DNA of 64,000 nucleotides from a virus. The position numbers and the translations under genes were made by a program. Location of the stretch: the IMG/VR virus record IMGVR_UViG_3300029790_000003, one strand, 5' to 3'. Below, in pieces: positions 1 through 64,000 of the stretch. Numbering within the stretch: the first letter of the stretch is position 1; each line of letters begins with the position of its first letter. The notes under the pieces were generated by a model. It made no database searches, had not been told where the DNA came from, and was given only the letters and a program-made list of their open reading frames with translations.

Positions 1-3000
1 CGGCTAATGGAAATCTGCGGTCAATGTCCTCAGCTATGAACATCGGCATTTCTTTGCCATAGCGTTCATCTTGTTCGGATAAATATCCGTCTTTGTACTT
101 CGCCCAGATTACCTTGATTCTGTAGAGGTCTTCCAGTTCATCTTCTTTTATGTTTTTTCCGTTTCCTATTGATTTGTAACGAATCGAAGATGCAGCAGCC
201 GCATTAAGAGTTTTCATATCAGATGCAAAAACAACAGCTGCACTTGCACTAGAGTTCCACGGCAGACCACTCATCGTAACGGACTTATGAAAATTAGCAG
301 AATCATAAAAGTCTGATTTAACATTTACTATCATGGAACCTGAGTTTACTGTTTTGCCACTAAAAAACTGAAAAGCTGTTTTTCCATCATCAGAATAACC
401 ATAAATATCACTTGTTAAAATGGCCATTGTGCCATTATCGTTAACCAAAAGAGGCATTTCTAGATTCAGTAATCCTGCTGAATCGGTTACTCCGTACTTA
501 ATTCCGCTTGAATCAAAAATAAGGCATTTATAGTTATTTTCATTTACATAATCTTTAAATATGGTTAATCCGTCAGGATCAAGCTTACTAGCCCATCCAG
601 TTTCACGGCGGTTCAGTACCTCTAATATCCCATACCCATTATTTTTACCGCCAAGCTTTAATGTGCCACCCTTGGCGTAAGTGAACGAAATATATAGCTG
701 ATTTCCCTCTTTATAAATTCCTTTAATTGCGCCATCATTGGTTAAGAGGTTAAATATTTCTTCATGTGTAAGTGCATCTACATCAATTACAACCGCCATA
801 CTTTGGGAATCTAATGGTTGTGAAAATCCACCCGCCGCGTATAAGGTACATTTTATGGCACTTACATCTCTTGGAATTCCAATTGACCTTCCAGAAGCCG
901 TTGTTATAATTCCTCCCGCTTTAGTTGATAATACCGTATATAAATTATGTGAAACGCTTGTTTCGTCTTTCGCAGAAGAATATACCGTTTTCCAATTTTC
1001 CCCATCTACGGATTCTTCGATTTTAAAACGACCTTTATATGCTGTTCGTGTTTCCGCGTTTCCATCGCGATACCAAGCACTCAAAGTAATATAGCTCGGG
1101 GCTACACTGCCATTCGCGCGTTGCTTAATAACATATGATGGGCTTTCAAGAAAATATGTTCTACCCGGAACTCCTTGTTCTCCCTTAATCTTTGTCCATG
1201 AATAGGCACCGGGGTTAGTGCTATCGGCTTCCGTATAATCTGTATACTGCCCGATGTATTCTTTTCCAGTGCTATCAGATACATCAAAGCCCATCTTACC
1301 ATCCGCGCTGTTTGCGTAAGCTACATGGAAATATGGTGTTCTTCCGTCTGTTCCAGGTTTTCCTGGAGATCCATTTGCCCCATCTGCACCTTTTACAAGC
1401 GTCCATGCATAATCATCCGGGTTAGTGCTATCTTGTAGTTCAAAATCAACATATATACCGATATATTCCCGGTTACTATCAGACACCGAAAAATCGGTTT
1501 TACCATCTGCGCTATTGGCATAAGCAATATGGGTGTAACTTGTTTTTCCATCTCGTCCAGGTTCTCCCGGAAGACCGTTCTTTCCATCGTTTCCCGCATA
1601 AATTTTTGAAATGGAAAATCTTTTGGTCACCGTCAAAGCACTAAGATAAGTTGCCCTAACATCTACCCAACCATCATCGGCTGACAGCCCCGTTACCGTA
1701 TATGTCTTTGCTGAATTGTTCCAGATTCCTGTTATACTATCTGATTTTGTGATTATAAAATTACAATCATCTGTAATATCTTGTGTCCCGTACATTACTA
1801 CAGCATGTGTAATCACATCGCTTGGAAATGTGCCGTAATTTCCATCAGAATCAACAGAAACGCCCTGGTATTCATTGCTCAGTTGCAATGTCATGTTTTT
1901 GGCGAGAGCTGCCGCTTCCTGTGCCTGTTTCGCTGCCGACAATGCGTCCTCAGAATCTTTCAGTGCCTTTGTAACGTCCGTATCTTTCAGCTGTTTCCAA
2001 TAATATCCATTGCCTTCATTTACAAAGCGGTATGCGTGGCTATCGCCATCGTAGTAAATGTCACCGACATGCTTGCTCATTTCGGTATCGTCCAGCCATT
2101 CATTGGCCGGATAATTGCTCAATGTAGGTACTGATGTTCCTGTCCAGGTATTTACATTCCCATCGATCTGCCCCTGCATACTGTTTAACAGTCCATCCAA
2201 AAGAGATGCACCAATCCTAATTGAGGATCCATCCATTATTAATTGATGTTTAGTTATATCGGCAGAAAATATAATATTTCCGCTATTATCACGAACCACC
2301 AAGGCTCCCGTCTTAATCCAGTCAGCATTAACACCTGTAGCCGTAAGGATTCTGGCAATCACATCACCATCAACCGTCATACCGCCATTCCAATGTTGTC
2401 CACCATCTGTAGATACCGCCCATGCTTCTGCGGTCATTTTCCATACAATGTCAGAATCGGATAGCTGTGGTTTGTTGTGAAGATAATAGATATTGCTTCC
2501 GTCCGGCTGTGTTTCCACTGTCGTGTATGTTCCAGAAGATTCCGCAAGGCGTTGTGATAATTCTTCCAGCGCTTTTTCCCTAGAAGTACGCTCATCTCTT
2601 AAGCTTTTTCTATATTCAGATTGTGCCTGTTGATTAAGGGTATATTGCTTCTGTTTGTTTCTTGAAACACTCTTCGCACTGCATTCTAATTGTTCAAAAG
2701 TTCCCGGGTTCAATGTAAGAGAAGTTAAATAACTCTTATGTTCTTCCCCATTCCTATCAGTGATTGTAATAGCATCCCCTGCTTCCAAAGCAATATCGGT
2801 TAGCGCGCTGGTTGTAAAAGGACGAAATTTTAATCCAACACATCTTTCAGCAATTATTGAGCAAATCGTTTGTCCAGTCCCCGGTTGTATTAGCTTATTT
2901 TCGCTAATATCTATGATGTACCCCTCATCCCCTGATTGATATGTTTTAGCGTTACTTTCAGATGAATTGCTTGAATACTCCGTTACTTTTACTCCTGTTA

Positions 3001-3718
3001 TTTCGAGATCGTATAACCAAGGGGTAAATCCGCTTGTATCTTTGGAGGTAATATTAGCTGGAATATTAGATTCTTTTTCATACCATCCGATACACAATCT
3101 ACCGTATGCATCTGTTTTCGCCCACTGACAGCCCATCTGTGCCATCCATGCAATTACCTGTCGAAAAGTAATACTGCTATCATCTGGTCGATTCTGGATT
3201 ACCAAGTCATCATTATCAAATCTGGTTGATTGCAGTGTTACTCCGCACACCTCACAAGCATCCTGGATGATTTGTAATCTGGTTGCCGGGTATGTCAGTT
3301 TGCTATCAGAATAATCACGGTCAAACAATCGCATGGAATCTTCACAAGTTAGGCTGATAATAGCTGTGTTCTGGTATGGGGCATCTGTTACTGTCATGGT
3401 ACAGATACGGATTTTTTCAATACCAGTGGACAATTCAAGTCCAATATGACAAACAACTCTTGCTCCGTCCCAAATGTAATCTGTGTACTTTCCAGAAAAG
3501 TTGTTAATCTGCAAAGTCAGTTTATTTACGATAGCTGCACCAATATCAAAAGAGCCATTTTGCGATACTGCATCCTCAAATTTGAAGCCATTAGACCACA
3601 AGTCCTTGTCGGTAATGGATAATGTGCTTCCGTCCGTAAAGGTAAAATCTGCATATTTCAGATAGTTACGATTCCCACTATTCTGTTGTTCTTTAAATTC
3701 CGTTGATAAATTTCGCAT
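1..3718 (-). CDS. Tail fibre / host-specificity protein, partial (N-terminus at 3718; C-terminus beyond window start)
   Basis: RBS GAGAGG then ATG at 3718. The ORF track lists no closed minus ORF in this frame, so it stays open to position 1. Collagen-like G-X-Y runs (GKNGLPGEPGRDGKT; GANGSPGKPGTDGRT) and ~50-aa tandem repeats (YANSADGK..YIG..DSTNP) are typical of phage fibres. Confidence 0.6.
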   Translation of the reverse strand, partial: MRNLSTEFKEQQNSGNRNYLKYADFTFTDGSTLSITDKDLWSNGFKFEDAVSQNGSFDIGAAIVNKLTLQINNFSGKYTDYIWDGARVVCHIGLELSTGIEKIRICTMTVTDAPYQNTAIISLTCEDSMRLFDRDYSDSKLTYPATRLQIIQDACEVCGVTLQSTRFDNDDLVIQNRPDDSSITFRQVIAWMAQMGCQWAKTDAYGRLCIGWYEKESNIPANITSKDTSGFTPWLYDLEITGVKVTEYSSNSSESNAKTYQSGDEGYIIDISENKLIQPGTGQTICSIIAERCVGLKFRPFTTSALTDIALEAGDAITITDRNGEEHKSYLTSLTLNPGTFEQLECSAKSVSRNKQKQYTLNQQAQSEYRKSLRDERTSREKALEELSQRLAESSGTYTTVETQPDGSNIYYLHNKPQLSDSDIVWKMTAEAWAVSTDGGQHWNGGMTVDGDVIARILTATGVNADWIKTGALVVRDNSGNIIFSADITKHQLIMDGSSIRIGASLLDGLLNSMQGQIDGNVNTWTGTSVPTLSNYPANEWLDDTEMSKHVGDIYYDGDSHAYRFVNEGNGYYWKQLKDTDVTKALKDSEDALSAAKQAQEAAALAKNMTLQLSNEYQGVSVDSDGNYGTFPSDVITHAVVMYGTQDITDDCNFIITKSDSITGIWNNSAKTYTVTGLSADDGWVDVRATYLSALTVTKRFSISKIYAGNDGKNGLPGEPGRDGKTSYTHIAYANSADGKTDFSVSDSNREYIGIYVDFELQDSTNPDDYAWTLVKGADGANGSPGKPGTDGRTPYFHVAYANSADGKMGFDVSDSTGKEYIGQYTDYTEADSTNPGAYSWTKIKGEQGVPGRTYFLESPSYVIKQRANGSVAPSYITLSAWYRDGNAETRTAYKGRFKIEESVDGENWKTVYSSAKDETSVSHNLYTVLSTKAGGIITTASGRSIGIPRDVSAIKCTLYAAGGFSQPLDSQSMAVVIDVDALTHEEIFNLLTNDGAIKGIYKEGNQLYISFTYAKGGTLKLGGKNNGYGILEVLNRRETGWASKLDPDGLTIFKDYVNENNYKCLIFDSSGIKYGVTDSAGLLNLEMPLLVNDNGTMAILTSDIYGYSDDGKTAFQFFSGKTVNSGSMIVNVKSDFYDSANFHKSVTMSGLPWNSSASAAVVFASDMKTLNAAAASSIRYKSIGNGKNIKEDELEDLYRIKVIWAKYKDGYLSEQDERYGKEMPMFIAEDIDRRFPLA

Positions 3719-3721
3719 ATC

Positions 3722-4087
3722 TTACCTCTCGATAAAATCAAAACTAAGTCCTTCCATGCGCTCATTGCCAACCCACCAGCACTTAAAAGGGGATTCCCTG
3801 TCACCAACATAAAATGTTCTGGTTTCGTGCTTGTTTGCAGATAACAAGTCTGGATATGTGACCTGTATGTACTCTGGGTTTACCGCCTGTATAATTTTGC
3901 AAGCAGTGTCCCAATCTGGGCCATTCCAACCTACAGACAGTTTCCGTTTCTGTCCAACTCTGTTTTTATGCATGGTCGTATCGTCTGTTCTGCCGGATTC
4001 TGCCGCTGATATATCCTGTAATCCCCATGTAAAAGAAGAAGGACAGGGCAATGCTACCCCATCCACTTTAAGAAATACTTCTGCCAT
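3722..4087 (-). CDS. Hypothetical protein (121 aa), tail-associated by position
   Basis: ORF with RBS, immediately upstream of the fibre gene, 4-nt intergenic gap. Confidence 0.5.
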   Translation of the reverse strand: MAEVFLKVDGVALPCPSSFTWGLQDISAAESGRTDDTTMHKNRVGQKRKLSVGWNGPDWDTACKIIQAVNPEYIQVTYPDLLSANKHETRTFYVGDRESPFKCWWVGNERMEGLSFDFIER

Positions 4088-4261
4088 ATGCTAACCCTCA
4101 GAAAGGGGGATATATCCCCCTTAATTTATTTAAAGTTTCATACTATAAAGAGAAAAATTCAAAAATTTGTCCTCATTTTTGGCAACAAAAAAGCGCCTAC
4201 CCCGAAAAGTAAACGCTTTAAAAATTGCTTATTATGATTTTATATCATAGCATAGGTGGTT

Positions 4262-4287
4262 GGTATCATTCAGTATATTATGGTATC
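4262..4287 (-). promoter_or_regulatory. Late-operon motif copy S1 (minus-strand GATACCATAATATACTGAATGATACC)
   Basis: Near-identical 25-26 bp element recurs at 20063-20088 and 29304-29328, each 70-175 nt upstream of a minus-strand structural operon. Confidence 0.55.
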
Positions 4288-4383
4288 ATTTCAATAATCT
4301 TTTCACATATGCATAAACAACTTTCAGCCAGTGGCTATTATCGCAATTCTGTACGAGATTAATAATCTCTGTCTTATAGTAAT

Positions 4384-4680
4384 TCATTCCACAATTCCTC
4401 CTAACATTCTAATCAATTTCTGTTTGCGGTTATACTTCAAAATCTCGGAAATCTGCCCCATCATATCATCCATCGTCATGTTGCTCTTCATGCTGTTGCA
4501 GCGCTTACACGCCAGTTGCAGATTCTTAATATCATTGGTGCCGCCCCGGGACAACGGCGTAATGTGGTCGATTGTCATTTTCTTGAATTTGACAGGTTTA
4601 CCGCATATCGCACATTTTCCGTTGCACTTGGCGTACACACTCTTTTTCTGAAAGTCATTGAACTGGATTCTGTTTGCCAT
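4384..4680 (-). CDS. HNH endonuclease (98 aa)
   Basis: CxxC...DHIxP...N...CxxCN HNH motif (CAICGK..DHITPLSRGG..NLQLACKRCNSMK). Confidence 0.75.
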   Translation of the reverse strand: MANRIQFNDFQKKSVYAKCNGKCAICGKPVKFKKMTIDHITPLSRGGTNDIKNLQLACKRCNSMKSNMTMDDMMGQISEILKYNRKQKLIRMLGGIVE

Positions 4681-4684
4681 ACGA

Positions 4685-4867
4685 TCACGCTTTCCCGATT
4701 AACTGTTTGGTAAAGAGATACATTCCCTTTAATTTTGACAGGTCTTTCAAATTGATAAGATTTTCAATGATTCTCTGGCGGTACATATACTCATCCAGAA
4801 GCACTAAGCACTCGTTGTTATCTGCGTTCAGTTCGTCGATTGTTTTCTGTAATTCAGCTTTTGTCAT
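4685..4867 (-). CDS. Hypothetical protein (60 aa)
   Basis: Short ORF, coiled-coil-like, tightly packed between neighbours. Confidence 0.35.
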   Translation of the reverse strand: MTKAELQKTIDELNADNNECLVLLDEYMYRQRIIENLINLKDLSKLKGMYLFTKQLIGKA

Positions 4868-4903
4868 TTTATTTTCCTCCTGTGTATCCCTGTAAAAATC
4901 TGA

Positions 4904-5719
4904 TTATGCGATTTCTACTCTGTATGCAATCATCATTTCTTTAATCACGCTAACGTAAATCTCTTTCAGCCGCTTATTCTGCATAATCACGGACAGTTTG
5001 TTGATCTGGTTAGTCTGTTCCTTGGTGCATCCTCTTTCCTCGGCTCTGGAAATCGCATTTCTAAGTTGCTGATCTAATCGGCAACCAGCCCTGTCCGATA
5101 ATCTGCGGTAGCTTTCGTTTCTGGCGGCGGCATATTTATTTCCGAATGAGTAAGAAAAATCATCGCTTTCAGCAATCTTTGAAATACATCTGTTTACCCA
5201 CTTCTCTGTTCCAACATCGGAATCTGTTCCCTTAAAGGTATCAATGATGGTTTTCATGTTTTTCTCTTGTTGGTCTGCACGTTCCGCAAGTTTCTTCTGT
5301 TCCAGTTCAGTCTTGGCTACCTGTTGAAAAATCTGATTAAACATTTGCAGTTCGGGGGACAGCTGATTAATGTTGATTGCTGTCTGCTTGTATTTCTCTT
5401 CCACTTGGATGAAATACTTGCGAACCTGTTTCCCTTTGTCGTTGCGCTCAAGCATTGCCATTTCTTTGGCGGTGTCAAGTTTGATGAGGTATTCTAATTT
5501 CGGTCTACCCCCCATAGGTTTTTCATTATTTTGTGAAAAACTCTGATAATCCTCATTTTCTATTGCGTCACACTCTTTCAGACGTGTTTTTATCCAATCT
5601 GTATACTGGCGCTTACTACCAAGGCACTCATATAATTCTGAACCATATACTACTTTTTCACCTGTACTTGTCTCATACACAGGAACTAATTCATTTTCAA
5701 TAACTTTTAAATCTGCCAT
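4904..5719 (-). CDS. Phage antirepressor, AntA/ORF6N N-terminal domain
   Basis: N-terminal pattern VVYGSELYECLG..YTDWIKTRL..EDYQ and AKEMAMLERNDKGKQVRKYFIQVE match AntA/ORF6N family signatures. Confidence 0.6.
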   Translation of the reverse strand: MADLKVIENELVPVYETSTGEKVVYGSELYECLGSKRQYTDWIKTRLKECDAIENEDYQSFSQNNEKPMGGRPKLEYLIKLDTAKEMAMLERNDKGKQVRKYFIQVEEKYKQTAININQLSPELQMFNQIFQQVAKTELEQKKLAERADQQEKNMKTIIDTFKGTDSDVGTEKWVNRCISKIAESDDFSYSFGNKYAAARNESYRRLSDRAGCRLDQQLRNAISRAEERGCTKEQTNQINKLSVIMQNKRLKEIYVSVIKEMMIAYRVEIA

Positions 5720-5834
5720 ATAAAAATCTCCTTTCAGATATTGAATTACCGCAAAGGAAATGGTATGATAGATTTAACAAATCCTTTGCGGTTTGTGTGT
5801 TAAGCGGTTGTAACTTTCCTAGGGTGGCAACCGC

Positions 5835-6029
5835 TTATTTTGTTTCATTTTCGTACTGAATTTCAATCCCTTTTCTAATTACTTTCGACCTGTCACTCCC
5901 TTCTTTTCTAACCAAGTAATCCAATTTTTCCAATGTTTCCTTGTCAATCCTCGTTCTCAGCATAAAGTCCTTTGGATTGTCTTTGATTTTTTGCCCCTTT
6001 ATTGGTGACATATTAAAACCTCCTTTCAA
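5835..6029 (-). CDS. Small putative DNA-binding protein (RHH-like)
   Basis: 64-aa ORF; beta-strand plus helix pattern (MLRTRIDKETLEKLDYLVRKEG) resembles ribbon-helix-helix regulators. Confidence 0.4.
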   Translation of the reverse strand: MKGGFNMSPIKGQKIKDNPKDFMLRTRIDKETLEKLDYLVRKEGSDRSKVIRKGIEIQYENETK

Positions 6030-6174
6030 ATTGTTGCTACATTTTGCATATACTTAATATATCACTTTGTAGCAACTAAATCAAGCATTATTTTAAATTT
6101 TTTCAAATTTCTTATTCCACTATCCGTTTTGGAGTGGTAAAATATGTGTATCACATTAAAGAGGGGGATTTTAC

Positions 6175-6906
6175 ATGAAAAGAAAATTTGTTATGGTTTT
6201 GGCTTTAACATCCATTTTTTCAAGTGTTACGCCTGTGTTCGCTAAAACAGATAAAGAAATTCTTTTTAGGGATATTCCGTGGGGAACTTCTTTCTCAGAT
6301 ACAAAGGATTTGTTTCCAGATCAGTGTCTTTATGGCATGCAATTAGATGGGATAAATGCAATGAGTACAAAAGAAATATTAACTGGCATGTCTGACGATT
6401 CCAATGTTTATGATGGTAAAATTTGCCTTTATGCTCAGCCATTAGATATTGCAGATGTAGATGTAGCTGGATATTCTACTCCTTACTTGAATTTTTACTA
6501 TTCTTATAGCATTAATGAAAATAAAATAGATTTTGATGATAGTAACACTTTGTTATATGGTGCACAATATGAATTTGAACCGAAAGATATAGACTCTATG
6601 TATTCTGATTTACTTGAAAAACTTTCATCTGTCTATGGTAATCCTGATAAAACAGAGAGCGATACTACTCAATGGGGAATAAAAAATATTTATACATGGT
6701 GGTATGGTGCTAACAATACTTCTTTAGTTCTTCGGGCATATGATTTATCAGATTATGATGATGATTTAGAAAATAACAAAATATATATTTCTTATGCCTG
6801 GCAAAAAGGAGATGAATTATTAAAAACTGCCGATGATACAATCAGTCAATCGAATAGTGATACCGAAGCAAGTGTATACGGAAATGGTTCCACCAACGGA
6901 TTATAA
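6175..6906 (+). CDS. Secreted protein with signal peptide, D/Y/N-rich (243 aa); only plus-strand gene in the first 39 kb
   Basis: RBS GAGGGGG then ATG; N-terminal signal peptide (VLALTSIFSSVTPVFA-KT); AT-richer codon usage than neighbours. Confidence 0.65.
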   Translation: MKRKFVMVLALTSIFSSVTPVFAKTDKEILFRDIPWGTSFSDTKDLFPDQCLYGMQLDGINAMSTKEILTGMSDDSNVYDGKICLYAQPLDIADVDVAGYSTPYLNFYYSYSINENKIDFDDSNTLLYGAQYEFEPKDIDSMYSDLLEKLSSVYGNPDKTESDTTQWGIKNIYTWWYGANNTSLVLRAYDLSDYDDDLENNKIYISYAWQKGDELLKTADDTISQSNSDTEASVYGNGSTNGL

Positions 6907-6908
6907 AA

Positions 6909-6930
6909 GGCTAGGGATTTCTCCCTAGCC
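6909..6930. terminator. Bidirectional hairpin terminator between convergent genes
   Basis: GGCTAGGGA-TTTC-TCCCTAGCC 9-bp stem; T-rich tail on the minus strand. Confidence 0.55.
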
Positions 6931-6940
6931 TAATTCCTAT

Positions 6941-8047
6941 TTACCATTCTGGTGCTGGCATATCACGAACATCGTATGACATATTTACGTATACTTCATA
7001 ACGATCTGGAATTATTGTATTATAATTTAAATCAGTTGGAAAATATGATTGTAAGTAATCAACACTTCCTTTTCTTTGAACATTAGCAAACAAACCATCG
7101 TCACATCCAATTATTCTATTATTTTTATAGTATACAACTGCCATATGGGTTCCACGATTGTTTTTTCCGTTATTCTTAACTGTTAAAACAACACCCTCTG
7201 TTCCTAAATTTGATGTATACGTAATATTCTTTGCATTAAAATCAAAATATGATACATTTTCTGTTTTTAAATTAATTTTTACAGAATCCCATTGACTTCC
7301 ATAATTTGTCATTAATGTAGCATATTTCATCCCTGGCTCAATTACACACGTATCATACTGATTACTTACTGAAACTATTTGTCCATTCAAACAAAAGGCA
7401 CAACTAATGTCAACCGCAACCGCATAATTGTAATTATTTTGAAGAATTATAACTTCTCCCCTTGGCGTTGCTTCTGCGTGATACGTTACATTGTTTTTTG
7501 AAGTACTCGTATTACCGCCAAATCCACCATTAGAAGGCTTTTTCACAGTAACTTTACAGGTAAATTTCTTTCCAAGAATGGTTGCTGTAATATTGGCGGT
7601 TCCTGCCTTTTTCGCAGTAATTTTTCCATTTTTTACGGTCGCAACGCTTTTCTTTGATGATTTCCATTTTACAGTCTGCTTAGTTCCTTTTACTTTTATG
7701 GTACTTGTCTTTCCAACTTTTAAAATAAGGCTTTTCTTGCTAAGTTTTGGAGATTCCACAGTTACTTTGCAAGTATACTTCTTTTTACCCACTTTTGCAG
7801 TGATTGTAGCAGAACCCGATTTCTTGGCTGTTACTTTCCCAGAACCACTTACCGTTGCCACAGATTTCTTGCTGGAAGTCCATTTTGTCTTTCCTTTTGT
7901 TCCAGACAATTTCAGTTTCAAGGTTTGTCCAGTAAGTAACGTTGCCTTATTCTTACTAATCTTCCCTGCCGCAGATACTGGAACTGCCATACAGACAATC
8001 AATAGCATGACTGCCAGAACCGATAGTAACTTTTTCACTTTCTTCAT
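6941..8047 (-). CDS. Secreted protein with two Big_2 (bacterial Ig-like) repeats (368 aa)
   Basis: Signal peptide; two ~55-aa repeats (KWxSSKKSVATV..GK.TAKK.G.A.ITA...GKK.TCKVTV) typical of Big_2. Confidence 0.65.
   Translation of the reverse strand: MKKVKKLLSVLAVMLLIVCMAVPVSAAGKISKNKATLLTGQTLKLKLSGTKGKTKWTSSKKSVATVSGSGKVTAKKSGSATITAKVGKKKYTCKVTVESPKLSKKSLILKVGKTSTIKVKGTKQTVKWKSSKKSVATVKNGKITAKKAGTANITATILGKKFTCKVTVKKPSNGGFGGNTSTSKNNVTYHAEATPRGEVIILQNNYNYAVAVDISCAFCLNGQIVSVSNQYDTCVIEPGMKYATLMTNYGSQWDSVKINLKTENVSYFDFNAKNITYTSNLGTEGVVLTVKNNGKNNRGTHMAVVYYKNNRIIGCDDGLFANVQRKGSVDYLQSYFPTDLNYNTIIPDRYEVYVNMSYDVRDMPAPEW
7552..7927 (-). repeat. Tandem ~190-bp coding repeat (two Big_2 domains)
   Basis: Protein-level duplication visible in translation. 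Confidence 0.45.
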
Positions 8048-8110
8048 ACACTCATACCTCCCAATAATTGATACCCATATTGTACCACTTTGGGACGCAT
8101 TCTGAAAGCC

Positions 8111-8344
8111 TTATTTCGCTTTTCTATCAATTTCCGCAGTTACGGCAAACAAAAGAGCTTCGGCAAATTTTGCGCCAACCGAATCGGAGTATTTATCGTG
8201 AATCTGGCTTGCTTCCATGGTGAGATTTTCCCACTGCGAAATATCGTCCTTTGAGATAAAGGCATACTTCTTGTGGAGGTTCCATATTTCCTGCCAGATG
8301 GAAAAATAAGTCTGCTTAAAGTCCATCAGCGTAAAGAACCCCAT
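8111..8344 (-). CDS. Hypothetical protein (77 aa)
   Basis: ORF only. Confidence 0.35.
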   Translation of the reverse strand: MGFFTLMDFKQTYFSIWQEIWNLHKKYAFISKDDISQWENLTMEASQIHDKYSDSVGAKFAEALLFAVTAEIDRKAK

Positions 8345-8621
8345 GATATTTCTCGAACCTATGCTCTTGCTTTATTTCTGGGTATTTGTTCCAATCTACC
8401 TTGCTATAAAACATCTTTGTTGGCCTGGCAAATAGTTCCTTACCGCCATACAAAGCTCTGTATACTACCAAATCTTCCCCTGTTTCTGTATGTCTGGCAT
8501 ATCCGATAAACTTATACAAATACTCGTTGTTGCGTGGCTCCTTGATGGTTTCTCTCTTAAAGTGCTGTACAATGTCTCCTGGTTCAAATAATGGTCTATA
8601 CATTTTCTTTCTCCTCCTCAC
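8316..8621 (-). CDS. Hypothetical protein (101 aa)
   Basis: ORF only. Confidence 0.4.
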   Translation of the reverse strand: MRRRKKMYRPLFEPGDIVQHFKRETIKEPRNNEYLYKFIGYARHTETGEDLVVYRALYGGKELFARPTKMFYSKVDWNKYPEIKQEHRFEKYHGVLYADGL

Positions 8622-8878
8622 CCAGCTAAAAGAATATCTCCAGGATTAACTTCATGGAGTTTTGTTATCTCAACATCTTTCTTACTCTCCCCTTCCCAAA
8701 TCAAGCCAAGGCTCAGAGCGATTCCTTTAGCTTCGTTTTCACTTCTGGCGCATACAAGCACATCATTAATACCCATATCGCATTCTATTCTCTTTGTTCT
8801 TGAAACCAAGTAAAGATTCCCGTTTATTTCCATGCTAACGTCCTCCATAATTTGTTGACTTCTTCGCCCGAAAATCAA
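8618..8878 (-). CDS. Hypothetical protein (86 aa)
   Basis: ORF only; 4-nt overlap with downstream gene. Confidence 0.4.
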   Translation of the reverse strand: MIFGRRSQQIMEDVSMEINGNLYLVSRTKRIECDMGINDVLVCARSENEAKGIALSLGLIWEGESKKDVEITKLHEVNPGDILLAG

Positions 8879-8938
8879 TTTTATTGGCTTATGCCTATAT
8901 TTTATAGTGTGAGTGGTTTTGTAGCGGATCCGGTTATT

Positions 8939-9571
8939 TTATCGCAGTAATTCTTTATCAATAATCTGGAAATTTGCCCTGTGGATATAAAGAGCTTTTC
9001 CGTCAATCATTAACTTTGTCATTTTAGGTAGATCGTCCGGGATTTTCCAGAACACCTCGTCACCAGAATATGCGGCTATCGGTTGTCCAAGTTGAGATTT
9101 GATTACTACAACCCTGGATTTCCCAAAATAATTTTTATAATAATTCACAATCCCGGCTATGTATGCATTCTCTGAAATCTTCCCGGTTGAATGGCTGGTA
9201 ATATCTTCCTGGGTAAAATCAACCTCCGGCTCCAATCCTTTTTGCTCAAAAATACAAGTATCACCACAGCTTTCAATTTCTTTACCGTCAATCAGAATTG
9301 TAATAACGGAAGATACGTCATAGCTGGTTGTTTCGTTACCCTCACTATCGTAGCCCTTGGATTTGGTTTTATTCCCGGCAATGTTGATCTTGTCCCCAGT
9401 GGTAGTCATAACCTTTTGACCGTAGTTGTCGTAGGTATAGATTGTGTAACTGTTTCCAGAAAGATTTCCTTTCACGTCATTCATGTAATCGTCATTCGCT
9501 GCACAGCCTGTTAGCCCTGTGATAACGCAAATAAAGGTAATTATCGCCAGTAGTGTTTTGATTCTTTTCAT
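8939..9571 (-). CDS. Lipoprotein (210 aa)
   Basis: Signal peptide with lipobox LTGC (ITGLTGCAAN). Confidence 0.65.
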   Translation of the reverse strand: MKRIKTLLAIITFICVITGLTGCAANDDYMNDVKGNLSGNSYTIYTYDNYGQKVMTTTGDKINIAGNKTKSKGYDSEGNETTSYDVSSVITILIDGKEIESCGDTCIFEQKGLEPEVDFTQEDITSHSTGKISENAYIAGIVNYYKNYFGKSRVVVIKSQLGQPIAAYSGDEVFWKIPDDLPKMTKLMIDGKALYIHRANFQIIDKELLR

Positions 9572-10020
9572 GGTTTTTGTCCTCCCTCATATGTCTCATA
9601 ATCAATCGTCCCCAGATCACCGTACACATCTGGGTAATAGATTCCAACCCAAAAGTTATCTTCCATTGCTTTGTAGTAAGTTACTTTTACATTCCATCTC
9701 TGTACCTCGTCAATAATTTCTTTGTTGAGAAGTCCGAATTGATCTCGGCAAGCTTCACTTTCCAGTTTGTAAGTCAATGCTTTGTATTTCTCGGCATTTG
9801 CCTGTCTGGTGGCGGTAACCGTAGTCTGGCTTATTGCTAAAAGCAATCCAGCGATCAAAAGATATACCGCACCGATAAAAGCCACTGCTACGCCCAAAAC
9901 AAGCACGGTTGCGCTCACATTCGAATACTCATATTCGTAGCTTAAAGATTCTCCTATTCTATTTGCAATCAGAATAACAACGCCGACTGCAAAAATGATT
10001 ATTGATAGCCAAAATATCAT
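9568..10020 (-). CDS. Integral membrane protein (150 aa, 2-3 TM)
   Basis: Hydrophobic helices (IIIFAVGVVILIA; VLVLGVAVAFIGAVYLLIAGLLLAI); translationally coupled to the lipoprotein gene. Confidence 0.55.
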   Translation of the reverse strand: MIFWLSIIIFAVGVVILIANRIGESLSYEYEYSNVSATVLVLGVAVAFIGAVYLLIAGLLLAISQTTVTATRQANAEKYKALTYKLESEACRDQFGLLNKEIIDEVQRWNVKVTYYKAMEDNFWVGIYYPDVYGDLGTIDYETYEGGQKP

Positions 10021-10110
10021 AGTGTGTCCTCCCTTTTCTCATTCTGCGTCAGATTTATCTGACATAATAATATCGTTAGATATTATTCAAAATATAATTC
10101 TTTCTCTTTT

Positions 10111-10217
10111 TCTTAATCTAAATCTATATCTAAATCTATATCTTAATCTATATCTTAATCTAAACCTTTATCTAAACCTTAATCTGAGTGCGTCTACTAT
10201 GCGTCTTTTGTGCGTCT
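10111..10217. repeat. Iteron array, copy A (homologous to the ori iterons inside the replisome-organizer gene at 49509-49629)
   Basis: Shared strings tctaaatcta, ttatctaaacct, atctgagtgcgtct, tgcgtcttttgtgcgtct in the same order and orientation. Confidence 0.7.
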
Positions 10218-10234
10218 AAAAAAATTAATTTATT

Positions 10235-11452
10235 TTAAGGTCTAAAATCATGCTTTTTTCTTTCCTCGCTTTCATATTCTGCACATTTTTCGGCGCAAAT
10301 AGTCCCTCCACAGGAAAACATAGCTTCTGGCATTTGCACTTTTTCATCATATTCTTTGCCTAATTTAAGCATTGAAAACATATTACCATAGTCTTCTCTA
10401 GTAACACAATTTGACCAATATTTATTTGACGCATAATGATTTAAAAGTCTTAATCCTTGTTCGGTAGTTAAAACTGGGTGAGGTTCATTGTATGTTTGAT
10501 AGTATTCCCTGTAATATTCTCTTAGCAATTCTGTGAAACCATTAAGGTACGGAATTAAGCTAACTCTATTTTGCGGCGAATATCTTTCAGAAAAGAAATA
10601 TCCATTATTTTCTAAATCAAGCCCATATTTAATATTTTTTATGCTCTTTTCGCCGTCAATATCTAGTATTCCTACAAAACATTTATCCATCATATAGTTT
10701 TGTGCAAATTTATCCTTATCAAATTTAACGCTTGGATATTTGACAAATATCTTCAAATACCGTTTATTTTTCTTTTCCTCCGCAAAATCTTCTTCTGTGA
10801 TTAAATATGTTTCAACATAATATTTTAAAAGTTTCGGATTAAACTCTATTCCTCGTGATGTTAAAACTTTCTTGATATAATTGAAATAATACTTTGACTT
10901 ATTATCCCCCTTTGAGTGATTAATACACACTCCTGGTATTTTTGAAAATGCCATTACAATTTCATCGTATGAAAATTCTTTACAATATGATTTTACGGAT
11001 TTTTCCATTGCGTCCATAATTTTATCTGCTGAAAATCTTTTCAACCAGATTCCTATTTCTTTGCGTCCGTTATCGTTTACATCACACCCTGTCAATTGTT
11101 CAAAATATTCGGTTAGCATGTTTACTGCCATATTATCATAATCGAGTAGCTCTTTCTTCCATTCAGCAATCATTTCCAACTGTTCTTTTTTCTCTGCAAG
11201 ATCTTTTAATGCTTCCTGTTGAAACGATATTGCTTTGGAATCTAAAATTCTAGTTTTTCCCTTCCCTCTATTGCAGTCGCGGCACGAAGTAATTAAATTT
11301 GTAATCTCATTATCCCCGCCCTCTGCTACTGGCTCAATATGGTCTACTTCCAAAATTACGTCTGGTGACATTCTTCCACAGTATTGACATGTGAATTTGT
11401 CTCTTTTGAATACTTCAAATCTGATTTTCTTGCTAAGTGGTTTTCTTGCCAT
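10235..11452 (-). CDS. HNH endonuclease-domain protein with ~330-aa C-terminal extension
   Basis: Start moved to MARKPL (RBS AAAGGCAGG); CQYCGR..EVDHIEPVAEGG..NLITSCRDCN HNH motif. Confidence 0.65.
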   Translation of the reverse strand: MARKPLSKKIRFEVFKRDKFTCQYCGRMSPDVILEVDHIEPVAEGGDNEITNLITSCRDCNRGKGKTRILDSKAISFQQEALKDLAEKKEQLEMIAEWKKELLDYDNMAVNMLTEYFEQLTGCDVNDNGRKEIGIWLKRFSADKIMDAMEKSVKSYCKEFSYDEIVMAFSKIPGVCINHSKGDNKSKYYFNYIKKVLTSRGIEFNPKLLKYYVETYLITEEDFAEEKKNKRYLKIFVKYPSVKFDKDKFAQNYMMDKCFVGILDIDGEKSIKNIKYGLDLENNGYFFSERYSPQNRVSLIPYLNGFTELLREYYREYYQTYNEPHPVLTTEQGLRLLNHYASNKYWSNCVTREDYGNMFSMLKLGKEYDEKVQMPEAMFSCGGTICAEKCAEYESEERKKHDFRP

Positions 11453-11580
11453 AGATTGATACCTGCCTTTCGTATAAAAGAGTGCCTTGAACTGTATGTA
11501 AATCAACAGGCAGGCGGCAAGGCATTTCCGCTTTTCGATGATCGGTCTAGCCTGTTGGTTTTACCAAAATTAACGGTTAA

Positions 11581-11652
11581 AATAAAAAAGAGCCGCCAAG
11601 TAAGATAAAAATTCCTCAAAATTGAGAAATGTTAATTTCTTCTTAGCGGCTC
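11581..11652 (-). terminator. Rho-independent terminator downstream of the tape measure gene
   Basis: GAGCCGC...GCGGCTC stem with extended imperfect pairing, followed on minus strand by TTTTTTATTTT. Confidence 0.5.
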
Positions 11653-11714
11653 AAAAATTCAAGACCGTGTGTACTTCTTCATTGAAGAAATTATACCACA
11701 CAATCAGTCAAAAA

Positions 11715-14700
11715 TCAATATGCCGGGGACGGTTTGAAACGGCTATCTGTATCATTTTGGGCTTTTGTTACTGCTTTCGCAATCTCGCTTCCGTCCAGGA
11801 TAATGCTGTTCATGATGTACTGCGGATTCTTGTTTCCACTGTTCATACTCATTGCCATTGCAACTCCCTGTGCTACTGCTTTTGCCATTTCTTCTTTTGT
11901 AAGTCCCATGCTTCCGTCTGAACTGGAAACAATGCTGTCTGCAATCTTCTTCATGGTTCGCGGATTTTCCAACGGAAGAACGGCTTCAGAACCAGCTTCA
12001 CCGATGCCAATTACCTGTGCACCATTGAAAAGACCACCTTTGGCGTACCAATTAGGCTTATAAACTGGTGTAGAACTGGTTCTTCCACCACCAAGATCAT
12101 GTTTTCTCCACTCTGAAATATAATAAGTCAGAGTTGGCAAGTGCACTTGTTTCATGCCATCAGCAAATGATTGAGCTGTTTCCCGACCAATTGATGTAAG
12201 ATTAACATTAAATAGCCTTTTAATTTTATCCGAAATCCCAGACAAATTAGATTCTGTGTAGGTTTTCATTTTTCCAGTTTCCGTGTCAACTTTACCAGAA
12301 GCCTTTTCCCAAATCTGGTTTGTATTGATAAGAACAGAAGACCAATAGCTTTGAATGGTTGTCATAACTTTACCCATTACATCTTTGGTATCGGTGTCCA
12401 TGGTTCCAAGGGCTGTTGATACTGCACTTGCAGAATTTCCCCAGTTTGTTTTAGAGTTGGTTTCAACATCATCATTCGTGTTCTTTATCTTTGACCAAAT
12501 AGAAGGCATTGTGCTTTCTGTGCTTTTTTTCATCCCAGCCATTGCAGTGCTTACGGCAGTGTTAGCAAGTCCAAAACCAGTTTTTGTCTTGGATGATACG
12601 GAGCTAGAAGCATTTGCAACAGCGGTAGTAATACCTCCCACTGCTGTTTTCACAGATGTATTCATTCCATCGAAAGAATTCTTTGCACTTGTTTCCATTG
12701 TAACAACTGCATCTGGAAAATCTTTTCTGAGTTTTTCATCTAATTCATCTAACGGAACGCCAGCATTTTTTAATGACGTATAAACTGCGTCTAGTGCTTC
12801 TTCTGTATTAGCATATGTTCTTCCAGATATTGCACTATCAAGAGCATCTTTAGCAGTTAAGTAGTCTCCACTAAATTGCTCGGAACTAAGACTTAAAAGA
12901 TAAAGTTCGTCTTTCAAATCAGATATACTGATTTTGGTTGTATCAAATTTTCCTGCTGATTCAGATACACCATCTCCAAGGGCTATAGCTTTGTCAGTCA
13001 TATCTTCCAAAAATCCAGTTGATACGCCCGCCTGTGCGCCGTATTTTTCGAGAATTTTTCTTGCATCTTCGGTTGATACGCCGAATTCTCCAAGTTTCTG
13101 AATGAAACTATCGTACATTTCAGAATTTGATTTTCCGGCACTTTCATCTGCTTCAATTAACTTCCAAAGCTCTTCTGCTTGGTCTTGCGTTATCTTATGA
13201 GCACTTTCCATCTCGCCTGTATAATCATGGAGATAACCACCTGTTTGTGATAGAATTCCATTTCCACCTTGCGCAGCTTCTGTAATACTTGCAATTCCTC
13301 TTGCGAGTTTAACGGATAATGCCGTTGCGACAAATACAATCCCAGCGGTTCCAAATATAGTACCAAGCGTTGAAGAAAATGAAGATAATCCACCTGTAGC
13401 CGCCGTTTCCGCTGCTCCACCAATATCACCGATGATAGTAGGAAGAGAAGATGCGGTATCAAGTGGGAAATTTAAAAGTTTTGAAGCTAATGAACCGATT
13501 CCACTTGCAAAGGAAAAGATTTTGGTGGCAATATCCTTGGCTATTTTGATTGCAAACAATGTTCCGAATGCAGCACCAACTTGTTTTATAAATTCTGGAT
13601 CAACTCCACTTAATTTTTCAGCCAGCCAATTAATAGCATTTGCAATACCATTAATTAAGTCCGCTCCGATATTAATTATTCCTTCAAGTCCGGTAATCAA
13701 CGCATCTGCAAATCCCTCTGCGAATGGTTGGAATGCAGACCATAAATTTCCAAGAGCAGTTCCAATAGCATTCCAATCAACCTTATCAATAAAATTCTGT
13801 ATTGAGGTTTTTACACGGTCAATGCTACTCCAAATCCACTCCCAGTCAACATCAATAACTCCGAAATTATCAAGTGCAAGTACGATTCCACCGATGCCAA
13901 GTGCCATTGCTGCATAAGGATGTTTTGCCAATAAAGCAAGTCCTTTTCCTAATGGGCTGTCTTTTCCGATGATTCCACCAATAAAGGTTAATCCTTTGAA
14001 TCCAAGGATTGCAATGGAGATTTGTCCAAGTCCTTTTCCAATTGCCTGTGCAGTTTCCGGGCTGATATTCTTTATTGCATCGGCAATTGAGTTCAAGCCT
14101 ACAGGAAGCGTTGTATTGATGAAATTTTCTCCAACATCGAGCAAATCTTTGAAGAAGTCAACAATTCCCTGTCCAACATTTTGTGCAAATGGCGCAAGTG
14201 CATCCCAGAAGTTTTTCAATGCCGAATTAAGTTCGTCCCAGTGAATGTTGTTTCCGAAATTTGTTAATGCGTCAACAAGTTCCGGGATTGCACTATTCAT
14301 TGTCCATGTACCTACCGGCACTAAGAATTTCTCATAGAAATCCATGAGACCAGTCCAAACAAATTTTGTTGGCTTTTGAAGCATTGTAAAGAAACTGGAA
14401 AGCGAGCTATTCAGTTTACCCCAATTGATTTTATTCAGTAAATCATTCGTAATATTAAAGAACCGTGGAAGCCCGGAATTATCAGATAACATCCATAATC
14501 CAATTGGTTTCAGATAATTATTCCACAAATCTTTCAGAGCTGTAATAGAGAAGTTTCCAAGCTTGCTAAGACCTTCACTGTACAGTTTCTTGATTGATTC
14601 TGTGGTTGGTTTAGCTGCTTTACGAATTTTCTTAAATACAGCTACAATCTGATCAGCGGTATCATTTGCCTTATTATTCATTTCTTCAAAAGCTTTATCC

Positions 14701-17700
14701 CATGCAGCTTGATACTCTGATAGGGCTTTATCTAATGCAGCATCCAATTCTGGAAGGTGTGTACTCCCACCGCCTCCACTTCCGGAAGAACTGGAAGAAT
14801 TGCTAACTTTTGCATCATTTAATTGATTTAATTCATCAAATGAAAGCACAGAAAGACTTTTTTGTAATTTCTTCGCATTGTCATTTGTTTTGTCAAGCCC
14901 GGAAGCTGCATCTTCTGTACTATCTGCAATACTTCCCATATCAACTGCGGCACTTCCTGTTGAGGCAACATAGTCGGACATTTTGATGCCTAAAAGTCTT
15001 CCAATCCACGAAAAAGCTCTCTGAATTGCAATAACAAAGGCGTTCATATATGGAAGAATCTTTGAGATAATTGGAATGAATAATGAACCGATAGTTCTTG
15101 AAAGTGCCGAAAAATTAGATTGCAGTAATCTTAATTGGTTTGCCGGCTGATTTATCGTATTAGCCAGGTCACCCCATGCATACTTTGAACTATTCAAGAT
15201 TGTTATAGTTCTCAGAATAGCCTTGTCCGATTGACTTAAACTTGATACAGTAGCGTCAATTCCAAGATTATAAAGTTCCTGTTGTAAATTTGCCACACGG
15301 ATATTAATGCCGTACTTGTCAATAGCCCGGCTCATTCCGGCTATTCCGGATGCCATATCATTCCATACATTGTTGAACTCAAGGTTCTTTACAGAAGCAA
15401 GGTCTGCCCCGATTTCTGTTAAAGCTTGTGAAACCTTAGTTGATGCATCTGCTGTTGCCCCCATAGATGATGCCATCTGAGCATAGGTGGCTTGATAATT
15501 CATCGTTTGGTTCGGATCAAGTCCGAGGCTCGTGCCTTTTGTTCTAGTCAGATCACCTGCATCTGATACTTCAAATCCAGTCATTTTTTTTGTCAGTTCT
15601 TTTGCACGTTTTTCAAAAGAACCCACATATTCCTCTGCGGATTTTACTCCTGCATTCTGCCACTTGCTCACGCCCAATCCGTCTGTAACTTGTTCGAACG
15701 CAGAATTGAAATAGTTCAATGTTTCAACATAATCAGATGCAGACTTTACAGAATTCCAAAGTGCTTTAATTCCTCTTGTCACAGTAAAAAATTTTGCATA
15801 TAAACTAGCAAGCTGTGAAGTTAATGAGCCAGTCTTTCTTGTGGTTACAGTTGCGGTATTTCCAAAATTAGCTAGTGCAGAGCTTGCAGAGCCAATCATG
15901 GAAGCTAATTTTCTTCCTGCATTTCCAAGTCCATTTGCGGCATTTGATAATCTCGAAAATGAATTCGTAAGAGAATTTGTGGCTTTATTTATTTTCCCAC
16001 TTGCAGTAGCTAACTGTGCCAAAGCTTCTGTCATTCTTACTGTGTTTTCGTTGATTTTTGGTGCGGTTTTCATTACATTGAAGAATGACAATACTTCATT
16101 TGCTAGTGTTCCAAGTTGTCCAGAAGATTTAGAAATTTTACCGCCAGCACTTGCCAATTGTGCAATTGACTGAACAAACCTATTTACGGAATCTGAAATT
16201 CCATCAACACCAATAAAGCTTTCTGTGATAAATTTCAAGCTACTTCCCAATGCAGGTAATTCAGTCGATACATTTGCAATATATTCGCCGGAATTGGCTA
16301 GTCTAGCCATTGAATTAACAAAACGATTAACACTTGCAGATACATCCGGTATTGCCGATAATCCAGATAACTGAGTGATTATCTCGCCAAGTTTCATAGA
16401 ATTAAAATTACTAATATCTACCTGGCTAAATCTGCTAATGGAATTAATGATTGCGTTCAAACCGGAAGCTTTATAATTAACATTTCCCATGGCTCTTAAA
16501 GAATCTGAAAACTGTTTCATTCCATCGGCAATGCTTGTCATCTGTCCTGCATCAATTTCTTTAAGTTTTCCGGTAACTGCATCTTTAATTCCTGTAGTAT
16601 CTACATCCAGAGTGACTTTTACAGCGTTATATTTCAGTTCAGCAACTTTATTGATTGCCTTCTGAATATCCATTGTTATCTTATCCGTATTGATTTTTAC
16701 ATCAATAGGGAGCTGACCGTCCGTACCTTTTAATGCGTCATTAAGTCTTGTTTTTACCTGTTCAGCGAGCTGCTGAGTGGAATCGACAGCCATTCCCCAC
16801 ACTTTGTCCGATGCTTTTGAAGCGTTTTCTCCATAAAGCGATTCTATTGATACTGGCTTTATTGATTCTCTAACTTTTTTGATATTTTCAAGTATGGTAA
16901 TCAGCTGATCTGCTGCATTTATAGTATCTCTTGGTACAAGAGTTGGGAATCTATCTGCTAATTCTTGCCAGGATTTGTCAAGTGTAATGCCTTTGGTTGC
17001 ATCTGTAACAACCTTATTCAGATTGTTTTTCAGAATCTCAGAAAATTCGCCTTTACCAAGGTCGGCTTTTAGCATATCGGAAACATAGATTTTCTTGTTT
17101 TTGAAGTAATTATTGAAATCAATCCATTCTTGTTCTGCTCCATCTAAGTAGCTTCCAAGATTAGCTTTTACTACACTTCCGCTTTTGAGAATCGTATTTC
17201 CAATTTCTTCAACAATGCTTCCAACATTTCCAGAGATTTCTTTTCCGTCAAAAGACTGTGCCATTTCCTTTGCAAGTTCGTTCATTTGAGAACGAACTTT
17301 TGAAGCAGCACCGCCTTTTAAGTTAAATGCTTCAATTAATTGCTTTGAAATGGAAGAGGTATCAATTTTAATATCACGTACTGTTTTATCAATGGCGTAT
17401 TGCAGTTTTTGTGTTTGATCTCCACCCTTGATATCCAAATCAATACTAATCTTTTGATTCTGAAGATTGCTAAGGTTGATTTTACTAAGTGTGTTTAATT
17501 TTGAAATAGCACTATCAAGCCCAGAAGTACGGACATTTCCTAGAGAATTAAAGGCAGACGTAACCCTTCCAAGTTCCCTTGCATAACTACGTAATCCATT
17601 TGTATTAACTCCGCTTAATGCGGAATTAACTTTTGTGAGTTTATTTGAAAGATTAGTCAGCGCACGTACTGCTTTTTCTGTACTACTGCTAATTTGTATA

Positions 17701-17729
17701 TCAAGGGTATCAATGGTATTTTCAGCCAT
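11715..17729 (-). CDS. Tail tape measure protein (2004 aa)
   Basis: Follows MTP and G/GT; RBS AAGGAGGG then ATG at 17729; coiled-coil N-terminus, hydrophobic mid-segments, C-terminal GEAGSEAVLPLE-type motif. Confidence 0.8.
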   Translation of the reverse strand: MAENTIDTLDIQISSSTEKAVRALTNLSNKLTKVNSALSGVNTNGLRSYARELGRVTSAFNSLGNVRTSGLDSAISKLNTLSKINLSNLQNQKISIDLDIKGGDQTQKLQYAIDKTVRDIKIDTSSISKQLIEAFNLKGGAASKVRSQMNELAKEMAQSFDGKEISGNVGSIVEEIGNTILKSGSVVKANLGSYLDGAEQEWIDFNNYFKNKKIYVSDMLKADLGKGEFSEILKNNLNKVVTDATKGITLDKSWQELADRFPTLVPRDTINAADQLITILENIKKVRESIKPVSIESLYGENASKASDKVWGMAVDSTQQLAEQVKTRLNDALKGTDGQLPIDVKINTDKITMDIQKAINKVAELKYNAVKVTLDVDTTGIKDAVTGKLKEIDAGQMTSIADGMKQFSDSLRAMGNVNYKASGLNAIINSISRFSQVDISNFNSMKLGEIITQLSGLSAIPDVSASVNRFVNSMARLANSGEYIANVSTELPALGSSLKFITESFIGVDGISDSVNRFVQSIAQLASAGGKISKSSGQLGTLANEVLSFFNVMKTAPKINENTVRMTEALAQLATASGKINKATNSLTNSFSRLSNAANGLGNAGRKLASMIGSASSALANFGNTATVTTRKTGSLTSQLASLYAKFFTVTRGIKALWNSVKSASDYVETLNYFNSAFEQVTDGLGVSKWQNAGVKSAEEYVGSFEKRAKELTKKMTGFEVSDAGDLTRTKGTSLGLDPNQTMNYQATYAQMASSMGATADASTKVSQALTEIGADLASVKNLEFNNVWNDMASGIAGMSRAIDKYGINIRVANLQQELYNLGIDATVSSLSQSDKAILRTITILNSSKYAWGDLANTINQPANQLRLLQSNFSALSRTIGSLFIPIISKILPYMNAFVIAIQRAFSWIGRLLGIKMSDYVASTGSAAVDMGSIADSTEDAASGLDKTNDNAKKLQKSLSVLSFDELNQLNDAKVSNSSSSSGSGGGGSTHLPELDAALDKALSEYQAAWDKAFEEMNNKANDTADQIVAVFKKIRKAAKPTTESIKKLYSEGLSKLGNFSITALKDLWNNYLKPIGLWMLSDNSGLPRFFNITNDLLNKINWGKLNSSLSSFFTMLQKPTKFVWTGLMDFYEKFLVPVGTWTMNSAIPELVDALTNFGNNIHWDELNSALKNFWDALAPFAQNVGQGIVDFFKDLLDVGENFINTTLPVGLNSIADAIKNISPETAQAIGKGLGQISIAILGFKGLTFIGGIIGKDSPLGKGLALLAKHPYAAMALGIGGIVLALDNFGVIDVDWEWIWSSIDRVKTSIQNFIDKVDWNAIGTALGNLWSAFQPFAEGFADALITGLEGIINIGADLINGIANAINWLAEKLSGVDPEFIKQVGAAFGTLFAIKIAKDIATKIFSFASGIGSLASKLLNFPLDTASSLPTIIGDIGGAAETAATGGLSSFSSTLGTIFGTAGIVFVATALSVKLARGIASITEAAQGGNGILSQTGGYLHDYTGEMESAHKITQDQAEELWKLIEADESAGKSNSEMYDSFIQKLGEFGVSTEDARKILEKYGAQAGVSTGFLEDMTDKAIALGDGVSESAGKFDTTKISISDLKDELYLLSLSSEQFSGDYLTAKDALDSAISGRTYANTEEALDAVYTSLKNAGVPLDELDEKLRKDFPDAVVTMETSAKNSFDGMNTSVKTAVGGITTAVANASSSVSSKTKTGFGLANTAVSTAMAGMKKSTESTMPSIWSKIKNTNDDVETNSKTNWGNSASAVSTALGTMDTDTKDVMGKVMTTIQSYWSSVLINTNQIWEKASGKVDTETGKMKTYTESNLSGISDKIKRLFNVNLTSIGRETAQSFADGMKQVHLPTLTYYISEWRKHDLGGGRTSSTPVYKPNWYAKGGLFNGAQVIGIGEAGSEAVLPLENPRTMKKIADSIVSSSDGSMGLTKEEMAKAVAQGVAMAMSMNSGNKNPQYIMNSIILDGSEIAKAVTKAQNDTDSRFKPSPAY

Positions 17730-17747
17730 TTTATTTATCCCTCCTTT

Positions 17748-17794
17748 TTTACAAAAAAATAAAGGGCAGACAAGAGTGTTAATCCTGCCTGCCC
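17748..17794 (-). terminator. Hairpin plus T-run overlapping the end of the GT ORF, immediately upstream of the TMP start
   Basis: GGGCAG...CTGCCC stem followed (minus) by TTTATTTTTTTGT. Confidence 0.45.
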
Positions 17795-18602
17795 TTTTCA
17801 TGGTTAAGCTCAAAGTTCGCCTGCATGAGTTGCAAGCTTGCCAAAAGTGCGTTTCTCTGTTTTTTCTTTTCTTCTTCGGAAAGTATACCTTCCTGTTTAC
17901 GCTTTTCTTCCTCTGCTGATTCCAGTAAAGGTTTCTTCAAATACTCTGCTTTGGATTTTTTCCCAATTAAAGCATTTGCAACAGCCGTAAATGTAGCCGA
18001 TGTTTGATAAATACCAGCTTGCCAGAGTTCAGCGTCTTTCCTTTTTTGGCGTATCTTTTCAGCTTCGAGATAAGGTTTCAATTCAGCTGGCGTAGAATCC
18101 ATAAATTCTTCTTTGGATACACCGATAGAGAGGTATAAAGGAAGAATCTCTTGGTAAACAACTTCTCGAAAAGTTAATTTTTCTTTTTGTGATCCTGTGG
18201 AAGCTTCGTTGCATTCTTCTCCACTGCCTGTGCTTCTGCTACTGCATTCAGCAGACCGGATAAAAAACCATTTTTCTCCAATTCTTTGTCGAGAAGTTGG
18301 TATAAATCAAATCCGCTTTTCGGATTTTCCTCAGTCCCTTCATCTTCGTAATCATCCAAAAGGTCACAGACTTTATTAAGAACAGCTTCTTTTTCAGAAT
18401 CACTTTCATACCCAAACTCTTCCTTGTGTTTCTTTTGAAGTCCGGCAAGAAGCAGTTCCGGGAGAAGAGAAATCATCTTCTGAAGGCTTCTCTCTTTTCC
18501 ATCTGTAATCCCCTGTACCTTGTCCAGCACATCTGTTTTTGTAAGAAGTCCATATCCAAATACAACCTTATACTCTTTTCCATGTACATTGAAAGTTACC
18601 AT
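17779..18602 (-). CDS. Tail assembly chaperone G-T fusion via programmed -1 ribosomal frameshift
   Basis: The -1 frame downstream of slippery C_AAA_AAG (18183-18189) is open and runs straight into ORF 17779..18102 (..DHKK/EKLTFREVVYQ..MDSTPAELK..). Confidence 0.6.
18174..18602 (-). CDS. Tail assembly chaperone G (142 aa)
   Basis: Acidic protein between MTP and TMP; ends ..HKKKN* with the slippery site 2 codons before the stop. Confidence 0.7.
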   Translation of the reverse strand: MVTFNVHGKEYKVVFGYGLLTKTDVLDKVQGITDGKERSLQKMISLLPELLLAGLQKKHKEEFGYESDSEKEAVLNKVCDLLDDYEDEGTEENPKSGFDLYQLLDKELEKNGFLSGLLNAVAEAQAVEKNATKLPQDHKKKN

Positions 18603-18626
18603 TTTATAATCCTCCCATTAAAAACA

Positions 18627-19103
18627 TCATTCTGATTTTGTAAGAGCAACTTTTGTTTCAAGTCCCTTGTAATCTGTGATAATAAGGGAAATAGACATTG
18701 TTGCAGCTTCATTCTGTCCAACTTCTGGAAGTGGAATCTCACGTCCACACTCAGCTGTAACAAAGAATGCATCTGCCATATCCGGGAAAACAACCTCAAA
18801 CCATGTTGCAAGTCCAGTTTCTTTTGCTGTCTTAGATGCACTATAAAGTTCCTTAATCTGCTTAACAGATTTATCTGGATCCATGATAAATTCGATTTCC
18901 CATGTACCACCAGTATCCTGTCTACCAGCTGCATATTTTGTGATATAATCTTCCAATGCTGATACGTCAATCTGCTCTGTATCAAGTGAAATTCCACCAA
19001 TAGAGCTTGCAAGCTCAAGTTGCTTAAAAGTTGTAGGCTTTACGCCTTTTTCGGTTTCAACTCCATAACCAAAAGTCACGCCTAATGTTGTTAAACGGCT
19101 CAT
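18627..19103 (-). CDS. Major tail protein (158 aa)
   Basis: Position immediately upstream of G/GT-TMP; size and beta-rich composition. Confidence 0.6.
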   Translation of the reverse strand: MSRLTTLGVTFGYGVETEKGVKPTTFKQLELASSIGGISLDTEQIDVSALEDYITKYAAGRQDTGGTWEIEFIMDPDKSVKQIKELYSASKTAKETGLATWFEVVFPDMADAFFVTAECGREIPLPEVGQNEAATMSISLIITDYKGLETKVALTKSE

Positions 19104-19211
19104 TATTTCTCCTTTCTACCTTTAACTCTTTAAGGTCAGCAATTTTTTTCAAACAAAAAATCGGTAATATGCACGTAACCCTGTGCCGGGAGATAGCGGA
19201 TCACCGCCTTT

Positions 19212-19505
19212 CTACTCTTCTTTTCCAGACTGCTTAATAAGCTGATTTACATAAGTACTTAATCCAGCAACGATAATTCCTTGTGTAATTGCAGTAAACA
19301 GTGCCATCGCAACTTCCTGTGAACCGGAAACTGTAGATGTTGCAAAAACATAAAGACCGCAAATTAACATGCCGAGAATTCCTAAAATCATCGGAATAAA
19401 TTTGTCAGAAATATTTTCTGATTTTTTAATCATTACCCCGATAAAATAAAGAACTACAACGACAATAAGTAATTCTGGCTTTACATAACTTAAAATCTGA
19501 TCCAT
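19212..19505 (-). CDS. Small membrane protein with holin-like architecture (97 aa)
   Basis: Two or three TM helices and a charged C-terminus (..NQLIKQSGKEE). Confidence 0.4.
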   Translation of the reverse strand: MDQILSYVKPELLIVVVVLYFIGVMIKKSENISDKFIPMILGILGMLICGLYVFATSTVSGSQEVAMALFTAITQGIIVAGLSTYVNQLIKQSGKEE

Positions 19506-19563
19506 AATCTCACCTCGCTTTCGTTTTAGGCATAAAAAAAGAACGTCTATGCGTTCATTGGTT

Positions 19564-19965
19564 TTAAAGTAATTTTCCTGTATATATCCGGCTGTATCGA
19601 CTCACAAGCTTTTTGATTCCACTGTCACCAAAAAACATAGGTTCCGGTCCGTATGTACGGCGGAATCCCATGCTTACCATAGCTTTGTGACTTATCTTGT
19701 CCAATTCATACACTCTGGTTAGTGCTTTGCTCCCAGATGTGAAGCAATTTACTTGAAACGATGGCATTGTTGCGCATTCATCCCCTTCAAGGTCACCTCT
19801 TGTAATTGGATTCCCAAGCATATAAAGCTGTGCATATGCTTTTTTACCGGAAGCATTTGTTTCACTGCCATCCATGGAATAATTGTCTGCGCCAGTAATC
19901 TTAGAAACAGCCGCTCCCCATCTTGAAAAAACTTCTAATACAGGAGATTCTATTGTGTCTGGCAT
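19564..19965 (-). CDS. Head-tail joining/tail completion candidate (133 aa)
   Basis: Start moved to MPDTIES (RBS GAGGTGA, spacing 6); position between connector and MTP. Confidence 0.45.
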   Translation of the reverse strand: MPDTIESPVLEVFSRWGAAVSKITGADNYSMDGSETNASGKKAYAQLYMLGNPITRGDLEGDECATMPSFQVNCFTSGSKALTRVYELDKISHKAMVSMGFRRTYGPEPMFFGDSGIKKLVSRYSRIYTGKLL

Positions 19966-20062
19966 ATCTGTCACCTCACAATAAAAAAATGCACTCACCT
20001 TTATAGTGAACGCATTGCATTTTATACTACAATTTAACACTGTAATGATAACATAATTGTTT

Positions 20063-20088
20063 AGTATCATTCAGTATATTATGGTATC
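20063..20088 (-). promoter_or_regulatory. Late-operon motif copy S2 (GATACCATAATATACTGAATGATACT)
   Basis: 25/26 identical to S1; 98 nt upstream of the gene starting at 19965. Confidence 0.55.
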
Positions 20089-20092
20089 TTCT

Positions 20093-20608
20093 TTAAGAAG
20101 AGAACACCTCTTTGGCAATTTTGCGGATATTCTGAATGATTTCTACACTGGCTTTATACATTGGCATTGTAGCTTCTGTACCGTAAGAACGTACCCATTC
20201 GCCAGAATCGGCATAATAAACCCACGATTCATTCTTTCCTTTTCCCTGTCCGTAAGAACCGATTGTATAACCAAATTCTTCTCCTTTTGGATGTGGACTG
20301 GAACCGGCTGAACCATTGTAGTGAATACCTGCGCCGAATTCTATAAATAAAAGGTTTATTCCTTCACATATTAAGTGTGCTTCCGCATAATCTCCAAAAC
20401 TGTTAATTTTGATATAAGTATTATGGCTCTTATCGGAATCGCCTTGTGCTGCCAAAATATTTTGGTCAATAACTGGAATCCCTAATTCACATAATCTTTT
20501 TATGAAAATTTCATTTTTGTTCCTTAAAGAATTTTGATAATTTCTTATTTCATTAATAGCTTTTTGGATTGATTTCTGCGATAAGGTACACTTTATTGTC
20601 TTACCCAT
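20093..20608 (-). CDS. Hypothetical structural-module protein (171 aa)
   Basis: ORF-track start is TTG; likely ATG at MGKTIKC with RBS AGAGAGG. Confidence 0.45.
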   Translation of the reverse strand: MGKTIKCTLSQKSIQKAINEIRNYQNSLRNKNEIFIKRLCELGIPVIDQNILAAQGDSDKSHNTYIKINSFGDYAEAHLICEGINLLFIEFGAGIHYNGSAGSSPHPKGEEFGYTIGSYGQGKGKNESWVYYADSGEWVRSYGTEATMPMYKASVEIIQNIRKIAKEVFSS

Positions 20609-20993
20609 CCTCATTTCCTCTCTTGGAAATTCCGTATCTGGCAATATTGCCTTTTTGTGTGTCTAAAATCTTCTTTAGTGTGTAGTCTGGCAATACTGTG
20701 GGTTCTCCATCTTTGTTCAAAATAAGGTTTCCATCCTCGCTTATTTGTGGGATTCTATCTATCCAAAATATGTCCGCTTCCTGTGGATGAAAATTTCGAT
20801 TAAAGCTTGTAATATACCTGTCGTAATCTGGCACTATTCCGGCTGCAATTTCTTCCGGCGTTCCAGCAGTGGATGATACGGAAAAAGAGTATAAAACTGG
20901 TTTCTCATAAACTTTAATACGGTCTAATCCTTGTGTTTTCTCAGATATTCGTGACCAATATACCTTTTGCTTTTGACGGACTAATCCTCTCAT
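20601..20993 (-). CDS. Head-tail adaptor/joining candidate (130 aa)
   Basis: Size and position only. Confidence 0.4.
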   Translation of the reverse strand: MRGLVRQKQKVYWSRISEKTQGLDRIKVYEKPVLYSFSVSSTAGTPEEIAAGIVPDYDRYITSFNRNFHPQEADIFWIDRIPQISEDGNLILNKDGEPTVLPDYTLKKILDTQKGNIARYGISKRGNEDG

Positions 20994-21376
20994 GCAATCA
21001 TCCTTTCTGCTCTAACAGGGGCTACATATGTGAATTGGTTTCCCAAAATATCTCTGGCCGTACCAATCACGAAATGGCCGTAGTCTGCCAGAATATTGCA
21101 TACAAATTCCTCTGCGTCCACCCAATATCGTTTCTCAATCATACGGTGAAGCTCTGGCAGTAGACCATAGCTGAACATCACGCAATGCCCTAATTCGTGG
21201 ATAAATACACGGTTCAGAAGTTCTCCATGCAAGTTGCTTGCAATTGAAATTGTCATTGTAGAGTAATCAGATACAGCAAGTGTCCTTTGCCCTGTACGGT
21301 CAATCAAAACATTATCATTGGGAGAAACAAAGCGCACTCTCCATAAGTCCCCATTCATATAGAATTGTTTCAGCAT
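20990..21376 (-). CDS. Small HExxH-motif protein (128 aa), possible ImmA/IrrE-like metallopeptidase fold
   Basis: VFIHELGHCV HExxH motif. Confidence 0.4.
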   Translation of the reverse strand: MLKQFYMNGDLWRVRFVSPNDNVLIDRTGQRTLAVSDYSTMTISIASNLHGELLNRVFIHELGHCVMFSYGLLPELHRMIEKRYWVDAEEFVCNILADYGHFVIGTARDILGNQFTYVAPVRAERMIA

Positions 21377-21452
21377 GGTTTCTCACCATCCTTTCTACGA
21401 AAAAAGCCCCTGCCGCATTAATTTGCGACAAGGACTTAATTCATTTATTGCT

Positions 21453-22085
21453 CTAGTTCATCTGCTGTACAAGTCTGGTCAGGTCAGTTTTCATTGACTG
21501 TCTGAGCGTTGCATCTGCATCAGACCACATTTCCGTGAGATTACGGATAATATCAGATGTGTACTCCTTCATGGAATCATCCATTTTTCTTTTGGATTCC
21601 GTGTCTTTGGAATCATGATAATGCCTACGATTCTCATCGTATCTATCATAGGATTCGCCATATCTGGACTTCTTCCAATTCATATTCATACCATCATTTT
21701 CCATATCACTACGATCTGGATGATATCCCATGCGGTACATATTACGTTCAAACTCTGGATTGTTTAAATACTCGTCCATCCAGTCATCGTCTTCCATGTA
21801 CAGATATGGCCTATAACCTTTTCTGGTTCCCCTACCTTTTGGAGCGAAACGCCCATTTGAATAGCGGTAACGGTCATAGCCCATGCGTCCAAGATACTTT
21901 TCTTCCTGTTCGCATTCGTCCATAGCTTCCACAATGCGATAATCTTTATCAGCGCAAATCGCACATTTTACTGCTTCCATGCAGTCTTTCAGATCGTCCC
22001 AATCTTGAGCACTGAGATTATCAAAGCCATGTGTTTTGGCTTTTTCCATAGCCCATTTTCCCATTTCCATTGCAACTTTATGCAT
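21453..22085 (-). CDS. Low-complexity R/Y/D/M/E-rich protein (210 aa)
   Basis: Repeats of GYDRYRY, GYRPYLYMEDDDWMDEY, MYRMGYHPDRSD; spore-coat-like composition. Confidence 0.55.
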   Translation of the reverse strand: MHKVAMEMGKWAMEKAKTHGFDNLSAQDWDDLKDCMEAVKCAICADKDYRIVEAMDECEQEEKYLGRMGYDRYRYSNGRFAPKGRGTRKGYRPYLYMEDDDWMDEYLNNPEFERNMYRMGYHPDRSDMENDGMNMNWKKSRYGESYDRYDENRRHYHDSKDTESKRKMDDSMKEYTSDIIRNLTEMWSDADATLRQSMKTDLTRLVQQMN

Positions 22086-22510
22086 TACAGTGCCCCCTTT
22101 CTAACAGCCTGCGTAACAGGTGCTTCTGTCGTTGGGGCTGTACCATTAATTGCTTTCAAATTGTTGCTCGGACTACAAGCCGGATTTCCTAACATCTTGA
22201 ATACTCCGCCAGTTGCACTTGTAGCTACTCTGGTTGCGTACTTCGTTCTGGTTCTTATTCCACAAGCCGTAATCTGTGCACAGCAACGATTTTCTAGCGG
22301 ATACAAAGTTGTTCCTGTTCCTATCTGAATCATTACCGGAGCAGTAATTGTAGTGGCTTCTGGTATACTTTGTGCAACAACAATACAATATTTCTCTCCA
22401 TTGTTGTAACTGCCTGCTGGGAGTGTGATTACAAGATTACCTCCTGTAAACGCAACAGCTTGGCTTATTACAAGACGGTTGCAGAGCTTACAAACATTTT
22501 TACAACTCAT
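22085..22510 (-). CDS. Cys/Thr-rich small protein (141 aa)
   Basis: Start moved to MSCKNV (RBS GAGAGGTAG); CC pairs (NRCCAQITACG). Confidence 0.5.
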   Translation of the reverse strand: MSCKNVCKLCNRLVISQAVAFTGGNLVITLPAGSYNNGEKYCIVVAQSIPEATTITAPVMIQIGTGTTLYPLENRCCAQITACGIRTRTKYATRVATSATGGVFKMLGNPACSPSNNLKAINGTAPTTEAPVTQAVRKGAL

Positions 22511-22521
22511 ATTTCTACCTC

Positions 22522-22558
22522 TCAATCAAAATAAGAGGTGAGCCGCAACCCACCTCTT
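22522..22558 (-). terminator. Rho-independent terminator after the 263-aa low-complexity gene
   Basis: AAGAGGTG-agccgcaac-CACCTCTT 8-bp stem followed (minus) by ATTTTGATT. Confidence 0.5.
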
Positions 22559-22589
22559 AGAATTTAGTCAACCTCTAAGGGTGAGTTAC

Positions 22590-23381
22590 TTAGCAACAAC
22601 CGTTACCATATGTATTACATCCTGCGTATGCATATGGAGCTGGAACCTGGAATGCAGGAATCGGAGCCGGGTTGATTGCATTGATTAATCTCTGAGCCTG
22701 TGCGTACATCTCTGTTGTAAGCAATGCAGACTGGCGATCCTGGGATGCAGCACGTTTCAGATCAGAGTTCTCTGCCTGTAATGTTGCAATCTTATCGTTA
22801 GTCAGGAAGTCAAGGATTGCTCTTGTGTTGCTGTTCTGGTTTTCCAGAAGATCTCTGGTGTTGTTGTTCATTGTGTTCTGGAGAGCACAAGTGTTAGTGG
22901 CAAGGTTATAATTGATGCCCTGGATTGCTTCTCTTGTTTCGCAGCAACAATTTGCTAACTGAGACTGTAATGCATTGGTATTCTGCATACCGGCTACAGT
23001 ATCAGCATTGATTGCCTGCTGAACGCCGTTGAAGCCTTGAAGCATTCCGACATTCATACCATTAAAGCCACTCTGCATGGTATTGTTAAGAGAATATGTG
23101 CTGTCACAGATACCCTGCTGAATACCTCTGATACCATTTTGAATATCATTAAGGGCGAATTCCTCATTAATATCTGAACGGGTAGCCCATCCTTGGAAGC
23201 CGGCACCATTTGTACCATTGCCACCCCAGCCACCAAAGCCGCCGAAACCGCCCCAGCCAAAGATAAGCAATATTATAATCCACCATGCCCAGCCACCGCC
23301 AAAGCCATAGCCTTCATCTGCACGGTTATTAGAGCCGCTTAATACAGCGACATCGCTTGCTGATAATCCACCATTCATCAT
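22590..23381 (-). CDS. Gly/Asn/Gln-rich membrane-anchored protein with Cys-rich C-terminus (263 aa)
   Basis: GYGFGGGWAWWIIILLIFGWGGFGGFGGWGG TM/glycine segment; N/Q/M-rich repeats; CCC and terminal GCNTYGNGCC. Confidence 0.55.
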   Translation of the reverse strand: MMNGGLSASDVAVLSGSNNRADEGYGFGGGWAWWIIILLIFGWGGFGGFGGWGGNGTNGAGFQGWATRSDINEEFALNDIQNGIRGIQQGICDSTYSLNNTMQSGFNGMNVGMLQGFNGVQQAINADTVAGMQNTNALQSQLANCCCETREAIQGINYNLATNTCALQNTMNNNTRDLLENQNSNTRAILDFLTNDKIATLQAENSDLKRAASQDRQSALLTTEMYAQAQRLINAINPAPIPAFQVPAPYAYAGCNTYGNGCC

Positions 23382-23458
23382 AGCGATTACCTCCTTATTG
23401 ATTTTTGTAATTTATACAAAATCAAAAGACCGCGGCTCTTTTAATTATTGTAGCGAAT

Positions 23459-23698
23459 TTATTTTATTCCAAACTGATTCTTAACCTGCGATAACATATC
23501 ATCAGGATTAATCCCTTTTTCTTGGCAAAGATTTCTTGCAAGTTTTTCAATTCCTGCATTATCACCTTTTTCCATCATGTTAATTGCATTGTCAATTACA
23601 GGATTATTTCCAGACTGTTGTTTCATCATATTGATTATGGCTTGTTGAGGATTCCCTCCACCACGTATCATCTGCATAAGTTGCATTGGATTCATCAT
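23459..23698 (-). CDS. M/Q/N-rich small protein (79 aa)
   Basis: ORF with a 4-nt overlap to the upstream gene. Confidence 0.45.
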   Translation of the reverse strand: MMNPMQLMQMIRGGGNPQQAIINMMKQQSGNNPVIDNAINMMEKGDNAGIEKLARNLCQEKGINPDDMLSQVKNQFGIK

Positions 23699-24183
23699 CT
23701 CTGTTTACCTCCATTCTGCTTGGGTTCCGGTGTTCCCGACATTTGTGTCGGAAACATACTCTTTATTTCGGAAATCTCAGAACAAACATCGTTTCGAAGC
23801 TGATTAAACATAGCTTCTATGTCAATCGGTTTTTCTTCTGCCTTTGGTTGCTGTTGTTCTTCCGGATTTATAAGTCGGTAAACAAAAATTCTACTTCTTC
23901 CATCTGCCTGTAATTGTTTTCTATATATTTCTGTTCCATCTGTTTTTGGATAATAAACAGGGTTTCCAGACATATCTACGTCTTTTGCCTTTACAGTATC
24001 AATGCCATCTACCATCTGCCCTTGTAACATGGGAATTTGTGGTACTTGTGGCATTGGTTGTTGAATTTGTGCCTGTCCGTATGGCATTGCCTGCTGATAA
24101 CTATTCTGCAATTGTGCTAATCTATCTTGATACGGCTGTATTTGTTGAAATGGTTGCGCAAAATACGGATTACCATACTGCAT
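23695..24183 (-). CDS. Q/P/Y-rich (prion-like N-terminus) protein (162 aa)
   Basis: MQYGNPYFAQPFQQIQPYQ... low-complexity N-terminal half. Confidence 0.5.
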   Translation of the reverse strand: MQYGNPYFAQPFQQIQPYQDRLAQLQNSYQQAMPYGQAQIQQPMPQVPQIPMLQGQMVDGIDTVKAKDVDMSGNPVYYPKTDGTEIYRKQLQADGRSRIFVYRLINPEEQQQPKAEEKPIDIEAMFNQLRNDVCSEISEIKSMFPTQMSGTPEPKQNGGKQR

Positions 24184-24273
24184 ATCTCAAACCTCCCTTG
24201 TTTTTATAACTATATTTTACAATAATAAGAGGTTGATTAACACGCCACGATAACGCCATAAATACGCCACGTT

Positions 24274-24513
24274 TTATGAATACAAAGAAAAGCCCCGACA
24301 ATACATCGGGGCGACTTTCATAATTTTCTTCTTTAATTTTCTGTTTATGCGGTCTACTGTTCTTGTACTGTACCCCATGATTTCTGAAGCTTCTGCAAGC
24401 GTTTTTTCTTCATAAACACGCAATCGGAATAACTCCTTTTCTCTGGAATCAAATCCAGCTTCACGCAAATAGAAGATTCTTTCATCTTCTGAAAAGTCTT
24501 TATAATCATCCAT
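24274..24513 (-). CDS. Sigma-70 region-4-like HTH protein (79 aa), candidate late-gene regulator
   Basis: REKELFRLRVYEEKTLAEASEIMGYSTRTVDRINRKLKKK matches the region 4.2 pattern. Confidence 0.45.
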   Translation of the reverse strand: MDDYKDFSEDERIFYLREAGFDSREKELFRLRVYEEKTLAEASEIMGYSTRTVDRINRKLKKKIMKVAPMYCRGFSLYS

Positions 24514-24545
24514 TCCACTGTCCTCCCTGTTAGTGGAATCAATAT

Positions 24546-24857
24546 TTACACCGGGAAAATGCCTTTTAGGGCAAAGCCTAAAACAATACCAATTATGCCA
24601 GTTATGACATAAGCAATTATTTTGTCCTGTAACTTTCCTGGCTTTTCCATAAGTGATTTTAAATTGTCGTTCATTTCGTCAACTGTATCTTTGATGTGTC
24701 CCAGATCGTTGTTGTATAAAGCAATTTTCTGTTCCAGCGCATTGATACGTTCAAAAAAAACTCCATCCCTTTTGGAATGCTTTTCTTTCATCTCATGGAC
24801 GGCACTTTCCAATTCTTTTAAGCGGTGTTCGTTGATACACTCGTGTTCACATCCCAT
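24546..24857 (-). CDS. XhlA-like protein (coiled coil plus C-terminal TM; 103 aa)
   Basis: N-terminal coiled coil and C-terminal helix IIAYVITGIIGIVLGFAL, as in PBSX XhlA. Confidence 0.45.
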   Translation of the reverse strand: MGCEHECINEHRLKELESAVHEMKEKHSKRDGVFFERINALEQKIALYNNDLGHIKDTVDEMNDNLKSLMEKPGKLQDKIIAYVITGIIGIVLGFALKGIFPV

Positions 24858-24964
24858 CGCTATTCCTTTCCATCACTCCCATTTTTAAGATATTGCTTCT
24901 ACCCACCTAATTTGAAGCACCCCTGCGATACGTGGGAGGATTGACGTATCACGCACACACCATC

Positions 24965-25285
24965 TTAGAATCCGATAAATGGAAAAACTCCATGATTTAC
25001 ATAGATTTCAGTTTCGGAATCCCAGCTTCTATTCACAGAGGATTCGGAATGTGATCCTTGAAACTCAGCTCCCTGCTTTACTAGAAAGAAAAGAGCCAAA
25101 TCAAATATGCAATCATAGCATTTCTCCATATCGGAATTTATTTTCTCATCACTGTAAGATGTAGGATAATTCCTTTTCTTCTTAAATGAACGAATAGCCC
25201 TCTCTGCTGAAAGAGGAATCATCCTCGCTGTTTCTGCATCATCTTCAAGATAATTTGTCAAATCTTCTATAAGCTGTTCGTCCAT
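24965..25285 (-). CDS. Head-tail connector, gp6-like (106 aa)
   Basis: Directly downstream of MCP; MDEQLIEDLTNYLEDDAETARMIPLSAERAI pattern typical of Phage_connect_1. Confidence 0.5.
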   Translation of the reverse strand: MDEQLIEDLTNYLEDDAETARMIPLSAERAIRSFKKKRNYPTSYSDEKINSDMEKCYDCIFDLALFFLVKQGAEFQGSHSESSVNRSWDSETEIYVNHGVFPFIGF

Positions 25286-25493
25286 TTAATCACCTACCTT
25301 TGCTGAGATAAAATCTCTGATATTATTCCAGCCTTATTAGTTGCTGTCAGGGCATAGCCGTTATCACTAGCAAGTTGTCTCAACTGTGATACAGTCATAT
25401 TAGACAACTCGCTTTCTGTATACTTATGTGTTGATTCATCATAAACACTCGCTACAGATGGTGACTGGCTGTTTTCATCGAGACTATGCCCGG

Positions 25494-26528
25494 TTATTCC
25501 CCCACCTTGGTACCGATCACGATACCACCGTTAGCTTTTGGTGCGACCGGAATGAACATTCCAGAAGCTTTTGTCCAAGTAGTAACCGGATCCTGTGTAG
25601 CCCACATGGACAGAGTAATAAACATTCTGTTTTGCTGTGTGATAAAAGCTCTTGCTTCCTCTTCCTCTGGTGTTGGCCCCCAAAGTCCAGTACCGAAAGA
25701 ACCATCCGGGTTAGCTTCATACAGGGTAAATACGTTTTCTTTAAAGAAACGTCCAGTTTTCCATGCTCCATCTTTTCTGTAACGATATTTTTCATCGCAG
25801 CGATCTACGGTAATCTCATATTCCTGCATAAGAAGGTTTGCAAGTTCCTGTTTGGTCAGAAGACGTTTGTTAGCCGCACCAAGAACAGCGGTTTGCATAG
25901 CGGTGTTGTTTCTCATATAATTAATCATTTTTAAGGAAGTGAGGGCTTTATTAACAACAAATCCCTTTTCTTGTGCAACATCAATCATCTTTTGAATATC
26001 GCCCATAATATCAGAATCCGGCTTAGACCAGTCAGTAAGGGTGATTTTTGCTTCTGACGGAACGCCAAGATCAATTGGAAGATCTACATTGTTCTCATGG
26101 ATTTTAAGAGAACCAGTTCCCATGATCTGCCCTTTCATAACTTTTGTTCTTGCCAGAACTGCTTCAAATGAATTACTTACATCGTCAAACACAAATTCGG
26201 TAAGAGACTGATCGTCCGGGACGCCGTTTTCAATAGCCATGCGAAGAGATTCTGACTGATTCATTTTCTCTTTAATGAAAAGTTTTTCGGTCAGTACCTT
26301 CTCAAAGCTTGGTCTCTCTCCAATTCTTGCCTCTGTATCAAGCGCATGAACATAAGCAACTCTAGGAAGTTGCTGCCCGCTCATAAGTCTGTAGTATTTT
26401 GCTTTCATAAATTGGGTTTTTACATCCGGGAAGATAACGTCAAGTGCTCCCGGACGTTTAACTGCATAATTCTGTGAATAGTTAATTCTCTCTTCCAGTG
26501 TAATACTGGTCAATACGTTATAATTCAT
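25494..26528 (-). CDS. Major capsid protein (lambda gpE-like, 344 aa)
   Basis: RBS AAGGAGGT; size and position after scaffold; gpE-family-like sequence. Confidence 0.75.
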   Translation of the reverse strand: MNYNVLTSITLEERINYSQNYAVKRPGALDVIFPDVKTQFMKAKYYRLMSGQQLPRVAYVHALDTEARIGERPSFEKVLTEKLFIKEKMNQSESLRMAIENGVPDDQSLTEFVFDDVSNSFEAVLARTKVMKGQIMGTGSLKIHENNVDLPIDLGVPSEAKITLTDWSKPDSDIMGDIQKMIDVAQEKGFVVNKALTSLKMINYMRNNTAMQTAVLGAANKRLLTKQELANLLMQEYEITVDRCDEKYRYRKDGAWKTGRFFKENVFTLYEANPDGSFGTGLWGPTPEEEEARAFITQQNRMFITLSMWATQDPVTTWTKASGMFIPVAPKANGGIVIGTKVGE

Positions 26529-26542
26529 TGTGGAATACCTCC

Positions 26543-26899
26543 TTAAAATTCAACTTCTGGTTCTGTTAAAAACGCAATTCCAAAAGGCTTATCAAGCTCT
26601 TGGAGTTCTGTTTTTGCGGTAGAATCAACTGCTACTGGAAGTCTGTTTTCAAAAACTCGTCCTGCAACGATTACAGAAATCGGACGTTTTTCATCGTCTG
26701 TCATATCAACTTCTTCGTATACAATCCCTTTTGCGCCTGTTTCATTTTTGGGGAAAACTGAACCAGCCTTAATGATTTTTCTTCCACCAACTTCCACCGC
26801 ATTTGTCTGCTCTGCTGTAAAAGTCTTTAAAATAAGTCCTTCCGCAGATTCAAGAAAATTGGGGGTTGTACCGTATTCAATAACTTTGTTAAATGCCAT
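26543..26899 (-). CDS. Head decoration protein candidate (118 aa)
   Basis: Position between scaffold and MCP; beta-rich. Confidence 0.4.
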   Translation of the reverse strand: MAFNKVIEYGTTPNFLESAEGLILKTFTAEQTNAVEVGGRKIIKAGSVFPKNETGAKGIVYEEVDMTDDEKRPISVIVAGRVFENRLPVAVDSTAKTELQELDKPFGIAFLTEPEVEF

Positions 26900-26916
26900 A
26901 ACTTAATTCTCCTTTT

Positions 26917-27570
26917 TTAAAAATTAATTGGGGCGTTTCCTCCAAGTTCTGTTTTTTCGGAACCGCTTAATTGTTTTGAACGTTCAGCTGCATATTTTGC
27001 AGCACCACTTTTTTCTTCTTTTCCTCTACCGCCATTACCACCACCCGGATTCGGAGTATTTTCCAATGCTTCTTTCTCCCAGGCTGCTTTTGCGGTATCA
27101 AGTGCTGTTTTATTTGCTTCGGAAACTCCCTTGACAAAAGTTTCAACTTCTTTCATTACATCCTCAGATTTCTCACAAGGCATGGACGCATATGCTTTAA
27201 TAGCACTTGCGTAAGTTTCGGTTGAAAGTCCTGCATTTGCGAACATAGAAGTAATTTCACTGGTAAGGGCTTTTTTGTTGGATTCTGCAAGCGCAGCTTT
27301 CAAATCAGCTAACTCCTTATCCACTGCTTCCTTTTCTTTCTTGCGTTCAGCTTCTAGCCGTTCTGCTTCGGTCATGTTCTGCTTTTTCAACTCTTCCAAC
27401 TCTTTTTCCAGGGAATCTGCTTTTTCAGCTTTTTCCTTCAGAGAAACATTTTTGTCTTTCTCTTTCTTAGTTTCAGCAGAAATAGAATCAAGAAGCTTAG
27501 AAACCTGTTCCTCGGAAGGTTCTGCAACTCCCATACCGATAAGTGCCTGTTTTGCCTGTTCTCTTGTCAT
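26917..27570 (-). CDS. Scaffolding protein (217 aa)
   Basis: Start moved to MTREQAKQ (RBS AAAGGAGA); E/K-rich coiled coil; between portal and MCP. Confidence 0.65.
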   Translation of the reverse strand: MTREQAKQALIGMGVAEPSEEQVSKLLDSISAETKKEKDKNVSLKEKAEKADSLEKELEELKKQNMTEAERLEAERKKEKEAVDKELADLKAALAESNKKALTSEITSMFANAGLSTETYASAIKAYASMPCEKSEDVMKEVETFVKGVSEANKTALDTAKAAWEKEALENTPNPGGGNGGRGKEEKSGAAKYAAERSKQLSGSEKTELGGNAPINF

Positions 27571-27735
27571 TGAAATCTCCTTTCTTCCAGTCCAATACGC
27601 TTTTTCAACACGGTTCGCTCCGCACATGGTCTGTACCCGATTTACGCTCACGGGCTGTTGCAATTTATTTGATTTTGGGTATTAAAAAAGAAGCCTTAGA
27701 TTTCTCTAAAACTCCTTAAATAATCGAAATTTGGT

Positions 27736-29232
27736 TCATTCTTCGTTAGATGGAGAATTTGCCATTGGTTCTGTTTTGGACGGATTTTGAAACTTTCCGT
27801 CAAGTAATTGCTGTGCTTTCTGCATTTCCGCTTCCGGGTCTGCCAGTTCCGGGTAAATAGTTCCCAGATACGGTAAACTCATTTCGTAGACTTTCTGCGG
27901 ATCACTAAATAAACCGCAAGTAATCAGTGCAATAAGCGGATGAATTTTATTTTTAAACAGATAATCGAGTGCCTGTGCTTTTACAAGCATATTGTCTGTT
28001 GGGTTTCTGGTTATCTTTACATCAAAATCTCTGGTTGAGATATTAACATCATTTGATGTACCACGGATAATATTCAGAATAATTCTAGCAGATTCCTTTT
28101 CAGCTTCCTTGGTGAATGCTTCTACCAATTTTGCATCTCTTTCTGCGAAGTCCCATCCATTACGAAGGTATACAGCATTTCCTGTATCACCTCCGCTATT
28201 GCTTTGGCGGTTTGGCATTGCTTCCACAATCAGCATGTTATTGTAGATATCATCCTTTGCAACCTGGCTCTCTGATTGATTCAATTCAGCGGTCATCAGT
28301 TCAACATCTGACTGACAGCCATTTCCAGTATCTTTTACAGAGATGGCACCAAGTTTTACCATTTTCAAAAACTCGTTTTCATCTACCTCGCAGTTCTTGA
28401 ACTTCATAAAGGCTTGCACAAACTGTTCAACGCCATTTAATCTATCAGACTGGTATTTGTTAATTGCATCAAATAAGGTGATTGCAATTTCAACATCTGA
28501 AAGCCTGTCATGATTATTCGGGCATTCAACAATAGGAATTCCTCCAAAACCGTTGATGCCATATTCGGTTACTTTTCCATTCGTGATTTTGAAAAACTGT
28601 TTCTTTGAATAACATAAGTAGTATTGTTGCTCATCTTCATCCTTCAAAATCTGAACGGACAGCATTGGTTTTCCGTTCCTCTGCGAATATACAATGTAAC
28701 AATCACCAGGATACGGAATAAAGATTCTAAACGGCGGTAAATCTCCGTTTTCTGTCCAGTCCTCTTCTTTCAGAATAGCCTTATAAGAAGTTCCTGTTGC
28801 ACTTTGGTATATTGCTCTCTGGATGTTTCTTGCATCTGCATTGGCTTCATCCAGATAATCATTCAGCAAATCAACTTGCTCATTTATTTTTTTGTCTGCA
28901 TTTTTCTTTTTACATACATATTGGATTGGTTCCCCGCAAATCTGTCCAGCTTTAAATTTTACAGTTTCAAATGCGTGATTTTCAACCACTCTGTTATTAA
29001 CTTCTGGACGTACTATTTTATTTCGATACAATATCGGCTGATCACCTTTCATGTACCGATACAAGTAATCAATCAATGTTCGATTTCTATTATGTATGCC
29101 AATTGTATCTGATACTACTTTTACTACATTTTGTGGAGTGATTCGGTCAACGCCTGTGTAGGCTACTTTTCGCCCGAAATCACCTCGGCATAAATCTACA
29201 AAATTCATTGTATTTCTCACGAGCCGAACCAT
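27736..29232 (-). CDS. Portal protein (498 aa)
   Basis: Size and position after terminase; SPP1-gp6-like. Confidence 0.75.
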   Translation of the reverse strand: MVRLVRNTMNFVDLCRGDFGRKVAYTGVDRITPQNVVKVVSDTIGIHNRNRTLIDYLYRYMKGDQPILYRNKIVRPEVNNRVVENHAFETVKFKAGQICGEPIQYVCKKKNADKKINEQVDLLNDYLDEANADARNIQRAIYQSATGTSYKAILKEEDWTENGDLPPFRIFIPYPGDCYIVYSQRNGKPMLSVQILKDEDEQQYYLCYSKKQFFKITNGKVTEYGINGFGGIPIVECPNNHDRLSDVEIAITLFDAINKYQSDRLNGVEQFVQAFMKFKNCEVDENEFLKMVKLGAISVKDTGNGCQSDVELMTAELNQSESQVAKDDIYNNMLIVEAMPNRQSNSGGDTGNAVYLRNGWDFAERDAKLVEAFTKEAEKESARIILNIIRGTSNDVNISTRDFDVKITRNPTDNMLVKAQALDYLFKNKIHPLIALITCGLFSDPQKVYEMSLPYLGTIYPELADPEAEMQKAQQLLDGKFQNPSKTEPMANSPSNEE

Positions 29233-29303
29233 CCTTTCTGCAAAATAAAAAGCACTGGATGTTTTAATCCAATGCTCTACTTTATATTCTACACATATTA
29301 AAA

Positions 29304-29328
29304 GTATTTTTCAGTATACTTCGGTATC
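29304..29328 (-). promoter_or_regulatory. Late-operon motif copy S3 (GATACCGAAGTATACTGAAAAATAC)
   Basis: Shares GATACC-N4-TATACTGAA-N3-ATAC with S1/S2; 72 nt upstream of the portal start. Confidence 0.5.
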
Positions 29329-29749
29329 ATCTTTCGAAACCTTTTATCTTTTTTATTTCTGCTATGGCTTTTAAATGCTTTTTTTTAATGTGAATCTCTG
29401 AATAACCCATCTCATCTGCAATGCGAACCAAAGATTTGTACTCAACATAGTGCTTAAATAATATGTCATATAGTAATGGATCTTCAACCTGTTCTATGGT
29501 TCGGACTATTTCTTGTCTTTTTTGTAAAAATTCAGATATCATTTCTGAAATCTCTTCTCGCAGATCAAATATCTTCGCAATCATATCTCCCATCGGATCA
29601 CGTTTTACAGAAGTTTGTACCTTTTCTCCAACAGGAATTGCAGATACACTTGTGGAAAGAGAACTGAGCTGTTCTTCTTCGATAAGCTTATTTTTGATTC
29701 TGTTATCATAATTTTCAATCTGGCGTAAATATTGAGCTGTAGTCATCAT
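29327..29749 (-). CDS. ArpU/RinA-like putative late transcriptional regulator (140 aa)
   Basis: C-terminal sigma-r4-like HTH (LLYDILFKHYVEYKSLVRIADEMGYSEIHIKKK); overlaps the TerL stop. Confidence 0.4.
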   Translation of the reverse strand: MMTTAQYLRQIENYDNRIKNKLIEEEQLSSLSTSVSAIPVGEKVQTSVKRDPMGDMIAKIFDLREEISEMISEFLQKRQEIVRTIEQVEDPLLYDILFKHYVEYKSLVRIADEMGYSEIHIKKKHLKAIAEIKKIKGFER

Positions 29750-29752
29750 ACT

Positions 29753-31447
29753 CTATCTCCTTCCCCACATAAAATTTTTGGTTGCTTTTACTTCTGCAAA
29801 TCTTTTGCCGGCAAGCGTTATTGCAAGCTGCGTAACTCCATCGGCAGCGTCATCATGTTCATTATCACCAATATAGACGAATGTAGTTAATTCATCCATA
29901 GCCTTTTGATACTGTTTATCTTGATATTTCGGAGCCAAAAATATAAAATTTTGCTTAACATCCCCGGAATATTGATTTATTTTTTCTTTTTTTGCTTGTT
30001 TTGAAGGTGCTTTTGTACTTGTCGTGCTGCAAGCGTATTTATGTTCTTTCAAGCGTTCATTTACATAATAGGCATACATATCTCCACCATTATTTGCTTC
30101 AAAATTGATAGATTGAATATTATTTCCCATGATTCTTCCAACAACTAATGGCAATGTTCCTTCTTTTGGCGCTGTGCTAAAAATCCAGTCATATATATAC
30201 ACATCTCCATTTTCGTATTCTGCACCTACTGGCATTGATAAGCTATCGCCACCACCCCACGCAACATCGCAAGCAGAAACATTTTTAACAAATCCACCTT
30301 CTGGGAGAACGCCGTTATAATATCTCAATTCGTCAGCTGCAAACACAATTCCTTCACGCAAGAAGGGCTTTTGCTGATATTTGGCTTCCCATTCGTTAGC
30401 GTCTAACCTAGCTTTCATATCAACATAATATTTTGTTGAAAATCCAACGCCATACTCATAATCGAAATTGGATTCACCATCATCGTTCAAAGCTGGAATT
30501 TTTCTAAACCGATACATTGGATTATCCCGATTTAGCTTCTCTATTTTTCCAAGAGGGTCATATAAATTCCATCTGGTTCCAACCATAAGTTCTCTTGCAC
30601 CATCAATCTTACGGTCAACCATCTTGTTTAGATATTCTTGATATGTGTTTTCTAATCGGGTAGGACTTAATGAATGTTGCCTATCTCTTACAAGGTCATC
30701 CACGTACAAATACCCATCGGAAGAAATGTCAACGGCACCTGTCCAAGTACCTTCAATACCACGGCAAGCCATTGTTGCAAATCGGTCTGGCTTGTCCAGG
30801 TTTATTTCAAAATCATCAGCACTCTGTTTTTGAAGTTTCGACTGTGGAAAAATTTCACTATAGTTGTATTCCTGTGTATTAATGAGATTAAGAAGTTCTC
30901 CGTAAAATCCTTTTGCCAGTTTTCCAGAATGACCACCCATGGCACTATGGCTATTTGGTCTTTTACCCATTATCCATGACATAAAGAAAATACACATAGT
31001 GGATTTTCCAACACGGCTCGGAAGCGATAAACCGTAAAACTCTATCTTTCTTTCTTCCAAATCTTGTAGGTCTTGGGCTACCACATGTAGTGTTTTTCTT
31101 CGTGGAATATAAAATTTCTTGCTGTCTGGTCTATTTTTTTCCATATAAAGCAAGTAACTTTCAAATAAATGTGGTGCTTCCAACAACAAATACTGCCAGT
31201 AGATATCATCAAAATCACCACTGCCAGTTAATGCAGCACACTTCTCTGCTATGTTATGTGAGTATTGACTTACTTTCATAGCCATTTTCCGTGCTTCTTG
31301 GTTCTTTCTGAAAGGAAGGTCAATATTCATATTTAAGAGCAAATCAAGGCAATCTTTTTGATTCTGATAGATTGTCATGTCACTACTGATAATCTGATTC
31401 AGTACTGCCCGATACCATTCAAGCGAACCTTCTGTAATTTTTCCCAT
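29753..31447 (-). CDS. terL: Terminase large subunit (564 aa)
   Basis: Walker A-like LPSRVGKST; C-terminal nuclease-like region; precedes portal. Confidence 0.75.
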   Translation of the reverse strand: MGKITEGSLEWYRAVLNQIISSDMTIYQNQKDCLDLLLNMNIDLPFRKNQEARKMAMKVSQYSHNIAEKCAALTGSGDFDDIYWQYLLLEAPHLFESYLLYMEKNRPDSKKFYIPRRKTLHVVAQDLQDLEERKIEFYGLSLPSRVGKSTMCIFFMSWIMGKRPNSHSAMGGHSGKLAKGFYGELLNLINTQEYNYSEIFPQSKLQKQSADDFEINLDKPDRFATMACRGIEGTWTGAVDISSDGYLYVDDLVRDRQHSLSPTRLENTYQEYLNKMVDRKIDGARELMVGTRWNLYDPLGKIEKLNRDNPMYRFRKIPALNDDGESNFDYEYGVGFSTKYYVDMKARLDANEWEAKYQQKPFLREGIVFAADELRYYNGVLPEGGFVKNVSACDVAWGGGDSLSMPVGAEYENGDVYIYDWIFSTAPKEGTLPLVVGRIMGNNIQSINFEANNGGDMYAYYVNERLKEHKYACSTTSTKAPSKQAKKEKINQYSGDVKQNFIFLAPKYQDKQYQKAMDELTTFVYIGDNEHDDAADGVTQLAITLAGKRFAEVKATKNFMWGRR

Positions 31448-31522
31448 AAAAATAGAGCCAGACCTCCTTTCTTTTTAGGATTTAGTCTGGCTCTCATGTG
31501 GCTCTCTTGACTGGTTTACTTA

Positions 31523-32476
31523 TTATTTAACATTCTCATCAGCTGTCATGTCTCTTGTATCTACGATGGTAGAAGTGTTACCTCCTTGAATCTTTGGTAC
31601 TTCACCATTCCATTTATCAATCTTCTGTTTTTCAATCAGTTCGGGAGTAAGAGATTCTGCGATTTTTCTATTTGCTTCTGCTTCAGCTTCTGCTTTAATC
31701 TTAATTGCTTCTGCTTTTCCTTCTGCATCAATCTTTGCCTGTTCCGCTTGGATAGATGCTTTTTCTTTTTCCTGTTCAGCAGCAATCAGTGCAACTTCTT
31801 TATCTTTATCAGCTTGTACTTTGGCTGTTTTAGCTTCAATGTTAGCAAGTTCTAATTCTTGCTGTGCATTTACCTTCTTCTGAATTGCAGCCTGTGTTTC
31901 ATCATCGGTGGAAATAGAAGTAAAGTTTACTGTATCAATAATAATTCCGTATGGCTCAAACTTCTGCTTAAGATATTCGTCAAGTGCTTCATTCAGTTCC
32001 TGGCGTTTATCACCGAAAACATCTGTTACTGGATACTTCGCAGTTACTTCCTGCGTCCATGCTTTCATCTTAGGCTTAATAAAAGTATTTTTCACAGATT
32101 CCCCGGATTGACCTTTGAACTGAGTAAATACATCAGTTACTCTGCTCTGATCGAATTTATAAGAAAATTCAAGGTCGACTTGAAGCGATTTTCCATCTGC
32201 CGTTGGTGTCTTGAAACTTTCATCTTTTGGAGAATCGCCCTTATCCTCAGATGTAAGATAAGACTGCTCGATTCCAACGGAATACAGTGAAGTTTTTACT
32301 GTAGGTGAAATCAAATGCCATCCCTGTGTAAGTACATTCTTAGAGATTCCTCCGTTCATTTTGTACTCTACCGCAATGTAACCAGCCGGAACTCTCACAC
32401 TGCACTTTGCAACACATATAAGTCCTGCAATGATTACAACAGCTAATCCAATTCCACCTAAAAGTCCTTTTTTCAT
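31523..32476 (-). CDS. SPFH/band-7 (prohibitin/stomatin-like) domain protein (317 aa)
   Basis: N-terminal TM anchor, SPFH core, C-terminal A/E/K coiled coil (AEQEKEKASIQAEQAKIDAEGKAEAIKIKAEAEAEA). Confidence 0.75.
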   Translation of the reverse strand: MKKGLLGGIGLAVVIIAGLICVAKCSVRVPAGYIAVEYKMNGGISKNVLTQGWHLISPTVKTSLYSVGIEQSYLTSEDKGDSPKDESFKTPTADGKSLQVDLEFSYKFDQSRVTDVFTQFKGQSGESVKNTFIKPKMKAWTQEVTAKYPVTDVFGDKRQELNEALDEYLKQKFEPYGIIIDTVNFTSISTDDETQAAIQKKVNAQQELELANIEAKTAKVQADKDKEVALIAAEQEKEKASIQAEQAKIDAEGKAEAIKIKAEAEAEANRKIAESLTPELIEKQKIDKWNGEVPKIQGGNTSTIVDTRDMTADENVK

Positions 32477-32637
32477 TTATTATCCTCCTCTTTTTGACTT
32501 TCGTCTTTATTTAACTCATCAATAGCATTTCTGCCAATGTGGTTCAATAATTTACCTAGTGGTTGAAATAATTTGTAAAGCAGGAACCATACTACTGCCG
32601 CTCCACATATCACTAGAAATATAAATACTGGATTCAT
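32473..32637 (-). CDS. Small membrane protein (54 aa) translationally coupled to the SPFH gene (NfeD-like partner candidate)
   Basis: ATG at 32637; single TM (FIFLVICGAAVVWFLLY); stop TGA overlaps the SPFH ATG (ATGA). Confidence 0.45.
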   Translation of the reverse strand: MNPVFIFLVICGAAVVWFLLYKLFQPLGKLLNHIGRNAIDELNKDESQKEEDNK

Positions 32638-32853
32638 TCAATCACCTAACTTTCTACAAATTTCAATAAAATCTGGCTTACTAAGTTCTTTCAGCTTGTT
32701 AGCATATTTTGGAAATTCATGTGTATATATCGGATGACCTAAAAGTTTTTCTGCGTATTCGTATGCAAGTTTTCGGTCATCCCCTGTAAGCATACAAATT
32801 CCTGTATAGGTTTCAATTACTACAGCTTCTTGTTTTGTCATACATATCCTCAC
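32638..32853 (-). CDS. Hypothetical protein (71 aa)
   Basis: ORF only. Confidence 0.4.
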   Translation of the reverse strand: MRICMTKQEAVVIETYTGICMLTGDDRKLAYEYAEKLLGHPIYTHEFPKYANKLKELSKPDFIEICRKLGD

Positions 32854-32862
32854 TTGATAAAA

Positions 32863-33057
32863 TCATCTTTTTAATTCCGAAAAAATATTTTCAATTACTT
32901 TCCACTCTGCGAATACTGCCATGAGCAATAATGGTACTGCCGAAAACCCCCAATGATTTTCAATCATCATTTGAATTGTGGCTATCAAATAATCTGCTAC
33001 CCACTTGAATATAATAAAATTAGTGATTATACAACATATCTTTCTGATTTTATTCAT
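32863..33057 (-). CDS. Small membrane protein (64 aa)
   Basis: Hydrophobic ORF. Confidence 0.35.
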   Translation of the reverse strand: MNKIRKICCIITNFIIFKWVADYLIATIQMMIENHWGFSAVPLLLMAVFAEWKVIENIFSELKR

Positions 33058-33287
33058 ACATTCACCTCAAATTCTTTCTTACAGTTGCTTCCCTTGCATT
33101 TTAATTTAAGATGCTGAATCTTTGTGTTTGGGCTAATCAAAAGTGCTTTCTTCTGGCAAAAAGGGCAACAGGCGTATTTCACTCCATTGATATTCCGTAT
33201 TAACGCCTGTCCATTCCATGGTTCTGGTGGATTCATGTATTCAGAAAAATCTATCCCTTCGGATTCTAATGCTGATTTAATGCTCAT
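33054..33287 (-). CDS. Zinc-ribbon protein (77 aa)
   Basis: CCPFCQ...CKGSNCKK. Confidence 0.45.
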   Translation of the reverse strand: MSIKSALESEGIDFSEYMNPPEPWNGQALIRNINGVKYACCPFCQKKALLISPNTKIQHLKLKCKGSNCKKEFEVNV

Positions 33288-33367
33288 TTATTTTTTTCTT
33301 ACTCCTTTTCGCCCTGCAACTCTACGCTCCTTTGGTTCCCCGTGCATCTTTTTTCCGTTGTTTGTTA

Positions 33368-33382
33368 GGTATATTCCGTATC
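33368..33382 (-). promoter_or_regulatory. Weaker copy of the late-operon motif (S4; GATACGGAATATACC)
   Basis: Partial match in the 160-bp intergenic region upstream of 33054..33287. Confidence 0.3.
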
Positions 33383-33447
33383 GCATCAATGCTCTGGTAC
33401 TTCCAGTGTTGCTCAACCAAGCACACATAAATGTTTCAAAAGACATA

Positions 33448-33780
33448 TCAGTTCAACCCATGAACCTTTCTTAGATTTGCATACCGGTCAACAAGTACGT
33501 CCAATGCGGTCTGAAGCTGATTGATTGTAATGCAGTCATCCTGGTGGCGTTGTTCATACCATTCTATAGATGGATGACCAGTATCTACATTTTCAATTCC
33601 ATCAATCGGAATCTTCCAGTTATCATTTTCAAGAAGCTTTTGGTTAAGTGTCTCCGATAAAGCTTTATAGTCCAGGATTATATGCTGTTTTTTCTCGCAT
33701 TCATCAGCCAAACGAACAACTTCATTTTTCAACTGTTCTTCTGTCCAGTTTGCCATATCCTCAAATTTCATATTTACCAC
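33448..33780 (-). CDS. Hypothetical protein (110 aa)
   Basis: ORF only. Confidence 0.45.
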   Translation of the reverse strand: MVNMKFEDMANWTEEQLKNEVVRLADECEKKQHIILDYKALSETLNQKLLENDNWKIPIDGIENVDTGHPSIEWYEQRHQDDCITINQLQTALDVLVDRYANLRKVHGLN

Positions 33781-34049
33781 CTCTGTCTTCGAAAATTGTC
33801 TCTTCCAAGCATAAATTTTTCGGCTGAAAAATTATCCTCTACATCAATATGTGCTTCACGGTCTTGCACCTCATATCCGTTTGGAGTTAATTCAAGTTTT
33901 GCAGTATATTCAGCGCCACAATTGGTGCATTGCCATGTCACATTTAAAAAGATTTCTTTTTCTATAAAAGGTTTTGTGTAATCGGAATTTTCGCATTTTA
34001 ACATTCCACCGCAAACAGGACAATTGCGTTTATCAAGTAAATCTAGCAT
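33774..34049 (-). CDS. Zinc-ribbon protein (91 aa)
   Basis: CPVCGG...CTNCGAEY. Confidence 0.45.
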   Translation of the reverse strand: MLDLLDKRNCPVCGGMLKCENSDYTKPFIEKEIFLNVTWQCTNCGAEYTAKLELTPNGYEVQDREAHIDVEDNFSAEKFMLGRDNFRRQRW

Positions 34050-34225
34050 TCAAATTCCCTCTTCTCCCTATGCTTCATCTGGCAGGCAATCATTTTAGCT
34101 ATGTTTTCACGTTCCTGTTTTATGCCATGTCCCTGGCGGAACAGCTCGCATTCAAGGATATTCCCGCAGTTTGAACATTCGTCTTTTATTTCTTTACCGC
34201 ATACTTCAATCATTTTCATCACCAC
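34043..34225 (-). CDS. Small Cys-containing protein (60 aa)
   Basis: CSNCGN...; ORF only. Confidence 0.3.
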   Translation of the reverse strand: MVMKMIEVCGKEIKDECSNCGNILECELFRQGHGIKQERENIAKMIACQMKHREKREFEC

Positions 34226-34475
34226 AGTAAATCAGTAAGTAATTTGCAATTTTTCTAAGATCATTTTTCCCATACAGACGAATTCCATCTTTCAATCCTC
34301 TGTCAATCAGCCAATCAGCTAACTTTATTGGTTGTGTAGGTGGTTCATCTTTGGATTTTTCTATCTTAAAATCATCAATTAAACCACCTCTATTTATAAG
34401 TTCAGAAAGTTCGCTCATCGGTACTATGCCTCCTTGTTTTTCCATCACTATTGAAGCAAACCCATGTGAAGCCAT
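34206..34475 (-). CDS. Hypothetical protein (89 aa)
   Basis: ORF only. Confidence 0.4.
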   Translation of the reverse strand: MASHGFASIVMEKQGGIVPMSELSELINRGGLIDDFKIEKSKDEPPTQPIKLADWLIDRGLKDGIRLYGKNDLRKIANYLLIYCGDEND

Positions 34476-34630
34476 CGTGTTTTCTGCAATTCTTACAACT
34501 TTTTTCGTTCATAAATTACCTCGATTTAGAAAAATCCAGTGTGCCGACTTGAACGGCATAAATCTCCCAACGAGAAGCACTGGAACTTTAAGGGGGAAAA
34601 TGCAACTTCTGGCAATGGCAATTTGCCAGA

Positions 34631-34702
34631 TAGAAACAACAGGAATCGAACCTGTGTCACATGATATTCAATATCATTGCTCTACCACTGAGCTATGTTT
34701 CT
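34631..34702 (-). tRNA. tRNA, class-I cloverleaf with anticodon UGA (Ser-type anticodon but short variable arm)
   Basis: Manual fold: acceptor AGAAACA/TGTTTCT, D-arm GCTC-AGTGGTA-GAGC, AC arm ATGAT-ATTGAAT-ATCAT, T-arm ACAGG-TTCGATT-CCTGT, discriminator A. Confidence 0.6.
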
Positions 34703-34925
34703 TTTTTCATCATAAAACGCTAAACTAGATGATTTTTTTAGAATCCCCGACTATCACTCCTCACGGGCATTGGTCTTATCTCTCTAAAAAGTTTTTGCAC
34801 AAGATCGCTAGTGAGTTGCGTCTATATGCCTGCACGAATGCACGCAAACGCATCCGCATTTATGTGCAAGAACTAACAATAGCTATGCTAAAGTCAGATG
34901 TCCTATCTACACTTGGTAGATGGAA

Positions 34926-34997
34926 TAGCAGGAGACGGATTCGAACCGCCGTTTCCATTGATATGAGCCATGTGAGATTCTGCTTCTCTATCCTGCT
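34926..34997 (-). tRNA. tRNA with anticodon CAU (Met/Ile2-type)
   Basis: Manual fold: acceptor AGCAGGA/TCCTGCT, AC arm CATGG-CTCATAT-CAATG (one G-A mismatch), T-arm GGCGG-TTCGAAT-CCGTC. Confidence 0.5.
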
Positions 34998-35166
34998 ATG
35001 TACATGTTTGGAAGAACCATTTCAGCACGTTCACTTATTGACTACTAGAGGAAGTCACTATATCACCGATAAACAGTACGTATTCGGAACTCGGTTATAC
35101 ATTCCTACGCACTGCTCTGTGCTTTTCCTACCACCAAACTTTCAGTCTCCAAACAATCGGAAAGGA

Positions 35167-35235
35167 TGGATTCGAACCATCAAGACCTAGTCGACTAGCC
35201 CGTTCCCAGTTACTTGCACTTTCCGAATAACCCGG
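35167..35235 (-). tRNA. tRNA-like element, non-canonical (possible tRNA relic)
   Basis: Good acceptor (CGGAAAG/CTTTCCG) and T-arm (GATGG-TTCGAAT-CCATC), but only 69 nt; no foldable D/anticodon arms; contains palindrome CTAGTCGACTAG. Confidence 0.3.
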
Positions 35236-35516
35236 TTCTTCCGGGTTAGCAATAGGTTTATCGTGTTATGCTTTCCACTATCTACAAGTTTTAGTGCTGT
35301 AGATTCACTGGATATTTTTATGCGTCTTTGAACGGCATCTCTTGAAAACTCCTTTTATTAACGTGCGCTGCGTTAATGTTTTTAACTCCGAGATATACCA
35401 GCCGGGAAATCAGATCCATTTAAGCTACGCCGTATCGCACCTAAATTCACCTAATCCACACGCTCAACTGGAAGTTTTTTCCACCCATATTACGGATGAA
35501 TGGCATTTAGAAGAAA

Positions 35517-35589
35517 TAGAAGCTCTGGGATTCGAACCCAGGACTTACGACTTATGAGGCCGTTGCTCTTACCGCTGAACTAAGCTTCC
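35517..35589 (-). tRNA. tRNA with anticodon CAU (Met/Ile2-type)
   Basis: Acceptor GGAAGCT/AGCTTCT (G1-U72), D-arm GTTC-AGCGGTA-GAGC, AC arm ACGGC-CTCATAA-GTCGT, T-arm CTGGG-TTCGAAT-CCCAG. Confidence 0.65.
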
Positions 35590-35739
35590 TAAGATACCGA
35601 ATTATTTGACCGCCATGACAAACAATCCGGCACTGTTGCAGTTCTTGACCACCAGCCGCAACAAAGGTTTTCTGAAACACTTTTAGATTTCAGAAAAGAG
35701 TGTTATAAAATGAACTTGCGGCATTAGCGAAACCGCAAA

Positions 35740-35812
35740 CTGGGCTAACTGGATTCGAACCAGCAAATGCAGCAGTCAAAGTGCTGTGCCTTAACCATTT
35801 GGCGATAGCCCA
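35740..35812 (-). tRNA. tRNA-Gln (anticodon UUG)
   Basis: Acceptor TGGGCTA/TAGCCCA with U1-A72 and discriminator G (Gln-like), AC arm CAGCA-CTTTGAC-TGCTG, T-arm GCTGG-TTCGAAT-CCAGT. Confidence 0.65.
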
Positions 35813-36048
35813 TTATCACCCGGGCGCACCATTAAAGCCCGGGGAAATCGTGATATATAAGTTTATGTAATTAGTATAATAAGCAATTAACACTTAAGCT
35901 ACTCTGGATGCCTCGACTTATCACTTTCATAGGTTTTCCCGAGCCTACATGGATTAAGTCGAAGCGGCGCTTTTATGAATTTAACCCTTTCGATTAACTC
36001 AATCGGGATAATTCCAATTGGAATTAGTAGATACATGGGGTTCTCCTC

Positions 36049-36564
36049 TTATTCTGCAAAAATCCAATCCTCTGCTAACATATCTGCTTGAGATGCAAAC
36101 CATCCCATCTGTACGCCAGATGTTCCGACAAAAGCAATGGCTTTGTTTCCGATTGCATCATGTTCACAATTTACAATTTCATTATCAGCAGTCTTATATG
36201 AAATTCCAGTGGCAATCTGAATGTACTGTTTCTTTCCATTCCAGCCTTTACGAGACACTTTAAGTCCTCTTTTCAGATAACGGATAGCGTCACCAAATCC
36301 AAATGTTGACTGACCACCAAGAACACCACAGTTATTCTCATCAGCAATCATCCAGTCATCTCGCTGTGTGTGCATGAAAGTATATTCTACTCTCTGTGTT
36401 TCACGGATATCGAGAACTGCTCCCTGGCCTTGATCGGAATCTTTTGGTCTGCAATGAATCATAATCGTCTGTTTTTCATCGTCCCAACACCGGTAACCAT
36501 TCCATCCTGGAAGTTTCACTTTTGCTCCCTGTTTCATAAGTTTTAATGCTTCTGAAAATTTCAT
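36049..36564 (-). CDS. Tandem DUF2829-domain protein (171 aa)
   Basis: Start moved to MKFSEALKLMKQG (RBS AAAGGAGGA); two M.F.EAL..K.G.KV.R.GW-type modules. Confidence 0.55.
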   Translation of the reverse strand: MKFSEALKLMKQGAKVKLPGWNGYRCWDDEKQTIMIHCRPKDSDQGQGAVLDIRETQRVEYTFMHTQRDDWMIADENNCGVLGGQSTFGFGDAIRYLKRGLKVSRKGWNGKKQYIQIATGISYKTADNEIVNCEHDAIGNKAIAFVGTSGVQMGWFASQADMLAEDWIFAE

Positions 36565-36578
36565 TTCTATATCCTCCT

Positions 36579-36773
36579 TTACCTCGTGCAAATTAAGAAA
36601 ATATTCAGTGCGAAACATATTTCTAAACAAATACAGAATAAAATCTGTATTACGCTTGTCTTTCCTTCTTCGTCCAGTATGGCTAAAGTACCGGCAAGAA
36701 CCAGAACGAAAAATGCAAGATTTACAGCTGTTCCGATTACATTAAGTGCATTCATTTTCTTTTTCCTCCCCAA
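36579..36773 (-). CDS. Small membrane protein (64 aa)
   Basis: Hydrophobic ORF. Confidence 0.35.
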   Translation of the reverse strand: MGRKKKMNALNVIGTAVNLAFFVLVLAGTLAILDEEGKTSVIQILFCICLEICFALNIFLICTR

Positions 36774-37140
36774 TTAATAAGTCCAGAATTTTTTCTGCAA
36801 TCTCTTCCTCTGGCTCAAATGGCATTCCACAGTAATTGTATGATTCTAAAGCCGATTTTAGGCTTGCTTTGAATCCATTGTAAATTTCTCCATGCTGTAG
36901 TAATTCGTGCCTTAAAACCAAAATTGCATCAGTAATTGATTGAGAAGTGACACTAATTTTTGCCAAGCACTCCATTTCAATGTCTGGAATAGTCATCATT
37001 TCAAACTCAAATACTGGAATTTCATCTACTGCGGTATGGAAATTTACTGATCTTACTCTTGGAACTTCATTTCCATCAATAAAACATTTTATGCCAAGCC
37101 AATCATAGGGGTTTGGGTTTGTGATCTTCACTATCGGCAT
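36742..37140 (-). CDS. Hypothetical protein (132 aa)
   Basis: Start moved to MPIVKI (RBS GAAAGGGG). Confidence 0.45.
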   Translation of the reverse strand: MPIVKITNPNPYDWLGIKCFIDGNEVPRVRSVNFHTAVDEIPVFEFEMMTIPDIEMECLAKISVTSQSITDAILVLRHELLQHGEIYNGFKASLKSALESYNYCGMPFEPEEEIAEKILDLLIGEEKENECT

Positions 37141-37519
37141 CTTCGTACCCCTTTCTTTTAGTTTCACAGTAGAGAAGAAGGTGTTTCGCAATCTCTTCCA
37201 ACTGTAGAATGTTGTATTTTGGAATTTCCCATGTTTTCTGCTCCAATAATGGAGAAAGTGGAATTTTCTCAGTTGGTAGTTCGCAAGTTACTGTGGCATT
37301 GATAATCATGGACGCTACATCAATGGGAGATTCTGGAAAACTATCCTTATTATCACTTATTGGTGCATCAGGCATGAATAACTTTTTCCATTCTCCGTTT
37401 CCATTTGAAAATAATTCTCCGTTTTGCAATTTAAGTGTTCTAATAGCTTCTCTTGGAATATCTTCTTCTTTTTCACATTTACAAATATCATTCCCAATTA
37501 TGTATAAAAAACAATTCAT
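37103..37519 (-). CDS. Hypothetical protein (138 aa)
   Basis: ORF only. Confidence 0.45.
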   Translation of the reverse strand: MNCFLYIIGNDICKCEKEEDIPREAIRTLKLQNGELFSNGNGEWKKLFMPDAPISDNKDSFPESPIDVASMIINATVTCELPTEKIPLSPLLEQKTWEIPKYNILQLEEIAKHLLLYCETKRKGYEDADSEDHKPKPL

Positions 37520-37944
37520 CCTTCTTCCGCCTCCCCGAAATATTTCTTGTAAAGCTTATGGTTGTAATACCACAGATGTTGCATCACAAAAATTTTATCA
37601 ATACATTCCAAACCATAATACATCACTCTGTACTCGGCGGTTCTGTCTCCATTTTTATCAGCGCTATAACCAGCTAATTTAGATTTTGATTTTGCGCCAA
37701 ACCATCTACCGTTCTTTGTAACAAACAAAGAAAGATTACCGTATTCGCAAACATATGTGACAGTTTGAGTATCATACAATCTGCCATCAGCTAATATTGC
37801 TTTTGCGTGAATTGGCTTTACAAGTTTCCGAATTGCCGGGGATTCCTTTCCAACATTTTCATATGCTTGGTTTGTTTCGGAAACGCCTTTTTTATTTTTT
37901 GAGAAAAATTTAAGCACGTCTTTTCCTCCCAAAATATTCATCAA
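37516..37944 (-). CDS. Hypothetical protein (142 aa)
   Basis: ORF only. Confidence 0.45.
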   Translation of the reverse strand: MMNILGGKDVLKFFSKNKKGVSETNQAYENVGKESPAIRKLVKPIHAKAILADGRLYDTQTVTYVCEYGNLSLFVTKNGRWFGAKSKSKLAGYSADKNGDRTAEYRVMYYGLECIDKIFVMQHLWYYNHKLYKKYFGEAEEG

Positions 37945-38071
37945 CTGCCTGTCTTACAATGTCCGATACGCTCCTGTCTGTTCGGTTCTTCTCTTCCATG
38001 AGCCTTTTTTTCTGTTTTTCGGAAAATCGGATACGGATGGATTCGGATTGCGGGTTTTGTTTCATGAGCAT
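37910..38071 (-). CDS. Ribbon-helix-helix (CopG/Arc-like) protein, 53 aa; below the ORF-track cutoff
   Basis: ATG at 38071 with RBS GAGGTAAAT; MLMKQNPQSESIRIRFSEKQKKRLMEEKNRTDRSVSDIVRQAVDEYF is a classic RHH pattern. Confidence 0.5.
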   Translation of the reverse strand: MLMKQNPQSESIRIRFSEKQKKRLMEEKNRTDRSVSDIVRQAVDEYFGRKRRA

Positions 38072-38076
38072 TTACC

Positions 38077-38541
38077 TCAACTTACAATTTCAATTGGATA
38101 TCCTAAGTATGCTTCTAACTCTGAAACAGTCAGTTTGCGTGGTTTCTTTATTTCAACATAAGCACGCTGTATGATATTGTCTTTTGTCTTTGCGATTGCC
38201 TTTCCAGTATAACTTTCAAGCTCTTCGTTTGCATATACATTCAAATGTTCATATCCATATGCCCGGCACCATCTTGCAGCTGAATCAACAATTTTTCTTA
38301 GCTCTTCTTGCTCATCACCAAACAACTCCGAATATCTAACCGCTTTGTTGAAATCACTCGAACTTACTTCATAAGGAGCCACAACATGTTTATATGGACT
38401 TCCAATAAAATGAAAGTATCTATGTGATTCCATTGCTTTTTGGCCTTTTGGTAAGTTGAATCCTTGAGCTATTGCTTTTTTTAAGCAACTGTTCTGATTC
38501 AACATTGTTTTCTGTAACAATACACTTGTTTGTAAAATCAA
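38077..38541 (-). CDS. Hypothetical protein (154 aa)
   Basis: ORF with a 4-nt overlap to the resolvase gene. Confidence 0.45.
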   Translation of the reverse strand: MILQTSVLLQKTMLNQNSCLKKAIAQGFNLPKGQKAMESHRYFHFIGSPYKHVVAPYEVSSSDFNKAVRYSELFGDEQEELRKIVDSAARWCRAYGYEHLNVYANEELESYTGKAIAKTKDNIIQRAYVEIKKPRKLTVSELEAYLGYPIEIVS

Positions 38542-39128
38542 TCATCTTTATCCCCCTCTAAAAGTTTATATAACGTACTTCTTGAAACTCCTATAATATT
38601 GGCAAATTGTACCTTTGTTATTTCCCCTCTTTGCCAGCTACGTTTAGTTTCGTTGAAAAGTTCCTTATCTATCTCTTTTTTGGCACGACCTTTATATTTG
38701 CCCTTGGCTTTTGCAATTAAAATACCTTCTTTTTGTCGCTGACGAATATTTTCCCTTTCTCTTTGTGCTACATATGAGAGAAGCTGCAAAACTATGTCTG
38801 CGATCAATGTTCCTGTCAAGTCTTTATTTTGCGTAGTATTAAGTAACGGCATATCCTGTACAATAATATCTGCTTCAATCTCTTTTGTGATTCTTCTCCA
38901 TTCAGCAATAATCTCTTCGTAGTTTCTTCCAAGACGGTCAATTGAATGGATTACCAGAATGTCACCTTTTTGAAGAGAAGCAATCATTTTCTGGTACTCT
39001 GGACGATTGAAGTCTTTCCCAGATTTTTTATCCATATAAATTCTTTCAACACCATCTGCTTTCATTGCTTCAATTTGTCTCGCTTCATTTTGCTCTACTG
39101 TTGAAACTCTTACATATCCTACTTTCAT
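38538..39128 (-). CDS. Small serine recombinase (resolvase/invertase family, 196 aa)
   Basis: Start MKVGYVRVSTVEQ (RBS CAGGAGCG); catalytic Ser motif; C-terminal HTH (IIGVSRSTLYKLL). Confidence 0.85.
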   Translation of the reverse strand: MKVGYVRVSTVEQNEARQIEAMKADGVERIYMDKKSGKDFNRPEYQKMIASLQKGDILVIHSIDRLGRNYEEIIAEWRRITKEIEADIIVQDMPLLNTTQNKDLTGTLIADIVLQLLSYVAQRERENIRQRQKEGILIAKAKGKYKGRAKKEIDKELFNETKRSWQRGEITKVQFANIIGVSRSTLYKLLEGDKDD

Positions 39129-39158
39129 ATATACACGCTCCTGTTTCTTTATAAAACA

Positions 39159-39187
39159 ATTATACACTATAATGTGTGTGTTTTCAA
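39159..39187 (-). promoter_or_regulatory. Sigma-70-type promoter for the resolvase gene (TTGAAA-17-TATAAT)
   Basis: Minus-strand -35 at 39182-39187, -10 at 39159-39164, 17-nt spacer. Confidence 0.6.
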
Positions 39188-39217
39188 TAGCAAATTACAC
39201 GTTTAAGTGAATTTTAA

Positions 39218-39246
39218 TTGATTTTTATAACATTTGCGTTTATTAT
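39218..39246 (+). promoter_or_regulatory. Sigma-70-type promoter for the plus-strand HTH gene (TTGATT-17-TATTAT)
   Basis: Divergent from the resolvase promoter; 20 nt upstream of RBS AGGAGGTG. Confidence 0.55.
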
Positions 39247-39265
39247 GTAAGTAGGAGGTGTTTAT

Positions 39266-39499
39266 ATGGTATCTCAAAAAATTAAACAAATAATGAAAAT
39301 GAAAAAAATTACAAATATTCAAGTTGCTGAACATCTAGGAACTTCACCACAAGCACTAGCTAACAAGTTTTCCAGAGAAACGCTTTCTGCATATGAGCTT
39401 ATAGCCATCCTTGACTTTCTTGGTTGTCAAATTTCTGTTGAAGCATTTCCAGATATCATAGTAAAATTTAATAGCAATGATCTGAAAAGAGAGCCTTAA
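39266..39499 (+). CDS. XRE/Cro-like HTH transcriptional regulator (77 aa)
   Basis: ITNIQVAEHLGTSPQALANKFS HTH. Confidence 0.6.
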   Translation: MVSQKIKQIMKMKKITNIQVAEHLGTSPQALANKFSRETLSAYELIAILDFLGCQISVEAFPDIIVKFNSNDLKREP

Positions 39500-39522
39500 T
39501 GGTTCTCTTTTTTATGCTCTAA

Positions 39523-39705
39523 TTAATCCCTGTCCCTCTTCTCTGCTATCCTGTCTATGATCTGAATAATTTCTTGTTTCTGAGCTTCTGACAATTCTTT
39601 TCTGAGCTTCCTGCTGAAATTACCATCATTGATATGTAACACCTCTGCGATCTGCCATAAGCGAACGCCTTTTGACTTTGCGTAATTCTTGATATCTTGA
39701 TTCAT
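39523..39705 (-). CDS. Small HTH DNA-binding protein (60 aa)
   Basis: VRLWQIAEVLHINDGNFSRKLR HTH. Confidence 0.5.
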   Translation of the reverse strand: MNQDIKNYAKSKGVRLWQIAEVLHINDGNFSRKLRKELSEAQKQEIIQIIDRIAEKRDRD

Positions 39706-39903
39706 GTTTTACACTTTCCTTTCTTGGTGTTGCCTTATTTAGTGTTAGCAGAGAAACAGTTAAGGATTACTGCTTTCGTGTTGCAATCACTATCATTGCT
39801 GTATAAGGAGAGCTTTTTTTATTTTTTTCGATGGTTGAGGTGGTGACTACCGCTGACTAGGGCTTTATATATACCCCCTCCCCGATATCCATGACGGACG
39901 CTA

Positions 39904-39943
39904 CCAGGGAAGCCCGCCGCCCCATGGGTTCCCGCTTCCCTGG
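39904..39943. other. GC-rich 40-bp element: perfect 10-bp inverted repeat (CCAGGGAAGC/GCTTCCCTGG) around a 20-bp spacer containing CCCATGGG; flanked by direct repeats CGCTGAC
   Basis: Read directly from the sequence; GC-rich island in AT-rich DNA; no T-run. Confidence 0.5.
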
Positions 39944-40128
39944 TTTAACGCTGACCTTTAAGGGCCTGCGGCAGTAATCAAGGGAATGCTATGCAAAATC
40001 TATTGTAATATTGCACAAAAAACAGTGTTTTATAAAATGTCTTTTTAGGGTGTACCCTATTTGCACATTGCGTATTACTAGATATAGAATCCGTTTCTTC
40101 GCAATCACAACATATAGTGTTTTTACTG

Positions 40129-40719
40129 TTATAGCTCCGGTTTTTCCATCTCTGGAAGCTCCAGCGCCGCTTTGTGCTTCTCCGCGATCTGCTGGGCGGT
40201 CTGCTGTGGTACGCCGTATTGCTGCGCGGCTTGCACTGGTGCAGTTTCTGCCATGCCGTATGCGGCTTTTGCAACAAATATCAAATTCGCATTTGTTCCG
40301 GTCTGGTTATGCAATCTATTGATTGCACAGTTTTTGCAAATATCAAACCATTTTTTAGCCGTGTCACCATGTGACGAGTTTGTTCTATACACTCCATTCA
40401 TCCAATCAGTAAACGTTGTACGATTAATCCCAACTAAAAAGCTAAATACTTCTAAAGTTGGTAATACATGATATTTACTACATAATCTCACATAAGTATT
40501 AAACATTTTATCTAATAGCTCTATATTGTCATTACTTGGCTTTTGTATATGATCTGCAATATAAAAAATCATATCTACAAAGCTATCTGATACTTCTTTC
40601 TTATAGTTTTCGTTATCTGGTGATATACATAATACAGTATTTATATACTCATCAGCATATATATTAATATTATCTAAATAGATATCTACGTCTTGTATAT
40701 TTACCGTATTATCTTTCAT
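40129..40719 (-). CDS. Hypothetical HTH-containing protein (196 aa)
   Basis: RBS GAGGTGA; possible HTH LEVFSFLVGINRTTFTDW; Q/A-rich C-terminus. Confidence 0.5.
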   Translation of the reverse strand: MKDNTVNIQDVDIYLDNINIYADEYINTVLCISPDNENYKKEVSDSFVDMIFYIADHIQKPSNDNIELLDKMFNTYVRLCSKYHVLPTLEVFSFLVGINRTTFTDWMNGVYRTNSSHGDTAKKWFDICKNCAINRLHNQTGTNANLIFVAKAAYGMAETAPVQAAQQYGVPQQTAQQIAEKHKAALELPEMEKPEL

Positions 40720-40751
40720 ATTATCACCTCACTTTAACACGTTAATTTGTA

Positions 40752-40822
40752 AATAAAAAAAGAGAATGTCACCGGGTAAAGCTTATTCCCGGAAAATTTC
40801 CGGGTGTTCGGGTACATTCTCT
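40752..40822 (-). terminator. Rho-independent terminator (long hairpin plus TTTTTTTATTT)
   Basis: AGAGAATGT...ACATTCTCT stem with internal CCGGG pairing, T-run on the minus strand. Confidence 0.55.
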
Positions 40823-41425
40823 AAAACTCAAAATAAAATATTCTGTTTTCTTTGTTGCTGATACCTTAGCACAGTTTTTAATATCTTGTCAAATTTAATT
40901 TTGCATAAAATAAAGCCCTTTATTTTGTCAGTAATTAATAAATAATATTTGTGGTATTATATTATAATCTTCATTTATATTTATATTATATATATTATTA
41001 TACGGTACTGTATAGCATATCTTTTAATAAACTCCAGCTTTAGGAATCTAGGAAGGGCAGAGAATAATTATATAATTATATATAATATAAGGGCGGCTAC
41101 ATTTTCGCAGATTTGCATAATAAAAGCCAGACCTTCCAGGAGTTTCTATCCGGCGTGATCTGGCTTGTTATGCGTGTTGTTTAATTAACGATTCTGTGTA
41201 CTTTCAGCCTCTGCCCTTCCTGAGTTCCGTCAGCTCTCGTTATCTGATAGCCTAAAGAAGTTTTAGAAAAATGTCAAGCGGTATTTTAAAAATATTTTTC
41301 TTGACAATTTGCCAAAAGCTGTGTTATTAAAATATTAACAGGCTCGGCGGCGGTCTGTACTCTGTCCATAGCCGCCACAAATAAGCATATTAAAAGCCCC
41401 TGGATAATTTCCTAGGGCTTTATTT

Positions 41426-41596
41426 TTATTCTTCCTCTTCTTCCTCTAACCATATTTGACACTGCTTGCCGTCCTCTTCGTAGCTGATAGCTTCACCAGC
41501 TTCCAGGCGTTCCCGCCAGTCCTCCGGGTAATTCTCCGGTCTGTAAATACAGTTTCCCGGAAGGAATTGATTTCCGCGCATTTCATTTATTTTCAT
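41426..41596 (-). CDS. Small acidic protein (56 aa), below the ORF-track cutoff
   Basis: RBS GGAGGGAAAAT then ATG at 41596; MKINEMRGNQFLPG...EEEEEE. Confidence 0.35.
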   Translation of the reverse strand: MKINEMRGNQFLPGNCIYRPENYPEDWRERLEAGEAISYEEDGKQCQIWLEEEEEE

Positions 41597-41642
41597 ATTT
41601 TCCCTCCTGTCCGCCCTCCTGGGGCTGTGTGGTTGTTTTTCT

Positions 41643-42185
41643 TTAACTGTCCATTCTATGCAATATTTGATATTTTAGCATAGATATTAATGTTCTGTAT
41701 TCTTCTGGTTTTTCGCACACTATTATCAAAGTATTTACAATTTCATAATCTGTCATTTTTTCAATATCTGAAAATTCTAACTTTTTATAACTTTTTTCTC
41801 TTGCCTTTTTGCACTTCAACAATTCGTTTTTACCATAAAAACCAGTAGAAACAGGCTTGCAAAATTCGTTATTATAACCATGATAAGCATTATATTTTTT
41901 TATAAATCCTTCTTCTGCTTCTCTCAGATCATAATCTGTTATTGTAAAATCTGGAAAAGTTTTAAGAACTATAAATTCAAAATTTTCCAAATCTTCAAAC
42001 GTTTTCAAGTCTTCATCCATTTTTAAATTTGAGCCTTGCAGCTTTTCCATGTTTCGCTGATGCGTTTTTAATCTGGTTTTAACATTCACGCTAGAGCCTA
42101 TGTAATACTTATCATTTTTCTTATTGTGAATTGCATAAACTCCAACCGCTTCGACATCTGGCACCTCGATAATATGTTTTTTCAT
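41643..42185 (-). CDS. GIY-YIG homing endonuclease (180 aa)
   Basis: GVYAIHNKKNDKYYIGSSVNVKTRLKTHQ matches the GIY-YIG motif. Confidence 0.7.
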   Translation of the reverse strand: MKKHIIEVPDVEAVGVYAIHNKKNDKYYIGSSVNVKTRLKTHQRNMEKLQGSNLKMDEDLKTFEDLENFEFIVLKTFPDFTITDYDLREAEEGFIKKYNAYHGYNNEFCKPVSTGFYGKNELLKCKKAREKSYKKLEFSDIEKMTDYEIVNTLIIVCEKPEEYRTLISMLKYQILHRMDS

Positions 42186-42225
42186 TCTGCAACCACTTCC
42201 TTTCTATGGTTACAGTATATATTAT

Positions 42226-42608
42226 TAGTGCTTAATTGTCAATAGTGATCTGTGCTTAATTTACATTTTTTTCATTCTATCCATTTTATCAAGTTCTGCA
42301 AGAATTAATTCCCTTGCGAACGCGTTTGTTTTTAATCCATATGCGTTTATTCTGTCGAGCGTTCCCTGCGGTAAGATCACATTTATTCTATCCTTATTTT
42401 TCATACATTTCTTTACTGCTTCTCTATTTTTTACTGCTTTTTCTTCTGCTGTTAATTCTGCCATGTTTATTCCTCCTTTATTTTTCTTCATTATAATATG
42501 TGCGTGCTTAATTGTCAATAATTTTAGTGCTTAATCATAATGCACAATTTGCCGCAAATAATTAGTGCTTAATTTATTTATTATGCCAATTGCTATTAGT
42601 GCTTAATT
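42226..42608 (+). repeat. Six direct copies of (TA)GTGCTTAAT(T) flanking the RHH gene (putative operator/iterons)
   Basis: Copies at 42226, 42252, 42504, 42526, 42563 and 42597; 16-mer GTGCTTAATTGTCAATA occurs twice. Confidence 0.65.
42261..42464 (-). CDS. Ribbon-helix-helix DNA-binding protein (67 aa)
   Basis: Start MAELTAEE (RBS AAGGAGGA); ..DRINVILPQGTLDRINAY.. RHH-like. Confidence 0.55.
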   Translation of the reverse strand: MAELTAEEKAVKNREAVKKCMKNKDRINVILPQGTLDRINAYGLKTNAFARELILAELDKMDRMKKM

Positions 42609-42831
42609 AGTGTATTATATAACCATCAACAGAGAACAAAAGAAACAAACAACCGGAACCGCCCGAACCACTCAACACAATGAGGACATAGGAACCGGCA
42701 CCGATTAATTGAAAAATTCTAGTTCTTGGACAAAACAAAAAAGCTGGCTGCATCCTACCAAGACGAACAGCCAGCACCAAACTAAAAAAAGAAAGGCAAC
42801 CCCATTATAACAGGGGTGAGGGTAAAAAACA

Positions 42832-43110
42832 ATGAAAAAAATCGAAACATTAGTAATCAGAGGTCGTAGATGGTTTCAGAAATTATACGGAAACACTTAT
42901 CACACAGTAACGGTTGTTGTAAATGGCCATGTTTTAAAAAGTAATATTCAATACGGTTATGGCACTCAGTACCTTGTTACTGCCGCCGATCTTCTCCGTG
43001 AAAATGGATATGATATTCCAGAAAATAACCTGGAAGCATTGAGAACTTTAAAAGAACTTTCCGAAAATGATTATGAGGTCGTTGACGTTCCGAGAAAAAA
43101 AGATTTATAG
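42832..43110 (+). CDS. Hypothetical protein (92 aa)
   Basis: First gene of a 5-6 gene plus-strand operon. Confidence 0.5.
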   Translation: MKKIETLVIRGRRWFQKLYGNTYHTVTVVVNGHVLKSNIQYGYGTQYLVTAADLLRENGYDIPENNLEALRTLKELSENDYEVVDVPRKKDL

Positions 43111-43121
43111 GAGGTATAACC

Positions 43122-43484
43122 GTGAATAACAAGTATTTAAATTTCCTTAACTGGGCAGTATTTACAATGATAGATAGAAAAACACAGGACGATCACAAGA
43201 GCAAGATTCAAGTTTGCGGATTATTCCGCAGCCCGGTTTTAGCTGAGGAAAGTTTTTTACCTAATTTGCCAAACCCGGAAGTTAAACGGTATCTGCTCCA
43301 TGTGGACGATCTGGAGCGGTTCGAAGAGTTTTATAATTTCATCCAGGATCTTAACGAGAAATACGGTGATTACGCAATATTTCATGTTAAAGATGGAAAT
43401 TTCACAGTTGACGAAGAAAACAAATTCCGCTATATGCTTCATATTTGGACAGATACAAAAATTAGAGGGGTTGACATGTTTTGA
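43122..43484 (+). CDS. Hypothetical protein (120 aa)
   Basis: RBS AGGAGGT then GTG/ATG. Confidence 0.5.
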   Translation: MNNKYLNFLNWAVFTMIDRKTQDDHKSKIQVCGLFRSPVLAEESFLPNLPNPEVKRYLLHVDDLERFEEFYNFIQDLNEKYGDYAIFHVKDGNFTVDEENKFRYMLHIWTDTKIRGVDMF

Positions 43485-43684
43485 AAATTAACGCATTTAC
43501 TTTAGTGTCCGATTTACCAGAGCACATTAAACAGAAGATTTTACAGGAAGCACGGCAGACTTTTGAGGGTTTGTCTTATCCTGTGGATATCCAAGAGGAG
43601 ATTGAGACAGTGAAAAATTCTAAAATGTGTGATATTGAATGCACGGTTGATGTGCAGAAGTATTATACAGAACGTGTCAAATAG
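43481..43684 (+). CDS. Hypothetical protein (67 aa)
   Basis: ORF with a 4-nt overlap. Confidence 0.4.
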   Translation: MKINAFTLVSDLPEHIKQKILQEARQTFEGLSYPVDIQEEIETVKNSKMCDIECTVDVQKYYTERVK

Positions 43685-43700
43685 AAAGGAGAGCGAAGGC

Positions 43701-43964
43701 ATGGGAAATAACTATATTATTCATTTGCAAACCGGAAATAGAATAATTACAGAAGAAGAAGCGATAGCTAACGCAGAAGAGCAGAAAGCTAAAGGAATAA
43801 AACCGCATTATGTGCTTTTTGACGGTGATAAAAAGGAAAAGCTTTCAAATCCCGGCTGGCTGATCTGGTCAACTTGGGAAGATGGTGCAGGCGTTGTGGT
43901 TCCTCGCGATGACGGAAAGCTTGTTTTACTTACTGGCTGGCAGTCTAATTTAGCATACTGTTAG
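43701..43964 (+). CDS. Hypothetical protein (87 aa)
   Basis: Start moved to MGNNYII (RBS AAGGAGAG). Confidence 0.45.
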   Translation: MGNNYIIHLQTGNRIITEEEAIANAEEQKAKGIKPHYVLFDGDKKEKLSNPGWLIWSTWEDGAGVVVPRDDGKLVLLTGWQSNLAYC

Positions 43965-43980
43965 GCGTGATGATCTTCTG

Positions 43981-44010
43981 CCCGGTTCGATTCCGGGGCG
44001 CGTCTTTTTA
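43981..44010 (+). terminator. Terminator hairpin that mimics a tRNA T-arm plus acceptor 3' end (CCCGGTTCGATTCCGGGGCGCGTC then TTTTTA)
   Basis: GGTTCGATTCC T-loop consensus within a 5-bp stem; no 5' half of a tRNA upstream. Confidence 0.5.
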
Positions 44011-44033
44011 TCAAAATTATGGAGGTTAAAAGA

Positions 44034-44234
44034 ATGAAAAACTATAATGTATATTATTCTGGAGGATCAAAAATAACAATAGTAAAAGCAAGTTGTGTTA
44101 TAAAAGCTTGCAAAGCCTTTATGGAACAATTTAATAAGCCTTACAAAATAGAAAAATATGGTTATGATTATGCAGCTATCAGATTTTGTGATAATTACTC
44201 TATATGCAGTGATTATGTAGTGATTTCAGAATGA
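44034..44234 (+). CDS. Hypothetical protein (66 aa)
   Basis: RBS GGAGG then ATG at 44034. Confidence 0.4.
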   Translation: MKNYNVYYSGGSKITIVKASCVIKACKAFMEQFNKPYKIEKYGYDYAAIRFCDNYSICSDYVVISE

Positions 44235-44434
44235 TTTTATTATTTCCTGGCTCCCAGGGTGAAGGGAAGAAAGAAAAAAATATGGACTTAATGCAAATAA
44301 TAAGTTATATACGTGAAAAACATTTGGAAGCTGAGTTTAATAAATTTAGAAATTATCGGTGCATTTCTAGTGTAGAACCTATAGAAACAACATTAATTCT
44401 ATTTTATAAAAATCAAAAAGCATCATCGAAATAG
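44231..44434 (+). CDS. Hypothetical protein (67 aa)
   Basis: ORF only. Confidence 0.35.
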   Translation: MILLFPGSQGEGKKEKNMDLMQIISYIREKHLEAEFNKFRNYRCISSVEPIETTLILFYKNQKASSK

Positions 44435-44466
44435 ATTTCCACCGCTTACCAGCTACCAGGCTGGCG

Positions 44467-44496
44467 GCACGTTCACGGCGTGCAAGCGGTTTTTTT
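44467..44496 (+). terminator. Rho-independent terminator ending the plus-strand operon
   Basis: GCACG-TTCACGG-CGTGC then AAGCGGTTTTTTT. Confidence 0.6.
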
Positions 44497-44653
44497 GGCA
44501 TTCTGTCAGTAGTACCTTGGCAATTTAATAGCACAAGTCAGCAAATAAGCAAGCTATTTAAGCCGCAAATGGCTTTTAATGCTGTTAATGGGGATTTATG
44601 CCACTATTGCATTATAAGCCGTTTATGAGCCTTTAAATGCGTTACATGGTTTA

Positions 44654-44682
44654 TTGACTGTCTGCGGCTATGGGTGTATAAT
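44654..44682 (+). promoter_or_regulatory. Near-consensus sigma-70 promoter (TTGACT-17-TATAAT) firing into an ORF-free region
   Basis: -35 at 44654-44659 and -10 at 44677-44682 with exact 17-nt spacing. Confidence 0.55.
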
Positions 44683-45439
44683 AGCCTTGTGTAGCTATGT
44701 GCGGCTATGCCTTATTTGCGTACCTTTCCAACAGGCGCATTATGTCCTCTTATGTGCGTAGCTTGTACAGGCTTCCCGGTGATCTGTCGCAGCTGTCCGG
44801 GTTATATATCAATTATTGTTGTATGGCGCTGTATTTGCCATTTTAAGGCGTTTTATAATCGTAGTCAATAAAGTATAGGCTAAATACGTTACAAGCTATT
44901 TAAGGCTTATTTTGCAAGAGTATTATTGTATTTTAACGCCACGTTATATGTTACTTGTTGCTATGGCCTATTATCTGTGGGCGGTTGGTTCTGGTCTGCC
45001 AGGTCTACGGCTGGCTGTCGTCTTTGTTGATATTCAATCATTCCCGGAATCGTCACGGCTTCATCAGCTTGGCGCGGTATCGGCTCCCGGTGCTGCCCCT
45101 GGTTGATTTTGTGGCAATGGAAAACCGCAGTTGTTCAAAACTTCAATAGTGCAACTAACTTGTGGATGATTCCTAAATTCTAACATTATTTTGGCAACAA
45201 AAAATCAAGGAAATCCAGAAAAAAGTGGCAACCAGAAAAAATCTCGCATTTTCTAGTTACCACTTAAATTTTAATTTTGCACAAATATTTCTATAGCGTA
45301 AAGTTCCAAATAATTCAAAATTCACAATTTGTTTAATCCTTCTTTCTTCCGTGTTCCATATCTTCTGTAGGATGATTTCTCTAAACGTTCCGTCCTCTTC
45401 ATTTGGGACTTGGAAAGTTTCTTCTTTCTCTGGTAATTA

Positions 45440-46120
45440 TCAGTCGTTGTTCCCATTCACGCACTCCTTGTTAATCTTCTGATTCCTGGTTTCAAAGTTT
45501 ATAATTTCCGTGTCTGTTTCCAATTCTTCCGGGATTCTTCCAACAATGATAACTCGCAGCGGCTTCAATCTGCGTTCCATTTCCTTGAAACCAACGCAAA
45601 ACTCCAACCGTGCTGCCTTGCTCTTTACTCTTCCATTGGTGCAACAGGCAACTGTGCTTCCCTCTGGTAGCCCATCAAAGCACCAGTCCCAACAGTATTC
45701 TGGTAATATGTTTACGTTCGGAATTACTGGAATATCATTCAAGATCATGTAGTGAGACAATGCATGATTGCGGTATTTATTCCACAGGCACATAGCTAAC
45801 GGCATTCCATTCTTGCCAACCGATATGCTGAAATCTGGCATAATGACTGCATGAAAACATTTTAAATGCTCCATATACTTGTCTGGCTGATTCCATAATC
45901 TTTGAAACTGTACATCGTCCACATAGAAATTTACATCCAGTTCCCGGTGGTTCTTAATCTTCCGGCTAAAGCTCTCCGCAAAGTCTACAGTATCTTTTCC
46001 AGGATGGATAAAAGTCTTTGGGATTTTCGGGATTTCGTACTTACCATCAAGGTCTGCATCCGTGATTAAAAATTCTTTCATTACGTCATAAGCTGTATGT
46101 ATCATTGATTCCACTCCCAT
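45440..46120 (-). CDS. Hypothetical protein (226 aa) immediately downstream of the integrase
   Basis: ORF only; Cys/His/Trp-rich. Confidence 0.5.
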   Translation of the reverse strand: MGVESMIHTAYDVMKEFLITDADLDGKYEIPKIPKTFIHPGKDTVDFAESFSRKIKNHRELDVNFYVDDVQFQRLWNQPDKYMEHLKCFHAVIMPDFSISVGKNGMPLAMCLWNKYRNHALSHYMILNDIPVIPNVNILPEYCWDWCFDGLPEGSTVACCTNGRVKSKAARLEFCVGFKEMERRLKPLRVIIVGRIPEELETDTEIINFETRNQKINKECVNGNND

Positions 46121-46128
46121 TTTTTCTC

Positions 46129-47841
46129 TTATAGTGCTAAAAGGTACTTATATTTGAAAAATACCATATCTTGTGTCTTAATGCAAGTTTTCCTACTAAA
46201 TATCTTGTGTTGTTCTGAATGTAGAGTAAAAATCATATCGTCAGAACGGCGCAAGGGAAACCCCCATTTTTCAAGGCTTCCAGACCTCAATTGAAATGTT
46301 AGTGTTGCACATGTAACCGCCAACGGTTCAACGGTAATTTTCTCAAAAAGTTCATTAACAATCTGTCTGTTAATATCTTGTGGAGTAACACCTTTGAACT
46401 TTTCTAGCTGTTCTTTAATAGCACTTAATTGTATTTCTACTGGCTCTGGACTTTTGGTATTTTGGATTTCTAGAATATGACTCTCAATCTGCTTTATCTG
46501 CTTCACGTATTCTTTATTTCTTGAAATAAATTCATCATCAGATATTTTTCCATCCAGATTATATTCCAGTATTTTTTCACGTTTTTGTTTTAACAGATCA
46601 ATCTGTTTTTCAAGTCGTGAGATTTCGTTTTTATTGTCTGGAATGTTTTTGATCGAGGACTGCAAAATTTCAAAATATTCCTCCAAAATGCTGTCAATAT
46701 TTTCAGAAGATTTATTTATCAATTCTGCAATTATTTCTTTCAGTTCTGATTCTGCCAGCCCGAACGAATTGCAAGAAGCTGCTCCGTTTTTTATTTTATA
46801 GCTGCACACCCATCGAACATCCTCTTTTCCTCTGATATAATGTTGCTTCATCCAGTATGGTGCTCCGTCATTTGCGCAGAAAAGTTTTCCAGTGAAAATA
46901 TTTTCGCTTTTAAAAGAGGTTCTTCTTGATTTTATGGCTTCTCCACGCTCTCTTAAATATGCGTTTGCCTTTTCCCAGGTAGCTTCATCAATGATCTGCG
47001 GTACTCTTGAACCATCATCCTTAAACATTATCCATTCTGACTGCGGAAGAAATTCTTGTTTCTTGGTGAACATATCGACAACCTTTACTTTTCCTCCACA
47101 ATAGTATCCTTTGTATTTTGGATTCCGAATAATATTTTTTATGACATCCCGGTTGATTTTCCCACCTTTGAAACTTCTGTATCCCATATCCCAGAGCTTT
47201 TTTTCGATTCTTGGCGTAGATATTCCGGAAGCGTAATCTTGAAAAATCATTCGAACCATGTCCGCTTCTTCTGGAACCAGTTCGAGCTTTCCTTGATTGT
47301 TTGAGTATCCATACATTCTGTGCCCGAGAACAACACCATTTTTGATTGACTGTGCGTGTCCAAATTTTACTCTTGAAGAAAGCTTGCGGATTTCGTCCTG
47401 CGCTACCCCAGCCATAATAGTAAGTCGGAACTCACTATCATCATCAATAGTGTTAATTCCATCGTTTTGGAACCACACGCATACGCCATAAGATAACAAT
47501 TCCCTGGTATATTGGATGCTGTCAAGAGTATTTCGTGCAAATCTTGAAATTTCTTTCGTAATAATCATGTCAATTTTTCCGAGCTTTGCATCTCTGAGCA
47601 TTCTTTGAAATTCTTCTCTTTTATCCGCATGTATTCCAGAAATACCATCATCAATGTAAGAACCAGCAAACTTCCATCTGTTGTTAGAATGTATCAGATC
47701 TTCAAAATGTTCCTCCTGGTGCTTAATGGATGCTTGCTGTTCAACTTTTTCAGTAGAAACCCTGGCATAATAAGCAACATTTAGTTCAATGTCGTAAATA
47801 GAGCAATTTCTTAATTTTTCTCTGACATAATAAATATTCAT
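46129..47841 (-). CDS. Large serine recombinase (phage integrase, ~570 aa)
   Basis: Start MNIYYV (RBS AAGGGAG); YYARVSTEKVEQQ catalytic motif; recombinase domain, zinc-ribbon cysteines and a long C-terminal coiled coil. Confidence 0.85.
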   Translation of the reverse strand: MNIYYVREKLRNCSIYDIELNVAYYARVSTEKVEQQASIKHQEEHFEDLIHSNNRWKFAGSYIDDGISGIHADKREEFQRMLRDAKLGKIDMIITKEISRFARNTLDSIQYTRELLSYGVCVWFQNDGINTIDDDSEFRLTIMAGVAQDEIRKLSSRVKFGHAQSIKNGVVLGHRMYGYSNNQGKLELVPEEADMVRMIFQDYASGISTPRIEKKLWDMGYRSFKGGKINRDVIKNIIRNPKYKGYYCGGKVKVVDMFTKKQEFLPQSEWIMFKDDGSRVPQIIDEATWEKANAYLRERGEAIKSRRTSFKSENIFTGKLFCANDGAPYWMKQHYIRGKEDVRWVCSYKIKNGAASCNSFGLAESELKEIIAELINKSSENIDSILEEYFEILQSSIKNIPDNKNEISRLEKQIDLLKQKREKILEYNLDGKISDDEFISRNKEYVKQIKQIESHILEIQNTKSPEPVEIQLSAIKEQLEKFKGVTPQDINRQIVNELFEKITVEPLAVTCATLTFQLRSGSLEKWGFPLRRSDDMIFTLHSEQHKIFSRKTCIKTQDMVFFKYKYLLAL

Positions 47842-47922
47842 AGTGCATTTCTCCCTTAATAAACAGGGAGTGGAATCATATAAAGTATAACACCTCATAT
47901 AAATCCACTCAATACATTGTCG

Positions 47923-48108
47923 TTACTTTCTAATGCTGATTTCAGCTTTAATTTTATCTCTTGTTTTCTCATCTATCAGACCAAGTGAGAACATTCTTTC
48001 GTTTATGGCATACAATATAGCTTTTTCCATTAATTGTCCCTCCATATAATTATCTCGTTTTAAGCGCTGTTTTTCTTTATCTTTTGTATGCCCTATAATT
48101 TCTACCAT
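47923..48108 (-). CDS. Hypothetical protein (61 aa)
   Basis: ORF only. Confidence 0.35.
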   Translation of the reverse strand: MVEIIGHTKDKEKQRLKRDNYMEGQLMEKAILYAINERMFSLGLIDEKTRDKIKAEISIRK

Positions 48109-48159
48109 TATTCTCTTTTGAACGATTCTGCACTATTTTAAGTATACAATTATCACGTT

Positions 48160-48372
48160 TTACAACAAATCAAAGATGTTTACCTGTCCATCAATCAGAG
48201 ATTTTTCCAGGTTGTAAAATTTACAGGCTATATAATCTGGGTTCCAATCAATTTCCAGTTCGTATTGTAAACACCGCGGATGCTTACCACCACGGAAGAA
48301 TCTGCATTCCGAACAGGTATGCTGATAAGCTGTACCTCCAGATCGCTTATACATTTCGCTTATCTTCCTCAT
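48160..48372 (-). CDS. Small zinc-finger protein (70 aa)
   Basis: CSECRFF...HPRCLQ. Confidence 0.4.
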   Translation of the reverse strand: MRKISEMYKRSGGTAYQHTCSECRFFRGGKHPRCLQYELEIDWNPDYIACKFYNLEKSLIDGQVNIFDLL

Positions 48373-48611
48373 AGAATCACTCGCTTTACTCTTGACTTTC
48401 CTCTCGCTTTCTTCTTGAAGATACCATTTTTAACACAATCCCTCGGATCACATCCTCTGCTATGTTCTTCAATCAAGATATAATCACAGGTTGCATTTGT
48501 ACTCCATGCATTTTCGCTCTTGCTGTAATAGTCGCATTTCGAGCATTGTCTCCGCTTTAAGACTATAATTTCAGTGCTTTTTAATTCTCTCCATGGTTTT
48601 CTATCTGGCAA
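48369..48611 (-). CDS. Small Cys-rich protein (80 aa)
   Basis: CSKCDYY...CDY...RGCDPRDC. Confidence 0.4.
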   Translation of the reverse strand: MPDRKPWRELKSTEIIVLKRRQCSKCDYYSKSENAWSTNATCDYILIEEHSRGCDPRDCVKNGIFKKKARGKSRVKRVIL

Positions 48612-49135
48612 TTTTCAGCACCTCCCAATCTGGCAGTATCTATAATTTTTAAAAGGTCTGGACTTAGTTTTCTTCGTTCTTGTTCTCTTTGCACTTCTGC
48701 CCGATACGTCCTTTGAAAATTTGATTGAACTACACTCCACCATGTACCATCTACATTTTCAGATACCGCCCATTCTCTAAGTTGTGCCGGACTTGATACT
48801 GCTTTCTGAATGATTTTTGGAAGCTTATCAAACTCTGTTTCTGCGTTATATGTAGAGTTCTGAATAGCTTTGCATACCTTTTCCCAGGCTTCTGTTTCAT
48901 TCAGCTCTTCCTTTTGCGGTGCAACGCTTTGTGCGCATTGCCTTAATGCGGCTATTGATGGCTCTTTCCATTCCGTCTGCATATATTTCTTTAATCCGAA
49001 ACTTAAAAGCTTGTAATCCAGGTCTTTCAGTAATCCGTACCAAGTATCAAAAGCATATTGATCTGGCAGAAATGCTGGGGAAGTGTACACAGCTTTCATT
49101 GCCTTTACCAGTACCGCCCATTCTTCTCTTGTCAT
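48581..49135 (-). CDS. Replication-associated hypothetical protein (184 aa)
   Basis: Directly downstream of the replisome organizer. Confidence 0.45.
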   Translation of the reverse strand: MTREEWAVLVKAMKAVYTSPAFLPDQYAFDTWYGLLKDLDYKLLSFGLKKYMQTEWKEPSIAALRQCAQSVAPQKEELNETEAWEKVCKAIQNSTYNAETEFDKLPKIIQKAVSSPAQLREWAVSENVDGTWWSVVQSNFQRTYRAEVQREQERRKLSPDLLKIIDTARLGGAENCQIENHGEN

Positions 49136-50040
49136 ACCCAGTTATCCACCTCGCTTACCCTGTTTTGTATTTTCTCCATGTAACTTTGAGGCTTGTTACC
49201 GGATTTATCAAGATAGTTCCCTTCAAATACCTTCGCAAAGTTACCGGGCTTTAAGAACCAATCGAAAGTTATCATCCAACCTTCTTTGTTCTGGCCTTGT
49301 AAGAAGCTGCTATGGCGAATGTTTTCAATGGCTTCTAAGATATCGTCCATATGGTTCTGACGGATTCTGGCTTTCACTGCTTGTTCTCGTTTTGATGTCA
49401 TTCTTTTTACAGGGTTAATACCAAATTCTTCCAGAGTATTCCATTCATCAATGATTCGTTGGACGTCAGTCTGACGAATAGTATCTTTAGATACTATTAA
49501 ATCATTTATATCTTTTTCTTTATCTTTATCTAATTCTGTATCTAAATCTAATTCTAAATCTTTATCTAAACCTATATCTTTATCTGAGTGCGTCTTTCGT
49601 TCGTCTATTTTGCGTCTTTTCTGCGTCTGCCTGTTTGAACGCTCTATTAGTTTGGTATCATCAATAGAATTTCCATTTGTCAGTGAGTAACTTCCGTTAT
49701 CTTTCAATAGCAGTTTCTTTTTTTCATCAGTGTATGAAGTTTCTATATATCTGTCTCTGGACAGGGTGTTGTGCATTCTCCAATGTTTAATAACGATCAC
49801 GCCATCATCAAACAAGATAACAAATCTCTTGGCAATTAGAAGCTTCAAATCATCATCATTCGCTCCTATTATTTTTTCAATCCTCTTTGGGTTTCCAATA
49901 AATCCATCATCGTCAGCTCTCATGTTTAGATGAAAATAAAGACATTGTGTTGATAACGGCATATCAAGGAAAGCATCTGTATCAACAATTTTCATTGTGA
50001 ACATTCTTTTATTTGCCAATTTTGAAATTCCTTTCTCCAA
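49132..50040 (-). CDS. Phage replisome organizer (N-terminal Phage_rep_org_N-like) with internal origin iterons
   Basis: FTMKIVDTDAFLDMPLSTQCLYFHLNMRADDDGFIGNPKRIEKI.. N-terminal domain; the iteron DNA encodes DKDLELDLDTELDKDKEKD. Confidence 0.65.
   Translation of the reverse strand: MEKGISKLANKRMFTMKIVDTDAFLDMPLSTQCLYFHLNMRADDDGFIGNPKRIEKIIGANDDDLKLLIAKRFVILFDDGVIVIKHWRMHNTLSRDRYIETSYTDEKKKLLLKDNGSYSLTNGNSIDDTKLIERSNRQTQKRRKIDERKTHSDKDIGLDKDLELDLDTELDKDKEKDINDLIVSKDTIRQTDVQRIIDEWNTLEEFGINPVKRMTSKREQAVKARIRQNHMDDILEAIENIRHSSFLQGQNKEGWMITFDWFLKPGNFAKVFEGNYLDKSGNKPQSYMEKIQNRVSEVDNWV
49509..49629. repeat. Iteron array, copy B (putative origin inside the replisome-organizer gene)
   Basis: Short (T)ATCT(A/T)AAnC units and tgcgtct repeats; homologous to copy A at 10111-10217. 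Confidence 0.65.
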
Positions 50041-50062
50041 TTCCTGGATTTTTCAAAAGTGT

Positions 50063-51184
50063 TTATCTCAATTCAACTTCAATTCCATTGATTTTCAGTT
50101 CTCCATTTACCGGAACCACAAGAGATGGAACGCCGTTTATTTCTTTCAATTCAATCAGAGAAATTTTATCCGGCTGAATGCAGATTGTTGCATCTGATGT
50201 TAAAATTTTTGCAGTTTTTGAATTATGGATATTGTCAAGGGCGACAGGCTCATTGCTGAAATACATTTCCCAGTTTTCCTTGAAATCCGATAACTTCTCG
50301 TCTGGAACTCCGCAATATCCAAAAATCTGTTCCATTTCATCACATGATACAGTTATCATCTCTGGGCTGTCTTTCTTCTGTTCTCTTACTTCCTGTAAAG
50401 ATTCAACCAGGCTTTCAGTGAAATTAAATGTTGTGCATCCTTCGAAATTATCCATAATAAAATCTGAAAAGACATTGATCTCATTGCCAGGTATACGTGG
50501 AATTGATGTGCCAAGAACGTTTTCGATAAAGTCTGGATGAATATTCTTTATGTTTTTGTTAAAATACAAGGTTCCATGAATATCAGTGCTTCTGTCATTA
50601 AATACCGGGAATAAGAATCCTGTTTCTGGTCTTGAGACTACCCAATCACGAATTCTGTCTTTGATGTTATTTTCAGCCACATCATAGCTAAGCCCAGCCT
50701 TTGAAAGATTCACCGGGCAAATGCTGCACAGAATGTGTTCATAAATTTCTTCTGAGGCATCGTGCATTTCGGTTCCATCAGAAGTTTTTCCGGGAATGTC
50801 ATATACTGCATGAATGAGAACTATGTAGTAATTTTCTGGATAATCGTAATTTTCAATCACTTTGTCGTAAAACTCATCCAAAAGATCATCATCTTTAAGC
50901 TTACTTGCTCTGATCCGCATAAGAAATTCCTGTGTTCCACCCTCTTTTTCCTGTGCTAATGGGAATTCAAGATTCATAAGGCTTTTTCCAAGTCTGCCAG
51001 ACATGGTTTTCTTGAAAATGTCAAAATACTTAAACATTTCTTCCTCTGGAAGGGAAAGGAAAGCTTCTTTAATTTTGGTTTTCTTATTTTTTTCTGCATC
51101 CACATAACAACCACAAATACGTGTGATTGCACAATTGGCTGGCGTAAACTGCTTCTTGATCTCTGCGATTTCTTTCTTATTCAT
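50063..51184 (-). CDS. DUF4317-like protein (373 aa)
   Basis: MNKKEIAEIKKQF.. N-terminus recalled from the DUF4317 family; uncertain. Confidence 0.4.
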   Translation of the reverse strand: MNKKEIAEIKKQFTPANCAITRICGCYVDAEKNKKTKIKEAFLSLPEEEMFKYFDIFKKTMSGRLGKSLMNLEFPLAQEKEGGTQEFLMRIRASKLKDDDLLDEFYDKVIENYDYPENYYIVLIHAVYDIPGKTSDGTEMHDASEEIYEHILCSICPVNLSKAGLSYDVAENNIKDRIRDWVVSRPETGFLFPVFNDRSTDIHGTLYFNKNIKNIHPDFIENVLGTSIPRIPGNEINVFSDFIMDNFEGCTTFNFTESLVESLQEVREQKKDSPEMITVSCDEMEQIFGYCGVPDEKLSDFKENWEMYFSNEPVALDNIHNSKTAKILTSDATICIQPDKISLIELKEINGVPSLVVPVNGELKINGIEVELR

Positions 51185-51713
51185 GCTTTTCCATCCTTTC
51201 TACTTCTCTCGCCTGTTTCTTCTCAATCCACTTATTAATTTTCTCATCGGAAATCATGTACATTTGCTTTAACATTTCGATGCAGATCAACACATCTGCA
51301 ATTTCTTCTATCATGTTATCACGGTTGATTTTTCCACGTTTCGCCTTACTGATTGCTTGGATAAGCTCGGCACATTCTTCCATGCAGACGGTACTCTGAT
51401 TGTCCATGCCGTAATGTTGAATACTGTTTGATATAATTTTTCTGTCAATTCTGTATTTTATTTCTGTGCTAGATTTTTCCTCTTCTACCAGTTCGAAATA
51501 TTTTTCTTTATATGCCAAGACAATCTCAAAAGAATATGAGCTATATCCTATGCGGTAATCATCTTCACCAACATTTTTGTATTTTATCGAATAGTACGGT
51601 TTTCCGTCAAAAACCTCGAAAACCAATTCCAAATCAGTTACTTTTTCTTTTTCAATTTTTTCTTCTTTTTCACTTCTTGCAGAAACATTTTCTAAATTAT
51701 CCATCATTTTCAT
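51177..51713 (-). CDS. MazG-like nucleotide pyrophosphohydrolase domain protein
   Basis: C-terminal EECAELIQAISK..RGK..EEIADVLICIEML matches MazG helices; start likely MKMMDNL. Confidence 0.5.
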   Translation of the reverse strand: MKMMDNLENVSARSEKEEKIEKEKVTDLELVFEVFDGKPYYSIKYKNVGEDDYRIGYSSYSFEIVLAYKEKYFELVEEEKSSTEIKYRIDRKIISNSIQHYGMDNQSTVCMEECAELIQAISKAKRGKINRDNMIEEIADVLICIEMLKQMYMISDEKINKWIEKKQAREVERMEKHE

Positions 51714-52203
51714 CCACCTTAATAAATGCCATCCAATGTGTTTTTCCCTGTTTGCCAGATCTATTGTCGTACAATGGTTCTGCCCCAATAGCCGTAATAA
51801 CATCCTTTACAGGAATCTGTGTTTCATTCCACTTAAAAATCAATGTCCCGTAAGGCTTCAGTACACGCATGCACTCAGAAAAACCATCATGTAACATTCG
51901 TTTCCATGTATCCTTGTTGAGCTTTCCATACTTCTTTACCATCCAGGCATTGTCCCCACCTTGGATAAGATGCGGTGGGTCAAACACAACATGGTAAAAT
52001 GTATTATCCTCAAACGGGAGGCATGTGAAGTCCGCTATAATATCTGGATGGATGTTGCAATATCTTGTTACTTTTCCGTCTCCGCTTGTCCATATTGCTT
52101 CGTTATCCAGTTCGCGTTTGTCAACGAAAACAGCCAGTTCATTATTTTTGTTGAACCAAATCATTCTTGAACCACATGTAGCGTCCAGAACAGGTTTATC
52201 CAT
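51697..52203 (-). CDS. Phage Dam-type N6-adenine DNA methyltransferase (168 aa)
   Basis: LDATCGS (motif I-like) and VVFDPPH (DPPY-type motif IV). Confidence 0.55.
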   Translation of the reverse strand: MDKPVLDATCGSRMIWFNKNNELAVFVDKRELDNEAIWTSGDGKVTRYCNIHPDIIADFTCLPFEDNTFYHVVFDPPHLIQGGDNAWMVKKYGKLNKDTWKRMLHDGFSECMRVLKPYGTLIFKWNETQIPVKDVITAIGAEPLYDNRSGKQGKTHWMAFIKVDENDG

Positions 52204-52280
52204 TTTCCTTCATCTCCTATCCAAAAAGTTTTCCACAAATTACACATCTGTATATATGCCCTCTTCTGCGAGAGTGATAT

Positions 52281-52784
52281 TTAATCCATTGATGACTGTG
52301 CATTCTTCATCTCCTCCAATTTCCTTGCAGTTTTTCTATAATCTCTATTTGCTGACCGGAACATCATCAGAAGAATTTCAGATACAGGTCTTGTTCTGTA
52401 TCTCCTCACTGCTCTCTTGATGCATGAAAGCTCACTTCCGTCTGGTATGTAAACCCCTACAGAATACGGAATTTCCAGAGATATTTTTGCATATACATCT
52501 TGCGGCATAACTAAATAGTTGAAATCGCCAATGAAATTTAACCCGTGTCCAGATTTGAAATCTTCAACAGACGACTTAATTTCATAGCAGTAGCAATCCG
52601 CTTTTTCTATTCCAGAAACGCTATTATTTGCTGGAACAAATTTCATGTAGTCCACTCTGATTGCATGATCTGTATAGTAATCAAATGTAACTTCTCGTGC
52701 CCAATAAATACGTGGATCATTATGCGGATTAATTTTCTTTTCAACCATGGCTGATAATTTTGCCGTAATCTCAGGTCTTGTCAT
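52281..52784 (-). CDS. Hypothetical protein (167 aa), possible PD-(D/E)xK-like
   Basis: ORF; D..CYEIK spacing only. Confidence 0.4.
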   Translation of the reverse strand: MTRPEITAKLSAMVEKKINPHNDPRIYWAREVTFDYYTDHAIRVDYMKFVPANNSVSGIEKADCYCYEIKSSVEDFKSGHGLNFIGDFNYLVMPQDVYAKISLEIPYSVGVYIPDGSELSCIKRAVRRYRTRPVSEILLMMFRSANRDYRKTARKLEEMKNAQSSMD

Positions 52785-53052
52785 TTCCCAGCTCCTCCAA
52801 CTTCTTCTCTATCGGATTAATAATCTCTTCCAATACCTGCTGTTCATAATTTTCTTTCCAGATTTTTTCTCTTTTCCAAAATTGGATTTTCATAATCTCA
52901 TTTATTAAATTAATACACGCTATTGCTTCTAACATTCCCCAACATCCATCACAGGCTCTTTCATTGCACCAGTTTATAAATTCTTTAAATTTCATTTTTG
53001 AGTTCCTCCAACTTATTTTCAGCTTCTTCACGGGTGAGGAATACCACAACAT
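52771..53052 (-). CDS. Hypothetical protein (93 aa)
   Basis: ORF only. Confidence 0.4.
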   Translation of the reverse strand: MLWYSSPVKKLKISWRNSKMKFKEFINWCNERACDGCWGMLEAIACINLINEIMKIQFWKREKIWKENYEQQVLEEIINPIEKKLEELGNDKT

Positions 53053-53371
53053 TCAATTCTCCAAGCCATTCATCCTCGTTCGCCCATAAAAACCATCTGC
53101 CGTCTTTTCCGTATTCAATTCCGCTTACCACGTTTTTTCGAATACCCATGCCATATATATCCCATACAGTTGTGCCAATAGGACACGGAAATCTCACAAG
53201 CAAGCCCTGTTCTTCTAAGTCTTCATAAGTGGCGAGTTTTTTAATCATATTCTTTACTGTTTTGCAATTTCCTGCACCCTGTGAGCAATTATCGCAATAT
53301 GAACTGCACATAATGCTTCGGCGTTCGTTATATGTGATTCTTGAAAAATCTCTTTTTGTTAATCTCTCCAT
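52985..53371 (-). CDS. Cys-rich hypothetical protein (128 aa)
   Basis: ORF only. Confidence 0.4.
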   Translation of the reverse strand: MERLTKRDFSRITYNERRSIMCSSYCDNCSQGAGNCKTVKNMIKKLATYEDLEEQGLLVRFPCPIGTTVWDIYGMGIRKNVVSGIEYGKDGRWFLWANEDEWLGELNVVVFLTREEAENKLEELKNEI

Positions 53372-54256
53372 CTATTTCACCTCCTTTGTTTTCTCCTCTA
53401 GGCAATGTTTCAGTGCATGCATTACTGTATAATCCAGTATGTTTATCTCTTCGGGCTTGTTTTCTTTTCTGTAATTGTATTTGAATATTTCGCTTTCCAA
53501 CGCTGCTGATATTTTTAATGGTTCCAAAGGATTTTCAATATCATCAAGATATTGCATCTCCATTTTCTCTTTATAAGCTCTTAGCTCTTTCAGTTCTTCC
53601 AGTAATTCTGCAATATCTTTCAGCCAGAATAATTCCCCATCTTCAAAACAACAACCATATTCATTCTGGTTATACGGACATGCCACTGCTTCTTTTCCAC
53701 TGATGTAATCTTTTAAATTTTCTCCGGTTCCGCAAACAATGCGTTTATGCTCGTCATCGTCCATATGCATGAAGTTTTCGTGATCTGCATAGCAATCACC
53801 CTCGACATCTTGGCTGGCAACGCATTTAAGTGCCTTTATCATATCGTCAAGTGTTATCTTTTCCATCATTCTGCCCCCCTTTGCTTCTTGATATATAATT
53901 GCCATATTGAAATCACTTCTAATGAACCTTAATGTCAGTTTATGATTTACAGCATTTCCAAGTTGATCGTAAATCCAGTACATATCCTCTTGGTCAAAGT
54001 TTGTACCCAGATATCTGTTAAGGCTTGATATCAGTTGTTCTCTCCATTCATTATTTCTTTTGTGCGAACTGTACGGCTCTCCTTTTGCCATTGGCCTTGA
54101 ACACCATTCAAGTAGCTTGCAGATAATATCTTCTTTATCGGTACAATTCTTTGCTGTGAAATATACGTTTCCTTTTTCGGAAAGAATTATTTCCCCAAAT
54201 CTGTTTATGTAGCTCCCGGGGAAGCATTCCATAAGACCGAAAATTTCATCAGTCAT
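53372..54256 (-). CDS. Hypothetical protein (294 aa)
   Basis: ORF only. Confidence 0.5.
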   Translation of the reverse strand: MTDEIFGLMECFPGSYINRFGEIILSEKGNVYFTAKNCTDKEDIICKLLEWCSRPMAKGEPYSSHKRNNEWREQLISSLNRYLGTNFDQEDMYWIYDQLGNAVNHKLTLRFIRSDFNMAIIYQEAKGGRMMEKITLDDMIKALKCVASQDVEGDCYADHENFMHMDDDEHKRIVCGTGENLKDYISGKEAVACPYNQNEYGCCFEDGELFWLKDIAELLEELKELRAYKEKMEMQYLDDIENPLEPLKISAALESEIFKYNYRKENKPEEINILDYTVMHALKHCLEEKTKEVK

Positions 54257-54703
54257 CTACTTCACCTCTTCCATCTGACTTTCTACGGTATCTGCAAGTA
54301 GCTTCAAGGACTTAATAAATGAGTCCGTCAAAGTTGTTCTATCTGGGTATTTAGCGAACGTTCTGACAAGTTTTACTGCATCCTTGATTTTTTTTTCATC
54401 TTCGACGATTTTGGATGCTTCAAGCAATTCCTTTTCAAAGCTGTAAGTAGCGATCTTATTATCGTAAAAAATCAATATGTTTGGAAATGGAATTTCAATA
54501 TGGTTTAAATGGTTTTCTCTCGCCCATTTGAATCCCTGAAACCTTGCTATTTTCAGAACACTCAAATATTCTTCCTGTGTTCTTACAAATACGCTTTTTC
54601 CTGTTAAATCAATCATCAAAATTTCCTCCTGTAATCTCATCAATACACTGGTTCCATCCTTCTGCAAAGCCGGTATCAGACGTATTAGCCGGATAATCTC
54701 CAT
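54257..54703 (-). CDS. Hypothetical protein (148 aa)
   Basis: ORF only. Confidence 0.45.
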   Translation of the reverse strand: MEIIRLIRLIPALQKDGTSVLMRLQEEILMIDLTGKSVFVRTQEEYLSVLKIARFQGFKWARENHLNHIEIPFPNILIFYDNKIATYSFEKELLEASKIVEDEKKIKDAVKLVRTFAKYPDRTTLTDSFIKSLKLLADTVESQMEEVK

Positions 54704-54866
54704 TGTATTTCTCTGGTAAATCCATAAGCGGACACCAATCAGGCTTTGCGCTTAAGTCTTCGATATATCTACAATTTATTTTACAAAAAGAATGGAATAT
54801 TCCACCGTGTAAAACACATGATTCACAATCTTCTGGTGTTTCCATCACTACTACTGATTTATTCAT
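54609..54866 (-). CDS. Cys-rich small protein (85 aa)
   Basis: ORF only. Confidence 0.35.
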   Translation of the reverse strand: MNKSVVVMETPEDCESCVLHGGIFHSFCKINCRYIEDLSAKPDWCPLMDLPEKYNGDYPANTSDTGFAEGWNQCIDEITGGNFDD

Positions 54867-55585
54867 TCCGGCACCTCCATTCCTAAATTAAATAATGTTA
54901 ATTGTGATTTGAACTCGTTCAACCGTTTTTGAGCTGAATCGTAATAATCTTTATTGATTTCATAACCAACATATTCCAGACCGTATTCCTCATATGCAAT
55001 CAATGAACTTGCGCTCCCCACATGGGTATCAAGAATCTTCATTCCTTTCTGCAGATATTTCTGACATATCCAACGATATAAATTTACAGGCTTTTGGGTT
55101 GGGTGGATTCGCTTTTCGTTCAGTCTTTTGTTGCCCTGCTGTATTGTTCCTTCAATTATTGATTTTCCTTGAAACATTCCTCTCCACATATAGCGAAAAA
55201 TATCAACCCTTCTTGTAAGACTGCAGTAAGCAACTTCTGCGTCTGATTGATCTGAACCATCGTTGCATTTATCCCAGACTATCAATCCGCCCGCCATTGT
55301 GTAATCAAAATAATTACATCCCCAGATAATTTGATTCTTTGAAACCCTAAACAGTTGTTTGAAATATTCTTTATCAGGCGTATTGTTGTCCCATCCATAA
55401 TTCTTGTACCTACCATCAGGAACATAAATGGAACTTCCATTTTTCTGCTTTACATATTTACTACGATTCTTACCGCCGTGTTCTTTGATTCCGTATGGTG
55501 GGTCTACAACTGCCACGTCGAAGTAATTATCTGGAAAGTCCGGGAGAAAATTCATGCAGTCACCGCAAATAAATTCTCTTTGCAT
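54863..55585 (-). CDS. DNA N6/N4 methyltransferase (240 aa)
   Basis: VVDPPYG (motif IV) and HPTQKP (motif I region), beta-class order. Confidence 0.8.
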   Translation of the reverse strand: MQREFICGDCMNFLPDFPDNYFDVAVVDPPYGIKEHGGKNRSKYVKQKNGSSIYVPDGRYKNYGWDNNTPDKEYFKQLFRVSKNQIIWGCNYFDYTMAGGLIVWDKCNDGSDQSDAEVAYCSLTRRVDIFRYMWRGMFQGKSIIEGTIQQGNKRLNEKRIHPTQKPVNLYRWICQKYLQKGMKILDTHVGSASSLIAYEEYGLEYVGYEINKDYYDSAQKRLNEFKSQLTLFNLGMEVPE

Positions 55586-56031
55586 CAGTGTTCCTCCTGT
55601 AATAATTCTTTATTGTCGAAAATGTTTCCAACTGGCATAGCGTATACCATGTCAATCCAATACCCTAAATCTTTTCTAAGGCATTTGTCTTCCGTCCAAT
55701 CTACATAGAATCCGACATGTTCTGTTTTCTGAGAATCAAAACAATTTTGATAATATCCATATTTGATTGGAGCATAAATTTCTCCGAAATGATATTTGAT
55801 AATATCATTTTCCCAAATTTTGTTTCCGTTCTTGTCACAAAGTCCCGTGAACTGGCAGAGGGTCTTCTCGCCTACCATTAAAATATCATCAATTTCCATG
55901 TATCCGTATTGACTGCAATAATGCGGATTTTCTTCAAAGCTGATAAATAAACCTAAATGTGTTTTAATTGGAATTCCCTCAATCCATTCTCCTGTTTGGA
56001 TGCTTTTTGCCCTGAAAAGAATTTCTCTCAT
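55585..56031 (-). CDS. YopX-family protein
   Basis: MREILFRAKSIQTGEWIEG N-terminus typical of YopX. Confidence 0.6.
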   Translation of the reverse strand: MREILFRAKSIQTGEWIEGIPIKTHLGLFISFEENPHYCSQYGYMEIDDILMVGEKTLCQFTGLCDKNGNKIWENDIIKYHFGEIYAPIKYGYYQNCFDSQKTEHVGFYVDWTEDKCLRKDLGYWIDMVYAMPVGNIFDNKELLQEEH

Positions 56032-56162
56032 TCAACTCCACCGCCTTTCACGATTTCAACTGTTTCATTCGTCTGGGTGGTGCTTGTCGTACATAATCAC
56101 TATGCATACAAGACCAGTCACTCCGAATATGATTCCAAGGGTGAATCCTAATAAGAATGTAA

Positions 56163-56561
56163 TCATGGCTCATCCTCCTTGTATGGTTCTGGAAGCGGCA
56201 TCCAGGCAATAACTTTATACATCTTTGTTCCTCCATGCCCGTCTGAATATTTATCCCATTCAAGATATCCATATTTCTTTTCGTTCCAATATCCGGCATC
56301 TCCAAATTTTAAATAATTCGCAATTCCATAAAGCTTTTCAGGTGTTCCATAGACTTTTTCAAGCGTTACAAGATACTCTTTTTCGTCTTCCGGTACTCTC
56401 TCACTGACCGGAATCCAACCGTTTTCTTTCTCGTCCTGTTCCAGATCATTCAGAAGAGTATTCACAATATCCAGCGCACTCCCTGGAAGCCCATGCTTAT
56501 ACTGCGATTTCTTTTCTATCTCAGCTTTGTATTGTTCTAATCTGGTTCGTACTCTGCTCAT
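56163..56561 (-). CDS. DUF551-domain protein
   Basis: WIPVSERVPEDEKEYLV...KVIAWMPLPEPYK. Confidence 0.55.
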   Translation of the reverse strand: MSRVRTRLEQYKAEIEKKSQYKHGLPGSALDIVNTLLNDLEQDEKENGWIPVSERVPEDEKEYLVTLEKVYGTPEKLYGIANYLKFGDAGYWNEKKYGYLEWDKYSDGHGGTKMYKVIAWMPLPEPYKEDEP

Positions 56562-56905
56562 GCTTCCACCTCACTATCCTCTGGCATCTGGAATGTCATT
56601 CCTTTTTTGAGCATTTCTCCAAGTTCTCCAGCATGTGCTTTGTTCTCTTCCGTTTTTGGCTTCATGCTTAATATCCTACATACTTCTGGAATTACATATT
56701 TTGTGTATTCCGAATCTCCGTATGCTTCCTGGATCATATCCAGTACTTTCATGGCTTTTGCTTCTGAGGAGTATTTACCAAGTTTATATCTGTTTTCGTT
56801 CTCTAGGCTTAAAATAACAAAGCCCCCGTCATTTTTCACAATATAAGCTACAGTCAAATTGCTAAAGTTTAATAAAATTGCTTTATTCTGACTTCTGATT
56901 AACAT
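56558..56905 (-). CDS. Hypothetical protein (115 aa)
   Basis: ORF only. Confidence 0.45.
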   Translation of the reverse strand: MLIRSQNKAILLNFSNLTVAYIVKNDGGFVILSLENENRYKLGKYSSEAKAMKVLDMIQEAYGDSEYTKYVIPEVCRILSMKPKTEENKAHAGELGEMLKKGMTFQMPEDSEVEA

Positions 56906-56917
56906 TTTGTGTCCTCC

Positions 56918-57238
56918 TTATTCAATGAAATTTGTTCCGCACTGGCAATGATAACTAATGTGTCCGTTATATTTGCTCACGTTTGCAATTACCTTTCTAC
57001 CGCATGAAAAGCAAGTTACCTCTTTTGTCAGCGGCTTTTCGTATTCTTCTACTTCTTTATCTTGAATAAACCTCTGACCGCACCAGTGACACTGTTTAGT
57101 GCTGTACGGAATCTCTCCGCAAATAGGACATTCTGGAATTATTCCGTAACCATCATTTATGATTGGAAGCTTGATCGGCTCTCGCTTTGAATAAATATTC
57201 CAAAGTTCTTTTCTACGGTTCTCTTCGTCCTGTGCCAT
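56918..57238 (-). CDS. Zinc-finger protein (106 aa)
   Basis: CPICGE...CHWCGQ...CFSCGRK...CQCG. Confidence 0.45.
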   Translation of the reverse strand: MAQDEENRRKELWNIYSKREPIKLPIINDGYGIIPECPICGEIPYSTKQCHWCGQRFIQDKEVEEYEKPLTKEVTCFSCGRKVIANVSKYNGHISYHCQCGTNFIE

Positions 57239-57480
57239 TAACGCTTTGTACTTCTCTTCCTCTTCTTTATCCCAGTAAATGACACAGGCTTTATCTTCTG
57301 GTGAAATGTCTTTGGTGTACGGCTGTGTCGTGCAATGATAGCCTGTTTCACCCTTTCTTTTTCTTGACTGTCATCTTACGCAGCCACCGCATTTTTTGTC
57401 CAACAATTCTTCTGGATAAATGCTTGTGCTGGAACGTCTTTTTCTTACTGGCATTCCGTCACTGAATTTAATTTCACTCA

Positions 57481-57675
57481 TTATTTACCCTCCTTTTTCA
57501 ACATCGGAAACAACCATCCTGTCTTTTCGTTTGATGCAATCCAATCAAAATTTAGCTCTGATAATTGATACTCTTTATTGCATCTTTCACAGGTGAATCC
57601 GTTCGCTTTACTGTATTGCCCTATAATTCCACCAAATCCACATCTACAGTGTTTATAATCCATTTCTATCCTCAC
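57481..57675 (-). CDS. Small Cys protein (64 aa)
   Basis: ORF only. Confidence 0.35.
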   Translation of the reverse strand: MRIEMDYKHCRCGFGGIIGQYSKANGFTCERCNKEYQLSELNFDWIASNEKTGWLFPMLKKEGK

Positions 57676-58062
57676 TTACGCTCCAAATCTTCTAACCAAT
57701 TCTTTATTCAAATCCGGAATCCGTACATCTGTTTCAGATTCCAACTCTTCAATCATGCTCATAAAACTTCTTTCTCCACGATTTGCTTGTCCTACAAACT
57801 CATTTGCACAATTGATTACGTCTAAAAGCCTTTTGGTTGAAAATCCATGCAGTTTTCTTAATGCCAACATCATAGTTACGGAATTGATCGTATTCGCCCA
57901 GTCATCACCAGTATTGAATCCATCGTTATAGGCTTGATCTTGCATGATTTCCAACTCTTTACGTGAGTTCTGCATGGCTCTGGCGAATGCCTGTGACATT
58001 TGGTTATCGCATTCCAACACCCTATTTTTCTTTGGTGCTTTCATCTTTAATTTGCTTCCCAT
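57676..58062 (-). CDS. Hypothetical protein (128 aa)
   Basis: ORF only. Confidence 0.45.
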   Translation of the reverse strand: MGSKLKMKAPKKNRVLECDNQMSQAFARAMQNSRKELEIMQDQAYNDGFNTGDDWANTINSVTMMLALRKLHGFSTKRLLDVINCANEFVGQANRGERSFMSMIEELESETDVRIPDLNKELVRRFGA

Positions 58063-58321
58063 ATTTTTTCCTTTCGTATCTGTATTCCGTCAAACGGTAT
58101 GCTCTTGATACTCCCGGATGTTCTGTGGCAATCAGAGAATCCATCTCCAATTGCCGCATATGTCTCTGGACGGTACACTTTGTAAGGTCTGTTCCATCCA
58201 TAATTTCTTCATAAGAAGGCATATATCCGTGTTTCTCAAAATACTTGACAAGAAATCTGTAAATATCATTTCTAGCAGATTGCCCCTCATTATATTTTCT
58301 CTGACGGTAATTCATAGGCAA
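58022..58321 (-). CDS. LexA-N-terminal-like winged-helix DNA-binding protein (99 aa)
   Basis: GYMPSYEEIMDGTDLTKCTVQRHMRQLEMDSLI matches the LexA DNA-binding domain pattern; no peptidase domain. Confidence 0.5.
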   Translation of the reverse strand: MPMNYRQRKYNEGQSARNDIYRFLVKYFEKHGYMPSYEEIMDGTDLTKCTVQRHMRQLEMDSLIATEHPGVSRAYRLTEYRYERKKYGKQIKDESTKEK

Positions 58322-58629
58322 AACGGATTTTCTTCCGCAGTATTGCTTTTTTCTACACGCATTTTATTTAATCTTTCCGCAGCTTTCTTCTTTGTTTCAT
58401 CGGAATATTTTCTCGGTGGATTGATTTTAATGTAGGAATACGGCAAGTGAGCGAAAATAGATCCATCATTATTTCTGGCAAGAATTTTTACATCGTCTGG
58501 AAATTCCTTTTCTAATTCCTCGCATCTGTTCTTCCAGGTACTCCCATTCTTAGCAGTAAGTCCTACATAATCTCTTCCGGGAATCCACTCAATTACACAT
58601 TCGTTTGTGTTTTCTGACACAAAACTCAC
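58312..58629 (-). CDS. Hypothetical protein (105 aa)
   Basis: ORF only. Confidence 0.45.
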   Translation of the reverse strand: MSFVSENTNECVIEWIPGRDYVGLTAKNGSTWKNRCEELEKEFPDDVKILARNNDGSIFAHLPYSYIKINPPRKYSDETKKKAAERLNKMRVEKSNTAEENPFCL

Positions 58630-58693
58630 CTCTATTCATTTTTTTATTTTTTATCTTTGGAATTTAGCCAGTAGAACTACTGGTGTGTTAGAA

Positions 58694-59272
58694 TCAGTGA
58701 TAATTTTCTTCGTTGAGTAAGTCGTTGAATTTTTCCAACGCCTTAATAGATACTTTGTTATTTGCTTTTTCTGGTCTGATTGATACATTTAAGTGAATAT
58801 CAATGATGTGTTTTAATTCTCGCGCAAGGGTTATTTTGCCTTGTTGAATTCCCTGTCTGTATGTCTTGGGCGGTTTATATTGCCCTGTTACTTGCTTTCC
58901 AGCTGACTGGCCACCAGCTGTAACGTTGTACATCTGGAAGCCTTTATCTGCAAAAGCCTTGATTGTTTCAATTTCTTTCTGGTCAAGTTCATCCTTTCTA
59001 CATGTTCTATATGAAAGTTTCCAACCAGTAGGATTACTTTCACTGTAAAACTTATGCTTTTTAAGGCTTAATGCTATGTGATCGTATTCCCCTAAATGGC
59101 TCGCACATCTCTCGCAAAGGTTGACTGCCTGTCCACAATACGCTCGGTTTATTCCGGCTTCGTCAGTTCGGTAAAACACGTATATACCACTAGAATATGG
59201 AATGCTTGGACATATCCTTTTTATTCGATTCTCTCGTTCTCGCTTCATAGCGAAAACTCTACTATAATCCAC
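58694..59272 (-). CDS. GIY-YIG nuclease (192 aa)
   Basis: SGIYVFYRTDEAGINRAYCGQAVNLCERCASH. Confidence 0.65.
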   Translation of the reverse strand: MDYSRVFAMKRERENRIKRICPSIPYSSGIYVFYRTDEAGINRAYCGQAVNLCERCASHLGEYDHIALSLKKHKFYSESNPTGWKLSYRTCRKDELDQKEIETIKAFADKGFQMYNVTAGGQSAGKQVTGQYKPPKTYRQGIQQGKITLARELKHIIDIHLNVSIRPEKANNKVSIKALEKFNDLLNEENYH

Positions 59273-59278
59273 CAGGCA

Positions 59279-59704
59279 TCACTCCTTTTCAATCTGATCA
59301 ATGAGTTTCTTACACTCATCTTTGACATAAGCAAGTGAGCGAATTTTGATTTCTGGTTCTTTATTTAATTCTCGCCAGAAACCACCCGTTATTTTAAACA
59401 TTTTCTTAAACTCTGGCTCTTCCCCGAAATACTGTTCTGCTTTCTCAATATCATAACCATCGAAACAATGAGCACAGTCAAATCCAATCCACCATGTATC
59501 TTTATCATCACAATCATATAAATGTGATTTTGCATAAGTAACTCCACCATGACAGTCAAGATACCATAAATCGTCAACACTTTTCTTCGCTAACTTGTGA
59601 CTGTAAGGTACTCCAACGTATCCGCATCTGTATGCTCCGGGCATAAACAGGACCACATATGGATAACCTTTGTATGTAGATTTTGTTTCTAAAACTGGTT
59701 TCAT
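59279..59704 (-). CDS. Hypothetical protein (141 aa)
   Basis: ORF only. Confidence 0.45.
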   Translation of the reverse strand: MKPVLETKSTYKGYPYVVLFMPGAYRCGYVGVPYSHKLAKKSVDDLWYLDCHGGVTYAKSHLYDCDDKDTWWIGFDCAHCFDGYDIEKAEQYFGEEPEFKKMFKITGGFWRELNKEPEIKIRSLAYVKDECKKLIDQIEKE

Positions 59705-59708
59705 TTAA

Positions 59709-60125
59709 TCACTCCCATTCACTCTCGTATTCATCTTCGCCCTCATCATAGTAACCATTTTCCATGATTTCTTTGAATGCAGCTATTGCCTTTCTGAACC
59801 TGTCACGCAAAACCTGTTCTTTCTGTTCGAGATCATCAATAACCTTTTTTCTTTCTGCGATTTCTTCTAAAAGAGATTTATTCTCTTCTTCAAGATTATA
59901 TCTGGCAATGCGTTTCATGGTTGTTGGGTCAAGTTTTACAAGTTCCTTTCCAGTGACGTAAAGAGTTGTTGGATTCATCATTGCCAACGCATACGTTCTT
60001 GTCTCGCCATAAACCGATGTAGTTTCTATTTGTTCTGTCGGTTCAGTAATATCCTCAATAGATTCAACATCAAAGCACATCATTTTCTGATTGCTAAAAT
60101 AAATAATCTGTCCTGTTTGTACCAT
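59709..60125 (-). CDS. Hypothetical protein (138 aa)
   Basis: ORF only. Confidence 0.45.
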   Translation of the reverse strand: MVQTGQIIYFSNQKMMCFDVESIEDITEPTEQIETTSVYGETRTYALAMMNPTTLYVTGKELVKLDPTTMKRIARYNLEEENKSLLEEIAERKKVIDDLEQKEQVLRDRFRKAIAAFKEIMENGYYDEGEDEYESEWE

Positions 60126-60136
60126 TTAATCACTCC

Positions 60137-60568
60137 TTAACTAAATGGAAATTCATCTTCCATACCGCCTAAGTCCGGCACATCCATGAAACTAGGTTCT
60201 GGCGGCGGTACTGGTCGTGTGTCTGTTTCCTGTGTTTGTGGTGACTGGCTCTTGTTTTCTGCAAAATCATGTGATTCAACGAAACAGTCATTTGTGTATA
60301 CTTTTTCTCCGTTTCGGTTCGTATAGCTTCCAGTCTGCCATTTCCCTTTGACATTGATTTTCATGCCTTTTCGCAGAAATTTTTCAACAAATTCTGCATT
60401 ATGCCCAAGTGCTACGCATGGTATAAAGTCGGCTTTTTGCTCCGCATTCTTTCTTTTTTCCCTATCGACAACCAATGTGTATCTGGCAATCTTAGTGTCG
60501 TTAGTTCCCATTCGTATTTCCGGGTCAGCTGTCAGCCGCCCGGATAATACAACTACATTAAATCCCAT
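60137..60568 (-). CDS. ssb: Single-stranded DNA-binding protein
   Basis: Start MGFNVVVLSGRL (RBS GAGAGGTGA); OB-fold pattern; acidic C-terminal tail ..MEDEFPF. Confidence 0.85.
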   Translation of the reverse strand: MGFNVVVLSGRLTADPEIRMGTNDTKIARYTLVVDREKRKNAEQKADFIPCVALGHNAEFVEKFLRKGMKINVKGKWQTGSYTNRNGEKVYTNDCFVESHDFAENKSQSPQTQETDTRPVPPPEPSFMDVPDLGGMEDEFPFS

Positions 60569-60572
60569 ACAA

Positions 60573-60854
60573 TCACCTCTCAATCTGAATGTCGCATCTA
60601 ATAAGTGCGTGTTTGATTTTCTTTGTATTCCCTGTTACAATTTCTTCTTTCCCTATAACAAAGGAAATATCATCTTCTGTTACATTGAATCCTTTTGTTT
60701 TTATATGCTCCATGATGATTTCTTTGATTTCCTCTGCACAAATTCCGATTGTTATTTCCAATGGTATTACCTCCCTGGTTTGTAAGCTGGTGGCATTGGT
60801 TGCCATGCAATGACTGGGTAATACGCAAACCCATACGCTTCTACGCTTCCCCAT
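60573..60854 (-). CDS. Hypothetical protein (93 aa)
   Basis: ORF only. Confidence 0.4.
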   Translation of the reverse strand: MGKRRSVWVCVLPSHCMATNATSLQTREVIPLEITIGICAEEIKEIIMEHIKTKGFNVTEDDISFVIGKEEIVTGNTKKIKHALIRCDIQIER

Positions 60855-61123
60855 TCGCCGTCTCCTAAATAAGTAAGACTTGTTGGAAGAACAGCTCCAT
60901 CAATTGTAACTGCATATTCTTTCCAATCTCCCGGGTTTTCTTCCTTGTTTGGTTCCGGTGGTAACTTCACTTCTGTTGGAATCCACATATCCGCAGGACT
61001 GTAGGAAAAAATCAATTCTTCAACTTTCTTGATTGCATCATTCCATCCTTTATCGTACTTGCATTCCTGTTCAGAAGGTTCTGACTTTTTCAGTTTATCA
61101 AGTGTTTTTAAGAAGATTTTCAT
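60767..61123 (-). CDS. DUF551-domain protein (second copy)
   Basis: MWIPTEVKLPPEPNKEE...YPVIAWQPMPPAYKP. Confidence 0.5.
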   Translation of the reverse strand: MKIFLKTLDKLKKSEPSEQECKYDKGWNDAIKKVEELIFSYSPADMWIPTEVKLPPEPNKEENPGDWKEYAVTIDGAVLPTSLTYLGDGEWGSVEAYGFAYYPVIAWQPMPPAYKPGR

Positions 61124-61554
61124 TAATAACTATCCTCCTTTGGCTTTTCAAATGAAATACTAATCGGCATTTTCCATTCGGATTCTGTATTTTTAACGAC
61201 AGCCTGTAAGAAAGAAGTAGTAATGCTCTTTATGAAATCTGCACTTTTTAACTGCTTTCTTATTACTTCTGCAAATTCCTCACGATTTTCATTTACATAT
61301 TTTTCAATTTCCTCCTTTACTGTGGTTTTTACAATATCTTCTGCGAGCCAATCAAAATATGGTTTTGCTCTCCAATTGTCTTTACCTACAAATTCGCCAC
61401 GTTCATTAACATATTTATTCGTCATTGTTTTTATTGCATCACGAACAATAACAGATGGTTCGCCTAATGCCTTTACGATTCCGGCATGAACTTCTTCCTG
61501 TATTGCTGCTTTTATTACATCGTCACTGATATTTAAACTCATCATATTTCCCAT
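61123..61554 (-). CDS. Hypothetical protein (143 aa)
   Basis: ORF only. Confidence 0.45.
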   Translation of the reverse strand: MGNMMSLNISDDVIKAAIQEEVHAGIVKALGEPSVIVRDAIKTMTNKYVNERGEFVGKDNWRAKPYFDWLAEDIVKTTVKEEIEKYVNENREEFAEVIRKQLKSADFIKSITTSFLQAVVKNTESEWKMPISISFEKPKEDSY

Positions 61555-61556
61555 AG

Positions 61557-61886
61557 CTAATCCTCCTTGACTTTCTCAATAGTTTCTTTTATTGCTTCTT
61601 TCACAGCCTTGGTTTTAATCATCTTATCTGCCAAGGATTTTGCTGCTTCCTGCACGATCACGCTTTCGTTCTTTTCTAGTATCTCGGTAATATGAGAATG
61701 AATCATCCTGCACAAAGGTTCATTGGTTTCTCTGCTACCATATAATTCTTTTTTATAAATAACCTCTTTAATTTCCTTGGTAATTTTTTCAACTACCCTG
61801 TCCTCAACATTTTTACGGATTTCTTTGGCAATTTCTTCCTCATTAACACCAATCGTTACTGGTATACTGAATACGCTCATTTTCAA
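61557..61886 (-). CDS. Hypothetical protein (109 aa)
   Basis: ORF only. Confidence 0.45.
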   Translation of the reverse strand: MKMSVFSIPVTIGVNEEEIAKEIRKNVEDRVVEKITKEIKEVIYKKELYGSRETNEPLCRMIHSHITEILEKNESVIVQEAAKSLADKMIKTKAVKEAIKETIEKVKED

Positions 61887-62365
61887 TTTCCCTCCCCTAT
61901 AGCTATCACATCACATCCAATAAATACCAATTCCTCATGTTCACTCATTCCATAGCCGACAGATTTTCTTCCTACTTTAAAAAATATATTATTTGTATTA
62001 ACCGTAACTCCTTCAGCGTTTTCCATATAATCAGAAACAATAGCTTTCAAAATATCTTCATTTAAGAAAGTTTTTATTTCGACTATCGGATGTTCTTTTG
62101 GCATATATTCAAGCCATGTCTCTACACCTTTGTATTCTTTTCCTTCTGTGTCAGTCCATTCGCCATTTCCAGCATATGCAAGCATGATGATTTTTTCGGA
62201 GTTTTCCAACTTTACATAATACAAACATGCGGTATCATCAACTGGGGTTTCTGGAAGCGTATCTTTTACTGAACGCCATACACTAGGTGAAGGAATTGTT
62301 TTTCCTGTTTTACGGTCTACATGCTCCTGTCCTTTAATTACATAGTTTCTAAATTTTTTTGGCAT
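61883..62365 (-). CDS. Hypothetical protein (160 aa)
   Basis: ORF only. Confidence 0.45.
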   Translation of the reverse strand: MPKKFRNYVIKGQEHVDRKTGKTIPSPSVWRSVKDTLPETPVDDTACLYYVKLENSEKIIMLAYAGNGEWTDTEGKEYKGVETWLEYMPKEHPIVEIKTFLNEDILKAIVSDYMENAEGVTVNTNNIFFKVGRKSVGYGMSEHEELVFIGCDVIAIGEGN

Positions 62366-62382
62366 TAATTTTCTCCTTTCAA

Positions 62383-62658
62383 TTATTCAGTCGAATTGTT
62401 TTCCTTATCATCTTCAACTGCTTTCCAAATACAATCCATAACAGATGCATAATCAAGCAGTATTTCTCTTTCTCTGATGTTTCTTCCGTCTTTTTCATGC
62501 CAATCTCCCACTATATAAAGTTCGGCATTTGCAGAAAGAATATCTGTTTTCATGTCCCAGTATTTAATATGAATTTCATAAGCTGCATTTGCAGAAATTG
62601 GATTTACATAAATTCCTTTTGTTACTTCTTTCCAATCTTTTAATTCAATTGATACCAT
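62383..62658 (-). CDS. Hypothetical protein (91 aa)
   Basis: ORF only. Confidence 0.4.
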   Translation of the reverse strand: MVSIELKDWKEVTKGIYVNPISANAAYEIHIKYWDMKTDILSANAELYIVGDWHEKDGRNIREREILLDYASVMDCIWKAVEDDKENNSTE

Positions 62659-62670
62659 CTATTTCTCCTT

Positions 62671-63446
62671 TCAAAACGGACATAAGTCCAAATTAACTTC
62701 TAGCCCCGGTCTGGCAATCTGCACCAGGGCATCATCCCAAACCACCGCTTCTTTTATCTCCTTCAAAATCTGTTCCGGGTCAGCTGCTTCATTACTTAAA
62801 TGAACCAATGTTACCGTCCGTAATTCTGCCGTATGGTTTGTTTTTACTAGGATTTTGCAAGTATCTAAGGAACAATGCCCTTTAAGCCTGTGCGTGTAAT
62901 TTTCAGCTGTTTTGTCAACCAATTCTTTACAATAGTTACACTCAATAACAAAGTGGTTCAGTCGCATTGCTTTGAAGTTGTACTTGCAGTATTCAAAGTC
63001 TGTCATGTACAGCAGTTTTCCCATTTCTTCATGTTCCACGATATACCCATAATTGAAACATGGAATAAGTTGCCCTGTGTCCTTGTCCCTTGTAGTATGC
63101 GGTAAATAGAACGGTATTACTGTAAACGAACCAACCCGAAACGGTCTTTTCTCTGGAACTCCTTTCATTAATTCACCAGTGATAATTTGCAGATGTTCCA
63201 CAGTTTCATCATTGGTGTAAATCTGAATACCTAAATTCATCAGATTTTTAAATGATTCACGGTGATCACTCAACCGTGTTCATGGGTAAGAAGCACGCCA
63301 GAAACATCACTTGTTCTGTAATCAATAGCTTTCAGAATGTCTTTGTATCTGCATCCGCAGTCCAGAAGAAGCATTTCTCCGCTGTTCGATTTCAGAACAT
63401 AGCAGTTTCCGTGGGTGCTTCCTGTGTTTACTACTCGCATGAACAT
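62671..63446 (-). pseudogene. Metallo-beta-lactamase-fold gene split by a 5-nt insertion (TGAGT) inside the HxHxDH motif
   Basis: Upstream 58-aa ORF (63270-63446) ends ..VLLTHEHG*; the 200-aa ORF (TTG start) begins SDHRESF; removing 63268-63272 restores LTHEHGDHRE. Confidence 0.55.
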
Positions 63447-63481
63447 TTATTATCACCTCTATTTCTAAATATTCCTTTAAA

Positions 63482-63766
63482 TCAGTTTTCTTCATTCACA
63501 ACAATACCGCCGTGGATAATAACTCGCTTTCCGTCCGAATCGTCAAAATAAACTTCATTTTCAGATTCGGAAACATCGAACTTCCCAGACCAGGACTTGA
63601 TTTTACCGCCATTGTAATCGTAAACAGTTACGGTTCGGTTCAGCCCACCGTCAATATTACTAGATAGTGATTTTAATGATCTGCTACAGGAAGAACAACC
63701 ACTAAACATTGTGATTGCTGTAACCCCTGTGACTAATACTGCTGTCTTAATACATTTATGCTTCAT
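63482..63766 (-). CDS. Lipoprotein (94 aa)
   Basis: Signal peptide with lipobox MFSGC. Confidence 0.55.
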   Translation of the reverse strand: MKHKCIKTAVLVTGVTAITMFSGCSSCSRSLKSLSSNIDGGLNRTVTVYDYNGGKIKSWSGKFDVSESENEVYFDDSDGKRVIIHGGIVVNEEN

Positions 63767-63779
63767 TTTGGCTCTCCTT

Positions 63780-63941
63780 TTACATTGTAAGTCGGATTAT
63801 AATGAGTACCACATATGTAATAACATTTAAAAGAATAATTAAATTGGTTCGATTGTATTCATTTTTTCGAATAAAAGTTACTATCCATCCCAAAAGTGCT
63901 ATTGAAAGCAAAATAATAAGCACAATTGTGGAAGTTTCCAT
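63780..63941 (-). CDS. Small membrane protein (~53 aa), below the ORF-track cutoff
   Basis: RBS AGGAGG then ATG at 63941; two hydrophobic helices. Confidence 0.35.
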   Translation of the reverse strand: METSTIVLIILLSIALLGWIVTFIRKNEYNRTNLIILLNVITYVVLIIIRLTM

Positions 63942-64000
63942 CCTACATTTCCTCCTGGCTCATAAATGACGGAATTTCTGTTTCCACTGGCTCTGCTGCC

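Follow-up and report, generated by a model that had tools for sequence, protein, structure and literature searches.

A conserved predicted promoter in a gene-free spacer between converging operons of a human-gut phage and the untranslated transcript that it may drive

An ~82-kb human-gut phage, of which 64,000 nucleotides were analysed (the window, to which all positions refer), has a gene-free stretch of ~0.9 kb where two of its operons converge. The non-coding part of this stretch extends from 44435 to 45321 and is read here, with a probability a little below even, as a non-coding buffer whose conserved promoter P(+) would drive an untranslated regulatory RNA or transcription unit. P(+) is the best-supported element of the region and, judging from its conservation, is under strong purifying selection. 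Two abundant human-gut phage families, the window's own and a sister family, retain the spacer, which was seen in ~270 stretches of viral and metagenome contigs. Note that ~0.9 kb of non-coding DNA is rarely retained by tightly packed phage genomes. The features of the region and of its borders are listed below, with the strand where one applies.

44441–44496, plus strand: intrinsic terminator of the plus-strand small-gene operon, a branched hairpin (44441–44490) followed by a T7 run.
44497–44653: sequence upstream of P(+), evolving near-neutrally and with lineage-specific repeat copies (pairwise identity 0.78–0.92, neutral baseline 0.84).
44654–44682, plus strand: P(+), predicted sigma-70-type promoter TTGACT-17-TATAAT with a start site predicted near 44689.
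44689–44724, plus strand: possible attenuator, made of a weak hairpin close to the predicted start and, behind it, the U-rich tail CTTATTTGCGTACC.
44726–44830: variable, indel-rich segment that holds an element flanked by inverted repeats (pairwise identity 0.68–0.85).
44831–44925: block common to both phage families, with two TTTWARGC motifs 57–58 nt apart on the same strand (pairwise identity 0.84–0.96).
44840–44868, minus strand: P(-), convergent promoter-like site TTGACT-17-TAAAAT (10/12 consensus positions) that faces P(+).
44936–45135: GC-rich (0.52), A-poor segment that evolves at or above the neutral rate and is dispensable (identity 0.57–0.84 with gaps, 0.81 without).
45136–45160: island CTTCAATAGT(T)GCAACTAAC, conserved only within the window's family.
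45217–45265, minus strand: intrinsic terminator of the operon coding the large serine recombinase (LSR), DUF4417 and a small ORF, a 17-bp stem (45223–45265) followed by a U run.
45269–45305: best conserved of the non-coding blocks, GCTATAGAAATATTTGTGCAAAAT, which separates the small ORF from its terminator (identity 0.95–0.99 in the family).
45322–45456, minus strand: real gene of a 44-aa basic protein, which overlaps the DUF4417 stop codon by 17 nt.

The original prediction had described an interval without credible ORF from 44497 to 45440. This holds up to 45321, beyond which the 44-aa gene occupies the 3' end of the interval, so that the limits of the non-coding part become 44435–45321 and it is shorter than first reported. 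The start of the 44-aa gene is preceded, at a distance of 7 nt, by an AAGGAG Shine-Dalgarno sequence. The gene is unbroken in 69/69 relatives and shows a codon periodicity of 6.6x. It also exists in distant relatives: a homologue follows DUF4417 in L092, and the counterpart in L244–L249 is called as a gene of 45–47 aa; gene callers missed the gene in the close relatives examined. The gene order LSR, DUF4417, small ORF, gene-free gap of 0.8–1.3 kb and convergent operon persists, gap included, down to 63–65% DUF4417 identity in genomes that are otherwise tightly packed. The serine-recombinase cassette is exchangeable, while the unit formed by DUF4417, the small ORF and the spacer stays put. Small Cys-rich ORFs fill the DNA upstream of the LSR gene, and 44435–45321 is the sole sizeable non-coding stretch adjoining the LSR operon. 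The literature describes DUF4417 only as a domain of unknown function that is enriched in phages and in some cases occurs as a fusion to ParB-CTPase folds; its AlphaFold model is confident (pLDDT 86) and has no PDB neighbour (best E = 0.13). A blastn search of annotated phage records with the region gave no match.

Protein-coding signatures are absent from 44435–45321. Each ORF of at least 20 aa that the window has in this stretch is interrupted, by frameshifts or stop codons, in the majority of 69 unique relatives, substitutions lack 3-periodicity (1.1–1.4x, versus 4.5x for DUF4417) and indel lengths in the relatives are not multiples of three; no open frame kept together with 3-periodic substitution was detected. 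Alignment with related phages, which had been proposed as a way to tell a structured RNA from a protein, yielded the signature of neither. A hidden or decayed gene was considered separately and rejected, the long plus-strand ORFs of some relatives being aperiodic and without a match in Pfam or PHROG. These occasional long ORFs sit on the A-poor strand.

The gene-free stretch is bounded by two strong terminators, both of which combine a stable GC-containing hairpin with a U run. The first had been predicted to close the plus-strand operon and is indeed present: its hairpin (44441–44490) folds with a dG of -25.7 kcal/mol (z = -2.4) and is retained by RNAalifold with 3 compensatory pairs, and the terminator is conserved in the distant relatives L244 and L245. 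At the opposite end the 45223–45265 stem reaches -22.7 kcal/mol on the minus strand (z = -4.8) and is weaker on the plus strand (-13.6 kcal/mol, z = -2.3). Neither this minus-operon terminator nor the convergent site P(-) figured in the original prediction.

The near-perfect rightward sigma-70 promoter called at 44654–44682 was borne out as a sequence element by the comparison with relatives. P(+) agrees with the consensus at 11/12 positions and is one of only 5 sites in the window that match at least 11/12. Among 125 unique sequences of the family the -35 hexamer is invariant (125/125), the -10 hexamer is kept in 123/125 and the spacer is 17 nt long in all. The sister family keeps the promoter as TTGACG-17-TATNAT (TATTAT, TATCAT or TATGAT) in 41/41 loci, where the spacer sequence has diverged and the hexamers are retained. 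P(+) displays the traits expected of a sigma-70-type promoter, namely hexamers near TTGACA and TATAAT separated by 16–18 nt and kept in relatives. It points rightward, away from every gene. The palindrome GGCTAT-N9-ATAGCC, which occurs a single time in the window, spans its -10 hexamer. Operators of the type GTGCTTAAT form a repressor operator array at 42225–42609 and cover the early promoters at 42.2–42.6 kb; none was found at P(+) or elsewhere in the region. The start-proximal hairpin (44689–44724) is terminator-like by scan, yet its fold reaches only -8.2 kcal/mol (z = -0.55). Its tail CTTATTTGCGTACC is kept in the sister family behind a different 7-bp hairpin, and the whole element is deleted in some loci.

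The ~450 nt downstream of P(+) evolve at roughly the synonymous rate with many indels, and identity in the region is about that of third codon positions of DUF4417. Relatives show 10–50-nt deletions and one 25-nt insertion in 44726–44830, while 44936–45135 is missing or replaced in L043, L051 and L054 and partially deleted in L172 and L230. Inserted DNA includes an IS605-family TnpB/TnpA mobile element in L244, ~98 nt with a 12-bp duplication in L042 and 1.7 kb in L233. Near-neutral evolution, deletions and mobile-element insertions together indicate that most of the sequence is dispensable. They are also what would be expected of a mostly functionless spacer, a decayed foreign, GC-richer promoter-gene-terminator cassette (a "moron") whose promoter was kept incidentally and which is by now a landing pad where mobile DNA is tolerated, and this alternative retains a minor but real share of the probability. 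A segment of 0.52 GC in a 0.38-GC genome and fragmentary plus-strand ORFs of 64–147 aa in the P(+) direction fit such a remnant. These candidate ORFs, however, have no protein-family match and no periodicity, and it is difficult to see why P(+) would be invariant in two families if it had no function. Retention of a 0.8–1.3 kb gap down to 63% DUF4417 identity in tightly packed genomes, and the presence of several blocks conserved well above the neutral level, also argue against a functionless spacer.

The composition of the stretch is strand-specific. A G+T-rich domain of 446 nt on the promoter strand runs from the predicted start site to near 45135, with G+T = 0.605 over 44690–45135, which ranks it within the highest 0.24% of tiles of the window. 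Downstream of P(+), 40/40 sister loci are skewed in this direction; upstream of it the skew is missing. Transcription-associated C-to-T bias on a non-template strand would yield a G+T skew of this kind, and the skew may reflect transcription from P(+); replication strand bias could be an alternative source. An AT-rich stretch comes after the G+T-rich promoter-strand sequence. The GC shift, by which the whole region had initially been characterised, is limited to 44936–45135, since the interval as a whole has a GC content of 0.39–0.41 for a window mean of 0.378 (sd 0.039).

Some blocks of the region depart from this drift. The block 44831–44925 aligns with the sister family, and its TTTWARGC...TATA motif is found nowhere else in the window. 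The block 45269–45305 is 90–97% identical in L244–L248, some of which carry a non-orthologous LSR. The island 45136–45160 contains the palindrome TAGTTGCAACTA in most relatives, with a 1-nt deletion in the window's sublineage (13/125 unique sequences). Both 44831–44925 and 45269–45305 are conserved without RNA structure and are unaccounted for by the untranslated-transcript model.

The conserved blocks also bear on the proposal that the region is the attP of the adjacent LSR, in which case P(+) would read outward across the junction into the host after integration. This is unlikely. The position is suitable, since no other sizeable non-coding stretch lies beside the LSR operon; the island 45136–45160 is conserved only in the family with this LSR type and contains a palindrome, and in a relative with a 44%-identical LSR the GC content goes from 0.42 to 0.58 directly past the LSR stop, which resembles a prophage end. 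The two best-conserved blocks (44831–44925 and 45269–45305) are nonetheless shared with a family whose non-orthologous LSR is only 27% identical, and hence are not the attP of the LSR. The dyad symmetry of the island amounts to only 12 bp with a palindromic centre and is hit by the deletion in the window's lineage, and no imperfect dyad of 40–50 bp that co-varies with the recombinase was found in the region. In ~300 related viral and metagenome contigs, all collinear across the region, no phage–host junction was found within 44436–48000, although integrated forms may be missing from these data. No lysogen was found among 185,579 species-representative genomes, and the region has no similarity to the putative prophage end or junction in MT837325.1 (L243).

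The repeated motifs listed in the original prediction are all present in the window, with GCGGCTATG at 44664 and 44701, AGCTATTTAAG at 44552 and 44894, GCTATG four times and TAAGCCG twice, but they are mostly restricted to its sublineage. The first AAGCTATTTAAGCC copy occurs in only 10/125 unique relatives, the second GCGGCTATG copy in 29/125 and the repeat copies within 44497–44653 in only 10/125. The segment flanked by inverted repeats exists at 44775–44801, 1 base off its predicted place; its fold is at the level of shuffled sequence (z = -0.04) and it is deleted or truncated in several relatives. The suggestion of a binding-site array (ori/par-like) was not upheld: the repeats are lineage-specific, no 8- or 9-nt word occurs three or more times in the region, and a search for conserved iteron or partition arrays (at least 3 copies of a 10–22-bp motif) found none there. 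Arrays are located elsewhere in the window, one of them being that of the repressor operators at 42225–42609. Iteron-like repeats of 18 nt x 4 and 11 nt x 3.6 lie in the replisome-organiser gene at 49504–49628, which is probably where the replication origin resides. The organiser gene is the usual origin position for phages that have such an organiser.

A transcription-dependent, RNA-primed replication origin in the spacer, possibly a second origin of the phage, is quite improbable considering that the iteron-like arrays lie in the organiser gene instead. The region is at the end of the replication module and offers a strong conserved promoter without a gene, a G+T-rich promoter strand followed by an AT-rich stretch and, in most sister-family loci, a perfect DnaA box ~10 nt downstream of the predicted start; there is also precedent in ORF-free transcribed mycobacteriophage regions (PMC7157519). 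The perfect box is, however, absent from the window's family, from L244 and from three other sister lineages, and no DnaA-box cluster was found at any locus. The region has no conserved repeats, the genes point toward the site instead of away from it, an integrase is present in the phage and parABS was not seen among the genes examined.

Conserved RNA folds were sought with RNAalifold on both strands, globally and per segment, using 37–70 sequences per segment from the two families. Outside the terminator hairpins the energies are 0 to -7 kcal/mol and no conserved fold with compensatory changes was found. The block best conserved across families (44831–44925) gives 0.0 on both strands and the GC-rich, A-poor segment -5 kcal/mol. 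The plus-strand single-sequence fold of 44940–45215 has z = -2.6 but is not conserved (RNAalifold -5.4 kcal/mol, 49 sequences). In a scan of the whole window with Rfam 15, suggested earlier as a check, no family reaches its gathering threshold within 44435–45321; the best match of a permissive scan by E-value is mir-17, with 27.5 bits for a cut-off of 49.5. A large structured non-coding RNA (GOLLD/ROOL/HEARO type) or another ribozyme- or riboswitch-like RNA would be suggested by the long ORF-free stretch in a phage, by its one GC-rich segment and by the z of the 44940–45215 fold. It is highly improbable in view of the Rfam result, of the lack of conservation of that fold, of the zero energy of the best-conserved block and of the indels and deletions found throughout. 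The long non-coding RNA named in the original prediction accordingly stands in part: the promoter is under selection and the 446-nt G+T domain fits the ~450 nt then guessed for the transcript, but a conserved fold is lacking. A complementarity search for trans targets across the window gave only chance-level short matches.

P(-) is less constant than P(+). Its -10 hexamer is TAAAAT in 82/125 relatives and the defective TAAAAA in 41/125, its -35 hexamer is TTGACT in 85/125, and the sister family has no recognisable promoter there. The -10 hexamers of P(+) and P(-) are 157 nt apart in the window and 115–182 nt apart overall. The two sites face each other and would thus give overlapping untranslated RNAs. 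However, since a third of the family has a degenerate P(-) and the sister family has none, a sense/antisense pair is not a conserved feature: of the two facing promoters P(+) is kept and P(-) is not.

For the preferred reading, a non-coding buffer with an untranslated unit driven by P(+), the following sequence of events can be proposed. P(+) would fire rightward from ~44689, away from all genes. Transcription would pass the weak start-proximal attenuator, go on through ~450 nt of nearly unconstrained sequence and continue in the direction of the strong terminator that ends the serine-recombinase/DUF4417/44-aa operon. The predicted product is an untranslated, unstructured RNA of roughly 450–570 nt, together with short attenuated species. 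The unit may act by interfering with read-through that comes from the opposing operon or by antisense pairing to it, and in the window's own lineage pairing with the leftward RNA from P(-) would be possible. Because the transcribed sequence drifts and the promoter does not vary, function most likely resides in the act of transcription or in cis-complementarity. The function of the P(+) unit is then probably not sequence-dependent, and the unit would be regulatory, possibly antisense.

The promoter-driven RNA, if real, would be a simple testable phage element in which a conserved promoter is coupled to a drifting transcript, and it would suggest control by transcription, either between the converging operons or of the neighbouring integrase cassette. 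A more far-reaching proposal, which is rather doubtful, is that it represents a new class of fast-evolving, unstructured phage long non-coding transcripts of ~450–570 nt with an invariant constitutive promoter and a transcription-dependent function. If true, this transcript would adjoin the integrase/DUF4417 cassette, would itself be a unit that hundreds of human-gut phage genomes conserve, and might serve in read-through control between converging operons, in R-loop-dependent replication or in outward transcription across attP into the host once the phage has integrated.

The attP sites of phiC31, Bxb1, TP901-1 and A118 are, like the region, next to the LSR gene cluster; in contrast to them, no 40–50-bp imperfect dyad was identified in the region and no junction was found there in the contigs compared, and its blocks do not follow the LSR type. 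With GOLLD (RF01998) and ROOL (RF03087) it shares a long stretch without ORFs in a phage whose host is Firmicutes-like, but not an Rfam match or a covariation-supported structure. ColE1 RNA I/RNA II, R1 CopA/CopT and coliphage 186 pR/pL have face-to-face promoters that act by cis-antisense or interference. P(+) and P(-) of the window face each other in the same manner, whereas P(-) is not conserved, the spacing is variable and there are no conserved kissing-loop hairpins. Lambda OOP, P22 sar, P1 c4 and P4 CI RNA are untranslated or antisense phage RNAs made from their own promoters, of ~70–200 nt, with defined stem-loops and known complementary targets. The P(+) unit departs from them by its long unconstrained sequence, the absence of a conserved fold and the lack of a target found in the window. 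It resembles them in having an ORF-less host-type promoter, in its location in a control/accessory region of a temperate phage, in its convergence on the neighbour operon and in being bounded by terminators. In mycobacteriophages with extrachromosomal prophages of the non-RepA type, ORF-free transcribed regions of ~600 bp suffice for autonomous replication (Wetzel et al. 2020, PMC7157519), and these RNA-based origins are poorly conserved in sequence between relatives (PMC7157519). Those mycobacteriophages have parABS and no integrase, while the present phage has an LSR and iteron-like repeats in its organiser gene; the region is nevertheless similar to their origins (PMC7157519) in being ORF-free, in its place at the integration/maintenance cassette and in its poor conservation.

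The ~82-kb phage genome that includes the window is very common in human-gut metagenomes; judged by its terminase (39% identity), it comes closest among cultured phages to one of Clostridium innocuum. The region 44435–45321 is the space between two converging operons, since they end towards each other there:

Operons flanking the region
Ending at 44434, plus strand: operon of six small genes
46129–47898, minus strand: large serine recombinase (LSR), among the last genes of its operon
45440–46120, minus strand: DUF4417 gene
Next in the same operon, minus strand: small ORF

The DUF4417 protein has the same neighbours on many contigs, and a search with it gave hits in 164 IMG/VR stretches, most of these on contigs 77–85 kb long. 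A conserved non-coding pattern taken from the region was found again in 99 viral and 52 metagenome contig stretches, and no annotated phage record is similar to the region in its DNA sequence. A sister family (DUF4417 identity 63–67%), found by protein search and context look-ups, has the order of the window: LSR, DUF4417, small ORF, a gene-free gap of 0.8–1.3 kb and a convergent operon of small genes. The serine-recombinase cassette differs between the families, coding for 454 aa in sister-family contigs L246–L249 (3461–4825) and for 589 aa in the window (46129–47898), with 27% identity confined to the catalytic domain. This cassette has been swapped, whereas synteny is retained for the replication genes on its flanks and for the DUF4417/small-ORF/spacer unit. 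The true start of the 589-aa ORF is probably Met20 (about 47841), given that the gene calls in relatives are 570 aa long and that the orthologue of the related contig L244 aligns from residue 20. The LSR of contig L010 is broken into two parts, 155 + 395 aa. The DUF4417 protein (45440–46120, minus strand) gives a confident AlphaFold model of alpha/beta fold (pLDDT 86, pTM 0.82), and a Foldseek search of the PDB yields no structural neighbour (E no better than 0.13, TM no higher than 0.36). One end of 21 of the ~40 near-full-length IMG/VR contigs from the DUF4417 search lies 20–27 kb upstream of DUF4417, suggesting that the genome has fixed termini, placed a few kb past the right end of the window and away from the region.

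The original prediction of an ORF-free stretch holds for 44435–45321 only, its right end having included a real gene (45322–45456). In an alignment of 69 unique relatives (73–100% identical in the region) all window ORFs of 20–64 aa within 44435–45321 carry frameshifts or stops in most sequences, indels of 1, 7, 10, 11, 17 and 25 nt are common, and substitutions show no codon periodicity (1.1–1.4x vs 4.5x for DUF4417). Some relatives have accidental plus-strand ORFs of 84–147 aa because the promoter strand is A-poor; these lack periodicity and any Pfam or PHROG match. The very basic 44-aa ORF at 45322–45456 (minus strand) is a genuine gene. It is intact in 69/69 relatives (15 protein variants), has a codon periodicity of 6.6x and an AAGGAG Shine-Dalgarno 7 nt ahead of its ATG, and overlaps the DUF4417 stop codon by 17 nt. 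Gene callers miss it in close relatives (no call in L001–L010) and call a 45–47-aa gene in intermediate ones. It accompanies DUF4417 down to 65% identity, and a distant relative of 84.7 kb also has a homologue behind DUF4417.

Conservation was assessed within the window's family (125 unique sequences) against a rough neutral baseline, the pairwise identity of DUF4417 third codon positions (0.84).

Segments of the region relative to the baseline
44461–44510: plus-operon terminator; above
44646–44700: P(+), rightward promoter; above
44726–44830: identity 0.68–0.85; at or below
44831–44925: conserved sequence block; above
44936–45135: identity 0.57–0.84 counting gaps; at or below
45136–45160: family-specific island; above
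45201–45300: minus-operon terminator and block at 0.95–0.99; above

The identity of relatives to the window in the region tracks their DUF4417 third-position identity, and the GC-rich segment 44936–45135 is about neutral (0.81) when gaps are excluded. Parts of the region are dispensable: 44885–45250 is replaced by unrelated, AT-richer sequence in three relatives (L043, L051, L054), and others are devoid of 44787–44991 (L172), of 44994–45088 (L230) or of most of an element flanked by inverted repeats (L061). That element, placed by the original prediction one base away from its coordinates of 44775–44801, folds at the level of shuffled sequence (z = -0.04). The region also takes in mobile DNA repeatedly. 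In L244 an IS200/IS605-family element (5921–7452), coding for a 375-aa TnpB (OrfB_IS605/Cas12f-like TNB domains) and a 130-aa Y1 transposase, sits in the corresponding spacer, immediately behind the small ORF. L042 (~7033–7144, window ~45078) and L224 have a ~98-nt insert flanked by a 12-bp direct duplication (GGGGTGGTTGCT), which resembles a miniature mobile element. In L233, one metagenome contig, ~1.74 kb (7529–9269, window ~45455–45462) are inserted at the DUF4417/small-ORF boundary. Such acceptance of the L244 TnpB/TnpA element, the ~98-nt insert of L042 and the 1.7-kb insertion of L233 favours the view that the region is mostly tolerated spacer, which retains substantial weight.

The element that stands out is P(+), TTGACT-17-TATAAT at 44654–44682, found exactly where it had been predicted. 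Its -35 is invariant in 125/125 family sequences, its -10 is kept in 123/125 and the 17-nt spacer in all. The best promoter-like site of the sister-family gap is its homologue in 41/41 loci (TTGACG-17-TATTAT/TATCAT/TATGAT, at a distance of 600–890 nt from the DUF4417 stop), with subfamilies differing in spacer sequence. Only five promoter-like sites with at least 11/12 matches exist in the 64-kb window, four of them at 39–45 kb in the early control region. There, the operator-like motif (T)TAGTGCTTAAT occurs six times at 42225–42609, overlapping both a promoter of perfect consensus (TTGACA-17-TATAAT, minus strand, 42518–42490) and an 11/12 promoter (42242–42214); this is likely the immunity switch between the divergent early operons. 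The six GTGCTTAAT operator copies over these early promoters have no counterpart on P(+), which is probably not controlled by the early-region repressor. A convergent site facing P(+), P(-) (TTGACT-17-TAAAAT, 44868–44840, minus strand; -10 hexamers 157 nt apart), is less convincing as a promoter because its -10 is TAAAAA in one third of the family and its -35 is variable; the homologous sister-family sequence has no recognisable promoter. The surrounding block 44831–44925 is nevertheless better conserved between the two families than any other part. Its two TTTWARGC motifs lie on the same strand, 57–58 nt apart; no consensus RNA structure was obtained for either strand, and the block occurs only once in the window.

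The GC shift reported earlier is modest for the whole interval (0.39–0.41 vs 0.378, sd 0.039) and stems from the 200 nt of 44936–45135 (0.52). From the predicted P(+) start to ~45135 the plus strand is 60.5% G+T with only 19% A, which falls in the top 0.24% of 446-nt tiles of the window; the bias is weak upstream of P(+) and reversed after 45136. In 40/40 distinct sister-family sequences, GC and AT skew of the same sign follow P(+) but do not precede it. Deamination of the non-template strand during transcription yields such skew in otherwise unconstrained sequence, and we infer that the skew reflects rightward transcription from P(+); a replication bias is the alternative. A transcript from P(+) is likely, and the length of ~450 nt guessed originally agrees with the 446-nt domain, the transcript itself being predicted from sequence.

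If made, this RNA would hardly act through its fold. No Rfam family matches the region at the gathering threshold, sub-threshold hits being at chance level. In the window, plus-strand 44940–45215 folds somewhat better than shuffles (z = -2.6), but this fold is not conserved (RNAalifold -5 kcal/mol for 49 sequences); values for the remaining segments range from 0 to -7 kcal/mol. Structures with support are confined to the two terminators (compensatory pairs in that of the plus operon) and a short hairpin with a UUAUUUG tail 35–92 nt after the predicted P(+) start. The hairpin sequence differs between families while the tail is kept; the window's version is weak (-8.2 kcal/mol, z = -0.55), some loci have lost the hairpin, and it is only a possible attenuator.

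The region may hold the attP of the adjoining LSR, as had been proposed. The LSR is 94–100% identical within the family and its attP should therefore be a conserved block. However, the two best-conserved blocks are common to the sister family despite its divergent 454-aa enzyme, and L244 has an orthologous LSR (77% identical) but not the 44831–44925 block. The only family-specific conserved island, 45136–45160 (TAGTTGCAACTA in most members), is symmetrical over just 12 bp and has lost 1 nt in the window's sublineage. No phage-host junction falls in the region among about 300 related contigs, and no close relative was found in one genome per GTDB species. An att site near the 3' side of the LSR operon stays a reasonable lead because GC jumps immediately behind the LSR gene of a relative whose LSR is 44% identical. 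Elsewhere, the Rfam int-alpA RNA motif (RF02996, 45.4 bits vs cut-off 35.8) lies at 11485–11557 (minus strand) directly upstream of a 423-aa ORF (10235–11506), which may be a second recombinase/integrase-type gene.

The listed repeats are all present in the window, yet are largely private to its sublineage, and no 8- or 9-mer occurs at least three times in the region, which argues against an ori/par-like binding-site array. The probable replication origin is instead a set of iteron-like tandem direct repeats (49504–49628) in the replisome-organiser gene (49132–50040, minus strand), 18 nt x ~4 (TTCTATATCTTTATCTAA) and then 11 nt x ~3.6 (TGCGTCTNTTC); phages with an organiser of this type usually have their origin in that gene. 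Most sister-family loci (L245, L246, L248, L250–L285 etc.) have a perfect DnaA box (TTATCCACA, opposite strand) ~10 nt past the P(+) start; the window's family lacks it and has a single box with 1 mismatch (45161–45169). A transcription-dependent origin in the region is unsupported but conceivable, given the ORF-free, transcribed origins of ~600 bp in extrachromosomal mycobacteriophage prophages (PMC7157519). A second gene-poor stretch of the window (40720–41430) has extremely AT-rich TA-repeat blocks (40935–41010, 41060–41095) followed by a GC-richer part ending in a terminator-like hairpin (41398–41417); three 10-mers of the region recur at 41366–41398.

Taken together, the region is a real, conserved non-coding interval with one clearly selected feature, a strong predicted promoter reading into drifting sequence between two terminators. 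An untranslated transcription unit is the most economical reading, though it does not account for the conserved block 44831–44925. We infer its role: it would function via transcription or cis-complementarity, not via a folded RNA. The region is outside every known RNA family, and a role as attP or origin would be hypothetical.
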